A stretch of 64,000 nucleotides of DNA from a virus: the IMG/VR virus record IMGVR_UViG_3300035145_002886, one strand, 5' to 3'. The stretch's first letter is position 1. Each line of letters opens with the position of its first letter. Position numbers and translations under genes: made by a program. The notes under the pieces were generated by a model, which made no database searches, was not told the DNA's origin, and was given only the letters and a program-made list of their open reading frames with translations. Below, piece after piece: positions 1-64,000 of the stretch.

Positions 1-810
1 AAACATAATGTATGGTTCTCCGGTAGCTCTGCGCTTTCTAAGAAGAGCTGCCCATCTTTTACGAGCCTCACTGTCTCCCTCTTTGATCTTTTGCATAAAA
101 CCATCAGGAACGATAACACATTGGTGGAGATTTAGCGATTGACGGTTTACGTCTCCTTTTGGTTCGCGGATCTCTAGCCATTCCCAAAAGTCTTTGTGTT
201 CAATATCAATATTTACCGAAGCTGCGCCTCTACGAACACTACCTTGATTAGTAGCAAGAATCGTTGAATCATAAATCTTACAAAACGGAACAACACCATC
301 ACTAGTACCATTTCCTCTAATTGTGGATCCTGCTGGTCTGATCTGGTTAATTCCAATACCAACTCCACCTCCATGTTTTGCAAGCAACATCATCTCTAGG
401 TTTTTTGAACCAATATCGTGGATTGAATCGGCAACATCAATACCAAAACATGAGATTGGTAATCCTCGCTCGGTTCCAGTATTAGATAAAACTGGAGATG
501 CAAGGTTTAACCATCCCTTCCAGATATAATCAAAGAATTTACTTGCCATTTCAGGTTTTTGAAGTCTCTTTGCAACGGTTGTCGCTACTCTCCAATATGC
601 ATCTTTTGGAGTCTCACCTTCTAATAAGTAACCATTACTTATGGTCTTAACATAAACTTCCGTGTTTGCCCAAAATGGAAAGTCTACACCAAGCTCCCAT
701 CCTAGAGCCCCGCCATAGTCTTTTTCTAGTTGTTCCGATAGGCTGTTACTAATCGCTACATCTTGTATTGCTTTTAATTCTTTTGAATATGCTTTGTCTT
801 GTCTTTGCAT
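1..810 (-). CDS. nrdA: Ribonucleotide reductase class Ia alpha subunit, 5' part (runs off window start)
   Basis: Absent from the ORF track (no stop in window). Hand translation from ATG at 810: MQRQDKAYSKELK...GWLNLASPVLSNTGTERGLPISCFGIDVADSIHDIG...KHGGGVGIG...NQGSVRRGAASVNIDIEH...RATGEPYIMF. These are hallmark class I RNR alpha motifs, and nrdB is nearby. Confidence 0.95.
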   Translation of the reverse strand, partial: MQRQDKAYSKELKAIQDVAISNSLSEQLEKDYGGALGWELGVDFPFWANTEVYVKTISNGYLLEGETPKDAYWRVATTVAKRLQKPEMASKFFDYIWKGWLNLASPVLSNTGTERGLPISCFGIDVADSIHDIGSKNLEMMLLAKHGGGVGIGINQIRPAGSTIRGNGTSDGVVPFCKIYDSTILATNQGSVRRGAASVNIDIEHKDFWEWLEIREPKGDVNRQSLNLHQCVIVPDGFMQKIKEGDSEARKRWAALLRKRRATGEPYIMF

Positions 811-828
811 TTCTTAAATATTTTAATT

Positions 829-1260
829 TTATATAAACATTAAGAAGACTGTTCTCTTGCCTTCATGTGGTGTGACCATATGCCATTCATCTGACGTGTG
901 AGCACATAGGTCACCAATTGATCTTTCCTGCTTAACAACGTTGGTTTTTCCTTCATCATCAGCATAGTATGTTTCTCCTCCTGTAAAAGATCCATTTAAT
1001 AGAATCGAAACCCCGACCTGGCACCACATCATATGATTATTGCTACCAGTGTCTCTATGCCACCCATGTCCTTGTGACATCGTCTCTACTCTCCAATAAG
1101 ATTCATTCTTAATTTCAAAGTTAAAATGTTCTCTTAACCTATCAATTACTTTTTCTGCCACAAGATTCTGGACCCTATTAATTTTATAGGAACCTGGCTT
1201 TGTCCCTAGTAAGAGAGATATTTCATCCTTTGTTAAAAAATCTGTCTCGAATATTCTCAT
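829..1260 (-). CDS. 2OG-Fe(II) oxygenase superfamily protein (prolyl-hydroxylase-like)
   Basis: HxD (WHRD), FTGGET strand, distal His (EWHMV) and C-terminal Arg (GKRTVF) match the HxD...H...R pattern. Confidence 0.75.
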   Translation of the reverse strand: MRIFETDFLTKDEISLLLGTKPGSYKINRVQNLVAEKVIDRLREHFNFEIKNESYWRVETMSQGHGWHRDTGSNNHMMWCQVGVSILLNGSFTGGETYYADDEGKTNVVKQERSIGDLCAHTSDEWHMVTPHEGKRTVFLMFI

Positions 1261-1262
1261 TG

Positions 1263-2267
1263 TTAAAACAAATCGTCTTCGTTCCAGTTTTCATCTTCTC
1301 CGGCCTTTGAGTAATCGGTCGGTCTAATTGCAAAAAAGTCGGTATGTGTTGTTCCTCCAGTTAGATGATAAAACCAATCTAATTCAGAAGCTTTTTCTTC
1401 ATCAAACTCCATAAATGGTCCTTCAACATATCCAAGTTCTGCGATCTTTTCATTTGCTCTTTTTGTGATAAAGTGCTTTAGGTCATCAGCTTTTAAGTTT
1501 TCTAGGTCACCCATTTCAAACATTTTATCGATAAACTTATGTTCCATTTCAACCATTAATTTAGCTGCTTTGATAACGTCGTCCTGTACTTCTTCTTTTA
1601 GTTCAGGATATTCTTCGCACATATGACGGAATAGTTGACATCCCATTTTGCTATGTAGTGATTCGTCTCTAACTGACCATTTCATTTGTTGTCCTATGCC
1701 CTTTAATAGGTTTCTCATTTGGAAAGAGTATAGAACAGCGAATGAACTGTAGAGAGAAACACCCTCTGCAAACGCCGAAAAAATAGAAAGACTTCTTGCA
1801 ACTTGTTTTCTGGCTTCTGGATTTGTTGCTAAGTCTTCGTGTGTCCAGTTTGCCTCAACTGATGTTAAATGTTCAAATTTATCAGCAATTGCCGGTTCGT
1901 GTAGAAATGCTGTGAAGTCTTCAAGTCCTAGCGTCTCATTTAAATATGAATATGCGGTTGCATGAATTGTCTCTTGTGACCCGAACATCATTGCCATTTG
2001 CTTAATTTCATGCTTTGGAAACCAACTAGTAACCATTGTAGTCCAATAATCTGAAACTGCACATTCAGTTTGTGCAAACCCTAAAAGAATGTTACCTACT
2101 AGATTCTTCTCATGTGATTTCATTCTTTCATTCCAATCTTTTACATCTCCTTGCATAGAGATTTCTGTATGTAGCCAAAATGCTTGTGCTTGTTTAAGCC
2201 AACCTTCTGTATAGTAAATTAGATATTCAAATGGTTTAAATTCTACTCTGTATTGAAATAATGACAT
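1263..2267 (-). CDS. nrdB: Ribonucleotide reductase class Ia beta subunit
   Basis: Di-iron ligands in FAQTE, QETIHATAY (ExxH plus radical Tyr), FAEG and RDESLH (DExxH); C-terminal FFAIRPTDYSK tail. Confidence 0.95.
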   Translation of the reverse strand: MSLFQYRVEFKPFEYLIYYTEGWLKQAQAFWLHTEISMQGDVKDWNERMKSHEKNLVGNILLGFAQTECAVSDYWTTMVTSWFPKHEIKQMAMMFGSQETIHATAYSYLNETLGLEDFTAFLHEPAIADKFEHLTSVEANWTHEDLATNPEARKQVARSLSIFSAFAEGVSLYSSFAVLYSFQMRNLLKGIGQQMKWSVRDESLHSKMGCQLFRHMCEEYPELKEEVQDDVIKAAKLMVEMEHKFIDKMFEMGDLENLKADDLKHFITKRANEKIAELGYVEGPFMEFDEEKASELDWFYHLTGGTTHTDFFAIRPTDYSKAGEDENWNEDDLF

Positions 2268-2298
2268 AATATTCTTATAATACCTTATTTTTTAGACT

Positions 2299-2329
2299 AC
2301 AAAGGGTCTAAATGATTTAGACCCTTTGT
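2299..2329. promoter_or_regulatory. Perfect 15-bp inverted repeat in the nrdB leader
   Basis: acaaagggtctaaat-g-atttagaccctttgt. A T-rich tail follows on the + strand, not on the coding strand. Confidence 0.6.
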
Positions 2330-2344
2330 TTGTTTGTTGTTTTT

Positions 2345-2352
2345 TATATATC
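2345..2352 (-). promoter_or_regulatory. GATATATA putative promoter motif upstream of nrdB
   Basis: The same 8-mer recurs at nine gene-boundary positions on the minus strand. Confidence 0.55.
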
Positions 2353-2380
2353 AAACTCTCCAAAGGGATGTTGCACTTTT

Positions 2381-3781
2381 CTACTTAAATTTTTTTTTAA
2401 GTTCATGCGCTTTTTCGTAGTATTCGTATGAAGTTTTCTTATAATCCTTACGTTGTGCGTAGAGATCACTCAGGATCTTTTTCAAGATAGAGTCCTCATT
2501 TGAATAGACTACACCATTTTCACAGACGATTTCATCAGTGTTCTTCCTACGTTCTTCGATTTGATCTTTTTGTATCTTATCGATGTAAGCATCAGGAGAG
2601 ATATTAAATTGTCTCATAACTGACGGATATAGAGATGCAAAGTCAAATGCGCTTACTCCAGAATAATAACCAACAATTGGTTGTTTAACAAATGCTCCGG
2701 CATATTTACCGTCCTTCTTGCCCTCTTCTCGGTTATAATCAACTCCAATTTTATGATTTGTTTCGGCAAGTTTTCTAGCCATTAAGGCTTCTGTTACCGC
2801 AACCGGAGAAGCTGCTTTATAAAGTGGCATTTGCGTAATTGTTGCAAGCGTCAAGAGTACTTCCATCGACTTTAATTTTTGGTCAATGTAATATACAAGT
2901 ATTGAATCGACTACGTTATAGTAAATGTACTTAACAAAATCATTTTCATATAGATCTTGCAAACCTCCAGTATACTTAATCTTTGCAACATCAAGAACTT
3001 GACTTGATACAAAGTCAAGTTTATTCGACTCTTTTACTTTTACGCTTCGATCGTACTTATCATAAAGTTGCATATAATCAAGGATTCCCATGTGTAGCGG
3101 GCGGCTATCATTACTATCAAGAGAACCAGTGATTGCCACATCGGTAAGGTCAATTTGAAGACGCTTACAACGATTAACAATATACTGCCAGTCATAGTTA
3201 ATAAAGTTCCATCCGGTCATCATTGGAAATTTTGGCAAGAATTTGTGAAGGAAAGTATACACCATATTGTACTCGTCCTTAAACTTATAATAGCTAAATT
3301 CCCAATCTTGATCGTAGTCCTTAAAATGTTTATTCGTATCTTCTTCGATCTTTTTAACTTTATCAGGATCCATGTCTTCAAGGCCCAATACAATTACCTT
3401 TCTCTCTGGAGTAACAATCGAGAAGGCGAGTATTCTTGTTTTAGCCTCTTCAGGTTTTGGAAAACCATCAACAATTTCAGTTTCAATGTCGACAAAATAT
3501 GTTCGTGGAATGTTAAACTCAAATATTTCTTCACGATCTTTCTCTGGCAAAGAATCCATAAAATAGACGAGCGAGAACTTATTAAATGATCTCGCTCGTT
3601 GTCTTTTAATAGGCCTTCCGTCCCAGTTTGTGAAAGTACTGTCTTTCCACTTATCTTTATTCTCGGTGACTACCCAATTTTCAAATTGACTGACAGGGTA
3701 TCTCTTAAATGCTACTTTACCCTCTTTGTTATAATATGATACGATTACCTCTTGGTCTTTTTGTTCTATATCTAATAGCAT
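2381..3781 (-). CDS. Family B DNA polymerase, N-terminal subunit of a split enzyme (exonuclease + motif A + first finger helix)
   Basis: ExoI FVDIETE, ExoII GWNFINYD, ExoIII YNVVD, motif A FDFASLYPS and finger helix LYAQRKDYKK, then stop. Motif B (KxxxNSxYG) and motif C (YxDTDS) are absent. Confidence 0.9.
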   Translation of the reverse strand: MLLDIEQKDQEVIVSYYNKEGKVAFKRYPVSQFENWVVTENKDKWKDSTFTNWDGRPIKRQRARSFNKFSLVYFMDSLPEKDREEIFEFNIPRTYFVDIETEIVDGFPKPEEAKTRILAFSIVTPERKVIVLGLEDMDPDKVKKIEEDTNKHFKDYDQDWEFSYYKFKDEYNMVYTFLHKFLPKFPMMTGWNFINYDWQYIVNRCKRLQIDLTDVAITGSLDSNDSRPLHMGILDYMQLYDKYDRSVKVKESNKLDFVSSQVLDVAKIKYTGGLQDLYENDFVKYIYYNVVDSILVYYIDQKLKSMEVLLTLATITQMPLYKAASPVAVTEALMARKLAETNHKIGVDYNREEGKKDGKYAGAFVKQPIVGYYSGVSAFDFASLYPSVMRQFNISPDAYIDKIQKDQIEERRKNTDEIVCENGVVYSNEDSILKKILSDLYAQRKDYKKTSYEYYEKAHELKKKFK

Positions 3782-3804
3782 TCAATTTATATTTTAATTA
3801 GTGT

Positions 3805-3831
3805 TTATATGCGAGGATCTTGAGATGTTTC
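3805..3831 (-). promoter_or_regulatory. Bipartite putative promoter GAAAC-N16-ATATAA upstream of the polymerase gene
   Basis: Minus strand GGAAAC ATCTCAAGATCCTCGC ATATAA; identical spacing at 4814-4840, 20446-20472 and 20596-20622. Confidence 0.6.
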
Positions 3832-4206
3832 CACGCGGTTACTTAAATATTTAGCAATAATATGGGCGGCTTTATAATTTGTTGCGAGCGGTACATTATG
3901 AACATCACATAGTCGCATTAACATTGAAATATCTACATCATGTGGGTGTTTGTCAAGAGGGTCTCTAAAAAAGATAACTGCATCCATTTCTCCTCGAGCA
4001 ACCATTGCTCCGATTTCCGCATCTCCCCCAAGAGGGCCGCTGTTTACTCGCTCTACTTTTTCGACACCGGCATGCAAGATGCTGGATCCTGTTGTTCCCG
4101 TTGCTACAAGTTCTACGTCTTTCCGATTGAAGAAGTCTAGTCTCTTCATCACAAAGGCAACCATGTCTGCCTTTTTTCCATCGTGTGCTATTAGTGCTAT
4201 TTTCAT
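3805..4206 (-). CDS. mgsA: Methylglyoxal synthase
   Basis: IALIAHDGKK, ATGTTG, SGPLGGDAEIG, FFRDP, PHDVD and DVHNVPLATN reproduce the MgsA catalytic and phosphate-binding motifs in order; 133 aa. Confidence 0.95.
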   Translation of the reverse strand: MKIALIAHDGKKADMVAFVMKRLDFFNRKDVELVATGTTGSSILHAGVEKVERVNSGPLGGDAEIGAMVARGEMDAVIFFRDPLDKHPHDVDISMLMRLCDVHNVPLATNYKAAHIIAKYLSNRVETSQDPRI

Positions 4207-4808
4207 TTATTATCATTTAAAAATTTAAGTACTTTATCCTTTATTCCACATTGCTTAATACCTTCTCTAGATCTTGGAGTGTGTACAAAATTGATTAGAC
4301 CTGGTTTGTTATCAGAGCCATCCGCCGCAGCAAACCGATCTCCTAAGAATTTAACTCCCATATTTAAATCGTCAATTGCAACCCAATCTGTAACTTTATT
4401 GTTATCTAGCCAGTGCTGAATTTCCATACTTCGCTCTAATTCAAGATCTGCTTTAAATCTCAACTTTGACCATTCATTTGGAAAAAGGTCTTTGAACCTA
4501 CCAGTCATTGAAATTGGTCGCTTAATAATGCCTTGAGACTCGTAGTAATCACCCAGCTCTTCAAGGTTTGCATGAAATCTCCAATCTGATGATACTACTA
4601 TCTCCGCTCCTGTTTCCTCTAGGATTGAGTTAAGTACATCTACCGCCTTCTTGTCAAAGTCATCAAAACGTACCTCAGCTGGACCGTTCTTAGCTAATCC
4701 TTTACGTGGGTTATCCTTGGTAAAAAAGGCGCGTTGCTTTTTAAACCTACTTCCCCAGTTATTTGAAAGACAGATCACACCATCATTATCAAGAAAGATT
4801 ACTTTCAT
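4203..4808 (-). CDS. HAD-family phosphatase (Swiss-Army-knife RNA-repair HAD type)
   Basis: VIFLDNDGV (DxD), IVVSSDWR, WVAIDD. Start reassigned to MKVIF (ATG at 4808) because the track's extra 30 codons run through the terminator and promoter. Confidence 0.8.
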   Translation of the reverse strand: MKVIFLDNDGVICLSNNWGSRFKKQRAFFTKDNPRKGLAKNGPAEVRFDDFDKKAVDVLNSILEETGAEIVVSSDWRFHANLEELGDYYESQGIIKRPISMTGRFKDLFPNEWSKLRFKADLELERSMEIQHWLDNNKVTDWVAIDDLNMGVKFLGDRFAAADGSDNKPGLINFVHTPRSREGIKQCGIKDKVLKFLNDNK

Positions 4809-4813
4809 ATTTC

Positions 4814-4840
4814 TTATATTAGTTAGTTTGCACTTGTTTC
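4814..4840 (-). promoter_or_regulatory. Bipartite putative promoter GAAAC-N16-ATATAA
   Basis: GGAAAC AAGTGCAAACTAACTA ATATAA, ending only 5 nt before the ATG at 4808. Confidence 0.6.
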
Positions 4841-4852
4841 CTAAGCTAATAT

Positions 4853-4886
4853 AAACAAAAAAGCCGAGACTAAAAAATCTCGGCTT
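4853..4886 (-). terminator. Intrinsic terminator closing the leader-tagged gene array
   Basis: Minus strand AAGCCGAGA-TTTTTTAG-TCTCGGCTT followed by TTTTGTTT. Confidence 0.8.
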
Positions 4887-4909
4887 AAATATTTTCAAAG
4901 GTAAGAGTA

Positions 4910-5773
4910 TTACTTAAGGTCCATTCTAACCTTAAACTTTCGGTCTTTAATAACATTATTCATCTCGTTAGAAAGGTGGGCTAAAATCTCCATCTGAGCA
5001 TTTTTAGCTGCTTCATCAATTGAATCTTCTGACATATATTGACTATAATCTTCCCAGTTATTGGCAGTAATTTTGTACCATATCTTAAATTCCTCAATTA
5101 GGTCAGTTGTTGGGTCGTCAAAACTTGGCATTTCAATATATTCTTCGTTGACTTTAGATTCGAAAACCGTAAGTTCATATCTATACTTAAAGGCTTTATC
5201 TGCTGTAGATTTTGACATCTTTTTAGCTTTAATACCCATCTTTTTAAGTCTGGCTTCAGTTTCTTTGCGACCGTAACTATCTGTAAATCTTAAAACTAAT
5301 TGATTGCCCCAGTTTTCACTTTCTTCATATTCAATAGAATCTGCACCTATGCCGTACGGATTGTCTTTATACTTATCTACAAGTTCTTGGAACGTGGTTG
5401 ATTCATTTAAACCCTCGTTTAAAAAGCTTTCGAAGTTCTTTAAATGTTTCATTTTTCTTTTCTTTTTTTCATATTCTTCTTCAGCATCTCCTTGCCCTGC
5501 AGGAACATCACCAGAACCGTTCTCTGTAGATGTTGGAAGCTTGACTGGTCCCATTCCGCCGACGTTACCAATTGAGATATTTTCAACAACCTCTGGGAGG
5601 CCTTCGTGTTTTGTTTCTGCAAAATCTTTTAATTTTTTCAGGGTCATACCGTCAACTAGATCTTTTACCTTATCGCGGTAATCAACATCAACGTCAGAAA
5701 GTTGCATATCGCCTTTCTTAACAGCGTATGCAACTCCCATTAATCGTTGTTGTGATTTACTTTGACTAGGCAT
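4910..5773 (-). CDS. Hypothetical protein: DUF3008-like N-terminus plus internal capsid-targeting-like motif
   Basis: MPSQSKSQQRLMGVAYAVKKG...KDFAETKHEGLP resembles the DUF3008 pattern from memory; internal MKHLKNFESFLNE. Confidence 0.6.
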   Translation of the reverse strand: MPSQSKSQQRLMGVAYAVKKGDMQLSDVDVDYRDKVKDLVDGMTLKKLKDFAETKHEGLPEVVENISIGNVGGMGPVKLPTSTENGSGDVPAGQGDAEEEYEKKKRKMKHLKNFESFLNEGLNESTTFQELVDKYKDNPYGIGADSIEYEESENWGNQLVLRFTDSYGRKETEARLKKMGIKAKKMSKSTADKAFKYRYELTVFESKVNEEYIEMPSFDDPTTDLIEEFKIWYKITANNWEDYSQYMSEDSIDEAAKNAQMEILAHLSNEMNNVIKDRKFKVRMDLK

Positions 5774-5774
5774 A

Positions 5775-8306
5775 TTACCAAACGTAATCCATTTTTTTAA
5801 TCTTACCGATTCTGTCTTTAATAGATTTAGCGTAGTTCTTTACTTCTCTTGTGTAGTATTTACTGACATATCCATCCTCTTCTTCACGTTTTGCTTGATT
5901 TGTATAGTCTACATATCTGTTAAAATCATCTAGAAGATTTTGCATTACATTTGAAGCATCTCTTAGTTTAACCTCACGGCCTTTAGGATCGTGTCCAATG
6001 ATAACATCACCGTATCTTCCTTTTTTACCTGCTGATAAACCATCTTTAATTTGTAAAGAGACAATATCGATTGCATCTAAGACTTCTTTATCGATAGGCA
6101 TCTTAGCTGCTCTATCTGCTAGAATCATGTGGTATCTGTCAAGATTATCTTTCTTAAAGTCTTTATCATTCTTAAACGCAACTGCTCCTTTTCTTGCTGA
6201 AGTTCTTGCATTGCGAATTGGTATTGTACCGTATCTTGCTTCTAAAATGTCAAGATCAAGAACGTATGCTCTATCTGCAAGTTCAGCAACTTTAGTTATA
6301 CTTGAAATACCAGTTCCCCATGAGTCTCTAGCATTAGATTTACCGAACCCAACTGAATCCTCTTTTCTAGACGTTTTTAGTGTTTTCGTTCTTCCGTTAT
6401 ATCCTCTGCCAGCATATGCCTGTGCAAGCCATTCATTTTTTCCATTAGTTGCACCTAATAGAGTATTTGCTGGAATTGTTCCTCCACCAAACTTTCCTGC
6501 CCATTCGCTCGCATATGGGTTCTCCTTTTCATTGGTTGTAAAGTATAGGTAAACTGCGTTTTTTCTCTTTTCTTTTCTTGCCTCAGCTGGATCCATTTCG
6601 ATAATATCTACATCTTGAATCTTATCAAGTTGGATTTTAGCCATATTGTAGAAAGCTTTAGCAAAGTCTTTTTCCATAGAACCCGCACCTGCTAAGATTG
6701 ATTGTAATTTCATTGAGCTAAATGCTTCAGAAATCATCTCTTCAGATTCGTTGGTTGATTCTTTAATACCTAAGAATTCAGCAGCTGCTGATTTAAGCTC
6801 ATCATATGTATATCTTCCTGTTAGAGCGTCGTCTAGAATAGTTCCAGTATTTTTACCACCACTTGCATAAAGAGATACGTAGTCAAAACCTAACCAGTCT
6901 CCACCTCCAAATTCATGTCTAGGATTTAAACCTAGGTCAAGTGAAAGCGTTTTAGAAAGAGACTGTCTTCTGTCTAAAAACTGATCGTTATAACCAAGCT
7001 TACCCGCGCTTGCATATTTGTTCTCATTTAGTGATTCTACAAAGCCATTAAATGACTCGTATACGAATGCGTTTTTCATTTCTTTATTATTATTTTTTGA
7101 TTCAATTTGTCTTTTATTAACTTTATAGCCCCTGTTTCCTGTTCTTCCAGCATCGGCTTCCATGTGAACTTGCCAAATGGTTGATAAATTTCTAGTAAAA
7201 TTATCTAAATAACCTCTCCATGATGTGTTTGTAGTAACATGTTTAAATTGTTTATGAGCGGCTTTCATCCAGTCACTATGTATCTTATTAGTAGTTCCGT
7301 GGTCGTTATCATCCTTCGCTTTAAAATACGAATCACCTCCTTTTACAAACTTTTTTAGTAATTTATCTAAATCTTCATCAAAGTCATCAAGATTGTATTT
7401 GTCGGGCTTAATATTACCGTAAAGTGTTTTTGTTGTTTTAATTAAACTTGTCAAGAATTCTCTATCATCCTTATCACCAACAGTCTCCCATTTGAATTTT
7501 TCTTCTAATTTAGATTCAAATGTTCCTGTAGATGCTAAGCTGTAGAGATGATCGGCAATCTTTTTAGCTTTTGCTCCTTTATGTCCATAGTTTGCAACAG
7601 TTTCTAGTGCTTCTTCTGGCATCATCTCTGTTAATTCCCACGGGTCAAATTCATCCATTAAATCACTTAAGATTTCTTTAGCCTCTTTCTCGAATCTGTC
7701 GGCCTCGTGAAGTTGATCATCTTCTTCTTCATCTTCGATACCATCGCCGTCCTCATCATCAATTATACTAGCATCAAGACCAGTTCCTCTTGGGGCACCA
7801 ATTGTATCTGCTAGAGCTCCTGTAAGTCCTGGAGCCAGCTTTTTAGCTAGGTTTGGAGCTTTTTCTTCTAACTCTTCTTCTACAAACTCTTCAGCATTTT
7901 CTTTATCTTCAGAGTCAACGTCTTTAACTTTAAAAGTTTCTCCGTCTACTGTAAATTCTTCTTCTCCATCTGCGATAGCTTTTGCTCTTGCGGCACCAAA
8001 TGCATTACCTTCTTCAATAACTGCAATTTGTGATAGCGCTCTTTTTCCAAATGTAGAAAGTGAAATACCGTCTTCTGAAACGTTAAAGTATTTTGTGTTT
8101 CTCCTGATCCACTTTGAAGTATCTTTAGAATATTCTTTTAAGATTGCATCGAATTCTTCCTGTGTAATTTTTCCATCGGCAATCGCTTCAAGCATTTTAT
8201 TTCTAACTTTAGCGCTTTTTCCAACTTGTACTGCAGGATGATTTTCGGTGTATCTTCTCTTAAGAGTTATTTTACTTCCCTCATTTAAAAAATCTTGAAA
8301 ATTCAT
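5775..8306 (-). CDS. Large modular putative head-internal protein
   Basis: 843 aa. Starts MNFQDFLNE, has acidic linkers and xxE junctions, and shares a 43-aa module with 14008-16218. Confidence 0.6.
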   Translation of the reverse strand: MNFQDFLNEGSKITLKRRYTENHPAVQVGKSAKVRNKMLEAIADGKITQEEFDAILKEYSKDTSKWIRRNTKYFNVSEDGISLSTFGKRALSQIAVIEEGNAFGAARAKAIADGEEEFTVDGETFKVKDVDSEDKENAEEFVEEELEEKAPNLAKKLAPGLTGALADTIGAPRGTGLDASIIDDEDGDGIEDEEEDDQLHEADRFEKEAKEILSDLMDEFDPWELTEMMPEEALETVANYGHKGAKAKKIADHLYSLASTGTFESKLEEKFKWETVGDKDDREFLTSLIKTTKTLYGNIKPDKYNLDDFDEDLDKLLKKFVKGGDSYFKAKDDNDHGTTNKIHSDWMKAAHKQFKHVTTNTSWRGYLDNFTRNLSTIWQVHMEADAGRTGNRGYKVNKRQIESKNNNKEMKNAFVYESFNGFVESLNENKYASAGKLGYNDQFLDRRQSLSKTLSLDLGLNPRHEFGGGDWLGFDYVSLYASGGKNTGTILDDALTGRYTYDELKSAAAEFLGIKESTNESEEMISEAFSSMKLQSILAGAGSMEKDFAKAFYNMAKIQLDKIQDVDIIEMDPAEARKEKRKNAVYLYFTTNEKENPYASEWAGKFGGGTIPANTLLGATNGKNEWLAQAYAGRGYNGRTKTLKTSRKEDSVGFGKSNARDSWGTGISSITKVAELADRAYVLDLDILEARYGTIPIRNARTSARKGAVAFKNDKDFKKDNLDRYHMILADRAAKMPIDKEVLDAIDIVSLQIKDGLSAGKKGRYGDVIIGHDPKGREVKLRDASNVMQNLLDDFNRYVDYTNQAKREEEDGYVSKYYTREVKNYAKSIKDRIGKIKKMDYVW

Positions 8307-8328
8307 ATTTAATTGTTTCTTTGTTTTT

Positions 8329-16254: not shown

Positions 16255-17763
16255 TTATATATCTCCGTCAAACTTTACCTTTTTAATGTCGTACTGAAAC
16301 TTCTGCTCTTTGTATATTTTACGCCTAGCCTTTGAGTGTCTCATTAAATAGTTGTCCCAGTCTGGTGAGCTAATGTCATCTACAAAGTCAATGATCGTTA
16401 CACTGTCCTTTGACTCATGTTGTCTTAATCCGCGACCAATTGATTGCCTAATAATCACTTCCGACTTAAACGATTCCGTAAAGAAGATATTGTGGATCTT
16501 TTTAATCGAAATACCGGTAGAGAAGGTACCATAGCTTGCGACAATAACGACTTCTTCTCCCTCTTCCATCTTCTTTTTATATTCTTCGCGAATGTCTTTA
16601 TCGGTTCCACCATCAACATAATAAACAGTCTTATCGCTTTCTTGTCTAAGCTTTTCATATATCTTTTGACCATGTTCAATCCTGTGGAAAAGTACAAGGG
16701 AATTGCCGCGTACTCTGGAAATAATGTTACAAACGAAGTTAAGACGACCTTCTGACTGAATAATATAATTTTGTTCAAATTTAAATACGTCTTTGCTTTC
16801 ATATTTATTGAATGCCATTTCCTTAAAAGCTTCTTTTGTCTTTTCAGGTGCATAGTCCATTTCAATAACTTTTACTCGACACTGTGCAATATGTCCCTCA
16901 TTTTGAAGGAAATTTGCACTTACCTCGGTAATCAATGGACCAGTGTAGGCCATAAGTGTTAAACGATCCAGGGTTCCAGACTTTGGAATAGTACCGGAAA
17001 GGCCATATCGATAGTCGGCATTTTTACACTTCGATAGAATCGTCTTAATTGACTGTGACTTCGCTTTGTGTGTTTCATCAATAATCACAGCATCAAATTG
17101 GTCAAAGTAATCTGCCTTCTTTTTGATTAAGGACTGGTATGTACCAATCACTACGTTTCTACCAGCTCTGATTTTTTGACCACTATAAATTTGCTGAATC
17201 TTTATGTTTACCTGGTTACGATAATTATAGTCCATAAAGTCCTCACTTGCCTGAATAACAAGTGAAACGTTTGGCACAATAAACAGGATCTTTTCAGCCT
17301 TTTGTTTCTCTAAAATATATGCAACTGTTAGGAATGAAATTAGCGTCTTACCTGCAGATGTCGCAAGTTCTGAGAGACACTTTCTAAATTTTAATATATT
17401 ATATGCAGCATCGATTTGATAATCACGAGGAGTTATCTCTGAGTCATCAAAAAAGTCTAATGCCCATTTTTCAAAAGACTCAGCGCTGATGTCCTTATCA
17501 AAAAAATCAGTAATTCCATTAATCTTTAGTTCATATCGATACTCTTTACAAATATCAACAACCTCTTTCCAAAGACCTGCTGGAATCCACTTATCGTCCT
17601 TAACATATGAAATGTAGCCGTCCCATACCCCTTTCTTGACAAGTGGATTGAATCTCCACGAGTCAATTCTCTTTGTGAGTGATATATTCAGCTGCTCGAG
17701 TTCTAATGAAGTAGCATCATCAATTCTAAGCAACTGCTTATTTTCAGTTAAACTGAGCTCCAT
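16255..17763 (-). CDS. uvsW: UvsW-like SF2 DNA helicase
   Basis: PRDYQ (Q motif), ATSAGKT, IVPNVSLV, IIDETH, GLSGT, SYGTFSTGISI, QSIGRGLR. Confidence 0.88.
   Translation of the reverse strand: MELSLTENKQLLRIDDATSLELEQLNISLTKRIDSWRFNPLVKKGVWDGYISYVKDDKWIPAGLWKEVVDICKEYRYELKINGITDFFDKDISAESFEKWALDFFDDSEITPRDYQIDAAYNILKFRKCLSELATSAGKTLISFLTVAYILEKQKAEKILFIVPNVSLVIQASEDFMDYNYRNQVNIKIQQIYSGQKIRAGRNVVIGTYQSLIKKKADYFDQFDAVIIDETHKAKSQSIKTILSKCKNADYRYGLSGTIPKSGTLDRLTLMAYTGPLITEVSANFLQNEGHIAQCRVKVIEMDYAPEKTKEAFKEMAFNKYESKDVFKFEQNYIIQSEGRLNFVCNIISRVRGNSLVLFHRIEHGQKIYEKLRQESDKTVYYVDGGTDKDIREEYKKKMEEGEEVVIVASYGTFSTGISIKKIHNIFFTESFKSEVIIRQSIGRGLRQHESKDSVTIIDFVDDISSPDWDNYLMRHSKARRKIYKEQKFQYDIKKVKFDGDI
16256..16263 (-). 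promoter_or_regulatory. GATATATA motif overlapping the uvsW stop codon
   Basis: GAT ATA TAA, immediately upstream of the leader-tagged array. Confidence 0.55.
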
Positions 17764-17788
17764 TCACGGCACAGTCTTTTTATTTTCC

Positions 17789-18217
17789 TTACAGATCTTT
17801 AATGGCTAATCTGTTTCGGATGGCAAAGCCCATATTATCTAGGGTTTTTACCGATTCCTTGAAAAATTCTAATTGATTTTCAAGATGAGAGAGTATGGCA
17901 TTTTCGTCAGCCAAATCCGATTCGATGAAACGCTCTTTTTGCTTTTCACCAAGTTTGTAGTCATACTCATAATAACGTAGATATGCTTCTCTATAACGAT
18001 CTGCTATCTTACGTTTTTGATCCTTGATCTTTACATTAATATATGCAATATGATCGATCATCTTTTGTCGGTTAGATAACACCATCGCAATAGTGTCTTC
18101 CATACCATTTATATATCTCAGTGACTTTGCCAGGTCCTGGATCTTTAAGGTCCATTCTTCCCGCTGTTCACTTAATTTCTTATCCAATGCTTGGATCTTT
18201 TCTCTATTTGACATCAA
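17789..18217 (-). CDS. uvsY: UvsY-like recombination mediator
   Basis: 142-aa helical protein adjacent to uvsW; C-terminal FIESD...LEFFKESVKTLDNMGFAIRN resembles the T4 UvsY pattern. Confidence 0.65.
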   Translation of the reverse strand: MMSNREKIQALDKKLSEQREEWTLKIQDLAKSLRYINGMEDTIAMVLSNRQKMIDHIAYINVKIKDQKRKIADRYREAYLRYYEYDYKLGEKQKERFIESDLADENAILSHLENQLEFFKESVKTLDNMGFAIRNRLAIKDL

Positions 18218-18225
18218 TATTATTG

Positions 18226-18447
18226 TTAAAACAGTCCCTTGTCCTTGTTATTCTTTCTTATAAACTTCGATACCCTTAATTTCTTCTTAAACTTTGGATC
18301 TTCAATATCAATCTTAGGGGCCTTGTGCTCGTAATCTGCGGAGCTAAAGCCAAGTATGGCTTTCATCCCTTTAAACCTGTCTCGGTCCCTGTAAAAATCA
18401 TCAAGATCCTTGTCTACCATCTCTGTAATTTCTTCTATACGTACCAT
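18226..18447 (-). CDS. Hypothetical protein
   Basis: 73-aa ORF filling the gap between primase and uvsY. Confidence 0.55.
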   Translation of the reverse strand: MVRIEEITEMVDKDLDDFYRDRDRFKGMKAILGFSSADYEHKAPKIDIEDPKFKKKLRVSKFIRKNNKDKGLF

Positions 18448-19511
18448 AGATCTAATTGACTTGAAGTGAAATAATCATCCAGTTTTTTAATTGCTGGGTT
18501 CTTTAATTCGAAACACTTGATAACTAAGTCGTTTAGATCCTTTATATCATATGTATCTAATTTATTTTCTTTCAAAAATTTAGACCACATAAACACAGAT
18601 CTGCCTTTCTTTAATTTTTCAGCCATCTTTTTCTTACCCGTTTTGTCATTATCAAACATATAACGAACGGTTGCCATTTGATCGAATTCTTCAGTGTTGC
18701 GTCCGGCAGTTGCAAGTGCAAGGCTATTAGTCATAAACTTAGAGTCGATTGGACCTTCAAAAATCGTAACTGGTCTTTGAAAGTTGATTTGCATAATTCC
18801 AAACAACGTCGATAATTTTGTTATCTTTTCAAGTTCTTCTTGGCTGGCTTCTAATTCCTTACCTAGCTCTTCATATAATTTTGGAAGGTCATACGTTAGG
18901 TATCTTTGTCCCTTTCCTTTCATTCTTCGACTTTGCGCCGACATAATCTTACCGTCTCCAGTAAAATTAAGAATCCAGAGGCGATTATCTCTTGGGCTAA
19001 ATAGGAACTCTTCGCTCTTTTTATGAAGTAGTCTCTTTTTTAGATAGAGCCAAATCCAGTCTCCAGGTTCTATTTCTCTCGCAGCAAATCCACGTTTAAA
19101 CTCTTCAACTGATATTGCTAAGTCACTTACACTTTGAAATACGGAATGTGTTAGGGTATCTGCCTGTGATGTTACTGACCTGTTGTGTTTGATATAGTCA
19201 ATAATAGTAAATGAATCCTCTGAACTCGGGAGTCTTACCTCGTTCTCACGAAGAAGAGTCTTAAGGTCAGTGTGATATCCGCAATTGTAACAATGGTATT
19301 GAAGGGTGTCCCAGTACATGTTACCCCGCTTCTTAGTATCATCATTATGCGAATCCCCACAGTATGGACATGCCATAGTAATTCTACCAGGCATGTCCTT
19401 TAGCATTTGCTTGTTGGGATTTGAATGCGCTGTTAGACATACGTCCTTCAGCGCCTTCATAATCTTTAATCTAAGCTCTTCAGTAAGCTGTGGATTAGAT
19501 GTCGAGGTCAT
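18435..19511 (-). CDS. DNA primase (T4 gp61-like)
   Basis: Zinc finger CPYCGDS...YHCYNCG; TOPRIM IFEGPIDS, FDNDKTG, KDLND. Confidence 0.9.
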   Translation of the reverse strand: MTSTSNPQLTEELRLKIMKALKDVCLTAHSNPNKQMLKDMPGRITMACPYCGDSHNDDTKKRGNMYWDTLQYHCYNCGYHTDLKTLLRENEVRLPSSEDSFTIIDYIKHNRSVTSQADTLTHSVFQSVSDLAISVEEFKRGFAAREIEPGDWIWLYLKKRLLHKKSEEFLFSPRDNRLWILNFTGDGKIMSAQSRRMKGKGQRYLTYDLPKLYEELGKELEASQEELEKITKLSTLFGIMQINFQRPVTIFEGPIDSKFMTNSLALATAGRNTEEFDQMATVRYMFDNDKTGKKKMAEKLKKGRSVFMWSKFLKENKLDTYDIKDLNDLVIKCFELKNPAIKKLDDYFTSSQLDLWYV

Positions 19512-20403
19512 CTAGGAAAGAGTCTAGATCGTCATCACTTGAAACTTCAGTTGTTGAAGATTCTGTACCCGCAGTTTCTGCAACTTTTTCTTTCTTAGGA
19601 GCAGCTTTCTTAGCCTCTTTTTTAGGGGCTGAAGAAGTTACTTCAGAAATTGCATCACCTGGATTTAGGTACATCTTCAATACACCATTTACAAAGTCTC
19701 TTGTTTCACCGTCCCATGCTTTATATTCATAAGATGAGAGTGAAGGTGCGTTTTCTAGCTCTTCTTTGATCGCTGCCATCGATTCTTGTGTGCGTTCTGC
19801 TGGAGAACCTGCAATATCGATTGCTGAACGAGATGAAGAGAACTTCGACTTATCATAGTTGTTGTATTCGCCTTGACGAGTAATGATTAACTCAAAGTTT
19901 TTACCTTCGAATAGGTCAAATACTTGAGTTGGTTCGCCAAAGTCTGGTTTTAGCTCTGTGTCAATCTTCTCTTTGATCTTGTAACCGAACTTGTAAATCA
20001 TGTAAGTTCCTTCCAAGTCTGGATTTTGTGGATCCTTGATAATTTTGATTAGAGAATAGTATTGTTGACGTCTCTTAAGTTTTTCTGACGCTTTACGATC
20101 AACTGCTGAATCAGAGTTGCGAAGCTTCCAGAATACGTCTGCGATTGGGCATTTTTCACCAATTGAACTTGGAGAATCTACCAATTTACCGTCACCGTTT
20201 GTATCAGTCAACCAGTGTACGTATTTTTGTACAAGAGAATTACGAGGATTCTCAGGATTTGGAACGAAACGGATTAGTGCTTTGTAAGTTCCGTCTTTTC
20301 CATCGTCAGCAGTTGGTTTATATACCTCACTAACTGAACTTGTTGAGGGCTGATGCGTTTCTACGTCTTCTACGCCCAAATTAAAAATGTCAAAATCTGC
20401 CAT
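19495..20403 (-). CDS. Single-stranded DNA-binding protein (T4 gp32-like)
   Basis: YKALIRFVP, LFEGKNFELII, YDKSKF and acidic tail SSDDDLDSFLDDLDI; next to primase. Confidence 0.85.
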   Translation of the reverse strand: MADFDIFNLGVEDVETHQPSTSSVSEVYKPTADDGKDGTYKALIRFVPNPENPRNSLVQKYVHWLTDTNGDGKLVDSPSSIGEKCPIADVFWKLRNSDSAVDRKASEKLKRRQQYYSLIKIIKDPQNPDLEGTYMIYKFGYKIKEKIDTELKPDFGEPTQVFDLFEGKNFELIITRQGEYNNYDKSKFSSSRSAIDIAGSPAERTQESMAAIKEELENAPSLSSYEYKAWDGETRDFVNGVLKMYLNPGDAISEVTSSAPKKEAKKAAPKKEKVAETAGTESSTTEVSSDDDLDSFLDDLDI

Positions 20404-20405
20404 GT

Positions 20406-20440
20406 CTTTAATTTACCTTTAATTTTTGTTAAACTTTAAT
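20406..20440 (-). repeat. Three ATTAAAG direct repeats in the SSB leader
   Basis: Plus-strand ctttaat at 20406-20412, 20417-20423 and 20434-20440. Confidence 0.6.
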
Positions 20441-20445
20441 AGTAC

Positions 20446-20472
20446 TTATATTACTTAAAATGACAATGTTTC
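20446..20472 (-). promoter_or_regulatory. Bipartite putative promoter GAAAC-N16-ATATAA upstream of SSB
   Basis: TGAAAC ATTGTCATTTTAAGTA ATATAA. Confidence 0.6.
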
Positions 20473-20595
20473 AAATTTGATCAAAACATCCTACTAATTC
20501 TATATTACCTACGCGGTCGACGTTACTCCTAATTGAGTCTACTTTGTGATTAGTAAGAATGAATTAAGACAAAATTTGTTATCCATCATCATAGT

Positions 20596-20622
20596 TTATA
20601 TATCTCAAGTAGCATAGGTTTC
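20596..20622 (-). promoter_or_regulatory. Bipartite putative promoter that also contains GATATATA
   Basis: TGAAAC CTATGCTACTTGAGAT ATATAA; GATATATA at 20597-20604. Confidence 0.6.
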
Positions 20623-20710
20623 AATGTTGCTTGAAAACTTTTTTATTTATTTTTGAAACAAAATAGAGATGCTTGCATAAAACCTTTAAGTTCTTGAAGG
20701 AGAGATAAGG

Positions 20711-21364
20711 TTACTTGGACGGCGGTAGGGAAATCATGGCTGCGAGGAAAAAAGCGTCCACCAAATCGTCAATAGGTTTAGGAATCTTTTTCCCAAAGTC
20801 CTGACTCTTGATCCAACCATAAAAAGGACTCTTCTCGAGATTTTCGTCCCCTATTCCATTATTAAAAAAGACTTCAAAGAGCTGAGACTTATTCATGTTT
20901 CCTTTTCCAGCAAACTTCTTTATTGTTGTTGGTGCGGCAGTTAAAAGGTCTTCGGGTTTCAAGGTCTTTAGGAGCTTTAACTTCAGAATAGCGGCACCAG
21001 CCGCCATATCAATCATATTATTAGTTCCCATCTTTGACCCATAACTGGTCCCTTCAAATGCAATTGTAAATCCATCACCATCAAAACATTCTTGTAAAAC
21101 TAAATTGATAATATCGTCAGCCATCCGATCATATCTTTTGATCTTTGCTAACTCGACGCTTGAGAATTCCTCCTCTTTACTAAAATCAGGCTGACTAACA
21201 AGAGTTACATCTTTTAAAAGACTCATCTCTTCTTGAAGTTTTTGATCCTTCTTTGTACCGGTACCTGGCTTCATATATGCAATGAAATGATACCTTTTAC
21301 TCTTATCGTTATAGAGACAAACTCCTGGAGAATTAAGGGAAAAGTCTACTGCTAAATAATTCAT
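20711..21364 (-). CDS. RuvC-like Holliday junction resolvase
   Basis: YLAVDFSLNSPG, IAFEG, PTTIKKFAGKGNMNK, DDLVDAF give the D-E-D-D acidic tetrad. Confidence 0.8.
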   Translation of the reverse strand: MNYLAVDFSLNSPGVCLYNDKSKRYHFIAYMKPGTGTKKDQKLQEEMSLLKDVTLVSQPDFSKEEEFSSVELAKIKRYDRMADDIINLVLQECFDGDGFTIAFEGTSYGSKMGTNNMIDMAAGAAILKLKLLKTLKPEDLLTAAPTTIKKFAGKGNMNKSQLFEVFFNNGIGDENLEKSPFYGWIKSQDFGKKIPKPIDDLVDAFFLAAMISLPPSK

Positions 21365-21745
21365 TTAGATTCTTTTACCAAGCGCAGATCCCAATGCGGC
21401 ACCTACTAATCTTGAAGTTAATAAATCATATAGAATTCCCTTTTGAATTCCAAGAACTTTAGCGATCATCTTACCGACTGTTTTACCAAGTGCAAATCCA
21501 GCTAAACCACCAAAAATAGAACCTAACATACCTTCGTTAGTTACCTCAAAATTAAATCTATTAATGTCTAGTTCTCCATTCTCGTTTGAGTATTCTATTA
21601 TAAATTCTTCTAGAGCTGCATCTACCTTAGCCTCTAACTCGTCGGTCCATTCTTCTTGTAGACCCTCTGTTAAGATTCTCAAATCTTCTTCTGTAACTTG
21701 CTGTTCAGTAAGGTATTCGTTGAATGTTTTAATTGTATTGCTCAT
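21365..21745 (-). CDS. Glycine-zipper protein with capsid-targeting-like leader
   Basis: MSNTIKTFNEYLTE; GSIFGGLAGFALG and VGAALGSALG hydrophobic GxxxG segments. Confidence 0.6.
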   Translation of the reverse strand: MSNTIKTFNEYLTEQQVTEEDLRILTEGLQEEWTDELEAKVDAALEEFIIEYSNENGELDINRFNFEVTNEGMLGSIFGGLAGFALGKTVGKMIAKVLGIQKGILYDLLTSRLVGAALGSALGKRI

Positions 21746-21752
21746 AATTTAC

Positions 21753-22304
21753 TTATTGTATTTCTAACTCTATATTTATCTTATTATAAAAGAAAGTTAC
21801 CTCGAATGTACTAAAATCCGCGACATTCTCACTCATATTAAGATTTAACTCATTAATTGAGTTCATAATCGGATTCTCAAACTTAAAATAGGCAACACTT
21901 GCTCCTTCTGCATCCAGGACTCTTAAAGTTAAGTCTTGTGTGTATGGCTCTTCAGTTGATCTCGCATAATAATACAAGAGAGTGTCTTGCATAATCCAAT
22001 AATTAATAAAGCCATCGAGAAGTTGCATCGTTACGGTAAACTGTCTTTCTACCGTATTTTGAATTGGAATAGCACCTCTATGGTATCTAATCGTTCCATC
22101 ATTATCTTGTTGAGTTACAGGATCGAAGCTCATTCCAGGTACATTTAGTCCTTGAATTGAATAATTTATAAAGTCAATCGGCTCTGCAAGAAGATTACCT
22201 GGAATTTTTTCCAAATATTTTTTATACTTATTTGCAACCTCTTCCGGAATAAACTTTCTTGGAAATCTAAAGTCGTATGTATTATTTCTACTATTTAATA
22301 TCAT
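21753..22304 (-). CDS. Tail tube-like protein (gp19/gp54 fold)
   Basis: GLNVPGMSF, FTVTMQLLDGFINYWIM, LTLRVLD, FEVTFFYN; 183 aa at the edge of the structural block. Confidence 0.55.
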   Translation of the reverse strand: MILNSRNNTYDFRFPRKFIPEEVANKYKKYLEKIPGNLLAEPIDFINYSIQGLNVPGMSFDPVTQQDNDGTIRYHRGAIPIQNTVERQFTVTMQLLDGFINYWIMQDTLLYYYARSTEEPYTQDLTLRVLDAEGASVAYFKFENPIMNSINELNLNMSENVADFSTFEVTFFYNKINIELEIQ

Positions 22305-24388
22305 TACTCAACTGTAAAGTTACCTTTAATAACCGCAGTTTCTTCGCTACCATTATCAAGTCCAATATAGAATTTTCTTGCTGTCATTCCTCTAACTTCA
22401 GCAGCATTTCCCTCATCTACTCTAAATAGAATTTCTCCAGCACTCATATCAATATCTTTATTTGGAATATGATAGAACTTTTTACGAACACTACCGTCAA
22501 CGAAATTAAGTGTCATATTTTTAACCGAAGTAAAGTCAAGCATTTCAAAGTCGTCTCCTTTCTTTTTAGCGATTTTAAACTTAAAGTATGTTGTCATTGG
22601 ATAGATTCCAATTTCTAACTCGTCTGAAGTTAAAAAGTTAGGACTATCAAAATATCTATCATCTACTGCATTTAGATCACCAAGATCGGTCATTGACCCT
22701 TCTGCAGGATTAGCGACTGCAACAACATTATATCTTTCAATAAATGTTTTAACATTCTTAGTCGTTCTTGGAATAGTTGCTGCAATTGCGTCTCTAATGC
22801 TTCTGTTTCCAGACAAGTTTGGTAAAGTATTAAATACTTCAGTAATCGTATTGCTACCTGAAATATTTACACCTCCTAAGAATTTTCCATATTTTGGAGC
22901 CTGGTTTACGGTCAAACTTGCTTTTTTAACGATTTGAGTATTATCAGTCTCATTGTAAATCCTCATCGTTACGTCAATTGAAAAATTAACTGCAACGTTT
23001 GCGTTTTGAATCACCGGTCGGTATAGGATTGGTGTGTCAAAATCTTCTGCCTGCGTAAAGGTTGTATCAAATGTTTTGATTTGATTTAAACCAACTTGTT
23101 CATATGTTTCAACTTCATATAGTACAACAATGTCGTCAGAACTCGTGTTGATTCTATTTAAGATGTATGCCTCAAATGCACTTGCACTACCATCTCTCTC
23201 CCCGTAAATCTTGAAGTAATCTCCATCCTCTGCGTCTTCAACAACGACGGTAAAGTCTTGGAATTCATCTTCTCTTGCGATTGTAAACGCGTTTTCTTCA
23301 CCTAAGTGAATATAATCAAATCCCGATTCGGTTGAAATTCTATCAATCAGCGTAAACCTAATTCCATAATTAGATGTTGGGTCAAGATTAGAACTTCCTC
23401 CAGTACCATCTCCATAAAAGAAGTCATTAAATTCAGGGTTCTGGTTACCAATAACCGTTGGAACTTTAATTTCAATAAATTTAGCGAAAAGAGTTTCACC
23501 TAAAACAAATGGCTTTGGATTTGAAATCTCATAGTTACTTTGATTTAAGTAGACTAATTGCGTTAAATTATTTTGAATTCCACCAGTTCTATCAGCTAGC
23601 ACTTGGAATAAGAATCCTTCATATCCTCTAGCAGCAAAATTATAACCACTTCTTAAGTGTAATCTAATTTTATCGTAACGAATAAAGTTAATCGCAGTAT
23701 ATGCTGCGGATTGAGAAGCTATCAAGTCAGCCTCATTTCCACCTGTCCAGCCGCTGCTATTGTTTATATAATTAAATTTGTCGTATGCTCCAGTAGAATC
23801 ATATCCAAGAAGAGCCCACTTTGTAGCATCTTCTGGAGTTTTTACCGCATGGAATCTACCTCTCAGCTGGTTAATATCATTTCCAGTGTCTTCATCTGGT
23901 GTAGCAAACAACGGATTTGCCTTTTCAGAAACGTTTATAACACCGCCCTTTAATAAAACAGCGGTATCGTTATATTCATATGCAACTGTACCGATTCCAC
24001 TAGGAACAAACGTACAAACTTGAGTTGTTGGAGAATACGTACATATTCCAAGATTTCCAGTAATAACAAATTTTGTTGGATCTGGAAGTGCGCTTAAATC
24101 AAACTTATATGATTTCCCAACTTGTAAAAGTAACTTTCTAGCCGCAAAACCTTCAATTGCTAGATACCCAGCGCTATAGGTAACATCAAAGTTAACCACA
24201 TCACCTCCAAGCTCATGAATTAAATGTCTCTTTGCAGAAGAATCTCCATCGACAGTATCGAGAACCTTAATCTCGCTACCGTTATCGTCAACTTCAATAT
24301 CGTAAGCTGTTGGATTTGATTGATCGTGATAGATGAATTCTAAAAGTACATCTTCATCGATTCTAAAGTATGTTGATGATTGCGCCAT
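22304..24388 (-). CDS. Putative virion structural protein
   Basis: 694-aa beta-rich ORF within the tail module; no family recognised. Confidence 0.5.
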   Translation of the reverse strand: MAQSSTYFRIDEDVLLEFIYHDQSNPTAYDIEVDDNGSEIKVLDTVDGDSSAKRHLIHELGGDVVNFDVTYSAGYLAIEGFAARKLLLQVGKSYKFDLSALPDPTKFVITGNLGICTYSPTTQVCTFVPSGIGTVAYEYNDTAVLLKGGVINVSEKANPLFATPDEDTGNDINQLRGRFHAVKTPEDATKWALLGYDSTGAYDKFNYINNSSGWTGGNEADLIASQSAAYTAINFIRYDKIRLHLRSGYNFAARGYEGFLFQVLADRTGGIQNNLTQLVYLNQSNYEISNPKPFVLGETLFAKFIEIKVPTVIGNQNPEFNDFFYGDGTGGSSNLDPTSNYGIRFTLIDRISTESGFDYIHLGEENAFTIAREDEFQDFTVVVEDAEDGDYFKIYGERDGSASAFEAYILNRINTSSDDIVVLYEVETYEQVGLNQIKTFDTTFTQAEDFDTPILYRPVIQNANVAVNFSIDVTMRIYNETDNTQIVKKASLTVNQAPKYGKFLGGVNISGSNTITEVFNTLPNLSGNRSIRDAIAATIPRTTKNVKTFIERYNVVAVANPAEGSMTDLGDLNAVDDRYFDSPNFLTSDELEIGIYPMTTYFKFKIAKKKGDDFEMLDFTSVKNMTLNFVDGSVRKKFYHIPNKDIDMSAGEILFRVDEGNAAEVRGMTARKFYIGLDNGSEETAVIKGNFTVE

Positions 24389-24389
24389 A

Positions 24390-25223
24390 TTAAAATCTTA
24401 ACCATTTTGGAGACCAATATAGACCAACGTTAATTGATGGCCCAAAGACAACATTTGCACTAGAAGGAACATAGTTTATACCATATCCAATTCCCATTCC
24501 AATATTGAATCCTCCTGTCTTATCTATCCCATTTTTTTTATTTAACCTGTCATTAATCAAGTTAATATTCTCAATACCAGTAATAGTCATTCCTGGATAA
24601 GAACTTGAAATTTTAAGTACGTCTCTTCCCTCGCTTTCAGCGATTGCTGCTCTTAATGAAAGAGTTTGAGCAATCGATAAATTTACTGGAGAACTATAAA
24701 ATCCTTTCGATACAGTGTCGTAAGTTACTGTTAGGTCTCCAATAACACTACGAGTATTTCCAGAACCAAAGTCGTCCTTTTTCGTAAAGTCAATTTTACT
24801 AGTTAAATCATTAATTGATGTAACTGAGGTAAGAGCCAATAAGCTGTCCTTAACCTTTATTTCTGCGGAAAGAAGTGAATTAACACCGATTAAATCTCTA
24901 TTTAGTCCAAGTACTCGAACGTATTTATTATTAATGTCAATATTTGCCTTCTCTAAGTCACTCAATTGAAATTCAAAGCTTGAGATTTTAGCAACTTTAT
25001 CACCAAGTTCGTTTTCAAAGTATTCGATAGAATCTTTTGCTGCAAGGTAATTATTGAAATTGGTTGCTGAAACCTCTTTTTGAAATTGTAAGTCCTCTTT
25101 TAGATTCGAAATAGTATTACACTGTCTCATCATAAAAAGCATAAGAATTGCCCCTCCGATAAAAGCAAGTGTCTTTGTATCAAGATTCTTTAGAAAGCTG
25201 TATATTTTAAGTAAATAGTTCAT
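24390..25223 (-). CDS. Membrane-anchored coiled-coil protein (possible spanin-like)
   Basis: N-terminal TM segment (LAFIGGAILMLFMM), coiled coil, C-terminal amphipathic strands (FNIGMGIGYG...SINVGLYWSPKWLRF). Confidence 0.45.
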   Translation of the reverse strand: MNYLLKIYSFLKNLDTKTLAFIGGAILMLFMMRQCNTISNLKEDLQFQKEVSATNFNNYLAAKDSIEYFENELGDKVAKISSFEFQLSDLEKANIDINNKYVRVLGLNRDLIGVNSLLSAEIKVKDSLLALTSVTSINDLTSKIDFTKKDDFGSGNTRSVIGDLTVTYDTVSKGFYSSPVNLSIAQTLSLRAAIAESEGRDVLKISSSYPGMTITGIENINLINDRLNKKNGIDKTGGFNIGMGIGYGINYVPSSANVVFGPSINVGLYWSPKWLRF

Positions 25224-25234
25224 ATATTAATATT

Positions 25235-27118
25235 TTACGCGCCTTGAAATTGTACTCCACCACCTGTCGAATATGTCGTTCTACCGGTGTTAACTATTGT
25301 TGGCATATTAAAGCTAAACGCTATCTCCATCGGCGTCGATGTTGTACTAGCAAGTCTATTAATTTGACCTGGAGAAAGAGACTTTTTCCTCATTTGTAAG
25401 TCTGTTGCAGAGTTAGATGTTGCTACATTTTGCTGTATGAAATATAGTTTAATAAAGTTTTTACCGGGTGGAATTAATCCAAATATTTCAACATTTTGAT
25501 ATTCTTCAACGTGTTGAGTACTTGAAGTATGAGTATTTATATCAACTCCCCATATTTTAACATCAACTAAGATATCCGAGTCGCTGCTATTAATAAATGG
25601 GAACTGGCTTGCGGCAAGATTTGTTCCGCCATTTTCTCCTAATCCAATAACTAATGTATCGTTAATATCATCCGCATTTGCGTTGTCAGGGAAAGTAGCA
25701 GGTAATTGCAATTCATAATATCCATTAACAAAAACTTGGTGACCTATCTTTGTATATGTTACCTTAGTAGTATCTTCTTTTACAAATTCTCCCGCACCTG
25801 TTCCTTGTGAGAACCAACTAACAGTTAATCCATCATTATTAGCATATCCAAAAACCAAACTATCTCCGCTGGTTGCGGCTGGATCGTAAGAATCCATATA
25901 GAAGTAGTCGTTTAAGTTCCTTGTTGATTCAGCTGAACCATTACTTGGCGATGAATATTGAACTGTATTTCCAGGAGGAAGACTATTTGGCTGTAAAGCC
26001 CCGGCAGGATAAATTATACCCTCATCATTTCCAAGAATATAAATATCATGACCACTATCTAATTCGATGTCTTGATATACGTTAACTACGCTGTTACTAG
26101 TCTTAATTACATCTGATCCAGTAGTGTCCTTAATCTTTACTTCAGTACTTGAAACGCTAACCATCTTATTTCCTTGAGCAACAAGATTAATTTTAAGATT
26201 TTCGCTATCCGCATAATCATTATCCTGTTCTACTGAAACATAGACTGTTTTTGTTGAGTTAGAAAGTCTTTGAAAATCTCTCCAAACTCCGGTGTAACCT
26301 TCAAATTTACCAGTCGTACTATTGTATCTAAACATACCAGTAGTAGGCGTAAATATTGATGGATCTCTCTGTGCTGTTGTTCCAACAGGTGCCTTTAAGT
26401 AGCTTGTTGAATTAACAGAAACATAATCAGCAAAATTAGCAGCTCCAGTAACGTCAAGATAGCCTGAAACGTCAGCTCCGTCGTTATGTATATTAGTTAC
26501 TCCATTTCCTGTGATTTGAACATCATCTGCCGCATCAATATTAACATTTCCATCTGAAGCAACGCTAATTAGTTTTGCATTTATTAGAATTTCAGTGTCT
26601 GTTCCTTGTCCTTCCGGTTGAATGATCCACTTAGTTGCAGGGTCTTGACCAGTTCCAGCCTCTCCTCTGATTGATAAATTATCAACTCCGGTTGCAGGTA
26701 CCCATTTTTGATTATAGAAATACGAGTCTGCATATACCGTCAACTGTGCTGATGGGTCTAATTCTCCATCGGAGTTACCTTCATCATATGAAGGGTCTCC
26801 AATAATAATAGCTGCTTGATCGTCCCCTGTATTATTTTTAGGTTTTATCACATATGATGTTACACCTTGAGTTGTACTTGCAAATCGATCCCAGTAATCT
26901 GTTGATGTTCCAGTAGACCCTTTTTCTCCAAGGTCTCCTTTATCACCTTTATCTCCTGTTGAACCAATGATTCCTGTAGGACCAACGGCTCCTTTATCAC
27001 CTTTAGGGCCTTCCTTACCTCCAGTTGCGATAATTTGGTCAAAGTTATAATTAACCTTTTCCCATTTGATCGAATCACTGTCGCTTGGATATAGTATTTC
27101 TTGAATATTAATCGGCAT
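25235..27118 (-). CDS. Tail fibre protein with collagen-like segment
   Basis: Gly-X-Y run at aa 34-70, GMFRYNSTTGKFEGY fibre motif, C-terminal YTKIGHQVFVNG. Confidence 0.75.
   Translation of the reverse strand: MPINIQEILYPSDSDSIKWEKVNYNFDQIIATGGKEGPKGDKGAVGPTGIIGSTGDKGDKGDLGEKGSTGTSTDYWDRFASTTQGVTSYVIKPKNNTGDDQAAIIIGDPSYDEGNSDGELDPSAQLTVYADSYFYNQKWVPATGVDNLSIRGEAGTGQDPATKWIIQPEGQGTDTEILINAKLISVASDGNVNIDAADDVQITGNGVTNIHNDGADVSGYLDVTGAANFADYVSVNSTSYLKAPVGTTAQRDPSIFTPTTGMFRYNSTTGKFEGYTGVWRDFQRLSNSTKTVYVSVEQDNDYADSENLKINLVAQGNKMVSVSSTEVKIKDTTGSDVIKTSNSVVNVYQDIELDSGHDIYILGNDEGIIYPAGALQPNSLPPGNTVQYSSPSNGSAESTRNLNDYFYMDSYDPAATSGDSLVFGYANNDGLTVSWFSQGTGAGEFVKEDTTKVTYTKIGHQVFVNGYYELQLPATFPDNANADDINDTLVIGLGENGGTNLAASQFPFINSSDSDILVDVKIWGVDINTHTSSTQHVEEYQNVEIFGLIPPGKNFIKLYFIQQNVATSNSATDLQMRKKSLSPGQINRLASTTSTPMEIAFSFNMPTIVNTGRTTYSTGGGVQFQGA
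26909..27019 (-). repeat. Collagen-like (Gly-X-Y)12 repeat
   Basis: GKEGPKGDKGAVGPTGIIGSTGDKGDKGDLGEKGSTG. Confidence 0.85.
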
Positions 27119-27119
27119 T

Positions 27120-30100
27120 TTACGATTGTATTTTTATCAAGGCTCTTATGCTATAAGAATAACCTAGCTTTTTGTTATATATTAACCTAAAATTAAGTGA
27201 CTTTTTACCGTGAACCTCATATGTGAAGTTGTTGTCACTTTCATATCCATCATTATCGATCAAATCGATTGACGTCGATGAAACAACTTCAGAACCGGAT
27301 CCCTTAAATTTATTTGTGTAAATATCGATACTATCAATATTATATAGAGGAACCATGTTGTCAAGAGCATATAAGATTATGTCATCTGTAACGGTTTCTT
27401 TGTCTCCGGCTGAATTAGAAGGGTCAACGAATTTTTCGATCGTCTCACTTAATCCGTCCTCTCCAATTATTTTTGCAATCAAACCATCCATATAAAAATC
27501 GACAAGTATTACATCTTTGTCTTCAAAGAATACCACGTCTGTAGTATTATTTGACTTAAGTTTAATTCCATCAAGAGTAGTCTCAGAATTAACAGAAGAT
27601 GTTGTAAATTCATAAATTGAATAAGAAGGTTTCGTTTTAACAGCTGAAGAACCTAAGTACGATTTTTCTTCAAGTGTTGATATTGTTCCCGGAACCTTAT
27701 CAACTCCTCCTCCATTTAGAGACCTTGTGTAATACCCAGCCTCCCACGAAGACTTAAAGACATTTACATCTTTCTTGTCAATTGCTACCTCTCCAATTAG
27801 AGGGTACTGTGGAAGATACTCACTACTTTCTGACAATTTAGTTACTGAAAGAGTATTAATCTCATTAACCTTATGATAGAAGTGGTTCTTAATCATTCCC
27901 CAATCTCCATCATGTTCTCCTCCATCACTAATAAACCCAAGATTGAAAGCAACTCCAAGTCTGTTAAATTTATTATAGAATGCAAGAGACTTATAAATGT
28001 CATATGTTGAAGAAATTCTCATCTTGTAGTATGGCTCTTTCAGTGATCTATTAAATGGCTCATAGTCTTTTTGGTTTCTTAGAACCTTGTTAAAACTATA
28101 AACATCGGTAAACGTAACAACTGGTTTTAAACCAACTGTGTAATTTCCATTGTGTCTAATTAGGAAAGGATAGTAAGGATTTTGACTTACAATATCATAT
28201 CCAATAGTATCTTTACTAAGTTTAAACGACTTTGGTCTATTTGTATCGTCAACTGCAACAAGCGTTGATTCCTTAACAATTTCATTACCATCGTCTAGGG
28301 TAACGGCATATTGATTGGTTAAACTCGTTCCATTTTCAGAAATAGTAGTAAATGTTACCTCTCCAGGATTATTATTAACCAAGTTGCTAAAGTAATTAGC
28401 CGAAAGCTGGTTAAATAAAACCTCATATGCATTAACTCCACCTCCAATATATGTATACGTTGCTGCAGTCTGAACGGAGAAAGGTATTGCCAATGGGTTT
28501 AAGTTAACCTTTAACCCAGTATTTGTATCTATGTAATATGGAGGGCTTGAAATTTGTAATTGATCTTTTCCTAAGACACTCACAACATCAATAAATATGT
28601 CCTCACCATTTGGCGAGTAGGTTTGCCCATAATCTATCTTGATTCTTCCAAACGTACCATCCCTTCCTGGAGCTATTTGTTGGTCAAACTTAGGTAATGT
28701 TCCATCGTTATGTTCTATTCCATTAGCAACATACGGACCAGGTTGGTTAAATTGAATGTTTGTTACATCAATGGCACCATCAATTTCAACATCAGCATAG
28801 ACGTAAATAGGGTTACCGGTTGTATCAAACGAGCTTACGATTCTATGTTGAAGCTCATACAAGTATTTTCTATTAATATAGTTAACAAACGAGTCATCAA
28901 TATTAATATCGATCATTAAGATTATAAACTTAAACTTATCATTCTTGATAAACTCATAATCTATTGAATTGGTTCCCGAGTTAGTTCTTGTCTTAGCTAG
29001 AACTGAGAATCTGTAACCGTTAAAATCAGTGTTCTTTACAAACTCTGTTGCAACTATAGACTGGTCCTCTTTTCTCTTTTTAAACTTGAATTTTAACCCT
29101 TTAAATATCGTAGAACTAAAATCAGCATCAGAACCTCCATCAATTAGAGTATATTTCTTGGTTAGATTTGCTTTCGACCAGAAAATTGGATTGTATAGAA
29201 CTCCTCCATCATTGATAAATGTTGAAGTTTCCGTTCCTTCTCCAACCATGAATCTATCGAAATAATCATATTGAGTCGATTCAAATAGAGACTTTGTTAT
29301 TTCAAAATCATTTACGAAATTAATGTAACTAAAGCCCTTGTTAAAGTCATCTGAATATGCTTCAATATTTCCAGAATTTACAGTATCTGGCATAAAGTAA
29401 TTTGGCCAATTATCAATGTAGAACCACTCATGTGTAAATGATCCAGGTTCTCTTCCCTCTTTTGTTATGTCGGGAGAGAAATTAGTTCTACCAAAAGCTT
29501 CATTAGTATTCAAGTGATATGGCTCCTCTCTAACCGTAGTACCGTCTTTCAGAACCCATTTGTTAATCGTAGGAACAACTCTTGAATGTGTTGATTTTTC
29601 CTTTGTGTAGTTTTCTTTAAGTCTATCGTACTCGCTGTAAATCTTCTCAGCCTCAACTGTTTTAGAGTCTTCATTCTTTAGTAGTGGTAATAGATTTCCA
29701 AAGTAGTCTATTGGGTCGTCTCCAAATTCAGGAGAGATAATTTCATTCTTAGAATCTTCGAGTGTTCCAACACCAAGAATTACGGCTGGGTCATTTGAAT
29801 CTACTTGAGGTTGATATGTTACGTTAGTTGAATTTTCAAGCTCTAGCTCCTTCAAGTCTGAATTTGAAGTACTATAGAAATCAAAGTCCATGTCATACAT
29901 ATCATACGCTGAGAATAGACCTAACGTAATCCTATTGTTTGCAAAGATATTATAGTCTCTAGTCTTTAGAACATTCTTATCTTTTAATACTAATTTTTTA
30001 TATGTTCCATTTCTATTAACAGTGTCGTCAGAAATGTGAAGTACTTTGTTATAAACACCAGTGTAATTTGTTGGAATAAAGTCTCCAGCCTCAATAACGC

Positions 30101-33100
30101 CAACCGTCTCGGCAGGAACATATACTGATTTTCCAGCTGAATTACCTCCTGTAAAGAAGTGAGCATTAAATAGGGAAAGTATGTCGTCTCCAAGATTTAA
30201 TTTATTTGAAGTATCTACATTTTCAGCTTGAATAAACTGAGTTAGATTAGAACTTCTAATTAATAGAGTCGCATTTTTTAAGTCATATCCATTTACATTG
30301 CTCTTAACATATACATCATCTCCGATGCTATATGAGTCGAAGCCACTATTATTTCTTATAGCGCTTGATAGAGCAAACGCAATATCACTATAAGACCCAA
30401 GCCCAGAGAAGCTATCGTTGGTAAACCTCTTTCTTCCAAGAACTCCTGAAATATCAGCAAAGAAGTTACCGATCGTTGGATTAACATTTGTGTAAATCTC
30501 GTCAGCTGCAATAATTGTAGAACCGGTTGAAGTAACAACTAACTCATTGTCTACCAAGTTTGACTTTCTCTCGGTAAATACAATTGAATTGTTTTGATTT
30601 GTTATTTCTAAGCTTAAATCGTATCTATTGTAAAACGCATGTTCAGCCGCTGAATAGATTCCTGTATTGTTTGCAATGTCATCTGTGATATCGCTCCATT
30701 TTGAAGATAGGTTATTCCATGTATCATTTCCAGTAGCTCCTGTAGAAAACTCAACGTAATTACCCGCAAAATCAGTTATTGTAATTGTTTCACCATTTAC
30801 ATTCTTAATAACTTTAAATCTTACCGCCTCTTTTTTAATCATTGAAACCTTAATCGAGTCATTTAACCCAGGAGTTCCAACAATTTTAAACTTAACATAA
30901 TCAGCGTCAGCGCTTGGGTTGTTGACCAACTCAGCACTAACCTCTTTACTCGTGATTCCAAGCTTAGACTTTACAATATTGTCCTCTGCACTAATAGAAA
31001 CATTAAACTTTTTGGCGTCGTATGTTTTTAGAGGATCAAGTGTATAAAAATCATCTCTAATTTTTGCATATGCTAAAAGGCCAGTATCTCTTAATAAAGT
31101 ATGTTCCGGAATAGCAAATGTCGGGTCTCCTCCTTGTAGATATGAATCAATATCTTTAAATTTAATTATTCCATCTTGTACATAAGAGACTTCACCAATT
31201 CCTGAATCAAAATCGTCAACATATAAACCAAAGTATCTGTTAACTGAATATTCATCAGCAGTTGGATCGTCAAACATAAACTCTAAGTTAACCAAGTTAG
31301 CACATGCTACCTTGTTTCTTCTAAACCCATCGGTAATAAAGTCATTTGCATCGATCATCGAAAGATCAGACTTTACATAATCATCATAGATGTATTCTCC
31401 CTTTTGAACAAAACCACCTTTAATCAAGTCAATTCCATTAAACGTTGATTTCTCACCTTCTTCCATTGTTACTGTGATTGGAGAGCTTGGGAAAAACTCA
31501 TCTTGAACATATGACCTTAAGTATTTACCAATTGAACTTTGTTTTGAAAGATCAAATACCTTCACAATTTCTGAGTTTGCAACTGCTTTTAAGATTCTAC
31601 TCTTTTTGTCCGCTGCTCCATCTCCTAAATCTAAATCAGGGTTAGGATCGTTTAATCGATAAATTACAAATTTCTTAGGCACATTTAAGTCTAACCAAAT
31701 TGGAGCAAAAATTCTGTATTCCTCGTCATACAACTTAGACTTATTCAGTTTTGTACCGTATTGATACATTTCTTCGATTTGTTTTCTATATTGATCCAAT
31801 ACAGAAAAGTCTGAGTATTCTCTAAATACATCGAAGGTTGAATCAATCGGTGTTTTATTATCACTGTAGAATCTAGAAACGTCATACGCGTAATTAGAAT
31901 CTGCACTAATTTCATATCTCTTGTATTTTGAATCTGCTAAATTTTGATTAGCATCGAAAGAATCCATATAGATGTTATCTAAGCCATCAACAACAACCTT
32001 AACGTTAGTGCTGAGTTTTGGATTAGTTCTTAAAAGAGGCTTTGATACATTATCTAGCTCGTAGTTCTTTTCAATGTCCATATTTGGACCAGGAACTATA
32101 GGGGCAGGAGTCTCATACTCTGCCATCGTATAGAGTAATGGACTATTTGCAATCGCACAGTTTCCACAGTCTGGGAATAGTGAAACAACTTCTAAACTTC
32201 CAATTCCAATTTCAGAAGGAGAAACATCAACTACATTTGGATAGTAGTTTTCCAATAATAATTTTGCAGCGTCAATATCGTCAGAATAGACTCTATGTAC
32301 ATATTCCAAACACTGGCATACTCCATTATCAGCACTTGAAAGTACAAGCTTATTCTGAACCTTCATATAATCAATAAGATCAGATATTGGGCTTGTCTCT
32401 CCGAACCTGTGTAAACCATCTACAACATACATTGAGTGTGCATCAAAGCTGGTTGGTGAAGACTGGTATATTGCGGTAGGATTACATCCATAGAATACGT
32501 AAAATGCGTTATATCCTCCGTCGCTTAATTCTTCTGCCTCGCTAATTGAAGGTCTTACAACTGTAGGACATGTAAGTCCATTTGTCATAGCAGTGTTAGG
32601 TATCTGCTGGTATGTTGTTTGTACGTTTCCAGAAGAATCTCTACCGATATAATACCCTCCAGTAAATTGTAAATACTCATTACTTACAATACTATTGTCA
32701 GCAGCCATTAATAACACGTCACTACCCCCACCAACAATTAAATTATAGTCGCTATTAATTGCAGCCTGTTCGGTAGTATATAGGTAAATATTATATTGTG
32801 CTAACGTTATTAAATCGACTGCTGACGCTGCCATATAATAAAGAGTGGTTGTCTCTTTTGGATAGTGACAAATTGATAAGACATTATTGCTTGCGTCGCA
32901 TTTCGCTAAATTAACATCAATTGACCTAGGAGTAAGGTTCCCACCTAAAATACAGTTACCCGTAGTTCCCCATCCGCTTGCACCTATAAATTGTGTATAA
33001 AATACGGTGTTTTCTCCATAATACCCTAATGGGGCAAAGCCACTTGTTAATGTCTGGGGACAATAATAAAATCCAACTGCATCATCTAGGTTTGTAAATA

Positions 33101-34790
33101 AAGGAATGTTATAATCATTAACTATTTCGTCATATGTTAAAACTTCTCCGCCATAATAATAATAGAATGTAGTCGATGCTGCAGAATCACAATAATCAGC
33201 AGCATCGTTAGAATAGTATAGACTTATTTCTGTACCTGCACTTGGAATATTATTTGCGCACTTAAATGGAAGATATGCGTTTAACGCAACTCCACTTAAA
33301 GAATCAAAGTTTTGATAATCAAATGAATCACCATCCGCATGTTGCCAATCACCATTAGTATCAAATAGGTAAAACTCATTAATGTCATCACCATAGTAAC
33401 CTGCAAATTGACCACCAAATGGTCGCATTCCAGGATGGGTTGTTAAATCAGAAATAGAAACAGTCTCTGGTGGAGGACATGTTTCAAATATGTAAAGAGT
33501 TTCTGGAGTACCTGCGTTTTCTTGATTGTATATTAATTCTTCAATTGAATAAAATTCAGTACCGCTTAGATAATAAAAAGTTACCTGACCTCTTTCAGCA
33601 CAATATTCGCCGTTTGGAAGGTTAGGATCAGTCGGAGAAAAGTATGCCGTCAATGACCTTATTTCAGGATAGCCTAAACCATCAAAAACACATGGCGTTG
33701 GATATTGACCATCAATTCTCCCTCCGTTTTGTAATCTCCAAGGAGCTATTGAGCCTGCAACCGTATTATCAAATGCTACTTCTGAAATCCATCCATTTTC
33801 AGGAGGTTCACCCGGTGAACCTGAAGTATCAGTTATAAATGTAAATATATTATTGCTAAAAAGCTGCGACAGTGTCATTCCAATCTGAGCACCTGGGCTA
33901 GAAGGAGAATAATATAACCTATATTGTCCGCTTAGCGCTCCTGGATCAGCAGCAGTTCCATTTATTCCGTATAAATCATCATGATTTGAAAGACATGGAT
34001 CATTCCCATTACCTGCAACTGTTACATCGTTCTTATAAAAAACATCAACGAAATAATTACCATTAGGAGAAGTAAGCCCTTCGTCATCTAATATCGTAAT
34101 ATTAGCTTCAGGTGTTGTAATCGTCGCTCCTGTAGATGGACTAGTTGTTTCAGCTAGGGTAAGGGTAAGTGTCTCATTGTTTGAGTCAGCGTCATTATTA
34201 ACCTCAATTTCTATATAGTTTGTCCCACTTTGATTAAATGTAAGTGTGTTTGTAAGAAGCTGAACGCTGCTTCCACTATATGTCATTGTAACTGATAAAT
34301 CAACTTGACTAAATATATTCGTAGCAATTACACCAAGCTGAAACGTCTCTGTTTGGTTTGTTTCAGCGAATGTATATGTTGATTGTTCAAACCCGATTTG
34401 GGTTATTGTCGAAGCACATGTTGTTGGGTTAGGTTGAATTTGCCCACTACTTACTTGAAAAACGTCTGAATCAGTTAATTGGCTCCCGTCAAATTTACCA
34501 TTTGAGTAAACTCCATCCGGCGGTAAATCACTTGGGTCTAAATCTACAGAAGCATAAATAGTAATACTTGCTTCTTGAAGCTCTGCGAGCGTTGCATTTG
34601 CTCCTATTTGTTGACCTTGTCCATTATCAAGAGTCTCGTCGTACCATACAAGATATCCGTCACCAGAAGAGGTTAACGCTGTTTGCCCTAATCCATCAAG
34701 CGGTTCATCATGATTACCTGGACATGGATCTCCATTATTACCTAAAACGGTAGATGGATTTTTGTAGTATATGAGCATGCTTACTGCCAT
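27120..34790 (-). CDS. Giant (2556 aa) virion protein with N-terminal Calx-beta and Cys-spaced repeat modules
   Basis: IGFEQSTYTFAE...LTFNQSG...DSNNETLTLTL...ITILDDE (about 34080-34400) fits Calx-beta; duplicated YYKN/FYKN...GN...DPC..NHD[ED] modules. Confidence 0.65.
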   Translation of the reverse strand: MAVSMLIYYKNPSTVLGNNGDPCPGNHDEPLDGLGQTALTSSGDGYLVWYDETLDNGQGQQIGANATLAELQEASITIYASVDLDPSDLPPDGVYSNGKFDGSQLTDSDVFQVSSGQIQPNPTTCASTITQIGFEQSTYTFAETNQTETFQLGVIATNIFSQVDLSVTMTYSGSSVQLLTNTLTFNQSGTNYIEIEVNNDADSNNETLTLTLAETTSPSTGATITTPEANITILDDEGLTSPNGNYFVDVFYKNDVTVAGNGNDPCLSNHDDLYGINGTAADPGALSGQYRLYYSPSSPGAQIGMTLSQLFSNNIFTFITDTSGSPGEPPENGWISEVAFDNTVAGSIAPWRLQNGGRIDGQYPTPCVFDGLGYPEIRSLTAYFSPTDPNLPNGEYCAERGQVTFYYLSGTEFYSIEELIYNQENAGTPETLYIFETCPPPETVSISDLTTHPGMRPFGGQFAGYYGDDINEFYLFDTNGDWQHADGDSFDYQNFDSLSGVALNAYLPFKCANNIPSAGTEISLYYSNDAADYCDSAASTTFYYYYGGEVLTYDEIVNDYNIPLFTNLDDAVGFYYCPQTLTSGFAPLGYYGENTVFYTQFIGASGWGTTGNCILGGNLTPRSIDVNLAKCDASNNVLSICHYPKETTTLYYMAASAVDLITLAQYNIYLYTTEQAAINSDYNLIVGGGSDVLLMAADNSIVSNEYLQFTGGYYIGRDSSGNVQTTYQQIPNTAMTNGLTCPTVVRPSISEAEELSDGGYNAFYVFYGCNPTAIYQSSPTSFDAHSMYVVDGLHRFGETSPISDLIDYMKVQNKLVLSSADNGVCQCLEYVHRVYSDDIDAAKLLLENYYPNVVDVSPSEIGIGSLEVVSLFPDCGNCAIANSPLLYTMAEYETPAPIVPGPNMDIEKNYELDNVSKPLLRTNPKLSTNVKVVVDGLDNIYMDSFDANQNLADSKYKRYEISADSNYAYDVSRFYSDNKTPIDSTFDVFREYSDFSVLDQYRKQIEEMYQYGTKLNKSKLYDEEYRIFAPIWLDLNVPKKFVIYRLNDPNPDLDLGDGAADKKSRILKAVANSEIVKVFDLSKQSSIGKYLRSYVQDEFFPSSPITVTMEEGEKSTFNGIDLIKGGFVQKGEYIYDDYVKSDLSMIDANDFITDGFRRNKVACANLVNLEFMFDDPTADEYSVNRYFGLYVDDFDSGIGEVSYVQDGIIKFKDIDSYLQGGDPTFAIPEHTLLRDTGLLAYAKIRDDFYTLDPLKTYDAKKFNVSISAEDNIVKSKLGITSKEVSAELVNNPSADADYVKFKIVGTPGLNDSIKVSMIKKEAVRFKVIKNVNGETITITDFAGNYVEFSTGATGNDTWNNLSSKWSDITDDIANNTGIYSAAEHAFYNRYDLSLEITNQNNSIVFTERKSNLVDNELVVTSTGSTIIAADEIYTNVNPTIGNFFADISGVLGRKRFTNDSFSGLGSYSDIAFALSSAIRNNSGFDSYSIGDDVYVKSNVNGYDLKNATLLIRSSNLTQFIQAENVDTSNKLNLGDDILSLFNAHFFTGGNSAGKSVYVPAETVGVIEAGDFIPTNYTGVYNKVLHISDDTVNRNGTYKKLVLKDKNVLKTRDYNIFANNRITLGLFSAYDMYDMDFDFYSTSNSDLKELELENSTNVTYQPQVDSNDPAVILGVGTLEDSKNEIISPEFGDDPIDYFGNLLPLLKNEDSKTVEAEKIYSEYDRLKENYTKEKSTHSRVVPTINKWVLKDGTTVREEPYHLNTNEAFGRTNFSPDITKEGREPGSFTHEWFYIDNWPNYFMPDTVNSGNIEAYSDDFNKGFSYINFVNDFEITKSLFESTQYDYFDRFMVGEGTETSTFINDGGVLYNPIFWSKANLTKKYTLIDGGSDADFSSTIFKGLKFKFKKRKEDQSIVATEFVKNTDFNGYRFSVLAKTRTNSGTNSIDYEFIKNDKFKFIILMIDINIDDSFVNYINRKYLYELQHRIVSSFDTTGNPIYVYADVEIDGAIDVTNIQFNQPGPYVANGIEHNDGTLPKFDQQIAPGRDGTFGRIKIDYGQTYSPNGEDIFIDVVSVLGKDQLQISSPPYYIDTNTGLKVNLNPLAIPFSVQTAATYTYIGGGVNAYEVLFNQLSANYFSNLVNNNPGEVTFTTISENGTSLTNQYAVTLDDGNEIVKESTLVAVDDTNRPKSFKLSKDTIGYDIVSQNPYYPFLIRHNGNYTVGLKPVVTFTDVYSFNKVLRNQKDYEPFNRSLKEPYYKMRISSTYDIYKSLAFYNKFNRLGVAFNLGFISDGGEHDGDWGMIKNHFYHKVNEINTLSVTKLSESSEYLPQYPLIGEVAIDKKDVNVFKSSWEAGYYTRSLNGGGVDKVPGTISTLEEKSYLGSSAVKTKPSYSIYEFTTSSVNSETTLDGIKLKSNNTTDVVFFEDKDVILVDFYMDGLIAKIIGEDGLSETIEKFVDPSNSAGDKETVTDDIILYALDNMVPLYNIDSIDIYTNKFKGSGSEVVSSTSIDLIDNDGYESDNNFTYEVHGKKSLNFRLIYNKKLGYSYSIRALIKIQS

Positions 34791-34819
34791 TCGAACTTAA
34801 TAATTTTATAGTACTATAC

Positions 34820-34827
34820 TATATATC
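34820..34827 (-). promoter_or_regulatory. GATATATA motif upstream of the giant virion gene
   Basis: Intergenic, 30 nt before the ATG at 34790. Confidence 0.55.
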
Positions 34828-34845
34828 AGTAAAACATACTGATGA

Positions 34846-37800
34846 TTAGATACTAAGTTGAGCAGCTTTGATAGAATTCTTGTTAGATCCAGCAGACTTA
34901 TACTTCGCAAATACTTCTAAGTCAAATGAGAATTGTTCGCTATCAGAATCAAAGATATCGATACCAATTCTCTTAGCATATGTAAGGTTAGTTATGTTAG
35001 TACCAAGTTGACCTCCAACTCGACCAATATCAGATGCAGGGTTGTCTCCTGCATAATCAGTCATTCTGTATTGGAATACAACGTCGATTGAAACTGCATT
35101 TGCCTCTCCAGTAGTTACATATTTTTTACCAAACTTATTATCACCATCAACTAATAACGAATCGGTGTTTGTTGGTGAAAGGAATAGGTAAGATCCACAA
35201 GATCTACCTCCAAGTAGGTATTGGTCATTTGCATCAAACGACATTTTCAACGTTCTAGTATCTACTCCATTTGGAAGAAGAGAGCTTCTATATCCTAGCT
35301 GCTTTTTACCATCTGTCGCCTCTCCATCGTATGTTGATAGAATAGACATTGTGTATAGTGCATTATTATTTATTGCTGCGATTGCTGTGTTCATCTCTGT
35401 AGCAGTCATTGCTGAAGCTGTGGCAGCAGAGGCAGCGTATGAATCATATAGGTTTGCTAGATCTGGATGATCCTTGTGTAAGAAAATACCACTATCATAA
35501 GCGGTTGTTCCAACACCTGCACCAGATCCTACTGAAACAACATCTACAACCGAATCACCGAATGATACTGAAAGATCATATGTAGTTCCAGCTGGGTTTA
35601 ATCCATTTGCTGTCGCAATTCCAAATGAACCAGCCCATAAGAAGTTAGAAGTTGTAGCGTCTTCAGTTAGGTTAGTTGATGCTACAGAATATGATGTTCC
35701 ATATTCATAATCAAATATCGTTCCAAGAGTATCAAGAGGAGTTACAGTATAAAGTTCTCTGTCGTTTGCTATGTCCGCGAATCTAGAGTAGACAAACTGT
35801 CCTCTTCTTTGTGAAGACTGGTAAGGAGCTGAATAATTATATGTAGATCCTTCATAGGTTAATGAGTCTTCACCTTGAGATAAATTCTGGTATTGTATTG
35901 GTACTAAATCATATTTACCTTCAGTAGTATAGTAAGTATCATCGATCACTTTACTATTAATTGACGCATTAACGTCTGGGTTAATACCAAACCCGTTAGT
36001 TACAGCATCTGAAGCACTTGAAGAAGATCTGTACGCTGGTAAATCTCTATCACCAACAATTCTTGCGATTAATTCAAGTTGAGTTGCGTTTGTGTTTTCA
36101 AGAAGAAGCTTAAATGTTTTTGTTACAATATGTCCCTTCTTAACTGTTAGATCAGCAACCTCTTCACTGTAATATCCAGCAAATATCTTATTATTTGTGT
36201 TCTTATTAATATTAGTTACCGTTCCCTCTTCACTTACAAGCTTAACTGAAAGCTCTCCTTTAATTCCAGAAATAGTTTCTTGTAGAGAATTAACCTCGTT
36301 TTGAAGAGCAGTTAATTTATCGAATAAAGAAATTGGCGTTTGTTCCGGCGACAAGAATCCTGATGCAATCGTCGTAGCAGTGTGCGCGAAATATTTTTCA
36401 TTTGCGATAAATGAGTCATCGACGTGTGAATAAACTCCTTTTGATTCAAGGTCTTCATTTACCCTTACAATCGCAGATTCTGTCTCATTCTCAGCAACAA
36501 GTGTTGAAATATCTGCAGTATCAAGAGTTCCTTCTGGGAAAGATACTCTAACAACATCACTCCAGTCTGATGTAATTGGGTTTGCAGGGAAACCAGCTTC
36601 AGAGACTGATTTAACTCTAATTTCAACAAGCTCTCCCTTTTGAATTGGAATGTCTAATTGGTTAAAGTTAACCTCTTGTCCATCCTCTACTGAAGTTTCT
36701 CCCCAGTAATATTTACCAGTCGTGGCATCTTTAACTCTTGATCTTACACCTGATTTAATTTCATTCCAGTTTGAGAAAACTCCAGTCCTCTCAGTAGAAC
36801 CATCATTAAATTTAAGCTGAGCAGCCTTTGAAGTTTTTCCACTTGCTGAAAGATATCGATATTGTATAACAAACTGAACAACTTCTTGTGGAATTGTTTC
36901 AGCAACAATCTTTGGTTCTGGAACCGACCAGAATCCTCTAATTCTAAACTTAGGTTCAATCTTAGTTATTTGCTGGTCACTTGCAACCGTTTTAATTTGG
37001 TTAACAATTGATCCATATAATTTTGACTCAGAAGATCTCGTATCAATTAAAGACTTAAGCTCGTTTCTATCTCTATCTCTTTCAATTAGAGACATATACT
37101 TCTTCGTTGAAACAGTTGATCTTTTCTTAACGATAGTATCGTCAAGGTTTTTAAGAGCCTCTTGAACGTTAATCTTATCAATGTTCAACCTCTTTACTTT
37201 TACTGCCGCATCGTTTTGTGTTAAGTGCTCATTGATTTGAACTACTTGGAAGTTTTCAGCTTCAATTGCTGGAGCGTTTGGAGTTTTACCAAGCGTTGCA
37301 GGAGGAATAGCATCTTCTTTTAGCGCTTTAATAAATTGACCAAAGTCAGCTACTTCGTCTTTATAATATTCGCCAAGTGTCTTTTTAACACCACTTTCTA
37401 ATATAGTTGTTAAGTCATTCGAGTAGATTCCAACACCAGCTGACCAATTTTCAGAAAGTATATTAGAATCTGGATCGATAGCTTTAATAAAGATAATCAT
37501 GCTTTCATCGAAACCGACGTTGATTTCTACTTCAGTCTTGATTTCGTTAGCCTTGTAAATTCTAAGAACATCTGTTCCAATTCTAATAGCCTCATACCCC
37601 TGTACAAGTTCAAGTGCAACTTGTCGGGTTGAGTTGATAATGTTCTTAATTCTGTACTTTGTACTCTTTTTACCACTGTTTACAATTAGCTCATCACCAG
37701 TTCTTAGAAGCTCAGTATTATTTAGATCTTTTTCAGAATCAGTGTATGTTAATTGATCGAGCGTATATAATTTTACATCTTTAGTAACTTCTTGTCCTTC

Positions 37801-38478
37801 TTTAATAACAGAACTCTGAACATTATCGATTGAAGTGACATCAAACGTTCCATAGTATTGTGTACTCTTATATGGAAGATCTCTTATTTGCTCATCTTCA
37901 AAGAATGGAATATTGTTTGATGAAAGATCAGAAATAAACGATGAATATCCGATGTCTTCTGCCTCTTTGTATGGTTCGAACCATTCTTTTGCAAATTCAA
38001 AAGACGTATCGATGATATACCTCTTAATCAAAACTCTCTCAGTGTCTGAACTGATTTGCCCACTAACATCAAATTTAGTAGTTAGTAGTGGGTTTAAGAA
38101 GTCTTCAAAGAAATAGTTAGATTTAATTCCAAACTCTGATGGACTAACTAATTCTGCAATATCGTTTGCTGGAGACTTAAGAGTTCCAGTATAGATTCTT
38201 TGGTAAGTTCCATCCGGTAATTTTACCTTTGAAGTTGAATCGCCTAAATCAGTTAGAGCCCTGACATTTTGATCAAGTCTCTCTAACTCTCTTTTCATAT
38301 AACCAAACGCAGGAACATAAACAGTCTTCGTGGTTCCGTCACTTGCTAGCAATTCCAATGGAATGGTTTGCTTTTCAGTTGTAACGGCCTCGTTTATTCT
38401 TTCAAATGTCTTTAAAGAATTTACGTTAATTTCAAGCAATTGCTTGATAACTGAGGATATAGAGTTATTTGTGTTCAT
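34846..38478 (-). CDS. Putative baseplate/tail structural protein (1210 aa)
   Basis: Long ORF with coiled-coil segments in the structural block; family not recognised. Confidence 0.5.
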   Translation of the reverse strand: MNTNNSISSVIKQLLEINVNSLKTFERINEAVTTEKQTIPLELLASDGTTKTVYVPAFGYMKRELERLDQNVRALTDLGDSTSKVKLPDGTYQRIYTGTLKSPANDIAELVSPSEFGIKSNYFFEDFLNPLLTTKFDVSGQISSDTERVLIKRYIIDTSFEFAKEWFEPYKEAEDIGYSSFISDLSSNNIPFFEDEQIRDLPYKSTQYYGTFDVTSIDNVQSSVIKEGQEVTKDVKLYTLDQLTYTDSEKDLNNTELLRTGDELIVNSGKKSTKYRIKNIINSTRQVALELVQGYEAIRIGTDVLRIYKANEIKTEVEINVGFDESMIIFIKAIDPDSNILSENWSAGVGIYSNDLTTILESGVKKTLGEYYKDEVADFGQFIKALKEDAIPPATLGKTPNAPAIEAENFQVVQINEHLTQNDAAVKVKRLNIDKINVQEALKNLDDTIVKKRSTVSTKKYMSLIERDRDRNELKSLIDTRSSESKLYGSIVNQIKTVASDQQITKIEPKFRIRGFWSVPEPKIVAETIPQEVVQFVIQYRYLSASGKTSKAAQLKFNDGSTERTGVFSNWNEIKSGVRSRVKDATTGKYYWGETSVEDGQEVNFNQLDIPIQKGELVEIRVKSVSEAGFPANPITSDWSDVVRVSFPEGTLDTADISTLVAENETESAIVRVNEDLESKGVYSHVDDSFIANEKYFAHTATTIASGFLSPEQTPISLFDKLTALQNEVNSLQETISGIKGELSVKLVSEEGTVTNINKNTNNKIFAGYYSEEVADLTVKKGHIVTKTFKLLLENTNATQLELIARIVGDRDLPAYRSSSSASDAVTNGFGINPDVNASINSKVIDDTYYTTEGKYDLVPIQYQNLSQGEDSLTYEGSTYNYSAPYQSSQRRGQFVYSRFADIANDRELYTVTPLDTLGTIFDYEYGTSYSVASTNLTEDATTSNFLWAGSFGIATANGLNPAGTTYDLSVSFGDSVVDVVSVGSGAGVGTTAYDSGIFLHKDHPDLANLYDSYAASAATASAMTATEMNTAIAAINNNALYTMSILSTYDGEATDGKKQLGYRSSLLPNGVDTRTLKMSFDANDQYLLGGRSCGSYLFLSPTNTDSLLVDGDNKFGKKYVTTGEANAVSIDVVFQYRMTDYAGDNPASDIGRVGGQLGTNITNLTYAKRIGIDIFDSDSEQFSFDLEVFAKYKSAGSNKNSIKAAQLSI

Positions 38479-38479
38479 A

Positions 38480-40426
38480 TTATCTTATGATGTCTACTTC
38501 AAATTCGTAAGTTACTGGATCGATACAGATAACTTCGATATATGGTTTATTTGTTATCAATTCTGCCGGTATAATATCAGTGATAGTTACGTCAAATCCA
38601 CCAGAAGTTCTAGTGTAGATTTTAATATTATTACCATCAATATTAATCGTCTCGAACGATATTTTAACGATTTGACCTTCTTTCCAGCCATTGGTCGAGT
38701 CGTCTATGTATATATTGAGATCATCGCTTGCATTGCTCGTAGAAAACTTGTTGATAAAGCTAATTCTATTTGTAAATGGCTTAAGCTTACACCATATTCC
38801 AAATTGACTTAGGCCAGAGTTTGGGTCTTCTATATCAAATTGACTACTTGTTGTAATTGCATCTGAAACCGAGTTATTTCCAAGATCCCACTTGAACAGG
38901 TTAAGATTCTCATAACCTTTAACCGTGCTATTTACTTTAATTTTATTCTCTACTGTTTTATCTATCTGCGTTCCAGTACCGTTGAATAAAACATCTGTGT
39001 TGTATTGTAATTCTACTGGAATAGTTCCATCAATAAGAGAGTTAAGTTTATCGTGTGCTTTTGTAATTAACTTAAGCAAAGAATCAGAATCCTCTAATTG
39101 AGTTGATGTATTTAGGAAGTCTGCTTCTAGTTGAGCAATTCTAGCCTCTAAGTCTTCAGCACTTTCTGAAGCCAAGACAAGTTTTTCCATATCATCAAGT
39201 CTACTTGAGATTGAACCATATCTTTCATTTGCTCTAATCAACAATTCAGCAGCGTTCTCAAGCAATGTTGTAGTGTCCATGAAAAGATCCATCGAAAACG
39301 TCGTAAAGTCATTTACGTTTGTCTCAACGCCAACATTATCAAGAGAAGTGTTAAATTTAATATTTAATTTTAATGAATATGCGTTACCATTTAAACCAGT
39401 AACTTCATTTGGCTTATATTTAATTTGCTCGTGAATTCTTGATCCAATTCCTCCTAAATCCTTAACATCGTCAAGAATCAATATTCCATATAGATTGGTT
39501 GACCTGTTTGCTGGAACTGAAGAACTATATAAATCATAGTAAACTAGGACTGCATTAAATTTAAAGTCCTGTCCCTTCTTTGAGAAGTCATTAAAGTTCT
39601 TTACAGTAGAATCACTTGTAATCGCATAGTATGACTGTTCGCTCCAGTCAATTCCGACAGAATTTGTTCCATTTGTATTAATGTCATAATAAGGACCTGT
39701 TGCAGAATCATATGCATCAACTACCGGGCTCAGGTCTAAGTTTGAATCAGGGTGTGTTTGCCCATCTCTTCCCTCAATAAACTGAGGATCGGCATATAAT
39801 TTAGTCGCTGTAGTATTGAAGTTTCCAGGTTCAAAAAGAACAGTTGGTGTAGAACCAGCCGAAGATGGAACATTAATATAAACTTCATGATACGCATTTC
39901 CTTTATATGCAATATCGTTTTCAGCGTCAATCGTACCTAAGTACTTTACAATTCGATCATATATTTGACCTGTTTGTGTAGAATTCGGGTCTTCAGAATA
40001 ATTTCCAACGTTACTCTCTGTTGTATCTGCTCCTCTAAATCTAATTGAACCCGTAGAGCTTAACCACTTAAAGAATAATTTTTCAGCATCCGACTTATAT
40101 AATACTGGATCGAAATCATCGTCTTGTAAGATCAATTCCTCTGCGTTCAACACATAGTTTTGGAAAGTATTTGCAAAGTCTACTCCTGGTCCATTTTGCG
40201 ATGGCAGATAACTTGCACCTGAAGTATCTTTTAAGAGTGAATAGTCGATCGTATTTGAGTTATTGACAGATGTCGTAAAGTCAGGCAAATCCAATAGGGC
40301 ATACCTGCTAAACTCAAATTTAAGGTCTGAGTTATTAAAAGCTCTTGTGATGTCTCTCGCTGCTGAAGCGAAAGCATACATTGTCCCACCTTGGGGTTGT
40401 GGTATTCTAACTAATGGTGTAGCCAT
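38480..40426 (-). CDS. Putative structural protein (648 aa)
   Basis: Context only; central coiled coil (LLENAAELLIRANERY...LEARIAQLEADF). Confidence 0.5.
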   Translation of the reverse strand: MATPLVRIPQPQGGTMYAFASAARDITRAFNNSDLKFEFSRYALLDLPDFTTSVNNSNTIDYSLLKDTSGASYLPSQNGPGVDFANTFQNYVLNAEELILQDDDFDPVLYKSDAEKLFFKWLSSTGSIRFRGADTTESNVGNYSEDPNSTQTGQIYDRIVKYLGTIDAENDIAYKGNAYHEVYINVPSSAGSTPTVLFEPGNFNTTATKLYADPQFIEGRDGQTHPDSNLDLSPVVDAYDSATGPYYDINTNGTNSVGIDWSEQSYYAITSDSTVKNFNDFSKKGQDFKFNAVLVYYDLYSSSVPANRSTNLYGILILDDVKDLGGIGSRIHEQIKYKPNEVTGLNGNAYSLKLNIKFNTSLDNVGVETNVNDFTTFSMDLFMDTTTLLENAAELLIRANERYGSISSRLDDMEKLVLASESAEDLEARIAQLEADFLNTSTQLEDSDSLLKLITKAHDKLNSLIDGTIPVELQYNTDVLFNGTGTQIDKTVENKIKVNSTVKGYENLNLFKWDLGNNSVSDAITTSSQFDIEDPNSGLSQFGIWCKLKPFTNRISFINKFSTSNASDDLNIYIDDSTNGWKEGQIVKISFETINIDGNNIKIYTRTSGGFDVTITDIIPAELITNKPYIEVICIDPVTYEFEVDIIR

Positions 40427-40442
40427 TTATTCTTTAAATTAT

Positions 40443-41033
40443 TTATGACCAAGTAATATCGTGCGAAGCAACGATGTACCAGGTATTTGTTCCACTGAAG
40501 TATTTTAAGGTTACTGAAGAATTAACGTTATCAAGTACTAAACTTGTAGCGCCTAATGTTCCAGCACCTGAAACAACTTCAACTCCACTTGCGTTTGTGC
40601 TCATAACAAGGACCTCTTGACCATCAACTCCAGTTGGTAATTGAATAGTTGCAGCGTTAGCGAAGAACGTGCTAATCGACGAAAAATCAGGAGTTCCTGA
40701 TGCAGATCCATTTCCTGAACCCGGAGCACCTTGCTTTCCAGACTTAATCACTGCTTTCGCCGCGTTTATTGATTGCCCGAAGCTAGCATCAACGCTAAAT
40801 GCCGCGGTAGTTGCATCTACCTGTAAAATTGCGGTGTTAACGTTATTAACAATTGTTGAAAGTGTTAATTGTTGCGCAGAAATGCTATCGATTCCAGTAA
40901 TTGTTGAGGTTACTGGATCAATAAGCGCTGTAATATCAGCGATCTCGTTGTTTAATGCCGTAAAATTACTGTTAATTGTTGGTCTAGAGCCAGATAATGA
41001 ATCAGTTCCTAGAATTTCTGTAATGTTTGCCAT
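40443..41033 (-). CDS. Short fibre/baseplate-associated protein
   Basis: N-terminal ITEILGTDS...INSNFTALN resembles the fibre N-terminus at 27118; C-terminal SVTLKY...TWYIV. Confidence 0.55.
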   Translation of the reverse strand: MANITEILGTDSLSGSRPTINSNFTALNNEIADITALIDPVTSTITGIDSISAQQLTLSTIVNNVNTAILQVDATTAAFSVDASFGQSINAAKAVIKSGKQGAPGSGNGSASGTPDFSSISTFFANAATIQLPTGVDGQEVLVMSTNASGVEVVSGAGTLGATSLVLDNVNSSVTLKYFSGTNTWYIVASHDITWS

Positions 41034-41046
41034 CTTTTTATTTTAT

Positions 41047-43782
41047 TTAGTTTACTTTTAACATATTTCTATGTATTGAGTTAGTATTACCATTCGAATC
41101 TTCAACCTCCAACGAAATTGTGTACTCGCCAGGGTGTCTGAATAGATATGTTAACACTATATCACCATAATATATATCACTTTTATCTGGTGCAGTATTA
41201 TTAGTTATTGTCCATTTGTTTAATTTCATTCCCGGCATCTTAGAGAATTCAGGGCAGAATGTAACATGCGTTGACCTATTAACGCTTCTCCAGTCGCTAT
41301 AGATTTCAGTATCGTCAAAGGTTGGATTGTATGCTCTTCCATGATATTCGCCATCGGTTGTTCCATTAGTAAGAGTTACTGAATCATAGTCAAATGTTCT
41401 AGAATAACCCTTTCCAACAACTAAAATATAGATGAAAGTTTCAGTTCCATTTATATCTTCGAATACTGGGTTAAAATTAAATTTAGAGATGATAGGATCT
41501 GTAGAAGCGTTGAGTTCATCAGCAAGTGTTTGCCAACCAGCAATATCGACGTTTGATGTTGGGGTTGCAACTGTTACCTCAACACTACCTGTCTCTACCT
41601 CATTTGTTGAAGGGTTTGTGTGAGTTATCTCAAGCACTGAACCATTCTGTATTGTTTGAATAATAAACGATGAGGTTGTATCAGATCCGACTCTAGTAGC
41701 GTCCCACCAAAGATCTTCTGTCCATCTCCAATCAAAATCACTGTTATCCCAAGAGTATGGACCTGCAGTTTCGCTAAACCCATCTTCAGAGAAAATGTCT
41801 TCATACCTTGAAACTGTTGAGAAGTTTATATCTTCCGGTGAAGTTGCATCATGTACATAATTTGCTCTATCAAGCCCTAAATACCAACTAGCATTAATTT
41901 CATCTAGTATGTTTTCATTTTGATATGGAGCATCCCAATATCCCCCAGCCTGTTCGAATTTAACCTCTTTTTTATCATTCCAAGTGTTTTTACCTCTTCT
42001 TTTATAAAACGCATATAGCTCAACATCTTTAAGATAGACATCAAGCATATCCTTTTTAAAGTCGTATGATCTGTGTCCAAACAGGTCATATGTTCTCATT
42101 TCAACGCTATAGGCTCCTTCGTATGGTAAAAATAACGGGAATCTTAAATAGTCATCGATCGGTCCTCTGAAAGAATGTTCCCATCCATTAGGACCTGTAA
42201 CGATCCACTCAATTTCATACACCCATCTTTTCCACCAATTATCCCAAGTTACTTGAGGATCGATTGAATCATTCCAATTGAATTGAGCTGAGTCCCATGT
42301 GTAGTCAAATGTCTTTTGTCCATCAAGAATTACTGGACATCCTACAGGAACTTGAGTACTATTTGAAATAGAATAATTGAACGTATCTAATGGTTGATCG
42401 TAATAAGTCTGGTAAAACAGGGTGAACGCCTCTCTAAGATCTGACAATTGTTGAGAACTAAGTGTGTCATAGTTTTCAAATGCAGTATTCAAGATTGCTT
42501 GAGTATCGGCGTATCCAGTTCCAGTGGTATCACTTGGATCGTAAACCTTCTTTAATATTAAAGCAACATCTTCCACAAAAAGTTTTCTTTCAATTGGAAA
42601 GTGTTCATATTTAATATCAATCCCTTCAGTTACAAATGTAATCGGGTTTTGGTTGTTCCAGATATTTTGATTTTTTTGCGCAAAGAAGTCTGCCTCTCCG
42701 GTAATATCGATGATTTTAGCGTTTAGGGGAAGATATTCTTTGTGTAGTTTTCTCTTTAAGCCATATAATTTAATCAATACTTCTTCCGGCGTAAAATCAA
42801 AAACTTCATCTACTTTTGGAATATCCCACTCATCAACTTCACCGTTCGGCACGTTAATTTTATAGACAAGACTAAAACGACTTGTCTTTTTAAGATTGCT
42901 TGATGGAAGATCAATATCAAGTTTCTTTCTAACAGCCTCTCCATACTTACTTGAGTTTGCAACTGGAACCGCCTTTAATTTACCGAAAGAACTACTACCA
43001 GTATTAATATTCAACCAATACTCTTTTAAGGTTAAATTGTTATACCCAAAGAAGTCAATTGCATTTAAAACGGCCTTATAGGTTCCAATAAATGGTTTGA
43101 TGTTCGAAAGTTCTAATAAGAGCTCTCTTCTTTTTTGATTTAATAAGATCTGATCAGGAGCCATCTCAGTAATATCATGCTCCTTAAACAGGATAAAATC
43201 ACCATCATCAAGAGTTGCCCCAAAGTTTTGAAGTAATATCTTTAATCTCTCATCTTCACCTACAACCTCACCGTAGATGAAAATTCTTGCGATAAGTATT
43301 CTAACACTTCCATTATTTTCATAAACCAGAAGTGTTCTTTGGTGCCTTCCCTCTTCTTCAGAACTTAGTGCAACATTAATTTGAATAGCCTCATTATCTA
43401 CACCAGCTACTTGATTTAACCCGTCTGAGTTTTGTCCAATTGCTGTAGTAGAATCAAGGATCGAAGCCTCTTTCTCTCCGTCTGTAATCTTTAATACACC
43501 ATCCTGTAGACTTGCTCCATATAGATTAATGTCTTCTGATTCGTAAATATTTTCACTCCAGACATATTCAAATTTAGAAGTGCCTGTTGAAATTGCGATT
43601 GGTTTATTAAGATACACATCACCATTAAGTTCAACCTCCTCCATGATAAAGATATTTACCGACTCATATAGGCCGGTAGAAACCTCATCTAAAAAGATCG
43701 AAGCTTCCCAAACACCATCTCCATTTTGAATAGCATTTAAGTTGTACTCAGTACCTTTGAATATTTTAAGGTTATTGTGCAT
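41047..43782 (-). CDS. Putative baseplate wedge protein (911 aa)
   Basis: Directly downstream of the gp25-gp6 genes; IKPFIGTYKAVLNAIDFFGY resembles the gp7/tail-I-type GT..A...F segment; Trp-rich repeats and a PKD-like C-terminus. Confidence 0.45.
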   Translation of the reverse strand: MHNNLKIFKGTEYNLNAIQNGDGVWEASIFLDEVSTGLYESVNIFIMEEVELNGDVYLNKPIAISTGTSKFEYVWSENIYESEDINLYGASLQDGVLKITDGEKEASILDSTTAIGQNSDGLNQVAGVDNEAIQINVALSSEEEGRHQRTLLVYENNGSVRILIARIFIYGEVVGEDERLKILLQNFGATLDDGDFILFKEHDITEMAPDQILLNQKRRELLLELSNIKPFIGTYKAVLNAIDFFGYNNLTLKEYWLNINTGSSSFGKLKAVPVANSSKYGEAVRKKLDIDLPSSNLKKTSRFSLVYKINVPNGEVDEWDIPKVDEVFDFTPEEVLIKLYGLKRKLHKEYLPLNAKIIDITGEADFFAQKNQNIWNNQNPITFVTEGIDIKYEHFPIERKLFVEDVALILKKVYDPSDTTGTGYADTQAILNTAFENYDTLSSQQLSDLREAFTLFYQTYYDQPLDTFNYSISNSTQVPVGCPVILDGQKTFDYTWDSAQFNWNDSIDPQVTWDNWWKRWVYEIEWIVTGPNGWEHSFRGPIDDYLRFPLFLPYEGAYSVEMRTYDLFGHRSYDFKKDMLDVYLKDVELYAFYKRRGKNTWNDKKEVKFEQAGGYWDAPYQNENILDEINASWYLGLDRANYVHDATSPEDINFSTVSRYEDIFSEDGFSETAGPYSWDNSDFDWRWTEDLWWDATRVGSDTTSSFIIQTIQNGSVLEITHTNPSTNEVETGSVEVTVATPTSNVDIAGWQTLADELNASTDPIISKFNFNPVFEDINGTETFIYILVVGKGYSRTFDYDSVTLTNGTTDGEYHGRAYNPTFDDTEIYSDWRSVNRSTHVTFCPEFSKMPGMKLNKWTITNNTAPDKSDIYYGDIVLTYLFRHPGEYTISLEVEDSNGNTNSIHRNMLKVN

Positions 43783-44054
43783 TATTTAACGTTTGTGTTA
43801 TCTTTTTTAACCGTAAAGTTTTTCCACTGCTGTAACTTCTTTACTGAGTTAACAATCTCGTTTAAATAATCATTGATAAAAGAGATAAAATCACTCATTG
43901 TTTGATTTCTTAAAATATGCCCTGAAAGGTTTCTCTGCATCAGGCTCTCAGAATAGTCGAATCCTTGGTTTTTCAAGTTATTCTTTCTAGTCTTTGCTCC
44001 TGAATAGAGATTCTTAAGTTTATATTTTAATAAGTCTTTGTATAAAGATTCCAT
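43782..44054 (-). CDS. Hypothetical protein in the baseplate operon
   Basis: 90-aa ORF with coupled start/stop junctions on both sides. Confidence 0.55.
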   Translation of the reverse strand: MESLYKDLLKYKLKNLYSGAKTRKNNLKNQGFDYSESLMQRNLSGHILRNQTMSDFISFINDYLNEIVNSVKKLQQWKNFTVKKDNTNVK

Positions 44055-45880
44055 TATAGTGCTTTTCTTGTTCCTGCCTGTAATCTAGTGTAAACTGTTC
44101 TAGGTACTGGCGTTTCGTCAAATGTTACAGAAAGACTTGCCTCCTCATTAATTTTAGGAGTGTCTTCAATTAGGTCACCGTCACGGTCTAACCAACCGCC
44201 TCTAAATACTGCAACCTCTTCTTTTTCCATAATGATGTCTCCCCATTGGTCTAGTCCCGCAATATCATAAGGAATTGAATCATTTGGACCAATATTAACC
44301 TTCTTTACATCGTCGATTTTCTTAAAGAATACGTACTTTTGTTTTCCGTTTCCAATATCTTCAAGAGTTACTGGTTCCTGAGCCGCAATTGTTGTTGTAA
44401 CTGACTCATAATAACCAAGTCTTCTTGCCGTCTCTTCGGTTTCACTTCTAAACTGAACGTTTACTGCATCTACTCCTTCAACCTCTTCCAAGATGTAGAT
44501 AATATCACTCTTAGGTAATTTGTCTCTTCTTGTAACGTTTAACATATAGTTCGACACTGCATTTCTAATGTCGTTGAAGATGTCCTCCTTATTAAAGCCC
44601 TCAAAGTATCTGACTGAAATATCGACGGCATATTTACGGATCTTTGGTCTTACAAATTGAACCTCACTAGTTACCATCATTTGACCACTCTCCTGTAAAA
44701 CCTCATACATTTTATCATATTCTAGTTGGTCAAAGAACATTTCCTGTTGAGGAATTGAGAAGTAGTCTTGGTTCTTTGATAACTTTTTATTAATGTCTGG
44801 AATTGCGAAGATATAAATAACGTTATCATCATCGATATATCCATCTTCGCTTGTATTGTATGCATCAATATATGAGAAGATTCCATATCTTGATAGGAAA
44901 TATTCATAATTATCTGGAGTTGCAAGAACAAATGACTTACTTGCAAATGGAGCAATCATCTTAGTAAATTCAGTAGATTCAGGTTCTGATCCCATTTTTG
45001 GAGCAGAAGTAACTTCAACTTGCAATAACTCATTTAAGTCATAGAAGTTTCCAGCGCTATCTTGACCTTCATCAACCCACTTAATTTTTAAGTCTTCTGC
45101 GTCTTCAATATTCCCTTTTGCTCCTTCATGTATAATATACTCAACTTCAATTGTTGATCCAAGAGGAGGAATCGATCCAAAATTATTTGTTCCGAAGTAG
45201 ATGTCAAGTCCACCGCTAATACCGGTTTTTACAATGAATCCTTTGTCTCCGGCATTCATCTCATAGATTGAATTAAATTTAGACCACTGCTCACCATTAA
45301 CTGAAACTTTAACCAAATTGTGATCAGTTTTTCCAGTCTGTATATTATATGTCTGGAAACTTTCACCATCCCCTGTAAGAGTTTGCGTCTCTACTTTACC
45401 CTGTACAATAACTGCTTTAATCTTCTCTACTTGAGATTTTGGAATTCTAAATAAGTCTCTTGAAGTTCTCACCATATATGAAAGACCGTTTGCCTCAAGT
45501 TTAAATTCAGCATTAGCAGGAATAGAAATACCGTCTCCTGCAATTTTGATAAAATCACCAGACTCTGTTTTTAATCTAATTGATATTTCTCCAGTTGCGG
45601 CAAATCCTCTAGTTGGATCGTGTCCTGTAAGTCTTGCCAAACCATAAATAGATTCAGGCTGCTGAGCAGTATAAATGTTTTGTTCTACTGTCGAGTCTTC
45701 AACATAGAACAGAATAAGTTCTCCAAGTTCAGAAAGTACTCTTAAGATCTGAGCAAATGGAGAAGCATTAGTAAACAGGGTGTTTGACCTTTCGTAAAGC
45801 CTAGAAATATAGGTTCGAGTGTCCTCGAATATCTGTTGAGCAGTTGCTCTTGTTTTTGTTAAGAATTTTAATTCAGCCAT
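44054..45880 (-). CDS. Baseplate wedge protein (T4 gp6 / baseplate-J-like)
   Basis: FAQILRVL...AQQPESIYGLARLTGHDPTRGFAATG, LATPDNYEYFL; follows gp25. Confidence 0.75.
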   Translation of the reverse strand: MAELKFLTKTRATAQQIFEDTRTYISRLYERSNTLFTNASPFAQILRVLSELGELILFYVEDSTVEQNIYTAQQPESIYGLARLTGHDPTRGFAATGEISIRLKTESGDFIKIAGDGISIPANAEFKLEANGLSYMVRTSRDLFRIPKSQVEKIKAVIVQGKVETQTLTGDGESFQTYNIQTGKTDHNLVKVSVNGEQWSKFNSIYEMNAGDKGFIVKTGISGGLDIYFGTNNFGSIPPLGSTIEVEYIIHEGAKGNIEDAEDLKIKWVDEGQDSAGNFYDLNELLQVEVTSAPKMGSEPESTEFTKMIAPFASKSFVLATPDNYEYFLSRYGIFSYIDAYNTSEDGYIDDDNVIYIFAIPDINKKLSKNQDYFSIPQQEMFFDQLEYDKMYEVLQESGQMMVTSEVQFVRPKIRKYAVDISVRYFEGFNKEDIFNDIRNAVSNYMLNVTRRDKLPKSDIIYILEEVEGVDAVNVQFRSETEETARRLGYYESVTTTIAAQEPVTLEDIGNGKQKYVFFKKIDDVKKVNIGPNDSIPYDIAGLDQWGDIIMEKEEVAVFRGGWLDRDGDLIEDTPKINEEASLSVTFDETPVPRTVYTRLQAGTRKAL

Positions 45881-45898
45881 CTATCTGGTTTCAATTTT

Positions 45899-46252
45899 TT
45901 AAGCAGCTACTGAGACCACAAATGTGTTATCAATAGTAATATCTATATATGCCTCGTCTCTAACTTCACCTCTAACGAAAGCAATGTCAACCTCTACTCC
46001 GTATTTTCCAGCAAGCGGACAATACTTTGAGATTTGTCTTGTTATCTCACTCTTTATTGTAAATTCATTGGCATTTAATGAGTATAAAAGATCGTTAAGA
46101 CTACAACCAAACTCAACATCGCCCAATACTTCTCCCTTATTGGTAAAAAGTATCGTCTCGATCTGTGTAATCAATTTCTGAACTTCATCATTTGTTTGAA
46201 GTTCAGTTGATCGATAATTAGGATCTCCTACGGTCTTTATATACAATTCCAT
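45899..46252 (-). CDS. Baseplate wedge subunit (gp25/GPW-like)
   Basis: IETILFTNKGEVLGDVEFGCSLNDLLY signature. Confidence 0.85.
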   Translation of the reverse strand: MELYIKTVGDPNYRSTELQTNDEVQKLITQIETILFTNKGEVLGDVEFGCSLNDLLYSLNANEFTIKSEITRQISKYCPLAGKYGVEVDIAFVRGEVRDEAYIDITIDNTFVVSVAA

Positions 46253-46271
46253 ATTCTATTTATTATAATTA
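46250..46271 (-). promoter_or_regulatory. Conserved stop-to-start spacer TAATTATAATAAATAGA(A/G)TATG, copy 1
   Basis: 21/22 identical to 53163-53184; contains ATAAATA. Confidence 0.55.
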
Positions 46272-47111
46272 GCTGTGGAACATCCAGTCAACTCCTTCGT
46301 CTCCTTTAATTTCTTCAATAATTTGATCAAGTTCCTCGTCTCCCATTGATTTAATTGCATCATAATCGAAGTCAACATTTCCCGGAAGGGCAAACTTAAA
46401 TATTCCAAGTTTAGCACCAAGAGACTGTTTAATCTTAGCACTTACATATCTAAAGAAAATCTCATCATTGTAAAGCGCACAATCGCTAATTGTTTCATAA
46501 ACTTGAAGAATCACATCACCCTTTGGAGTGTCTCCCATAAACTTTAACTCTCCAGTTAATTGTGAATATGAGAAAGAAATTGGATTCTCTAGGATTTGTC
46601 TAGCTAAATCGACAAGAGATTGATTTACCACGTAGTATTGTAGCTCTTCTGCAAATTCTGCTGGGCCAGACCCTTCATAAGCATCTCTAAACAACATCTT
46701 ATCGATTGCGAAGTCATTTCCACCTTCAAATCGAAGATCCATTCCTCCACCGCCGCCTTGCCAACCGCTCGTTAGGTCCCAAAGACCAAAAACTGAGTAA
46801 ACTTCACCAGATCCGTCCTGTCTTGCGCCTGGTAAATGTAATGCTCTGTGGTTCTTAAAGTAATCACTACTGAAAACAGTTTTTGGAATATGATAAAAGT
46901 TCTCAGCTACCGAATATTCATACTTTTTATAGAACCATTTTTTAGCTCTTTTAATAATGTTTAGGATTTCTCGTTGAGGAAGGTTTACCGGAACCATACA
47001 TGCACCGGTGATTTCATCTCCAATCTCTTCAAGAAATGCGTTCAAGCAATTATCACCAAAATCTCTTGGTGTAGTTAGTCCTGAATCGCTTCCACTTCTA
47101 ATTTCGCTCAT
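46269..47111 (-). CDS. Neck protein (T4 gp13-like)
   Basis: VPVNLPQREI...AKKWFY; C-terminal YVSAKIKQSLGAKLGIFKFALPGNVDFDYDAIKSMGDEEL matches the gp13 pattern. Confidence 0.7.
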   Translation of the reverse strand: MSEIRSGSDSGLTTPRDFGDNCLNAFLEEIGDEITGACMVPVNLPQREILNIIKRAKKWFYKKYEYSVAENFYHIPKTVFSSDYFKNHRALHLPGARQDGSGEVYSVFGLWDLTSGWQGGGGGMDLRFEGGNDFAIDKMLFRDAYEGSGPAEFAEELQYYVVNQSLVDLARQILENPISFSYSQLTGELKFMGDTPKGDVILQVYETISDCALYNDEIFFRYVSAKIKQSLGAKLGIFKFALPGNVDFDYDAIKSMGDEELDQIIEEIKGDEGVDWMFHS

Positions 47112-47112
47112 T

Positions 47113-48426
47113 TTATGAGTTTATTTTTTTACTTACGACAACTTCAGCGTCGTCAAATCTTGTTTCATCACCTACAAATCCCTCTCTAAAAATACCACCA
47201 ATCATCCTTCCTTTAAAAACTCCATCTCTTCCAAATACATAACAGTTTTTAGCAGTGACGCTACCATTAACGTAAGAAGACTTGATCTTTGATTCGGAAA
47301 CTTCAGTTCCCTGATAAAGATTACAGTATTCTAGCGTTGAGTTCTTGACCTTACAATTATAAAAGTTCGAATTGAATACATTTCCATTAATTTCACAGTC
47401 AACAAGGTCAAATCCATCTAGTTCATAACAAACTGGGAATTTACCGTCTTTCACCTGAATTGCTCCTAAGTCTGAATCATAGTTAATTATACCATCAACA
47501 AGGCCTCCAACCGATAGAGCAGAAACAATCTTATGTTTAATTCTTTCCCATTGTAATCTTATCACGGCTTCTGATTCTTGTAAATCAACCATTAGGTCAA
47601 TTTTCGGAAAATGCTTCTTTAAGTTTTTATGGTCCTTCAATATTTCTCTGTATGGAAGGTTTCTATTAAGAATCTTTTTTAACTCAACCTTATTAGTTTC
47701 TGTAAATTCCGTATGAAAACAAGACTTCCACATCTGGATAATAAATCTATCCAATAGGTAAAATATATTGTCCTTCTTTTCTTCGTAGTCTTTTCCTCCA
47801 ATATACCTAAACTCAAGATAATTTTTAACCTTCTTGTCAAAATTTATACCGTAATATTTTGTATTAGGGAAATTGAAATTATTTACAGTTAAAAAACTAT
47901 CATTGAAATAGAAAGACTCATGTTTAGGCACAACCCACTTAATAGACTTTGCATAGATTGAATCTTTTCGGTTTGGAAATAATTTATAAACTTGATCCTC
48001 ATTAAACTCAAGGATAAACTTAAGAACGTTCATCTTTGAGATGGTGTTATTGTCTTCAAGATAATTCTTATCGAATGAAAGATTTAAGTGAATTGAAGAC
48101 CTGTCAGTAGTATAGCCATTTTCTTTTATCCATCCTAGCATTTTTAAGATTACTATTCTAGCGTTTTTATATGGCATTGCACCGGTAACTAACTCAATCA
48201 AGCCTTTACCTCCCGACATATCAGGTTCCATCTTAAACACCTTATCGTCAGGTTGAAAATCAGAATGAGCTTTATCTTCGAGCTGTATTTTACGCCCAAG
48301 AAGTTCAGAAACTTTTTGTTGAGTTTCCTCTAGGCTGTAGTTAGAGTAAAACTCAAACTCAATCCCAACAAGAGAAGCGTTGAGTACTGAGTTTGAGTCT
48401 GAATGTCTATTTAGTGTTTGCATCAA
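47113..48426 (-). CDS. Putative amidoligase (COOH-NH2 ligase fold) with C-terminal beta-helix-like repeats
   Basis: VGIEFEF, EPDMS, IELVT, SSIHLNLS, KYYGINF, LEFRYIGG; tail with spaced NC/NS pentapeptide-like units. Confidence 0.7.
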   Translation of the reverse strand: MMQTLNRHSDSNSVLNASLVGIEFEFYSNYSLEETQQKVSELLGRKIQLEDKAHSDFQPDDKVFKMEPDMSGGKGLIELVTGAMPYKNARIVILKMLGWIKENGYTTDRSSIHLNLSFDKNYLEDNNTISKMNVLKFILEFNEDQVYKLFPNRKDSIYAKSIKWVVPKHESFYFNDSFLTVNNFNFPNTKYYGINFDKKVKNYLEFRYIGGKDYEEKKDNIFYLLDRFIIQMWKSCFHTEFTETNKVELKKILNRNLPYREILKDHKNLKKHFPKIDLMVDLQESEAVIRLQWERIKHKIVSALSVGGLVDGIINYDSDLGAIQVKDGKFPVCYELDGFDLVDCEINGNVFNSNFYNCKVKNSTLEYCNLYQGTEVSESKIKSSYVNGSVTAKNCYVFGRDGVFKGRMIGGIFREGFVGDETRFDDAEVVVSKKINS

Positions 48427-48454
48427 ATGATTATGATATTATACCTTTGTTTAG

Positions 48455-48462
48455 TATATATC
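48455..48462 (-). promoter_or_regulatory. GATATATA motif upstream of the amidoligase
   Basis: Intergenic copy. Confidence 0.55.
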
Positions 48463-48481
48463 ACTATCAGTATTGTGCAAT

Positions 48482-49756
48482 TTATTCTGGAAGCTTAAGA
48501 AAGATCTTTTGAGAATCTTTATCAATTCTACTAATCTGAACTGTTATCTTATCTCCTGCATTATATAAATCCATCACTGAAGGTTCTAATTCACTAACAT
48601 GTAAAAGACCAACCAATCCGGTATCGACAGTTATAAACAGTCCGTAATCTTTTTTAGTTTTTACGGTAGCCTCAACAGTACATGGGCATTTAAACTTTTT
48701 ATCAACGTCTCTCCATGGATTATCAATTGTTTCTGCTTTTTGACTTAGCGTTATTTTAGAATTGCTAATTATATCTTTTACCCAGAATTCAATTGCATCA
48801 CCTGGCTTAATTTCTCTAGACTTAAACTTAGAAAGCGTATCTGCGTCTAGATCGTTGGTGTGAATCATTCCAGTAAGACATGTGTCAAACTCAACAAATA
48901 CACCATATTTAGCGGTTCCCGTTACACTACCAGTTAGCTTATCTTCGATCTTCGCTTTTAGCTCTTCAATTTTACCAGGTATAAGAGCCTTTAAGTATTT
49001 TCTATGAGAAACTACAATTGTACCTCTTTCTGCTGAGAAAGACACGGGAACTACATATAATTCTTCTCCCAGAATAGAATTAAAGTCATGTAATTTATTA
49101 ATTCCAGCTAGAGAACCTGGCATGAAACAATCAACACCTTGAATATTGACGATATAACCGCCGTTCTCGATTAATCTATCAACCTTTCCAACCCATGCAG
49201 TGTCTCCATCTTCTACTCCAGCCTGTAGGTCTCTAAATACTTTTTGTTTCATTCCACCTGAGATAGAACCTAAAACATGGTCCTCTTTGGCTTGAATAAG
49301 AACAGAAACATCATCACCTGGGCGATATTCTTCGATAATATATCGAGGTTCTTTAGAAGTTTTAACATAGACCATTTCTCTCCAGTTAACATCAACTGTA
49401 ATCCATTCCGAACTAATAGCAAATACTTTACCGTCAATAATTTCGCCTTCAGTTACTGAAGATCTTATATTCGACATGCTATTATGTCCTTCCATTAGGT
49501 CATATAACTCTTGCGCATATGGCTCTCTAGAATAGACTCTGTCTCCTTCTTTAGTCTTAATGTGTGGGTTTGGTTTTCGATAGACTGAGATACAAGTTGC
49601 TTCATAAGCAGCCCAGTCAAATTCACCATTGGCGTCTAGCCAGTTTTCGATGCGGTCAGCGCCGCCGTCATTTTCAGAATCTGGAGTTTTAACTTCCAGA
49701 GTTTCTACGGGAGTAAGTTCTTTCTTCTTAATCCTCGCTCTTTTTTTGTCTGTCAT
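48482..49756 (-). CDS. rpsA: Ribosomal protein bS1 homolog (four S1 domains)
   Basis: GEIIDGKV.., GYIVNIQGVDCFMPGSL..TIVVSHRKYL, YGVFVEF..GMIHTNDL..ITLSQK..NPW, YGLFITVDTGLVGLLHVSEL..RIDKDSQKIFL; N-terminal FDWAAYE. Confidence 0.85.
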   Translation of the reverse strand: MTDKKRARIKKKELTPVETLEVKTPDSENDGGADRIENWLDANGEFDWAAYEATCISVYRKPNPHIKTKEGDRVYSREPYAQELYDLMEGHNSMSNIRSSVTEGEIIDGKVFAISSEWITVDVNWREMVYVKTSKEPRYIIEEYRPGDDVSVLIQAKEDHVLGSISGGMKQKVFRDLQAGVEDGDTAWVGKVDRLIENGGYIVNIQGVDCFMPGSLAGINKLHDFNSILGEELYVVPVSFSAERGTIVVSHRKYLKALIPGKIEELKAKIEDKLTGSVTGTAKYGVFVEFDTCLTGMIHTNDLDADTLSKFKSREIKPGDAIEFWVKDIISNSKITLSQKAETIDNPWRDVDKKFKCPCTVEATVKTKKDYGLFITVDTGLVGLLHVSELEPSVMDLYNAGDKITVQISRIDKDSQKIFLKLPE

Positions 49757-49784
49757 TTATTTTTAGATTAAAAGTGTAACAATG

Positions 49785-49792
49785 TATATATC
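49785..49792 (-). promoter_or_regulatory. GATATATA motif upstream of the bS1 gene
   Basis: Intergenic copy, 28 nt before the ATG. Confidence 0.55.
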
Positions 49793-49799
49793 CTTTAAA

Positions 49800-50444
49800 T
49801 TAGAGAGGTCTCATTCCAGTCCATGGTGTTGGTAGCGGGAATGGTGGCGTTCCAGGAACCAAGCCAATATATGCTCCTGCTATAGTTAGCATATGTTGTT
49901 CAAGTCCCTTTCTAATATCGCTTGCCATATCTTTGTATGCTTGATCTTGTGATTTAGTGTTAAAATTTCTAGTAAATGCATTTTTAAAACCATTCGTTAC
50001 TGAAATTGGATTTCCAGGAAAGAATAAAAGAGATCCTGGAAGAGGAGCTCTTAAAACTGCATATTGAGCTGGTGGCGGAAAAGGACTTATAGATCCTGGA
50101 ACCGCAACAGACCCCCAATATGCAACAACGGCAGCACCAATCGGAGACATCAAGGCCATGTTAGGCTTGATATTTGTCAATTGCATAGTTTTAAGAGCAG
50201 AAAAAATGGTCGCTTGAATTCCAAGTTTAGCACCGCTTAAGAGCCCTATTCCGATAGGAGTAAGTGGCCTCTTAAAAGTAGCAACTGTTCCTTCCACCGA
50301 AGAGATAGCGACTTGGTGATACAGTTCGGTAATTGTTGTTGCAATCTTAATAAGTTCAATATCGGGAGATCTTGGCTCTTCTGAAACATCTGCCCTCTCT
50401 TGTAACTTTTGTGCTAGTTGCTGTTCAAACGTTGCCCAATTCAT
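49800..50444 (-). CDS. Hypothetical Pro/Gly-rich protein
   Basis: 214-aa ORF downstream of the spike gene. Confidence 0.55.
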   Translation of the reverse strand: MNWATFEQQLAQKLQERADVSEEPRSPDIELIKIATTITELYHQVAISSVEGTVATFKRPLTPIGIGLLSGAKLGIQATIFSALKTMQLTNIKPNMALMSPIGAAVVAYWGSVAVPGSISPFPPPAQYAVLRAPLPGSLLFFPGNPISVTNGFKNAFTRNFNTKSQDQAYKDMASDIRKGLEQHMLTIAGAYIGLVPGTPPFPLPTPWTGMRPL

Positions 50445-51316
50445 TATTCTTCTAGTTTAATATCTTCGATTTTAACATCGAATGGTTCTTTATCAAATGG
50501 AGTAGTCTCAACTCTAATATCATTTCCAACCTCTTGTATTGAATATGAATGATATTCTTTTCCAACTTGAGGGTCCATCGAATCCTTTAACTCCTGAATT
50601 ATCTCATCCTTCTCTATTTCTATAAAAGTTGATGTACCATCTTCACCAATCTCAGTTTTCCAATTACCTATCTCAGGGGTCTCTATTGTTTCAATTGTTG
50701 TTTCTCCCTTCTTATTTAAAACACCAAAGGCCATAATAGGAAGATCCTCTAAATATTTTTTAATTAAGTTAGTTAAGATTTGCGTTTGTAAAACTACCAC
50801 ATAGTCATATAACCCTGATGTATTATTATAATTGTAGTTGAATCTTAAATTATTAAATCCAATGTTTAACACATCTTTAATATCTATTGAAATTATCTTA
50901 ATTTCTTTATTATTGCCGTCAATTATTTCAAAATCTCTTTCAACAGAAGCATATTCTTTCCAAAGATCTTCATCACCAAGTAATTGATGGATTTTATTAT
51001 TCGTTGAAAAAGAGCCGCTTGGTGAGAAGTCTGATAATATATCTTTAAACTCACTGCTTATCTGGTATTCAATTGGTTCTTTAACAAGAGCTTTAAATTT
51101 TAAGGGACTAAGATTTCCATTTGTAAGGTTTGCTATTATATTAGCGTTTATGGTTGCTTTAAAATACTTTTCAAAGTCTTTAGTAAATCTATCAATCTCT
51201 CTTAATTCAGCTCCCCCAACATTATAATCTATTTGATATGTCTGCGGGTCACGCTGTGCTGTTGCCGTAAAACTGAAACTAGAACCCCATTTATTTAATA
51301 GTTCATCGCGCGTCAT
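50444..51316 (-). CDS. Hypothetical protein
   Basis: 290-aa ORF with coupled junctions. Confidence 0.55.
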   Translation of the reverse strand: MTRDELLNKWGSSFSFTATAQRDPQTYQIDYNVGGAELREIDRFTKDFEKYFKATINANIIANLTNGNLSPLKFKALVKEPIEYQISSEFKDILSDFSPSGSFSTNNKIHQLLGDEDLWKEYASVERDFEIIDGNNKEIKIISIDIKDVLNIGFNNLRFNYNYNNTSGLYDYVVVLQTQILTNLIKKYLEDLPIMAFGVLNKKGETTIETIETPEIGNWKTEIGEDGTSTFIEIEKDEIIQELKDSMDPQVGKEYHSYSIQEVGNDIRVETTPFDKEPFDVKIEDIKLEE

Positions 51317-52005
51317 TATTTACCAGTTTGTTGATAGTTAACATGTTCTCCTTTTAGTTGAGGTACTAAAGAAGCTGTAGGCGGAAGTGGAGGTCCACTA
51401 GGCCCGACTCCGGTTGGATGGGTGTGTGCTAAATAATCGTCTAATAACTTATTTAGCCATTCTTCAAGCGACTTACCACGAACTGCAGGTTCACTCTCAT
51501 CAGTACCATCATTGGTTGCTATAAAAATATCGCCTGAATTAATAAAGATCTGTCCTTCTGGACTAAAGCGAATCATTGGAGCTTCAGTGTTTGATTCTCC
51601 AGTTGTAATTACAAGGCCGTCCTCGACTGAGTAATAGACTCTTAAATTTCTTTGTTCATCATAAACAAGAGAAATAACGTTCTGTGGCTCTTCACTATTT
51701 TCAAGAACCTCACTCTTTAGGGTATCATTCTGATTCACCTGGAACCAATATTCTGGGTGGTATATGTTACCATTATCAAAACGAACTGATACAATATCAC
51801 CAACCCTAGGAACTGCATGAGCACCTGGAAGATTACGATTCATAGGACTAGCCCATGGAATAGCCTCCTCTGGTAAAAGGTCAAACTTACCAAACACCTT
51901 GATTCTACATCTACCTGAATAAAGCGGATCTTCATTGTTTACCACTTCACCAAGCCAATGAGAATCTCGAGTGTTGTCTCTATATAGCTCGTTAGTAGTC
52001 TCCAT
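51316..52005 (-). CDS. Baseplate central spike (gp5/VgrG OB-fold, no lysozyme domain)
   Basis: WLGEVVNNEDPLYSGRCRIKVFG...IPWASP...VPRVGDIVSVRFDNGNIYHP; C-terminal HTH metal-binding motif (AHTHPTG). Confidence 0.85.
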   Translation of the reverse strand: METTNELYRDNTRDSHWLGEVVNNEDPLYSGRCRIKVFGKFDLLPEEAIPWASPMNRNLPGAHAVPRVGDIVSVRFDNGNIYHPEYWFQVNQNDTLKSEVLENSEEPQNVISLVYDEQRNLRVYYSVEDGLVITTGESNTEAPMIRFSPEGQIFINSGDIFIATNDGTDESEPAVRGKSLEEWLNKLLDDYLAHTHPTGVGPSGPPLPPTASLVPQLKGEHVNYQQTGK

Positions 52006-53165
52006 TATTTATATACGTTGTCGTTAAGCGGTCCTTCAGAATCTTGCGGAGACGGATCATATACATTAGCTCCAATCGGTCCTTCGCTATCTTGCGGTCG
52101 CCTATCGTGAATATTTTCTTTAATTGGTCCTTCTGCGTCTTTAGGCACTGGATCATATGCTGCACCAAGTTCTCCTTTAGGAACCGTAGTTGGTCTATCT
52201 CCAGCACCGCCTCCGCCAACAAGGTTTGCGATTCCATTAACTGATCCTGCAGAAATAGCGTCTTGTATGGTTGATAGAGTATTAGCACCGTATACATTAC
52301 CTAATAGCAATCTACCCTTTATGTTCTCTACAGTTCTATCAATAGCACTATCAACAATCTCACCAGCTTTTTCTAAAGCAATGTCACCAATCATTTGACC
52401 AATTGTTCTGTTTTGGTCATTTAGCATTGAATTGGCATATTCACCTTTTCCACTGCTTTTTTCCCATTTAATTTTAATTTTAGGAGCTGCTGCCGCTTCA
52501 GGACTTCTATTTAATCCTTCAAATATTTCACTAGTAGAATTCATGTCAAACTCACAGTGTCCAAGATCAATTGCAAAATGAGGTCTTTCGGCTTTTACTC
52601 CACCTGCATTTCCAAGAACATCAAGTGTAGTACTTCCAGGACTAACAGCATTAAAAACAGTCGAAGCTGACTTTAGCGCTTTTCCATTAGTAGAAAAGGT
52701 TCTTACTTCTGAAACATAGATATGCAATCCAAAGGTTCGTAAGTTCTTTGGTATAACTTCAACCCATCTATTAAAATCGAATGCCGCCTTTCGATAGAGA
52801 TCCATCATACCAGAAACGGTAAGTTCAACAGTTTCTAGACATTCAATTTCTATTTCTTGTTCTCCCCAAAAAGGATCTTTCATGTTCCACTGTCTTGTCT
52901 TTTCTAAACCACTAACCGACTGCCAAAACCAAGGATATTGCGAGTTTACCTTCTTTAAGATCTTAACAAAATTCTTAAGGCTATCTGCTCTTTCAATATC
53001 TTCACAAACATTTCTTAGATAGTCTTCTGCCATACCATTAAGCAGGGGAGAATGATCGCTATAATAGTCAAACATAAAGAAAAACGACAAGTATGTCGGA
53101 TCCTCGTGCATTGTATCAAATAGCTTGATCTTTCTAAAGTCTTTTGTGGTTCTAAAATCCTGCAT
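52005..53165 (-). CDS. Tail tube-fold baseplate protein (gp48/gp54-like)
   Basis: PWFWQSVSGL...IEIECLETVELTVSGMMDLYR; lies between the hub and spike genes. Confidence 0.45.
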   Translation of the reverse strand: MQDFRTTKDFRKIKLFDTMHEDPTYLSFFFMFDYYSDHSPLLNGMAEDYLRNVCEDIERADSLKNFVKILKKVNSQYPWFWQSVSGLEKTRQWNMKDPFWGEQEIEIECLETVELTVSGMMDLYRKAAFDFNRWVEVIPKNLRTFGLHIYVSEVRTFSTNGKALKSASTVFNAVSPGSTTLDVLGNAGGVKAERPHFAIDLGHCEFDMNSTSEIFEGLNRSPEAAAAPKIKIKWEKSSGKGEYANSMLNDQNRTIGQMIGDIALEKAGEIVDSAIDRTVENIKGRLLLGNVYGANTLSTIQDAISAGSVNGIANLVGGGGAGDRPTTVPKGELGAAYDPVPKDAEGPIKENIHDRRPQDSEGPIGANVYDPSPQDSEGPLNDNVYK

Positions 53166-53184
53166 ACTCTATTTATTATAATTA
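53163..53184 (-). promoter_or_regulatory. Conserved stop-to-start spacer, copy 2
   Basis: TAATTATAATAAATAGAGTATG. Confidence 0.55.
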
Positions 53185-54690
53185 TCCAGCTGACTTAGCA
53201 GCATTTATTCTTGCCGGCCATTCTCTTCTTGTCAATGTAACCCTTTGAGAATAGTTTCCTACAGAATCTTTATAAATTATATCAATCGATTCTATAATAT
53301 AATAGCCGCTCAAGAACTGATCTAACATTTGTTCGGGTCTCTCTTCTTCGCTCTTTCCATTATCAACTGCCGAGTCTTTAAATCCAGCATCCTCTTTCGC
53401 ATCTTTTAGGTTACCTGCCTCGACAAGTCGTTGTCTATCGGTATGATATATTAATACCGGTATCTTCATATATCTATAGAGACTTGCGTTAAATGTAGGT
53501 ATGGTAACCTCTAATTTTATCTTTTGAGTCTCATCAAAGTTTCTCTTATTGTGTAGCTGTGAAAATATGTGGTTTGGATGAACATTTCCAAGTCCCTCTT
53601 CACCAACGTCTTGGCGACCCATATATTTATGTTTTACCAAGTCAAGATATTCTTCACTCTCCCTGTTTCCCTTTAAGGGTTCTTGGAGATCTTTCAAATT
53701 TTCAGGATCGGTTGAAAGTGCTTCGATTCTAAACTCATCTAGCCTCTCTTCTGCATTATCATCATAGATTTGAATGTCTCTAAAATGACCATGTAATTCA
53801 TTAACTGAATTTGACTGATTTAAAATAGCATACTTTTCAAACCAATTATTTGTTGATTTAAAAGAAAGTTTGTTTGTTAAAAATAACTTAAACGGTGTAT
53901 TATCAACGCTAGTATCGCTTTCCATCTCTTCACTCATTGTTGTCGGTGGAGATGTCATAGTATCTTGAAAGTCTTGAATGCTTGGATTAGAGGCATTAAA
54001 AATCTTATTGATGTCGATAAAATTTAAGTAGTAATATTGGTCAATGAAGAAGTGTTGAAAGGATTCATCAGAGACATAAGAAGTCGACACAATTTGTTTT
54101 ATGAAGTCAAGATAATTAATAAACGGCTGAATCCTGATTTGTTCATCTACTGTTTCGTCTATATTTGATGCTAACCCTAGCTTTAATTCCTTAACAACTG
54201 TGGTCAAGTGCTCAAGAGATGTATTTGTTTCTAGATGTTGGCAATTTTCTGCAAATAATTTAGGAACACTAACTCTACCCGAGATCGAAACTTTCGAAGG
54301 CTGTCCCTCTTTTGGAGGCGCCGATTTTATATCGGTAATTTCAAAGTCAAGATGAATCGACTTATATGTTGCTTCATTTTTTGAGCCAATGTATACGGTC
54401 ATTTTATCGCCGTCTCTTGGAAAACTGTCAACCCCAAAAATATTTTTACTATCAATTAGAGTAGCCGAAACTGTAGGAAAAGGACCTTCAGATGAAAGCG
54501 TAAAAGTCTTCACATCATCTTTTGAGAATGCATAGTCATTAACAAAGATTGACGGCTTTTCAATACCAATATTCTTCGTTATTTTATCATTCTTTTTGGC
54601 TGACTCGGCCGGATCAGCGACCTCTATTTTTTTAGGCTCGATGGCTGGCTCAACTAGAGCCAATATGTTATTTCCTAAGTCTACTGCCAT
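53182..54690 (-). CDS. Baseplate hub protein (gp27-like)
   Basis: C-terminal LSGYYIIESIDIIY...QRVTLTRREW pattern; lies between the gp53-like gene and the gp5 region. Confidence 0.65.
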   Translation of the reverse strand: MAVDLGNNILALVEPAIEPKKIEVADPAESAKKNDKITKNIGIEKPSIFVNDYAFSKDDVKTFTLSSEGPFPTVSATLIDSKNIFGVDSFPRDGDKMTVYIGSKNEATYKSIHLDFEITDIKSAPPKEGQPSKVSISGRVSVPKLFAENCQHLETNTSLEHLTTVVKELKLGLASNIDETVDEQIRIQPFINYLDFIKQIVSTSYVSDESFQHFFIDQYYYLNFIDINKIFNASNPSIQDFQDTMTSPPTTMSEEMESDTSVDNTPFKLFLTNKLSFKSTNNWFEKYAILNQSNSVNELHGHFRDIQIYDDNAEERLDEFRIEALSTDPENLKDLQEPLKGNRESEEYLDLVKHKYMGRQDVGEEGLGNVHPNHIFSQLHNKRNFDETQKIKLEVTIPTFNASLYRYMKIPVLIYHTDRQRLVEAGNLKDAKEDAGFKDSAVDNGKSEEERPEQMLDQFLSGYYIIESIDIIYKDSVGNYSQRVTLTRREWPARINAAKSAG

Positions 54691-55256
54691 TATCCTTCGT
54701 TATTAGGTATTGTCTTATTTGAACCTCTATTAATATCGTCAATTACCTTTTCGGCAACTGGATCACTATATGCTTGTTTTCCAAATACAATCTTACCCCT
54801 TTCAAACTTAAAGTTTTTCTTGCCAACCGCGATTACATTTGGTGGAAGAAGATTTTCTTTATCATACTTCTTTTTAAGAGCTTCAACCCTCTTTTCGTCT
54901 TTCTTACTAAGTCTTTTCGTATCGACAAACTGTTGCTTAACAATATTCTCTTCTACTTGTGGGGCTCTATTAAACTTTTTAGTTCCAACCTCTGCAACCG
55001 GAATCTTAAGATATTGCCCTTCAACTATTGAAAATGGATTCGATATATTATTAAACTTTAAAATAAGATCTAATAGACTAGTGTCTCCATAGTATTTAGC
55101 GGCAATCAGATCTGGTCTTGCCTCTTGAAACTTATCAACTCTATGAGCCTCTTCAATCAACAATGTCTCCTCTTTATTTTGAAAAAGAAGAGTCGGAATC
55201 ATTAATAATAATTTTGTTCCGTCAGCTATTTTATTTACTATAGTTTTTAATTCCAT
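54690..55256 (-). CDS. Baseplate wedge gp53 / LysM-like protein
   Basis: RPDLIAAKYYGDTSLLDLILKFNNISNPFSIVEGQYLKIP. Confidence 0.8.
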   Translation of the reverse strand: MELKTIVNKIADGTKLLLMIPTLLFQNKEETLLIEEAHRVDKFQEARPDLIAAKYYGDTSLLDLILKFNNISNPFSIVEGQYLKIPVAEVGTKKFNRAPQVEENIVKQQFVDTKRLSKKDEKRVEALKKKYDKENLLPPNVIAVGKKNFKFERGKIVFGKQAYSDPVAEKVIDDINRGSNKTIPNNEG

Positions 55257-55264
55257 TTTAAGTA

Positions 55265-57055
55265 TTATCCATTTGCAATGTCAGAAACTCTAGTGTCCAT
55301 ACCATCAGCAGGTCTTTGTTTACCATAAGGTGTAGTAATAACTTCCTTACTTCCTGGGTTATAAGCATCGGATTGAAGATACATTCTACCTCTACCAGCA
55401 TTAAACATACTTTCAATTTCACCCTTATCTCTTGCTCTACCAGGCTTAAGAGTTATTGTAACCTTTAATTTACTTGGAAACCCTTCATAACCAAGAGGTC
55501 CTTCAAACTCAAATTCAGCGTCTTGTAGAGTTAAGTTACCAGCAACAATCATTGGATTCATTGGATTTCCTATCGTTAAATGCCAATTACCCGTCGGATC
55601 ACCAGCAACAAATGCATTTACAACAGTACCACCTTGAGGACCTCCAAGTAGCTTCATTAGTCCTCCCCCAATAACGTTATCGAAAACCTTGCTATCGCCG
55701 AAGTTACCTTCCATGATTTTACCGAAGTCATCCTTTAGGTTTCCAAATGCACCCATTATCTGGTCTCCTAACCCTTTAAAATAACCTTCATAATCTCCAC
55801 TTGAAAGTTTCTTGAAATCACCAAACGGTTTACCAACACTACCACTACCAAGATACCTTGTAGCACCTCCCCAGAAAGGAGCATTGTTATATGTTAGAGC
55901 AAGCAGGTTAGACATTGTGTCCATAAACGCTGCCTTTGGAGATGTGTTGCCATACCCTCTAATATCATAATAGAACGTTAAAGCAAAGTCTTGTTCAAAA
56001 ACCATCCCTCTTTCTCTGGTTAAAATCTTGTCAATAACATTATAGGGTCCAAAAACTTTATTTGGATATGTTTCCTTTGTAGGATCCCAACCTCCTCCTT
56101 TATCTCTAATCATTGCGGCAGATGCTGCACTTCTACCAACTGCGGCAGATTCAAGAGCCGAAAGAAGTGGACTTCCATCAATTGCAGCACCAAGAGCACC
56201 TCTGTTTCCCTTCGAAGAGGTAATTTCTTGAATTTGTGACTGCACCTCTTTCCAGTTAAACCCTACCTTAAACTTAAGTATCTCTTTAAGATCGTTGCCC
56301 AGTTCAGGAGAAAGATATGTAATTGCCCTTGCTATATCTGGCTGATCGGCCTTCACAGGCTTACCATCCTTGCCAAAAACCTCAGGAGCCATAATATCGT
56401 CGGCAACTGGATATGGAAATCTTCTAAGAGTTACCAGATACTCGTTACTAATTAAACCATAGTGTTCAGCCTGTATAAAGTCGGTTAGTGAATACTGAAA
56501 ACTTGCCTTATCATTATTTCCATTTATTTCATTTGAAAAATTAACAATATTTGATGCAGTTGGGTTAAGTATTATATTTGAAGCATTTGCCGGTCCTACT
56601 AGAGCCTTTGACATTTTATCCTTTAAGCTTGCCTTATCTCCTTTTCCTACTCCAGAAATATTAGATGTCTTAAATAGAGACCATCTATTAAACTTTGAAG
56701 GGACTGCTTTACCGGGTATTACTTCATCTCCCTTGTTACTTATTTTTAACTTATCTCCTGTTCCAGAAGTTTCCTGATTAACACTATAAATCCTACCAGT
56801 TCTTTCAAGTTCACCACCATATAGACCATCATGTCCTCCTGCAGCGGCCGCAACTGTAGATTCTCCATGTTTCTCATGTTCTCCACTGTCATCTGCTGGA
56901 TTACCTTTTGCGCCTTCAATTATAGTAGGCGAGTCGAACTCAGCACCGCTTAAGATTTCTCGGTATCTGTAACCCGAAGGAACCTCTCCTACGAATTGTA
57001 AATTTGATGAAGCTGCACTTATAGCGTCGTTAACGATATCCTTGATAGTTGCCAT
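55265..57055 (-). CDS. Putative baseplate tube-cap/initiator protein
   Basis: C-terminal WHLTIGNPMNP...FEFEGPLGYEGFPSKLKVTITLK resembles tube-initiator proteins; first gene of the baseplate operon. Confidence 0.5.
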   Translation of the reverse strand: MATIKDIVNDAISAASSNLQFVGEVPSGYRYREILSGAEFDSPTIIEGAKGNPADDSGEHEKHGESTVAAAAGGHDGLYGGELERTGRIYSVNQETSGTGDKLKISNKGDEVIPGKAVPSKFNRWSLFKTSNISGVGKGDKASLKDKMSKALVGPANASNIILNPTASNIVNFSNEINGNNDKASFQYSLTDFIQAEHYGLISNEYLVTLRRFPYPVADDIMAPEVFGKDGKPVKADQPDIARAITYLSPELGNDLKEILKFKVGFNWKEVQSQIQEITSSKGNRGALGAAIDGSPLLSALESAAVGRSAASAAMIRDKGGGWDPTKETYPNKVFGPYNVIDKILTRERGMVFEQDFALTFYYDIRGYGNTSPKAAFMDTMSNLLALTYNNAPFWGGATRYLGSGSVGKPFGDFKKLSSGDYEGYFKGLGDQIMGAFGNLKDDFGKIMEGNFGDSKVFDNVIGGGLMKLLGGPQGGTVVNAFVAGDPTGNWHLTIGNPMNPMIVAGNLTLQDAEFEFEGPLGYEGFPSKLKVTITLKPGRARDKGEIESMFNAGRGRMYLQSDAYNPGSKEVITTPYGKQRPADGMDTRVSDIANG

Positions 57056-57074
57056 TAATGGGAATAATTTTCTT

Positions 57075-57082
57075 TATATATC
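57075..57082 (-). promoter_or_regulatory. GATATATA motif at the head of the baseplate operon
   Basis: Intergenic, 19 nt before the ATG at 57055. Confidence 0.55.
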
Positions 57083-57097
57083 CCTATTAATATGATA

Positions 57098-57709
57098 CTA
57101 CGTCCACTCGCCCATGTCCATTTCCCTAGAAGTTGGATTATAGAACATGTTATCTATCCAGGATTCATCTGTTGGCATCCTGTCACCTAGAAATTTCTTT
57201 AAATGTGTTATGAATTCACCTTTAGAATTATACGAGAATTCACCTGATGATTTTCTGTATGGTAATCGAGTAGACATCTCATAGATTTCTTTAATCTTTT
57301 GCTCGATCATAAAGGTTTGTAAGTTGTTAAATAGAACCTCTTGTTCGTCTCTTGTTTTAGCGCAAAAAACAGAGTCAACAACTATTGTGTATTTTTCCCA
57401 ATTAGGACCGTCGAACAGATTCTCAACTAGATCGCCGACATTTTTGTAATTGGTTCGCTTTGCATTAATACGAGCCTCTCTGCCTTCAAAGTCTCTAATA
57501 AACCTACCTCCAAATAGGTTTTGCTTTAAAAAATAGATCGAGTCATAGAATTTTTTGACTCTAATTTGATATTGTGGATTAATGTCATCGAACTTAACGT
57601 CATAGATAAGTCCTCGTACAGGAATTAAAACATTTGGTTGATTTGTTGATGAGATTAGAGCCTGTACATATTCACCTTTATTAAAGATCTTATGCTTAAT
57701 CATTATCAA
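57098..57709 (-). CDS. Hypothetical protein
   Basis: 203-aa ORF. Confidence 0.55.
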   Translation of the reverse strand: MIMIKHKIFNKGEYVQALISSTNQPNVLIPVRGLIYDVKFDDINPQYQIRVKKFYDSIYFLKQNLFGGRFIRDFEGREARINAKRTNYKNVGDLVENLFDGPNWEKYTIVVDSVFCAKTRDEQEVLFNNLQTFMIEQKIKEIYEMSTRLPYRKSSGEFSYNSKGEFITHLKKFLGDRMPTDESWIDNMFYNPTSREMDMGEWT

Positions 57710-58094
57710 TAAACTTTACAGAATCAAAGAGACTCAGTACGCCTTTCTTTGGATAGTCACATCTGTCAATAATAATTAATTCAATACTATTAGTGTCAAA
57801 AGAACTATCAATATAGTCTTTAAAGTTCAGTACGGTTTCTTTATTCAGATTCTTAAATAAAAAGGCAACATTTACCAGATCTTGGTCCGCATACTTTTCA
57901 GATAAGCCACCAAAAAGTTTTTGAATGTATAATGAAATAATAATGTCTGATGGTTCAGCATCACTTGGGTCACTCTTGAGCAGGCGATTGTAAATATCGC
58001 TATGTGATATAATTACGTCGTAATCCTCAGATCTAGTATGCTTATCAAAATCCGATTTGGTTTTACACCATATTCCTGCTATCTTAAGTGTCAT
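57696..58094 (-). CDS. Hypothetical protein
   Basis: 132-aa ORF overlapping both neighbours. Confidence 0.5.
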   Translation of the reverse strand: MTLKIAGIWCKTKSDFDKHTRSEDYDVIISHSDIYNRLLKSDPSDAEPSDIIISLYIQKLFGGLSEKYADQDLVNVAFLFKNLNKETVLNFKDYIDSSFDTNSIELIIIDRCDYPKKGVLSLFDSVKFIDND

Positions 58095-58417
58095 CTTGTT
58101 TTAACAGCAGCTTCTAATCTTTTTAACTCCTGCTTTAATTCTTTTATTTTTTCTTTTAGTTTATCTACTGGAACAATTTTAGGATTCCCAATAGATCTAT
58201 GTACTTCAACAATATATGGGTCTAGAGATGAACCAACATCTATGCCCAAATCTAATGTCAAATCGTTTAAGAACCTGAGCAAGTTTTCTTGATCAGAATC
58301 TTTATCAAAGTCATATACGACTCTAGAAATATGTTCTTCTCCGGCACCATTAACGGAGTCATCGTATGTTATCTTGACGACTCCGTTATCAGCCGGTTCT
58401 ACTGTAACCGTAAGCAT
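58091..58417 (-). CDS. Hypothetical protein with C-terminal coiled coil
   Basis: 108 aa; ATGA overlap with the next gene. Confidence 0.55.
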   Translation of the reverse strand: MLTVTVEPADNGVVKITYDDSVNGAGEEHISRVVYDFDKDSDQENLLRFLNDLTLDLGIDVGSSLDPYIVEVHRSIGNPKIVPVDKLKEKIKELKQELKRLEAAVKTR

Positions 58418-58420
58418 ATT

Positions 58421-58810
58421 TTATCTATTTGCTCTAGACTCGCTTACTTCTTTTCTAAGCAGTCTAGCTTTTTTTCTGTCTTCTCTCCAAGTTTCTTTGT
58501 CTCTAATCGCGGTTAGAACCCAAGCCTCTTCAAGCTTAGAGATTTCTTCAGCATTATATCCAATGTTAGCCCATGTTTCTTTTACAGATTCTAGCTTTTG
58601 CTCTAGAGCTTCTCCCTGTTGTTTTTCAATATGGTCTAACCATGCCTGGTGCATTTGTCTCCCCTGTTCGCGATTTTGTTCACGAATTGCAGTTCTTGTT
58701 TCAGAGAAAAATGAAAGCTTTGAGATTTGCTTTAAGAGTCCTCTCTCTTTTAACATGTAGCGTCTTTGACGTCTATTTAAGAATGTTGGTTGTTGTGTTT
58801 GTTCACTCAT
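58421..58810 (-). CDS. Hypothetical charged helical protein
   Basis: 129 aa, NRRQRR motif. Confidence 0.55.
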   Translation of the reverse strand: MSEQTQQPTFLNRRQRRYMLKERGLLKQISKLSFFSETRTAIREQNREQGRQMHQAWLDHIEKQQGEALEQKLESVKETWANIGYNAEEISKLEEAWVLTAIRDKETWREDRKKARLLRKEVSESRANR

Positions 58811-59375
58811 TTGTGTAGTAATTAGTAATGAAACTTTGAATTTGAGACCTTAGTTGGTCTTGTAGATTATTTATCTGATTTTCTATCAGTAGCCCGATCT
58901 GCTCGTTTAGGTCAGAGTCTTCCAGGTCCATTTGATCTTTTAGCATCTCATAGACTTGAATCGATGGAATATTAACCTTTACTGGCATTTCTGCCTGGTT
59001 CTTCTTACTCATCTTAGAGAGCATCTCCATCATCACATTAACTTCAGGATCAGGTGCTGATTTACCATCTGTAATTCTGCGATCAGTTGTATTATTTGTA
59101 GTTTTTTCAGGAATTTTCATTTTTACTCCTGGTGTTTTTGGAGGTTCTACATTTCCTAATCCTCCAAAGGTCTTTGAAATATTAGCCGCATCATCTTCAT
59201 CTTTTGCAGCAATTAGCATTTCATCAATTATAGAACTATTAATTCTAGTCCCATCTGTAAAATGTAGGAATTCACCATCAGAGTTTTGGGTATCGGCAAC
59301 AAAAACTATATCACCTGCCCTTTCGGTTTTACACCAAACATAAATTAATTGTTGGTTTATTGTAACTTCGCTCAT
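58803..59375 (-). CDS. Hypothetical protein
   Basis: The track gives 59489 as start; MSEVTINQ (59375) avoids a long overlap with 59419-59619. Start uncertain. Confidence 0.5.
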   Translation of the reverse strand: MSEVTINQQLIYVWCKTERAGDIVFVADTQNSDGEFLHFTDGTRINSSIIDEMLIAAKDEDDAANISKTFGGLGNVEPPKTPGVKMKIPEKTTNNTTDRRITDGKSAPDPEVNVMMEMLSKMSKKNQAEMPVKVNIPSIQVYEMLKDQMDLEDSDLNEQIGLLIENQINNLQDQLRSQIQSFITNYYTNE

Positions 59376-59418
59376 TATTATATTGTTTTTAGTCTTTACT
59401 AATTTGTCTATTAAAAAG

Positions 59419-59619
59419 TTAAGTATTTTGAGTCTCGCTGTTTTCATATTCTTTTTCAACGAATTGTTTAATAAACTCCATTGACTCAACTGATCCCATT
59501 ACGGCATCAGATTTATAAAGTCTTCTTACCCAATATTTTATAAATTCTTCATTGCCCTCTTTTAGCAATTGTGCTTTTAGATCCTGCAGATCTGGTAAAA
59601 TTAATTTGTTAAATCCCAT
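59419..59619 (-). CDS. Small hypothetical protein
   Basis: 66 aa, TAATG-coupled to the helicase stop. Confidence 0.5.
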   Translation of the reverse strand: MGFNKLILPDLQDLKAQLLKEGNEEFIKYWVRRLYKSDAVMGSVESMEFIKQFVEKEYENSETQNT

Positions 59620-61364
59620 TATTTTATTGTTTTAAGTCGTTCAGTAAAAGTTGGTGGGAACAGCTCTGATTTATTTATCAACGAAAGAAAGCATGCATCC
59701 AGCACATAGGTTACTGCCCAGTCCTCTTCGCTTCTTACACTTCTTCCCACTCCCTGCATAATTGTAATTCCAGTCTTCCAATCATACCAGCCTGGCATCT
59801 TTTCCATCTTAGCTTTAATTAGTGGATCCCTTAAATTTGGATAGGGAACCTTAAAAAAGACCTGGAATCGGCTAATGTCGTCCTTTAGGTCAAGCCCTTC
59901 AAGTAGCGAAGGTCCCATAAAAACAGCATCCTCTTTTTGTTTAAATAGTTCTAACATATCACCCTTCTCTTTTGAATTGTCATAATCCATTAGTCGAAAA
60001 AGGTGCGTGCTATTGCTTTTAATATAGTTTGTAAATTCATATGAACCAGTGTGGATAATTCCCCGTTGACCCTTATGTTTACTAATAATCTTATCAAGTA
60101 ACTCGACCACTTTCGGTAAACTTTGTTCCTTGTGACGATATGATAACTTATGCTTATTCACAAATACAACCGGTGACTTGTCGTAATTAAAGGCATTGTC
60201 TAAACGGATAAACTTAGCACTTTTAATTCCCATCACCTTTGCATATTCTCTTGGTCCTCCAATTGTTGCACTCATAAAGACCTTAAAACCGGCTTGGTTG
60301 TGCAAGTATTTTTGAATCATTGTAGACTCTTCAGTACACATAAATTTAACCTCATCGCCGCGTTGGTCCCAAACCATTGATTCAACGCCAACTTCGGCTA
60401 TTAGTTTTGTGTAGTCTTCTATTTTACAATGAATGTCTTTAATGCGGTCAAATCTACCAAAAGCCTTTCTCCAGGTTGGAGTCATCTCCCGTTCATTAAA
60501 TTGACCAAACATTCGCTTCACCATATTTTCAGCGGCTGGACGACAAACTAAAAATTGAACCAATACTTTCTCTAACTCTTTTAATTTTGCGAAGAGTTGA
60601 TTGCGGTCCTGAATTCGGATTAGGTCCTGCACCAAATCATTTAGATAAGCCTTACTAATAGTAGGACTCGATACTCCTGCCTTAATTAAAAAGTTAGATT
60701 GAGCGTTTAGCAGGTCGGGAAGGAAATTATCTATCCTGGGAGAAAAATGATTCTGTACAATATCATCTACTTTATGGGCCTCATCAAAAAAGACAAAGTC
60801 ACGCTTAGCAAACGGTACCTTACGTTCTCCCGCTTCCATCTTCGGAGCGACGTAGTTTCGTTGTAATAACCAAAAGGCATAATTTAGAACCGTAACGGGT
60901 GAATCAATTGCTCTTATTCTTAACTGTAGATAGTCACATCTATTAGAACAATCAAGTTTTGCAAGCGCTTGTTCATACCCCATATTCCGCATTCTACATT
61001 CACCTAACGAGAACTTAAGTCCATTTACATTACAATTGTAATTATCGACCCCTTTAATTGAGGGCCAACGTAATCTTAAGCGGTTAATGTCGGCCTCATA
61101 TTGATCTTGTAACGAAATGTCAGATGTGATTAGATAGCCCTGCTTTCCAAGTTCCTTTAAGATCCAAGAGCACCACATTGCGATAATTGACTTACCAGTT
61201 CCTGTAGGTGCATCGATAACAACCGTTGATTCAGGGTCCTCTTGATAGGTCTTAACAATAGTTTCTATTGTCTCTCTTTGGCCTTTCCTAAAGGTAAAGT
61301 TAGGACCAAATATGTCCTTTTCTAGGGCCTCTTTAATAATTTCATCTATAGATCGTTCCAGCAT
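59619..61364 (-). CDS. DinG/XPD-family helicase with probable 4Fe-4S cluster
   Basis: FRKGQ, DAPTGTGKS, four Cys (CNV, GEC, CSNRC), FFDEAH, MSATI, EGLDLKDD, KVPYP, QGVGRSVRSEEDW. Confidence 0.85.
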   Translation of the reverse strand: MLERSIDEIIKEALEKDIFGPNFTFRKGQRETIETIVKTYQEDPESTVVIDAPTGTGKSIIAMWCSWILKELGKQGYLITSDISLQDQYEADINRLRLRWPSIKGVDNYNCNVNGLKFSLGECRMRNMGYEQALAKLDCSNRCDYLQLRIRAIDSPVTVLNYAFWLLQRNYVAPKMEAGERKVPFAKRDFVFFDEAHKVDDIVQNHFSPRIDNFLPDLLNAQSNFLIKAGVSSPTISKAYLNDLVQDLIRIQDRNQLFAKLKELEKVLVQFLVCRPAAENMVKRMFGQFNEREMTPTWRKAFGRFDRIKDIHCKIEDYTKLIAEVGVESMVWDQRGDEVKFMCTEESTMIQKYLHNQAGFKVFMSATIGGPREYAKVMGIKSAKFIRLDNAFNYDKSPVVFVNKHKLSYRHKEQSLPKVVELLDKIISKHKGQRGIIHTGSYEFTNYIKSNSTHLFRLMDYDNSKEKGDMLELFKQKEDAVFMGPSLLEGLDLKDDISRFQVFFKVPYPNLRDPLIKAKMEKMPGWYDWKTGITIMQGVGRSVRSEEDWAVTYVLDACFLSLINKSELFPPTFTERLKTIK

Positions 61365-61861
61365 ATCACCTCTTCTACTTCAATATTAGCTTTCTTTAAT
61401 AAATCGACTCCCGACATGTCGCGGTAGTCTTCTGAATAGTAGACTTTTGATATGCCTGCCTGAATAATCAACTTAGCACAGTCAAAGCAGGGGCAAGTTG
61501 TAGTGTAGAGTTCAGCGCCTTCACAACTCATCGTAGACTTGGCTACTTTTGTAATTGCGTTAGATTCGGCGTGTAAAACTTCACGTTTAGTTACTGTTTT
61601 GTGACATGAACAACTATCATCAACATCACAATCCCAGCCATTATCGGTTAATATTTCATAACCAGTATCGTTTTCATAGTATCTAGTTTCAACCGTCTCA
61701 CATTGATTTTCAAAACCATGCGGCATTCCGTTGTAGCCAAATGAAATGATTTGCTTATCTTTAACAATTACGCAACCAACCTTACGTCTTTTCGCGTATG
61801 ATAATTTCGCAAACTGATAGGCAGTTTGCATGTATATTTTCTCAATTGCTATTCTTGGCAT
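61346..61861 (-). CDS. dCMP deaminase
   Basis: VGCVIVKD, GYNG, HAESNAI, PCFDC, IIQAGI. Start reassigned to MPRIA (61861) because the track start lies inside the terminator hairpin. Confidence 0.92.
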   Translation of the reverse strand: MPRIAIEKIYMQTAYQFAKLSYAKRRKVGCVIVKDKQIISFGYNGMPHGFENQCETVETRYYENDTGYEILTDNGWDCDVDDSCSCHKTVTKREVLHAESNAITKVAKSTMSCEGAELYTTTCPCFDCAKLIIQAGISKVYYSEDYRDMSGVDLLKKANIEVEEVICWNDL

Positions 61862-61869
61862 AATTGCAT

Positions 61870-61905
61870 AAAAAAGTCGTACATAGTTTATATGCACGAC
61901 TTTTT
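61870..61905 (-). terminator. Intrinsic terminator after the acidic leader-tagged gene
   Basis: Minus strand AAAAAGTCGTGCATA-TAAAC-TATGTACGACTTTTTT (one G-U pair, U6 tail). Confidence 0.75.
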
Positions 61906-61937
61906 AAAAAGTTTAATATTGAAGTGTTAAGAAGTCC

Positions 61938-62507
61938 TTAGTCCATTCCAACGGCACCCTTAACAGCATCTATTGCTGGATTTGGTGGCATTGCAATTTC
62001 ATCCATCTTCTTAGCATATGATTCTTTCATAGATTCACATGCAGATTCGAATTGCTCTTGAGTCATTTCCTCATCATGAACAGATTCGTACGCTTCTTTT
62101 AATTTATCAGCAGCAAGTGCAGCAATTAAAGCAGCATTTTCTTTCATGTATGATTCTACAGTATGCTCATCATAATCATCGTTATGATAATCTACAGCCT
62201 CTTTACAAGCTTTTTCATACATTTCTTTCATTAGTTCAGAAGCGGCCAATGCAGCAAGTGCAGGATTTTCATTTACCTCTTCTTCTTCAGTTTCAGCTAC
62301 TTCCTCTTCTTCAGTTTCAGCAACTTCCTCTTCAGTTTCAGCAACCTCTTCTTCGGTTTCTTCAGCAACTTCAACTTCTTCTTCGTTGTCTTCCACCTCA
62401 TCTTCTAGGTTTTTAACTTCGCCAGTATCTGCTACTTCTTTTTCGATTTCTTCAGAGCGATCGGCTTCGCGAACGTACTCTTCAAATGATAGAATTTTTT
62501 TGCTCAT
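61938..62507 (-). CDS. Highly acidic putative prohead core/scaffold-like protein
   Basis: Leader MSKKILSFEEYVRE, VAETEEE(E) repeats, very Glu-rich. Confidence 0.6.
   Translation of the reverse strand: MSKKILSFEEYVREADRSEEIEKEVADTGEVKNLEDEVEDNEEEVEVAEETEEEVAETEEEVAETEEEEVAETEEEEVNENPALAALAASELMKEMYEKACKEAVDYHNDDYDEHTVESYMKENAALIAALAADKLKEAYESVHDEEMTQEQFESACESMKESYAKKMDEIAMPPNPAIDAVKGAVGMD
62278..62372 (-). repeat. In-frame 21/24-nt tandem repeat encoding VAETEEE(E)
   Basis: tcttcttcagtttcagctacttcc (62281-62304), tcttcttcagtttcagcaacttcc (62305-62328), then two degenerate units. Confidence 0.85.
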
Positions 62508-62536
62508 TGTATAATGTTTTTGTTTTTTCTATGTTT

Positions 62537-62544
62537 TATATATC
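62537..62544 (-). promoter_or_regulatory. GATATATA motif upstream of the acidic protein
   Basis: Intergenic copy. Confidence 0.55.
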
Positions 62545-62547
62545 CTT

Positions 62548-62853
62548 TTAATCTAGGATTATTTTTAGACTTAGCGGGGTTGTTCCCTTGATGATTCGAT
62601 GAATTACTCCAGAGGGTATGTCTATTTTTCTTTCTGTGCTTATTTGGATTGGCAATTTATTATCATATTGAAACCTCCAATCATTTTTATTTAATGCAAT
62701 TATTTTTCTGTCCTCGTCGTCTGCATGCCACTTATATAAATGTTCTGGGTAACTAGGGTCAAAATGTCTAATAATGTAACCATCGAATCTTTCCTCAGTA
62801 AAAGGTTTACGTTGGTCATCTATCATCTCAATCATTTTTTCATATGTTACCAT
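62548..62853 (-). CDS. Cupin-fold protein
   Basis: KWHADDEDR (motif 1) and IDIPSGVIHRI (motif 2). Confidence 0.65.
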   Translation of the reverse strand: MVTYEKMIEMIDDQRKPFTEERFDGYIIRHFDPSYPEHLYKWHADDEDRKIIALNKNDWRFQYDNKLPIQISTERKIDIPSGVIHRIIKGTTPLSLKIILD

Positions 62854-63386
62854 GGCTGATCGCTTTTAAGTCCGAGTTGTTTTCCAAATAAGGTTGGGCC
62901 ATAACATGCCCAGAATCCTGTCTTTGTTGGATCCATTTTCTTTTGAAGGTCACATTGGTGGCGTGCCCAAAAACTAGCTGCTCTACCAGGATCGTCGTTC
63001 TTAACGGTTAGGTTAGGGTCTCCCCATTCAATCTTCATCGCCATGGTATTTCCGTCCTTGTCCTTTCTGCCATTATTATGATATACAATAAACTTACGAC
63101 TACCACCTCTTTCTGGAGAATCTAACTTTACCTTAACTGGATCCTTGCCTCTTGCCTTATACATAGCTGGCTTACCGACCTCTAGATGTTTTGCCATCCA
63201 TGCACTAGGTCCCTTTAAGATTATATTGTTCTTATCCCAGTACTGCTTTACCTCTTCAAAAAGTTCAGCATACTTTTCACTACCAAGTCTAAAAAAAGAA
63301 TTGGTTAAATCAAGGTCCTCGTCAAGATGTGCCTTTAACTCTGGTGAAACGTTATTCCAGTCTTCAAATGTCTTTATAAATTTCAT
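62847..63386 (-). CDS. Conserved phage protein (SFxARHxC type) with capsid-targeting-like leader
   Basis: MKFIKTFEDW leader; GGSRKFIVY...WGDPN...RAASFWARHQC...FWAC. Confidence 0.6.
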   Translation of the reverse strand: MKFIKTFEDWNNVSPELKAHLDEDLDLTNSFFRLGSEKYAELFEEVKQYWDKNNIILKGPSAWMAKHLEVGKPAMYKARGKDPVKVKLDSPERGGSRKFIVYHNNGRKDKDGNTMAMKIEWGDPNLTVKNDDPGRAASFWARHQCDLQKKMDPTKTGFWACYGPTLFGKQLGLKSDQPW

Positions 63387-63395
63387 CTCTATTTT

Positions 63396-63968
63396 TTATT
63401 TTGGTGCTTTTGATATAAAATCTACCAGTTGGGGTCCCATTTTCCTAATAAAATCAATAGTTTGTTGAGATATATCTGAGGTGTTTTCTAAATAATCACA
63501 AGCTTCTTCAATTTCTTTCTTTAATTTTGAATTAGAGATTGAATTTTTAGTTAGCCTGCCTTCAGCTAAATATTTTCTTAAATCGAAGTTATCCATAATC
63601 TTATTTCTATTGTATTTAATAGGTGTTTTTCTCATTAAAATAATGTCAACCGAAGAGCCTTCATTATTGATGATCCAGCCGTATAGATTTTTATTAAACT
63701 TAAATACTCTTTTACCAGTATCTGTTAAACCTTCAAATGAATATTGTTTCTTTAATTCTAAGGTAAACTCTTTTAATGTAGAAGTTGTATCGACTTTAGG
63801 ATAAACTGTTGCTTTAAATTTACCTCTAGCCTTTGATGAATTACCATCAATAGCACCTGATTTGATTAAGCCGTTTGATTTCATGTCCTCTATAAGGTTA
63901 TTAATATCTGACTTAATATTTATCTTTGACTCGCTTGTAAAGCCCTCAAATAGTTTTATGTACTTCAT
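63396..63968 (-). CDS. Two-part protein with capsid-targeting-like leader and internal MDNFDLRKYLAE motif
   Basis: MKYIKLFEGFTSE at the start; internal ATG at 63596. Confidence 0.6.
   Translation of the reverse strand: MKYIKLFEGFTSESKINIKSDINNLIEDMKSNGLIKSGAIDGNSSKARGKFKATVYPKVDTTSTLKEFTLELKKQYSFEGLTDTGKRVFKFNKNLYGWIINNEGSSVDIILMRKTPIKYNRNKIMDNFDLRKYLAEGRLTKNSISNSKLKKEIEEACDYLENTSDISQQTIDFIRKMGPQLVDFISKAPK

Positions 63969-64000: not shown

What the first reader, a model, noticed from the sequence alone, without database searches (positions are those of the whole stretch)
48482..49756. Phage-encoded four-domain ribosomal protein bS1 with a Bacteroidota-like N-terminus
Seen: four tandem S1 domains with bS1-specific linkers (VVSHRKYL, LSQK...NPW) and FDWAAYE near the N-terminus, which from memory resembles the F(D/N)WxxYE segment of Bacteroidota bS1; it has its own GATATATA motif. 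Established: bS1 domains 1-2 dock on the 30S subunit and domains 3 onward bind A/U-rich leaders; typical Gram-negative bS1 has six domains; S1-domain genes have been noted in some huge phages. Inference: a truncated bS1 that replaces host bS1 late in infection and biases ribosomes to this phage's SD-less, A-rich start regions.
Basis: partly seen in the sequence, partly recalled or inferred. Interest (0 to 1): 0.8.

Follow-up and report, generated by a model that had tools for sequence, protein, structure and literature searches.

The report
Phage four-domain ribosomal protein S1 copy
A large uncultured aquatic phage carries a shortened copy of bacterial ribosomal protein S1 that keeps the pieces Bacteroidia bacteria use to dock S1 on the ribosome. 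Phage S1 genes were already reported in 2020, so this is a well-supported member of a known kind.

Summary
ORF 48482-49756 (minus strand, 424 aa) has four OB/S1 domains collinear with bS1 domains 1-4. It also has the bS1-type linkers, an FDWAAYE motif and a GATATATA box 28 nt upstream.

The window is part of a 166.6-kb viral record (CheckV 59% complete). Its DNA polymerase and S1 are both closest to the Lak and LR7565xx huge phages.

The gene sits in the baseplate module. This position is conserved in relatives down to 40% identity and in the 462-kb phage LR756500.

The FDW motif occurs only in class Bacteroidia among the cellular bS1 sampled. A 2026 cryo-EM paper shows that this helix of Flavobacterium johnsoniae bS1 contacts uS8, and that the bS1 N-terminus is bound to uS2 and uS8. 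A complex prediction with F. johnsoniae uS2 and uS8 passed (0.66, best control 0.13).

The phage's leaders lack Shine-Dalgarno motifs and are A-rich. The record also encodes bS21 and 25 tRNAs.

All four-domain phage forms make one clade, on a long branch away from cellular bS1. Their origin is unresolved.

The most likely function is a late-expressed bS1 substitute or supplement on host 30S subunits. Preference for phage mRNAs is untested.

Phage rpS1 and its link to SD-less genomes were published in 2020. This scan has noted the same family in at least 10 other genomes.

The parts
48482..49756 (-). Phage bS1-like gene, 424 aa plus stop codon (P0001)
   Evidence: ORF list and translation. bS1 models match collinearly. 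The top 21 structural matches are all bS1.
49785..49792 (-). GATATATA late-promoter-like motif, 28 nt upstream of the ATG
   Evidence: The record has 27 copies, all on the coding strand, and 18 lie 19-40 nt before a start codon. Promoter function is inferred.
49757..49784 (-). A-rich leader without a Shine-Dalgarno motif (ends in AAAAATAA before the ATG)
   Evidence: Sequence. Genome-wide, 10 of 187 upstream regions hold an SD-like 4-mer, against a background of about 10%.
49652..49756 (-). Residues 1-35: basic then acidic tail, variable and predicted disordered
   Evidence: pLDDT is below 50 for residues 13-34. Conservation is the lowest of any region, 0.42. It lacks the MKHIKLFEQF-type capsid-tag leader seen on other genes.
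49601..49651 (-). Residues 36-52: aromatic helix W39..F46-D-W48..Y51. It is the counterpart of the F. johnsoniae bS1 helix FLANFNWHNF that contacts uS8.
   Evidence: Motif counts, PMC13000457, and predicted contacts of residues 39, 46, 48, 51-52 with uS8.
49523..49600 (-). Residues 53-78: insert specific to the phage family (consensus ..RKPNPHIKT.NGDKVYSRE). It is absent from Bacteroidia bS1.
   Evidence: The motif-to-D2 distance is 164 aa here and 139 aa in Bacteroidia. This is the most conserved N-terminal stretch, 0.83. It is also present in Lak phage. Residues 71-78 give the lowest-error predicted contacts with uS2 residues 29-36.
49457..49522 (-). Residues 79-100: helix before D1 (YAQELYDL..), the counterpart of the uS2-binding N-terminal helix of E. 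coli bS1
   Evidence: Helix at 81-96 in the model. Predicted contacts of residues 80, 81, 84, 85, 87, 88 and 91 with uS2. E. coli Phe5/Phe9 stack on uS2 Phe32 (PMC10123108).
49265..49456 (-). Domain 1 (residues 101-164), a ribosome-docking OB fold. D122 and R126 align with E. coli D39 and K43.
   Evidence: Alignment to E. coli bS1, model, and predicted contacts of residues 125-128 with uS2 residues 17-18 and 204-208.
49007..49195 (-). Domain 2 (residues 188-250), the most conserved domain (GGY.V..G..CFMPGS)
   Evidence: conservation 0.88.
48743..48937 (-). Domain 3 (residues 274-338), a canonical RNA-binding-type S1 domain
   Evidence: Pfam S1 match at residues 268-338. Columns G285, F287, E289 and G296 are invariant.
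48485..48682 (-). Domain 4 (residues 359-424), a canonical S1 domain. The protein ends here, with no D5 or D6.
   Evidence: Columns Y371, G372 and F374 are invariant.
51316..52005 (-). Context: baseplate hub protein (gp5/V OB domain), a conserved upstream neighbour
   Evidence: PF04717 and phrog_430. Synteny.
44054..48426 (-). Context: conserved downstream block. It holds a 437-aa unknown protein, a gp13-like protein, a gp25-like baseplate wedge protein and a gp6-like baseplate wedge protein.

Best explanation
The gene encodes a phage version of ribosomal protein bS1, cut down to domains 1-4.

When it is made (inferred): late in infection, together with baseplate genes, from its own T4-late-like GATATATA promoter.

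How it docks (inferred from sequence and prediction): it docks on the host 30S subunit at the normal bS1 site. The host is most likely a class Bacteroidia bacterium, probably a Flavobacteriia-type one. Docking uses three elements:
- an aromatic N-terminal helix (W39, F46, W48, Y51) matching the uS8-contacting helix of Bacteroidia bS1;
- the helix before D1, together with D1, which bind uS2;
- a conserved 25-aa insert found only in the phage family, predicted to add further uS2 contacts.

What it does there (inferred): domains 3 and 4 keep the RNA-binding signature. They would capture the A-rich, SD-less leaders of phage mRNAs and so supply or replace bS1 when very large amounts of structural protein are needed.

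What is shown: sequence homology, fold, motif conservation, synteny and leader composition.
What is inferred: ribosome binding, timing, and function in initiation.
What is speculative: any selectivity for phage over host mRNAs.
For: Homology and fold:
- bS1 models match collinearly over residues 78-420.
- E. coli bS1 D1-D3 aligns to residues 102-355, with D39 and K43 matching D122 and R126.
- The AlphaFold2 model has four OB folds, pLDDT 87.3.
- The 21 best PDB matches are all bS1. Ribosome-bound D1-D2 aligns at TM 0.66-0.68.

Docking motif:
- F[DN]W lies at a fixed 139 aa before the D2 motif in 24 of 30 Bacteroidia bS1. It is absent from 31 bS1 of other Bacteroidota classes and from 44 other long homologs.
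- In the F. johnsoniae 30S structure this helix (FLANFNWHNF) contacts uS8, and the bS1 N-terminus binds uS2 and uS8 (PMC13000457).

Complex prediction with F. johnsoniae uS2 and uS8:
- Score 0.66, best of 3 controls 0.13.
- That mark was reached by 58 of 80 solved complexes and 2 of 110 mismatched pairs. These counts hold only roughly here, because my own alignment and three chains were used.
- The runs agree in at least 86% of contacts, and the partner's pLDDT is at least 76.
- The aromatic helix touches uS8. The insert, the helix before D1 and D1 touch uS2.
- E. coli bS1-uS2 complexes are solved, so the uS2 part of this pass may reflect likeness to known structures.

Sufficiency of four domains:
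- E. coli rpsA lacking domains 5-6 is viable, and 30S initiation-complex formation is only slightly affected (PMC3858243).

Genome context:
- Leaders are G-poor and A-rich, with a peak at about -11 to -14. Only 10 of 187 have an SD-like motif.
- The same record encodes bS21 with a KYIQ (Tyr54-like) C-terminus, and 25 tRNAs. bS21 and bS1 are linked physically and functionally on the 30S.
- The gene's place in the baseplate module is conserved, and a positioned promoter-like motif precedes it.
- The docking regions and D2 are highly conserved across 120 relatives.
Against: - There is no experimental evidence of ribosome association or of expression timing.
- All curated bS1 cut-offs are missed by a wide margin (162.8 against 524 bits; 141 against 577 for TIGR00717).
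- The family sits on a long branch outside all sampled cellular bS1. Its OB domains are no closer to Bacteroidia bS1 than to other bS1, so it has diverged a great deal.
- The complex prediction is a model's own confidence and may draw on solved E. coli S1-S2 structures.
- The host is inferred, not known.
- RNA-library contigs covering the gene cannot exclude contaminating DNA.
Confidence: 0.6

Rival explanations
1. It is an RNA-binding protein that works off the ribosome. It could be an mRNA chaperone or protector, a cofactor of a phage nuclease, polymerase or recombinase, or a transcription-translation coupling factor. Such a protein would reuse the S1 scaffold, much as host S1 is used by T4 RegB, Q-beta replicase and lambda Beta.
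For: S1 domains are generic RNA binders, and host S1 has known jobs off the ribosome in phage biology (PMC13157829 discussion). Al-Shayeb 2020 left open a role 'on or off the ribosome'. The family is very divergent from cellular bS1.
Against: The parts that do not bind RNA (the N-terminal helices, D1 and D2) are the ones that dock bS1 on the 30S, and they are among the most conserved. The Bacteroidia-specific uS8-contact motif is retained. The predicted uS2/uS8 complex passes its controls.
Confidence: 0.15
2. It is a competitive blocker. The truncated protein occupies the bS1 site on uS2/uS8 and shuts down host translation rather than supporting initiation.
For: It lacks domains 5-6. The conserved phage-specific insert is predicted to add uS2 contacts, which could raise its affinity above that of host bS1.
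Against: Domains 3 and 4 keep the conserved aromatic and glycine signature of RNA-binding S1 domains. A four-domain E. coli bS1 still works. The phage's own SD-less mRNAs should depend on bS1-type mRNA capture. A blocker would be expected early in infection, not inside a late structural operon.
Confidence: 0.12
3. It is a virion or baseplate-associated protein, or injected cargo, as its conserved place between baseplate genes might suggest.
For: Its position between the hub gene and the gp25/gp6-like genes is conserved down to 40% identity and in LR756500. Chen et al. 2022 raised the idea that phage bS21 may be encapsidated.
Against: It has no MKHIKLFEQF-type capsid-targeting-like leader, which many other proteins of this phage carry. 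Its fold and motifs are those of a ribosome-docking bS1. It has no PHROG structural family match.
Confidence: 0.04

Closest known systems
Ribosomal protein bS1 (RpsA) of class Bacteroidia, e.g. Flavobacterium johnsoniae bS1
   Same: Both have collinear D1-D4 with bS1-type linkers. Both have an aromatic N-terminal helix with the F(D/N)W motif, which contacts uS8 in the F. johnsoniae 30S structure, followed by a helix before D1 and by D1, which bind uS2. Both serve a translation system that lacks SD pairing and uses A-rich leaders.
   Different: The phage protein has four domains, not six. It has a 35-aa disordered tail and a 25-aa conserved insert between the two N-terminal helices. It scores far below the curated bS1 cut-offs. 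It lies on a long separate branch. It is encoded in a phage baseplate operon.
rpS1-like proteins of huge phages (Al-Shayeb et al. 2020: LR756500, LR756504, LR756501/03, LR745206) and Lak megaphages
   Same: They are homologs at 30-43% identity and fall in the same clade (100/100 support), with the same four-domain plan. The position between the baseplate hub and the 437-aa protein is shared with LR756500. The genomes lack SD motifs. Three of the five phage records checked (four LR records and Lak-C1) also encode bS21.
   Different: This one comes from a smaller genome (an estimated 280 kb, derived here from 166.6 kb at 59% completeness, not a tool output). It belongs to an abundant aquatic lineage whose relatives are 57-96% identical. 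The Lak copy has only three OB domains, and LR756500 lacks the FDW motif.
E. coli bS1 lacking domains 5-6 (rpsA delta-56; Duval et al. 2013)
   Same: Both have four domains, D1-D4. The E. coli form retains 30S binding, mRNA docking and viability.
   Different: The E. coli form is a laboratory truncation of a proteobacterial protein, with only a single short N-terminal helix and no uS8-contact helix.
Phage-encoded bS21 of Bacteroidota phages (Chen et al. 2022)
   Same: It follows the same logic: a 30S platform protein, encoded in a structural (late) gene region of large phages predicted to infect Bacteroidota, and proposed to substitute into host ribosomes. This phage carries one as well.
   Different: It is a different ribosomal protein. 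That paper does not mention bS1.

Membership tests
Ribosomal protein bS1 (RpsA) | Tandem S1/OB domains collinear with bS1, including bS1-type inter-domain linkers | tested here: met
   NF004952 aligns residues 78-420 to model positions 27-371 of 580 in one stretch. E. coli D1-D3 aligns to residues 102-355. The model has four OB folds. The top 21 PDB matches are all bS1.
Ribosomal protein bS1 (RpsA) | Score above the curated NCBIfam equivalog cut-offs | tested here: not met
   The best score is 162.8 bits against a cut-off of 524 (NF004952). TIGR00717 gives 141.4 against 577. Truncation and divergence both contribute.
Ribosomal protein bS1 (RpsA) | D1-D2 are degenerate docking domains, and later domains are canonical RNA-binding S1 domains | tested here: met
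   Pfam S1 detects only D3 and D4. D3 and D4 keep invariant aromatic and glycine columns.
Ribosomal protein bS1 (RpsA) | uS2-docking elements: an N-terminal helix, plus the acidic and basic residues of the D1 loop (E. coli D39, K43) | tested here: met
   D122 and R126 align with D39 and K43. There is a helix at 81-96. The predicted complex scores 0.66 against a best control of 0.13, with contacts to uS2 residues 17-18, 29-45 and 204-208. This is a prediction only.
Ribosomal protein bS1 (RpsA) | Physical association with the 30S subunit | not testable with these tools
   It needs biochemistry or ribosome proteomics of infected cells.
Bacteroidia-type bS1 | N-terminal aromatic helix with F(D/N)W, which contacts uS8 in F. 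johnsoniae | tested here: met
   The motif occurs in 24 of 30 Bacteroidia, 0 of 31 other Bacteroidota and 0 of 44 other long homologs. The phage family consensus is GEF(D/M)WDAYE, with F46 invariant in the 18-member alignment. Structural role from PMC13000457.
Bacteroidia-type bS1 | Six S1 domains, about 590-650 aa | tested here: not met
   The protein is 424 aa with four domains, and a stop codon follows D4.
Bacteroidia-type bS1 | Phylogenetic placement within Bacteroidia bS1 | tested here: inconclusive
   The phage forms are a separate clade on a long branch (100/100). The AU test does not reject a phage-plus-Bacteroidia clade (p 0.128). D1-D2 profile scores are similar for Bacteroidia and other Bacteroidota.
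Huge-phage rpS1 (Al-Shayeb 2020) | Homology to the S1-like ORFs of LR7565xx and Lak phages, and a phage genome without SD sequences | tested here: met
   tblastn hits at 30-43% identity. Same clade. The DNA polymerase has the same closest relatives. SD-like motifs occur in 10 of 187 leaders.
Non-ribosomal S1-domain proteins (PNPase, RNase R/II, RNase E, Tex, NusA, CvfD/GSP13) | A catalytic or other signature domain beside one S1 domain, or a single-domain architecture | tested here: not met
   Only single-domain partial matches were found, with much weaker scores (PNPase 50 bits, RNase R 28, NusA 23). The structural matches to RNase R and NusA are at E about 1e-6 or worse, behind 21 bS1 entries.

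The most novel reading that the evidence does not exclude
The phage's bS1 and bS21 together form a two-protein kit that rebuilds the mRNA-exit and platform side of the Bacteroidia 30S subunit. The conserved insert (residues 53-78), found only in the phage family, would give phage bS1 extra uS2 contacts, so that it displaces the weakly bound host bS1. Its D3-D4 would prefer the A-rich tract at about -11 to -14 of phage late leaders. Together these would make a phage-specialised ribosome in late infection.
Probability: 0.2. Interest if true: 0.8.

Novelty: new member of a known kind. Interest (0 to 1): 0.5.

Why it matters
How Bacteroidia ribosomes choose start codons without Shine-Dalgarno pairing is still open. 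bS1 is suspected to read the upstream adenines (PMC13000457).

A natural, compact and highly conserved phage bS1 offers a ready probe for that question. It keeps the Bacteroidia-specific docking helix and is co-encoded with bS21. Purified F. johnsoniae components exist for direct tests of binding, competition and leader preference.

The family is also large and widespread. There are 1416 homologs at E below 1e-5, on contigs of up to 255 kb, many in seawater samples. This suggests that remodelling of host ribosomes is a routine part of infection by an abundant group of large aquatic phages.

Tried and rejected
- PHROGs gave no family for the protein.
- Megablast of 10 kb against the phage collection found nothing.
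- There are no tRNA genes inside the window. The tRNAs lie elsewhere in the record.
- The genome-contig scan returned phage-like contigs binned into MAGs, not cellular bS1. Cellular bS1 had to be drawn with the genome search.
E. coli is therefore the only named proteobacterial bS1 in the tree.
- The Bacillota sample gave only 7 sequences.
- The D1-D4 tree cannot settle the origin. The phage clade attaches beside the long Bacillota branch, probably through long-branch attraction. The AU test neither supports nor rejects a Bacteroidia origin.
- Profile and phmmer scores do not rank Bacteroidia bS1 as the nearest in the OB domains.
- The context look-up for P0160 gave only a 1.8-kb contig.
- RNA-library contigs from four runs cover parts of the gene and its neighbours at about 90-98% identity. 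They are contigs of relatives, may include DNA, and show neither level nor timing. I treat them as a weak hint only.
- Contamination by cellular DNA is rejected. The gene keeps the same phage neighbours in more than 10 independent contigs.
Full report
**What is there.** The ORF at 48482-49756 on the minus strand encodes 424 aa. Pfam recognises two S1 domains in the C-terminal half. NCBIfam bS1 models align in one collinear stretch. The best is NF004952, aligning residues 78-420 to model positions 27-371 of 580, at 162.8 bits. All models score far below their curated cut-offs. E. coli bS1 D1-D3 aligns to residues 102-355, and D4-D5 also align to phage D3-D4. The phage linkers VVSHRKYL and LSQK..NPW fall on the matching bS1 linkers.

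An AlphaFold2 model built on a 130-sequence alignment has mean pLDDT 87.3. It shows these features:
- four OB barrels at 106-164, 188-250, 274-338 and 359-421;
- a helix at 81-96;
- a short helix at 48-52;
- a disordered tail covering roughly residues 1-39.

The 21 best Foldseek matches in the PDB are all ribosomal protein S1. Ribosome-bound D1-D2 matches at TM 0.66-0.68. RNase R and NusA follow at E of about 1e-6 or worse.

**Where it sits.** The window is part of a 166.6-kb IMG/VR viral record that CheckV rates 59% complete. Almost all genes lie on one strand. The neighbours include a gp5/V-type baseplate hub, a gp25-like wedge protein and a gp6-like wedge protein.

The order is hub, one or two small genes, S1, a 437-aa unknown protein, a gp13-like protein, gp25-like, gp6-like. 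This order is kept in every related contig with enough flank, down to 40% S1 identity. It is partly kept in the 462-kb huge phage LR756500.

The S1 protein does not carry the MKHIKLFEQF-type leader that many other proteins of this phage have.

GATATATA lies 28 nt before the ATG. The record holds 27 copies, all on the coding strand, and 18 of them lie 19-40 nt before a start codon. This is the behaviour of a promoter element. T4 late promoters (TATAAATA, from my own knowledge) are the obvious analogue. Late expression is therefore inferred, not shown.

**The phage and its likely host.** The closest phage relatives of both the S1 protein and the DNA polymerase are the huge phages of Al-Shayeb et al. 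2020 (LR756500 best, then LR756502/04/01 and LR745206) and the Prevotella Lak phages. Chryseobacterium phages appear among the polymerase hits.

Several observations fit a class Bacteroidia host, probably Flavobacteriia:
- A 58%-identical homolog with the same neighbours lies on a contig binned into a marine Flavobacteriaceae MAG. This is weak evidence.
- Only 10 of 187 upstream regions hold an SD-like 4-mer, against a background of about 10%.
- G falls to 6-13% and A rises to 52-59% at about -11 to -14. This resembles the leader pattern described for F. johnsoniae.
- The record also carries 25 tRNA genes.
- It carries a 63-aa bS21 gene (PF01165, 43 bits, above the cut-off) with a KYIQ C-terminal motif like the Tyr54 region of Bacteroidia bS21.

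None of this proves the host. The assembly came from a wetland sample, and relatives occur in many seawater runs.

**The N-terminal motif.** I drew bS1 from 30 genomes of the class of the Flavobacteriaceae MAG and from 30 genomes of other classes of its phylum.
- F[DN]W occurs in 24 of 30 class Bacteroidia proteins. In most it lies at a fixed 139 aa before the D2 motif AFLPGS.
- It occurs in none of the 31 bS1 from other Bacteroidota classes, and in none of 44 long homologs from the representative search.
- E. coli bS1 starts directly with the uS2-binding helix.

In the phage family the consensus is (W/F)(L/Y)...GEF(D/M)WDAYE, and F46 is invariant in an 18-member alignment. The motif is also present in the Lak-C1 homolog, as SFNWTPYEDG.

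The 2026 cryo-EM study of the F. johnsoniae 30S subunit built bS1 residues 4-40 as a helix-loop-helix bound to uS2 and uS8. The uS8-contacting helix is FLANFNWHNF (PMC13000457). One of my Bacteroidia samples carries exactly this string (L106).

Between this helix and D1 the phage family has a 25-aa insert, so the motif-to-D2 distance is 164 aa rather than 139 aa. The insert is the most conserved N-terminal stretch, at 0.83, comparable to D2 (0.88) and D3 (0.84).

**Docking prediction.** Residues 36-185 were folded with F. johnsoniae uS2 and uS8, using the family alignment.
- The score is 0.66, and the best of 3 controls is 0.13.
- That mark was reached by 58 of 80 solved complexes and 2 of 110 mismatched pairs.
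- The counts hold only roughly here, because my own alignment and three chains were used.
- The runs agree in at least 86% of contacts, and the partner's pLDDT is at least 76.
- W39, F46, W48 and Y51-E52 touch uS8.
- Residues 71-78 of the insert, the helix before D1 (80-91) and the D1 loop 125-128 touch uS2 residues 7-45 and 204-209.
- These uS2 regions correspond to the ones E. coli bS1 uses: Phe32, His18 and the Zn pocket at 188/203-205 (PMC10123108).

E. coli S1-S2 structures are solved, so the uS2 part of this result may reflect likeness to known structures. The result supports binding but does not show it.

**Is a four-domain protein enough?** In E. coli, rpsA lacking domains 5 and 6 is viable. 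Initiation-complex formation is only slightly affected, and domains 1-3 are the minimal functional unit (PMC3858243). Phage D3 and D4 keep the conserved aromatic and glycine columns of RNA-binding S1 domains. This favours a working bS1 over a pure blocker.

**Family and origin.** The word-indexed search found 1416 homologs at E below 1e-5. The best 120 are 412-447 aa long (apart from one 333-aa fragment) and 57-96% identical, on contigs of up to 255 kb. The exhaustive representative search found many more four-domain forms of 340-460 aa at 25-57% identity.

In a careful IQ-TREE analysis (LG+C20), all four-domain forms make one side of a branch with 100/100 support. They include this marine clade, the metagenomic representatives, LR756500/04/01, LR745206 and Lak-C1. 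They are separated from all cellular bS1 by a branch of about 1.7 substitutions per site.

The point of attachment is beside the long Bacillota branch, which is suspect. An AU test does not reject a phage-plus-Bacteroidia clade (p 0.128). Profile scores of the OB domains do not single out Bacteroidia.

The OB domains are therefore silent on the origin. The N-terminal docking helix is the only Bacteroidia-specific trait. One acquisition from a Bacteroidia host by an ancestor of the Lak and huge-phage related lineage, followed by fast divergence, is the most economical reading. It remains an inference.

**Comparison with what is known.** Al-Shayeb et al. 2020 reported S1-domain proteins and rpS1 in huge phages. 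[quoted passage not shown] Mizuno et al. 2019 cite earlier virome hints of bS1. PhiMa05 carries a bS1. Chen et al. 2022 made the same argument for bS21 in phages of Bacteroidota. A 2025 description of 'moraphages', large aquatic phages predicted to infect Flavobacteriia, does not mention ribosomal proteins. I could not test whether this phage belongs to that lineage.

The kind of gene and the hypothesis are thus published. What this analysis adds:
- the docking helix specific to class Bacteroidia;
- the conserved insert specific to the phage family;
- the single clade of four-domain phage forms;
- the conserved place in the baseplate module;
- bS21 encoded in the same record (three of the five related huge-phage records checked also have it).

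This scan has already flagged the same family in at least 10 other genomes. One earlier follow-up reached the same verdict.

**Verdict.** The finding is a new member of a known kind. The most likely mechanism is a late-expressed bS1 substitute or supplement docking on Bacteroidia 30S subunits (confidence 0.6). Selectivity for phage mRNAs is open.

Noticed in passing
L127:1474-1665 (-), = G000:C1 about 142512-142703, outside the window: A 63-aa bS21 homolog (PF01165, 43.1 bits, cut-off 27) with a KYIQ motif like the Tyr54 region of Bacteroidia bS21. The phage therefore encodes both bS1 and bS21. Three of the five related huge-phage records checked also have bS21.
   Followed up: partly
L127:1924-2724 (-), outside the window: A 266-aa DnaJ-like protein (J-domain motif HHPD near the N-terminus) lies two ORFs upstream of bS21 (a 91-aa ORF sits between them). 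DnaK/DnaJ are a hallmark of the recently described 'moraphages', predicted to infect Flavobacteriia (PMC12619734). Membership was not tested.
   Followed up: no
G000:C1:5875-11014, outside the window: A cluster of 25 tRNA genes on the coding strand, covering nearly all amino acids.
   Followed up: no
window 47113-48426 (-): A 437-aa protein with no Pfam or PHROG match always follows the S1 gene. It is present even in LR756500, at 45% identity. It has a GIEFEF motif near the N-terminus and repeat-like C-terminal segments. Its function is unknown, and it may be linked functionally to S1.
   Followed up: no
window 46269-47111 (-): A 280-aa protein inside the baseplate block. Its homologs carry Pfam PF26809 (Phage_T4_gp13, a neck protein).
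   Followed up: no
L116 (Prevotella phage Lak-C1, MK250029.1) 5950-7059 (+): The Lak homolog keeps the SFNWTPYEDG motif and the conserved insert. It has a large insertion between D1 and D2, only three OB domains, and an acidic C-terminal tail.
   Followed up: partly
whole record, minus strand: GATATATA occurs 27 times on the coding strand and never on the other strand. Most copies lie 19-40 nt before a start codon, including those before S1 and before the next gene.
   Followed up: partly
P0158 (metagenomic protein, 811 aa): A long protein whose first 414 residues are collinear with the whole phage S1, including the N-terminal region. HMMER reports five matched stretches. It may be a duplicated or fused form of the phage family.
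   Followed up: no
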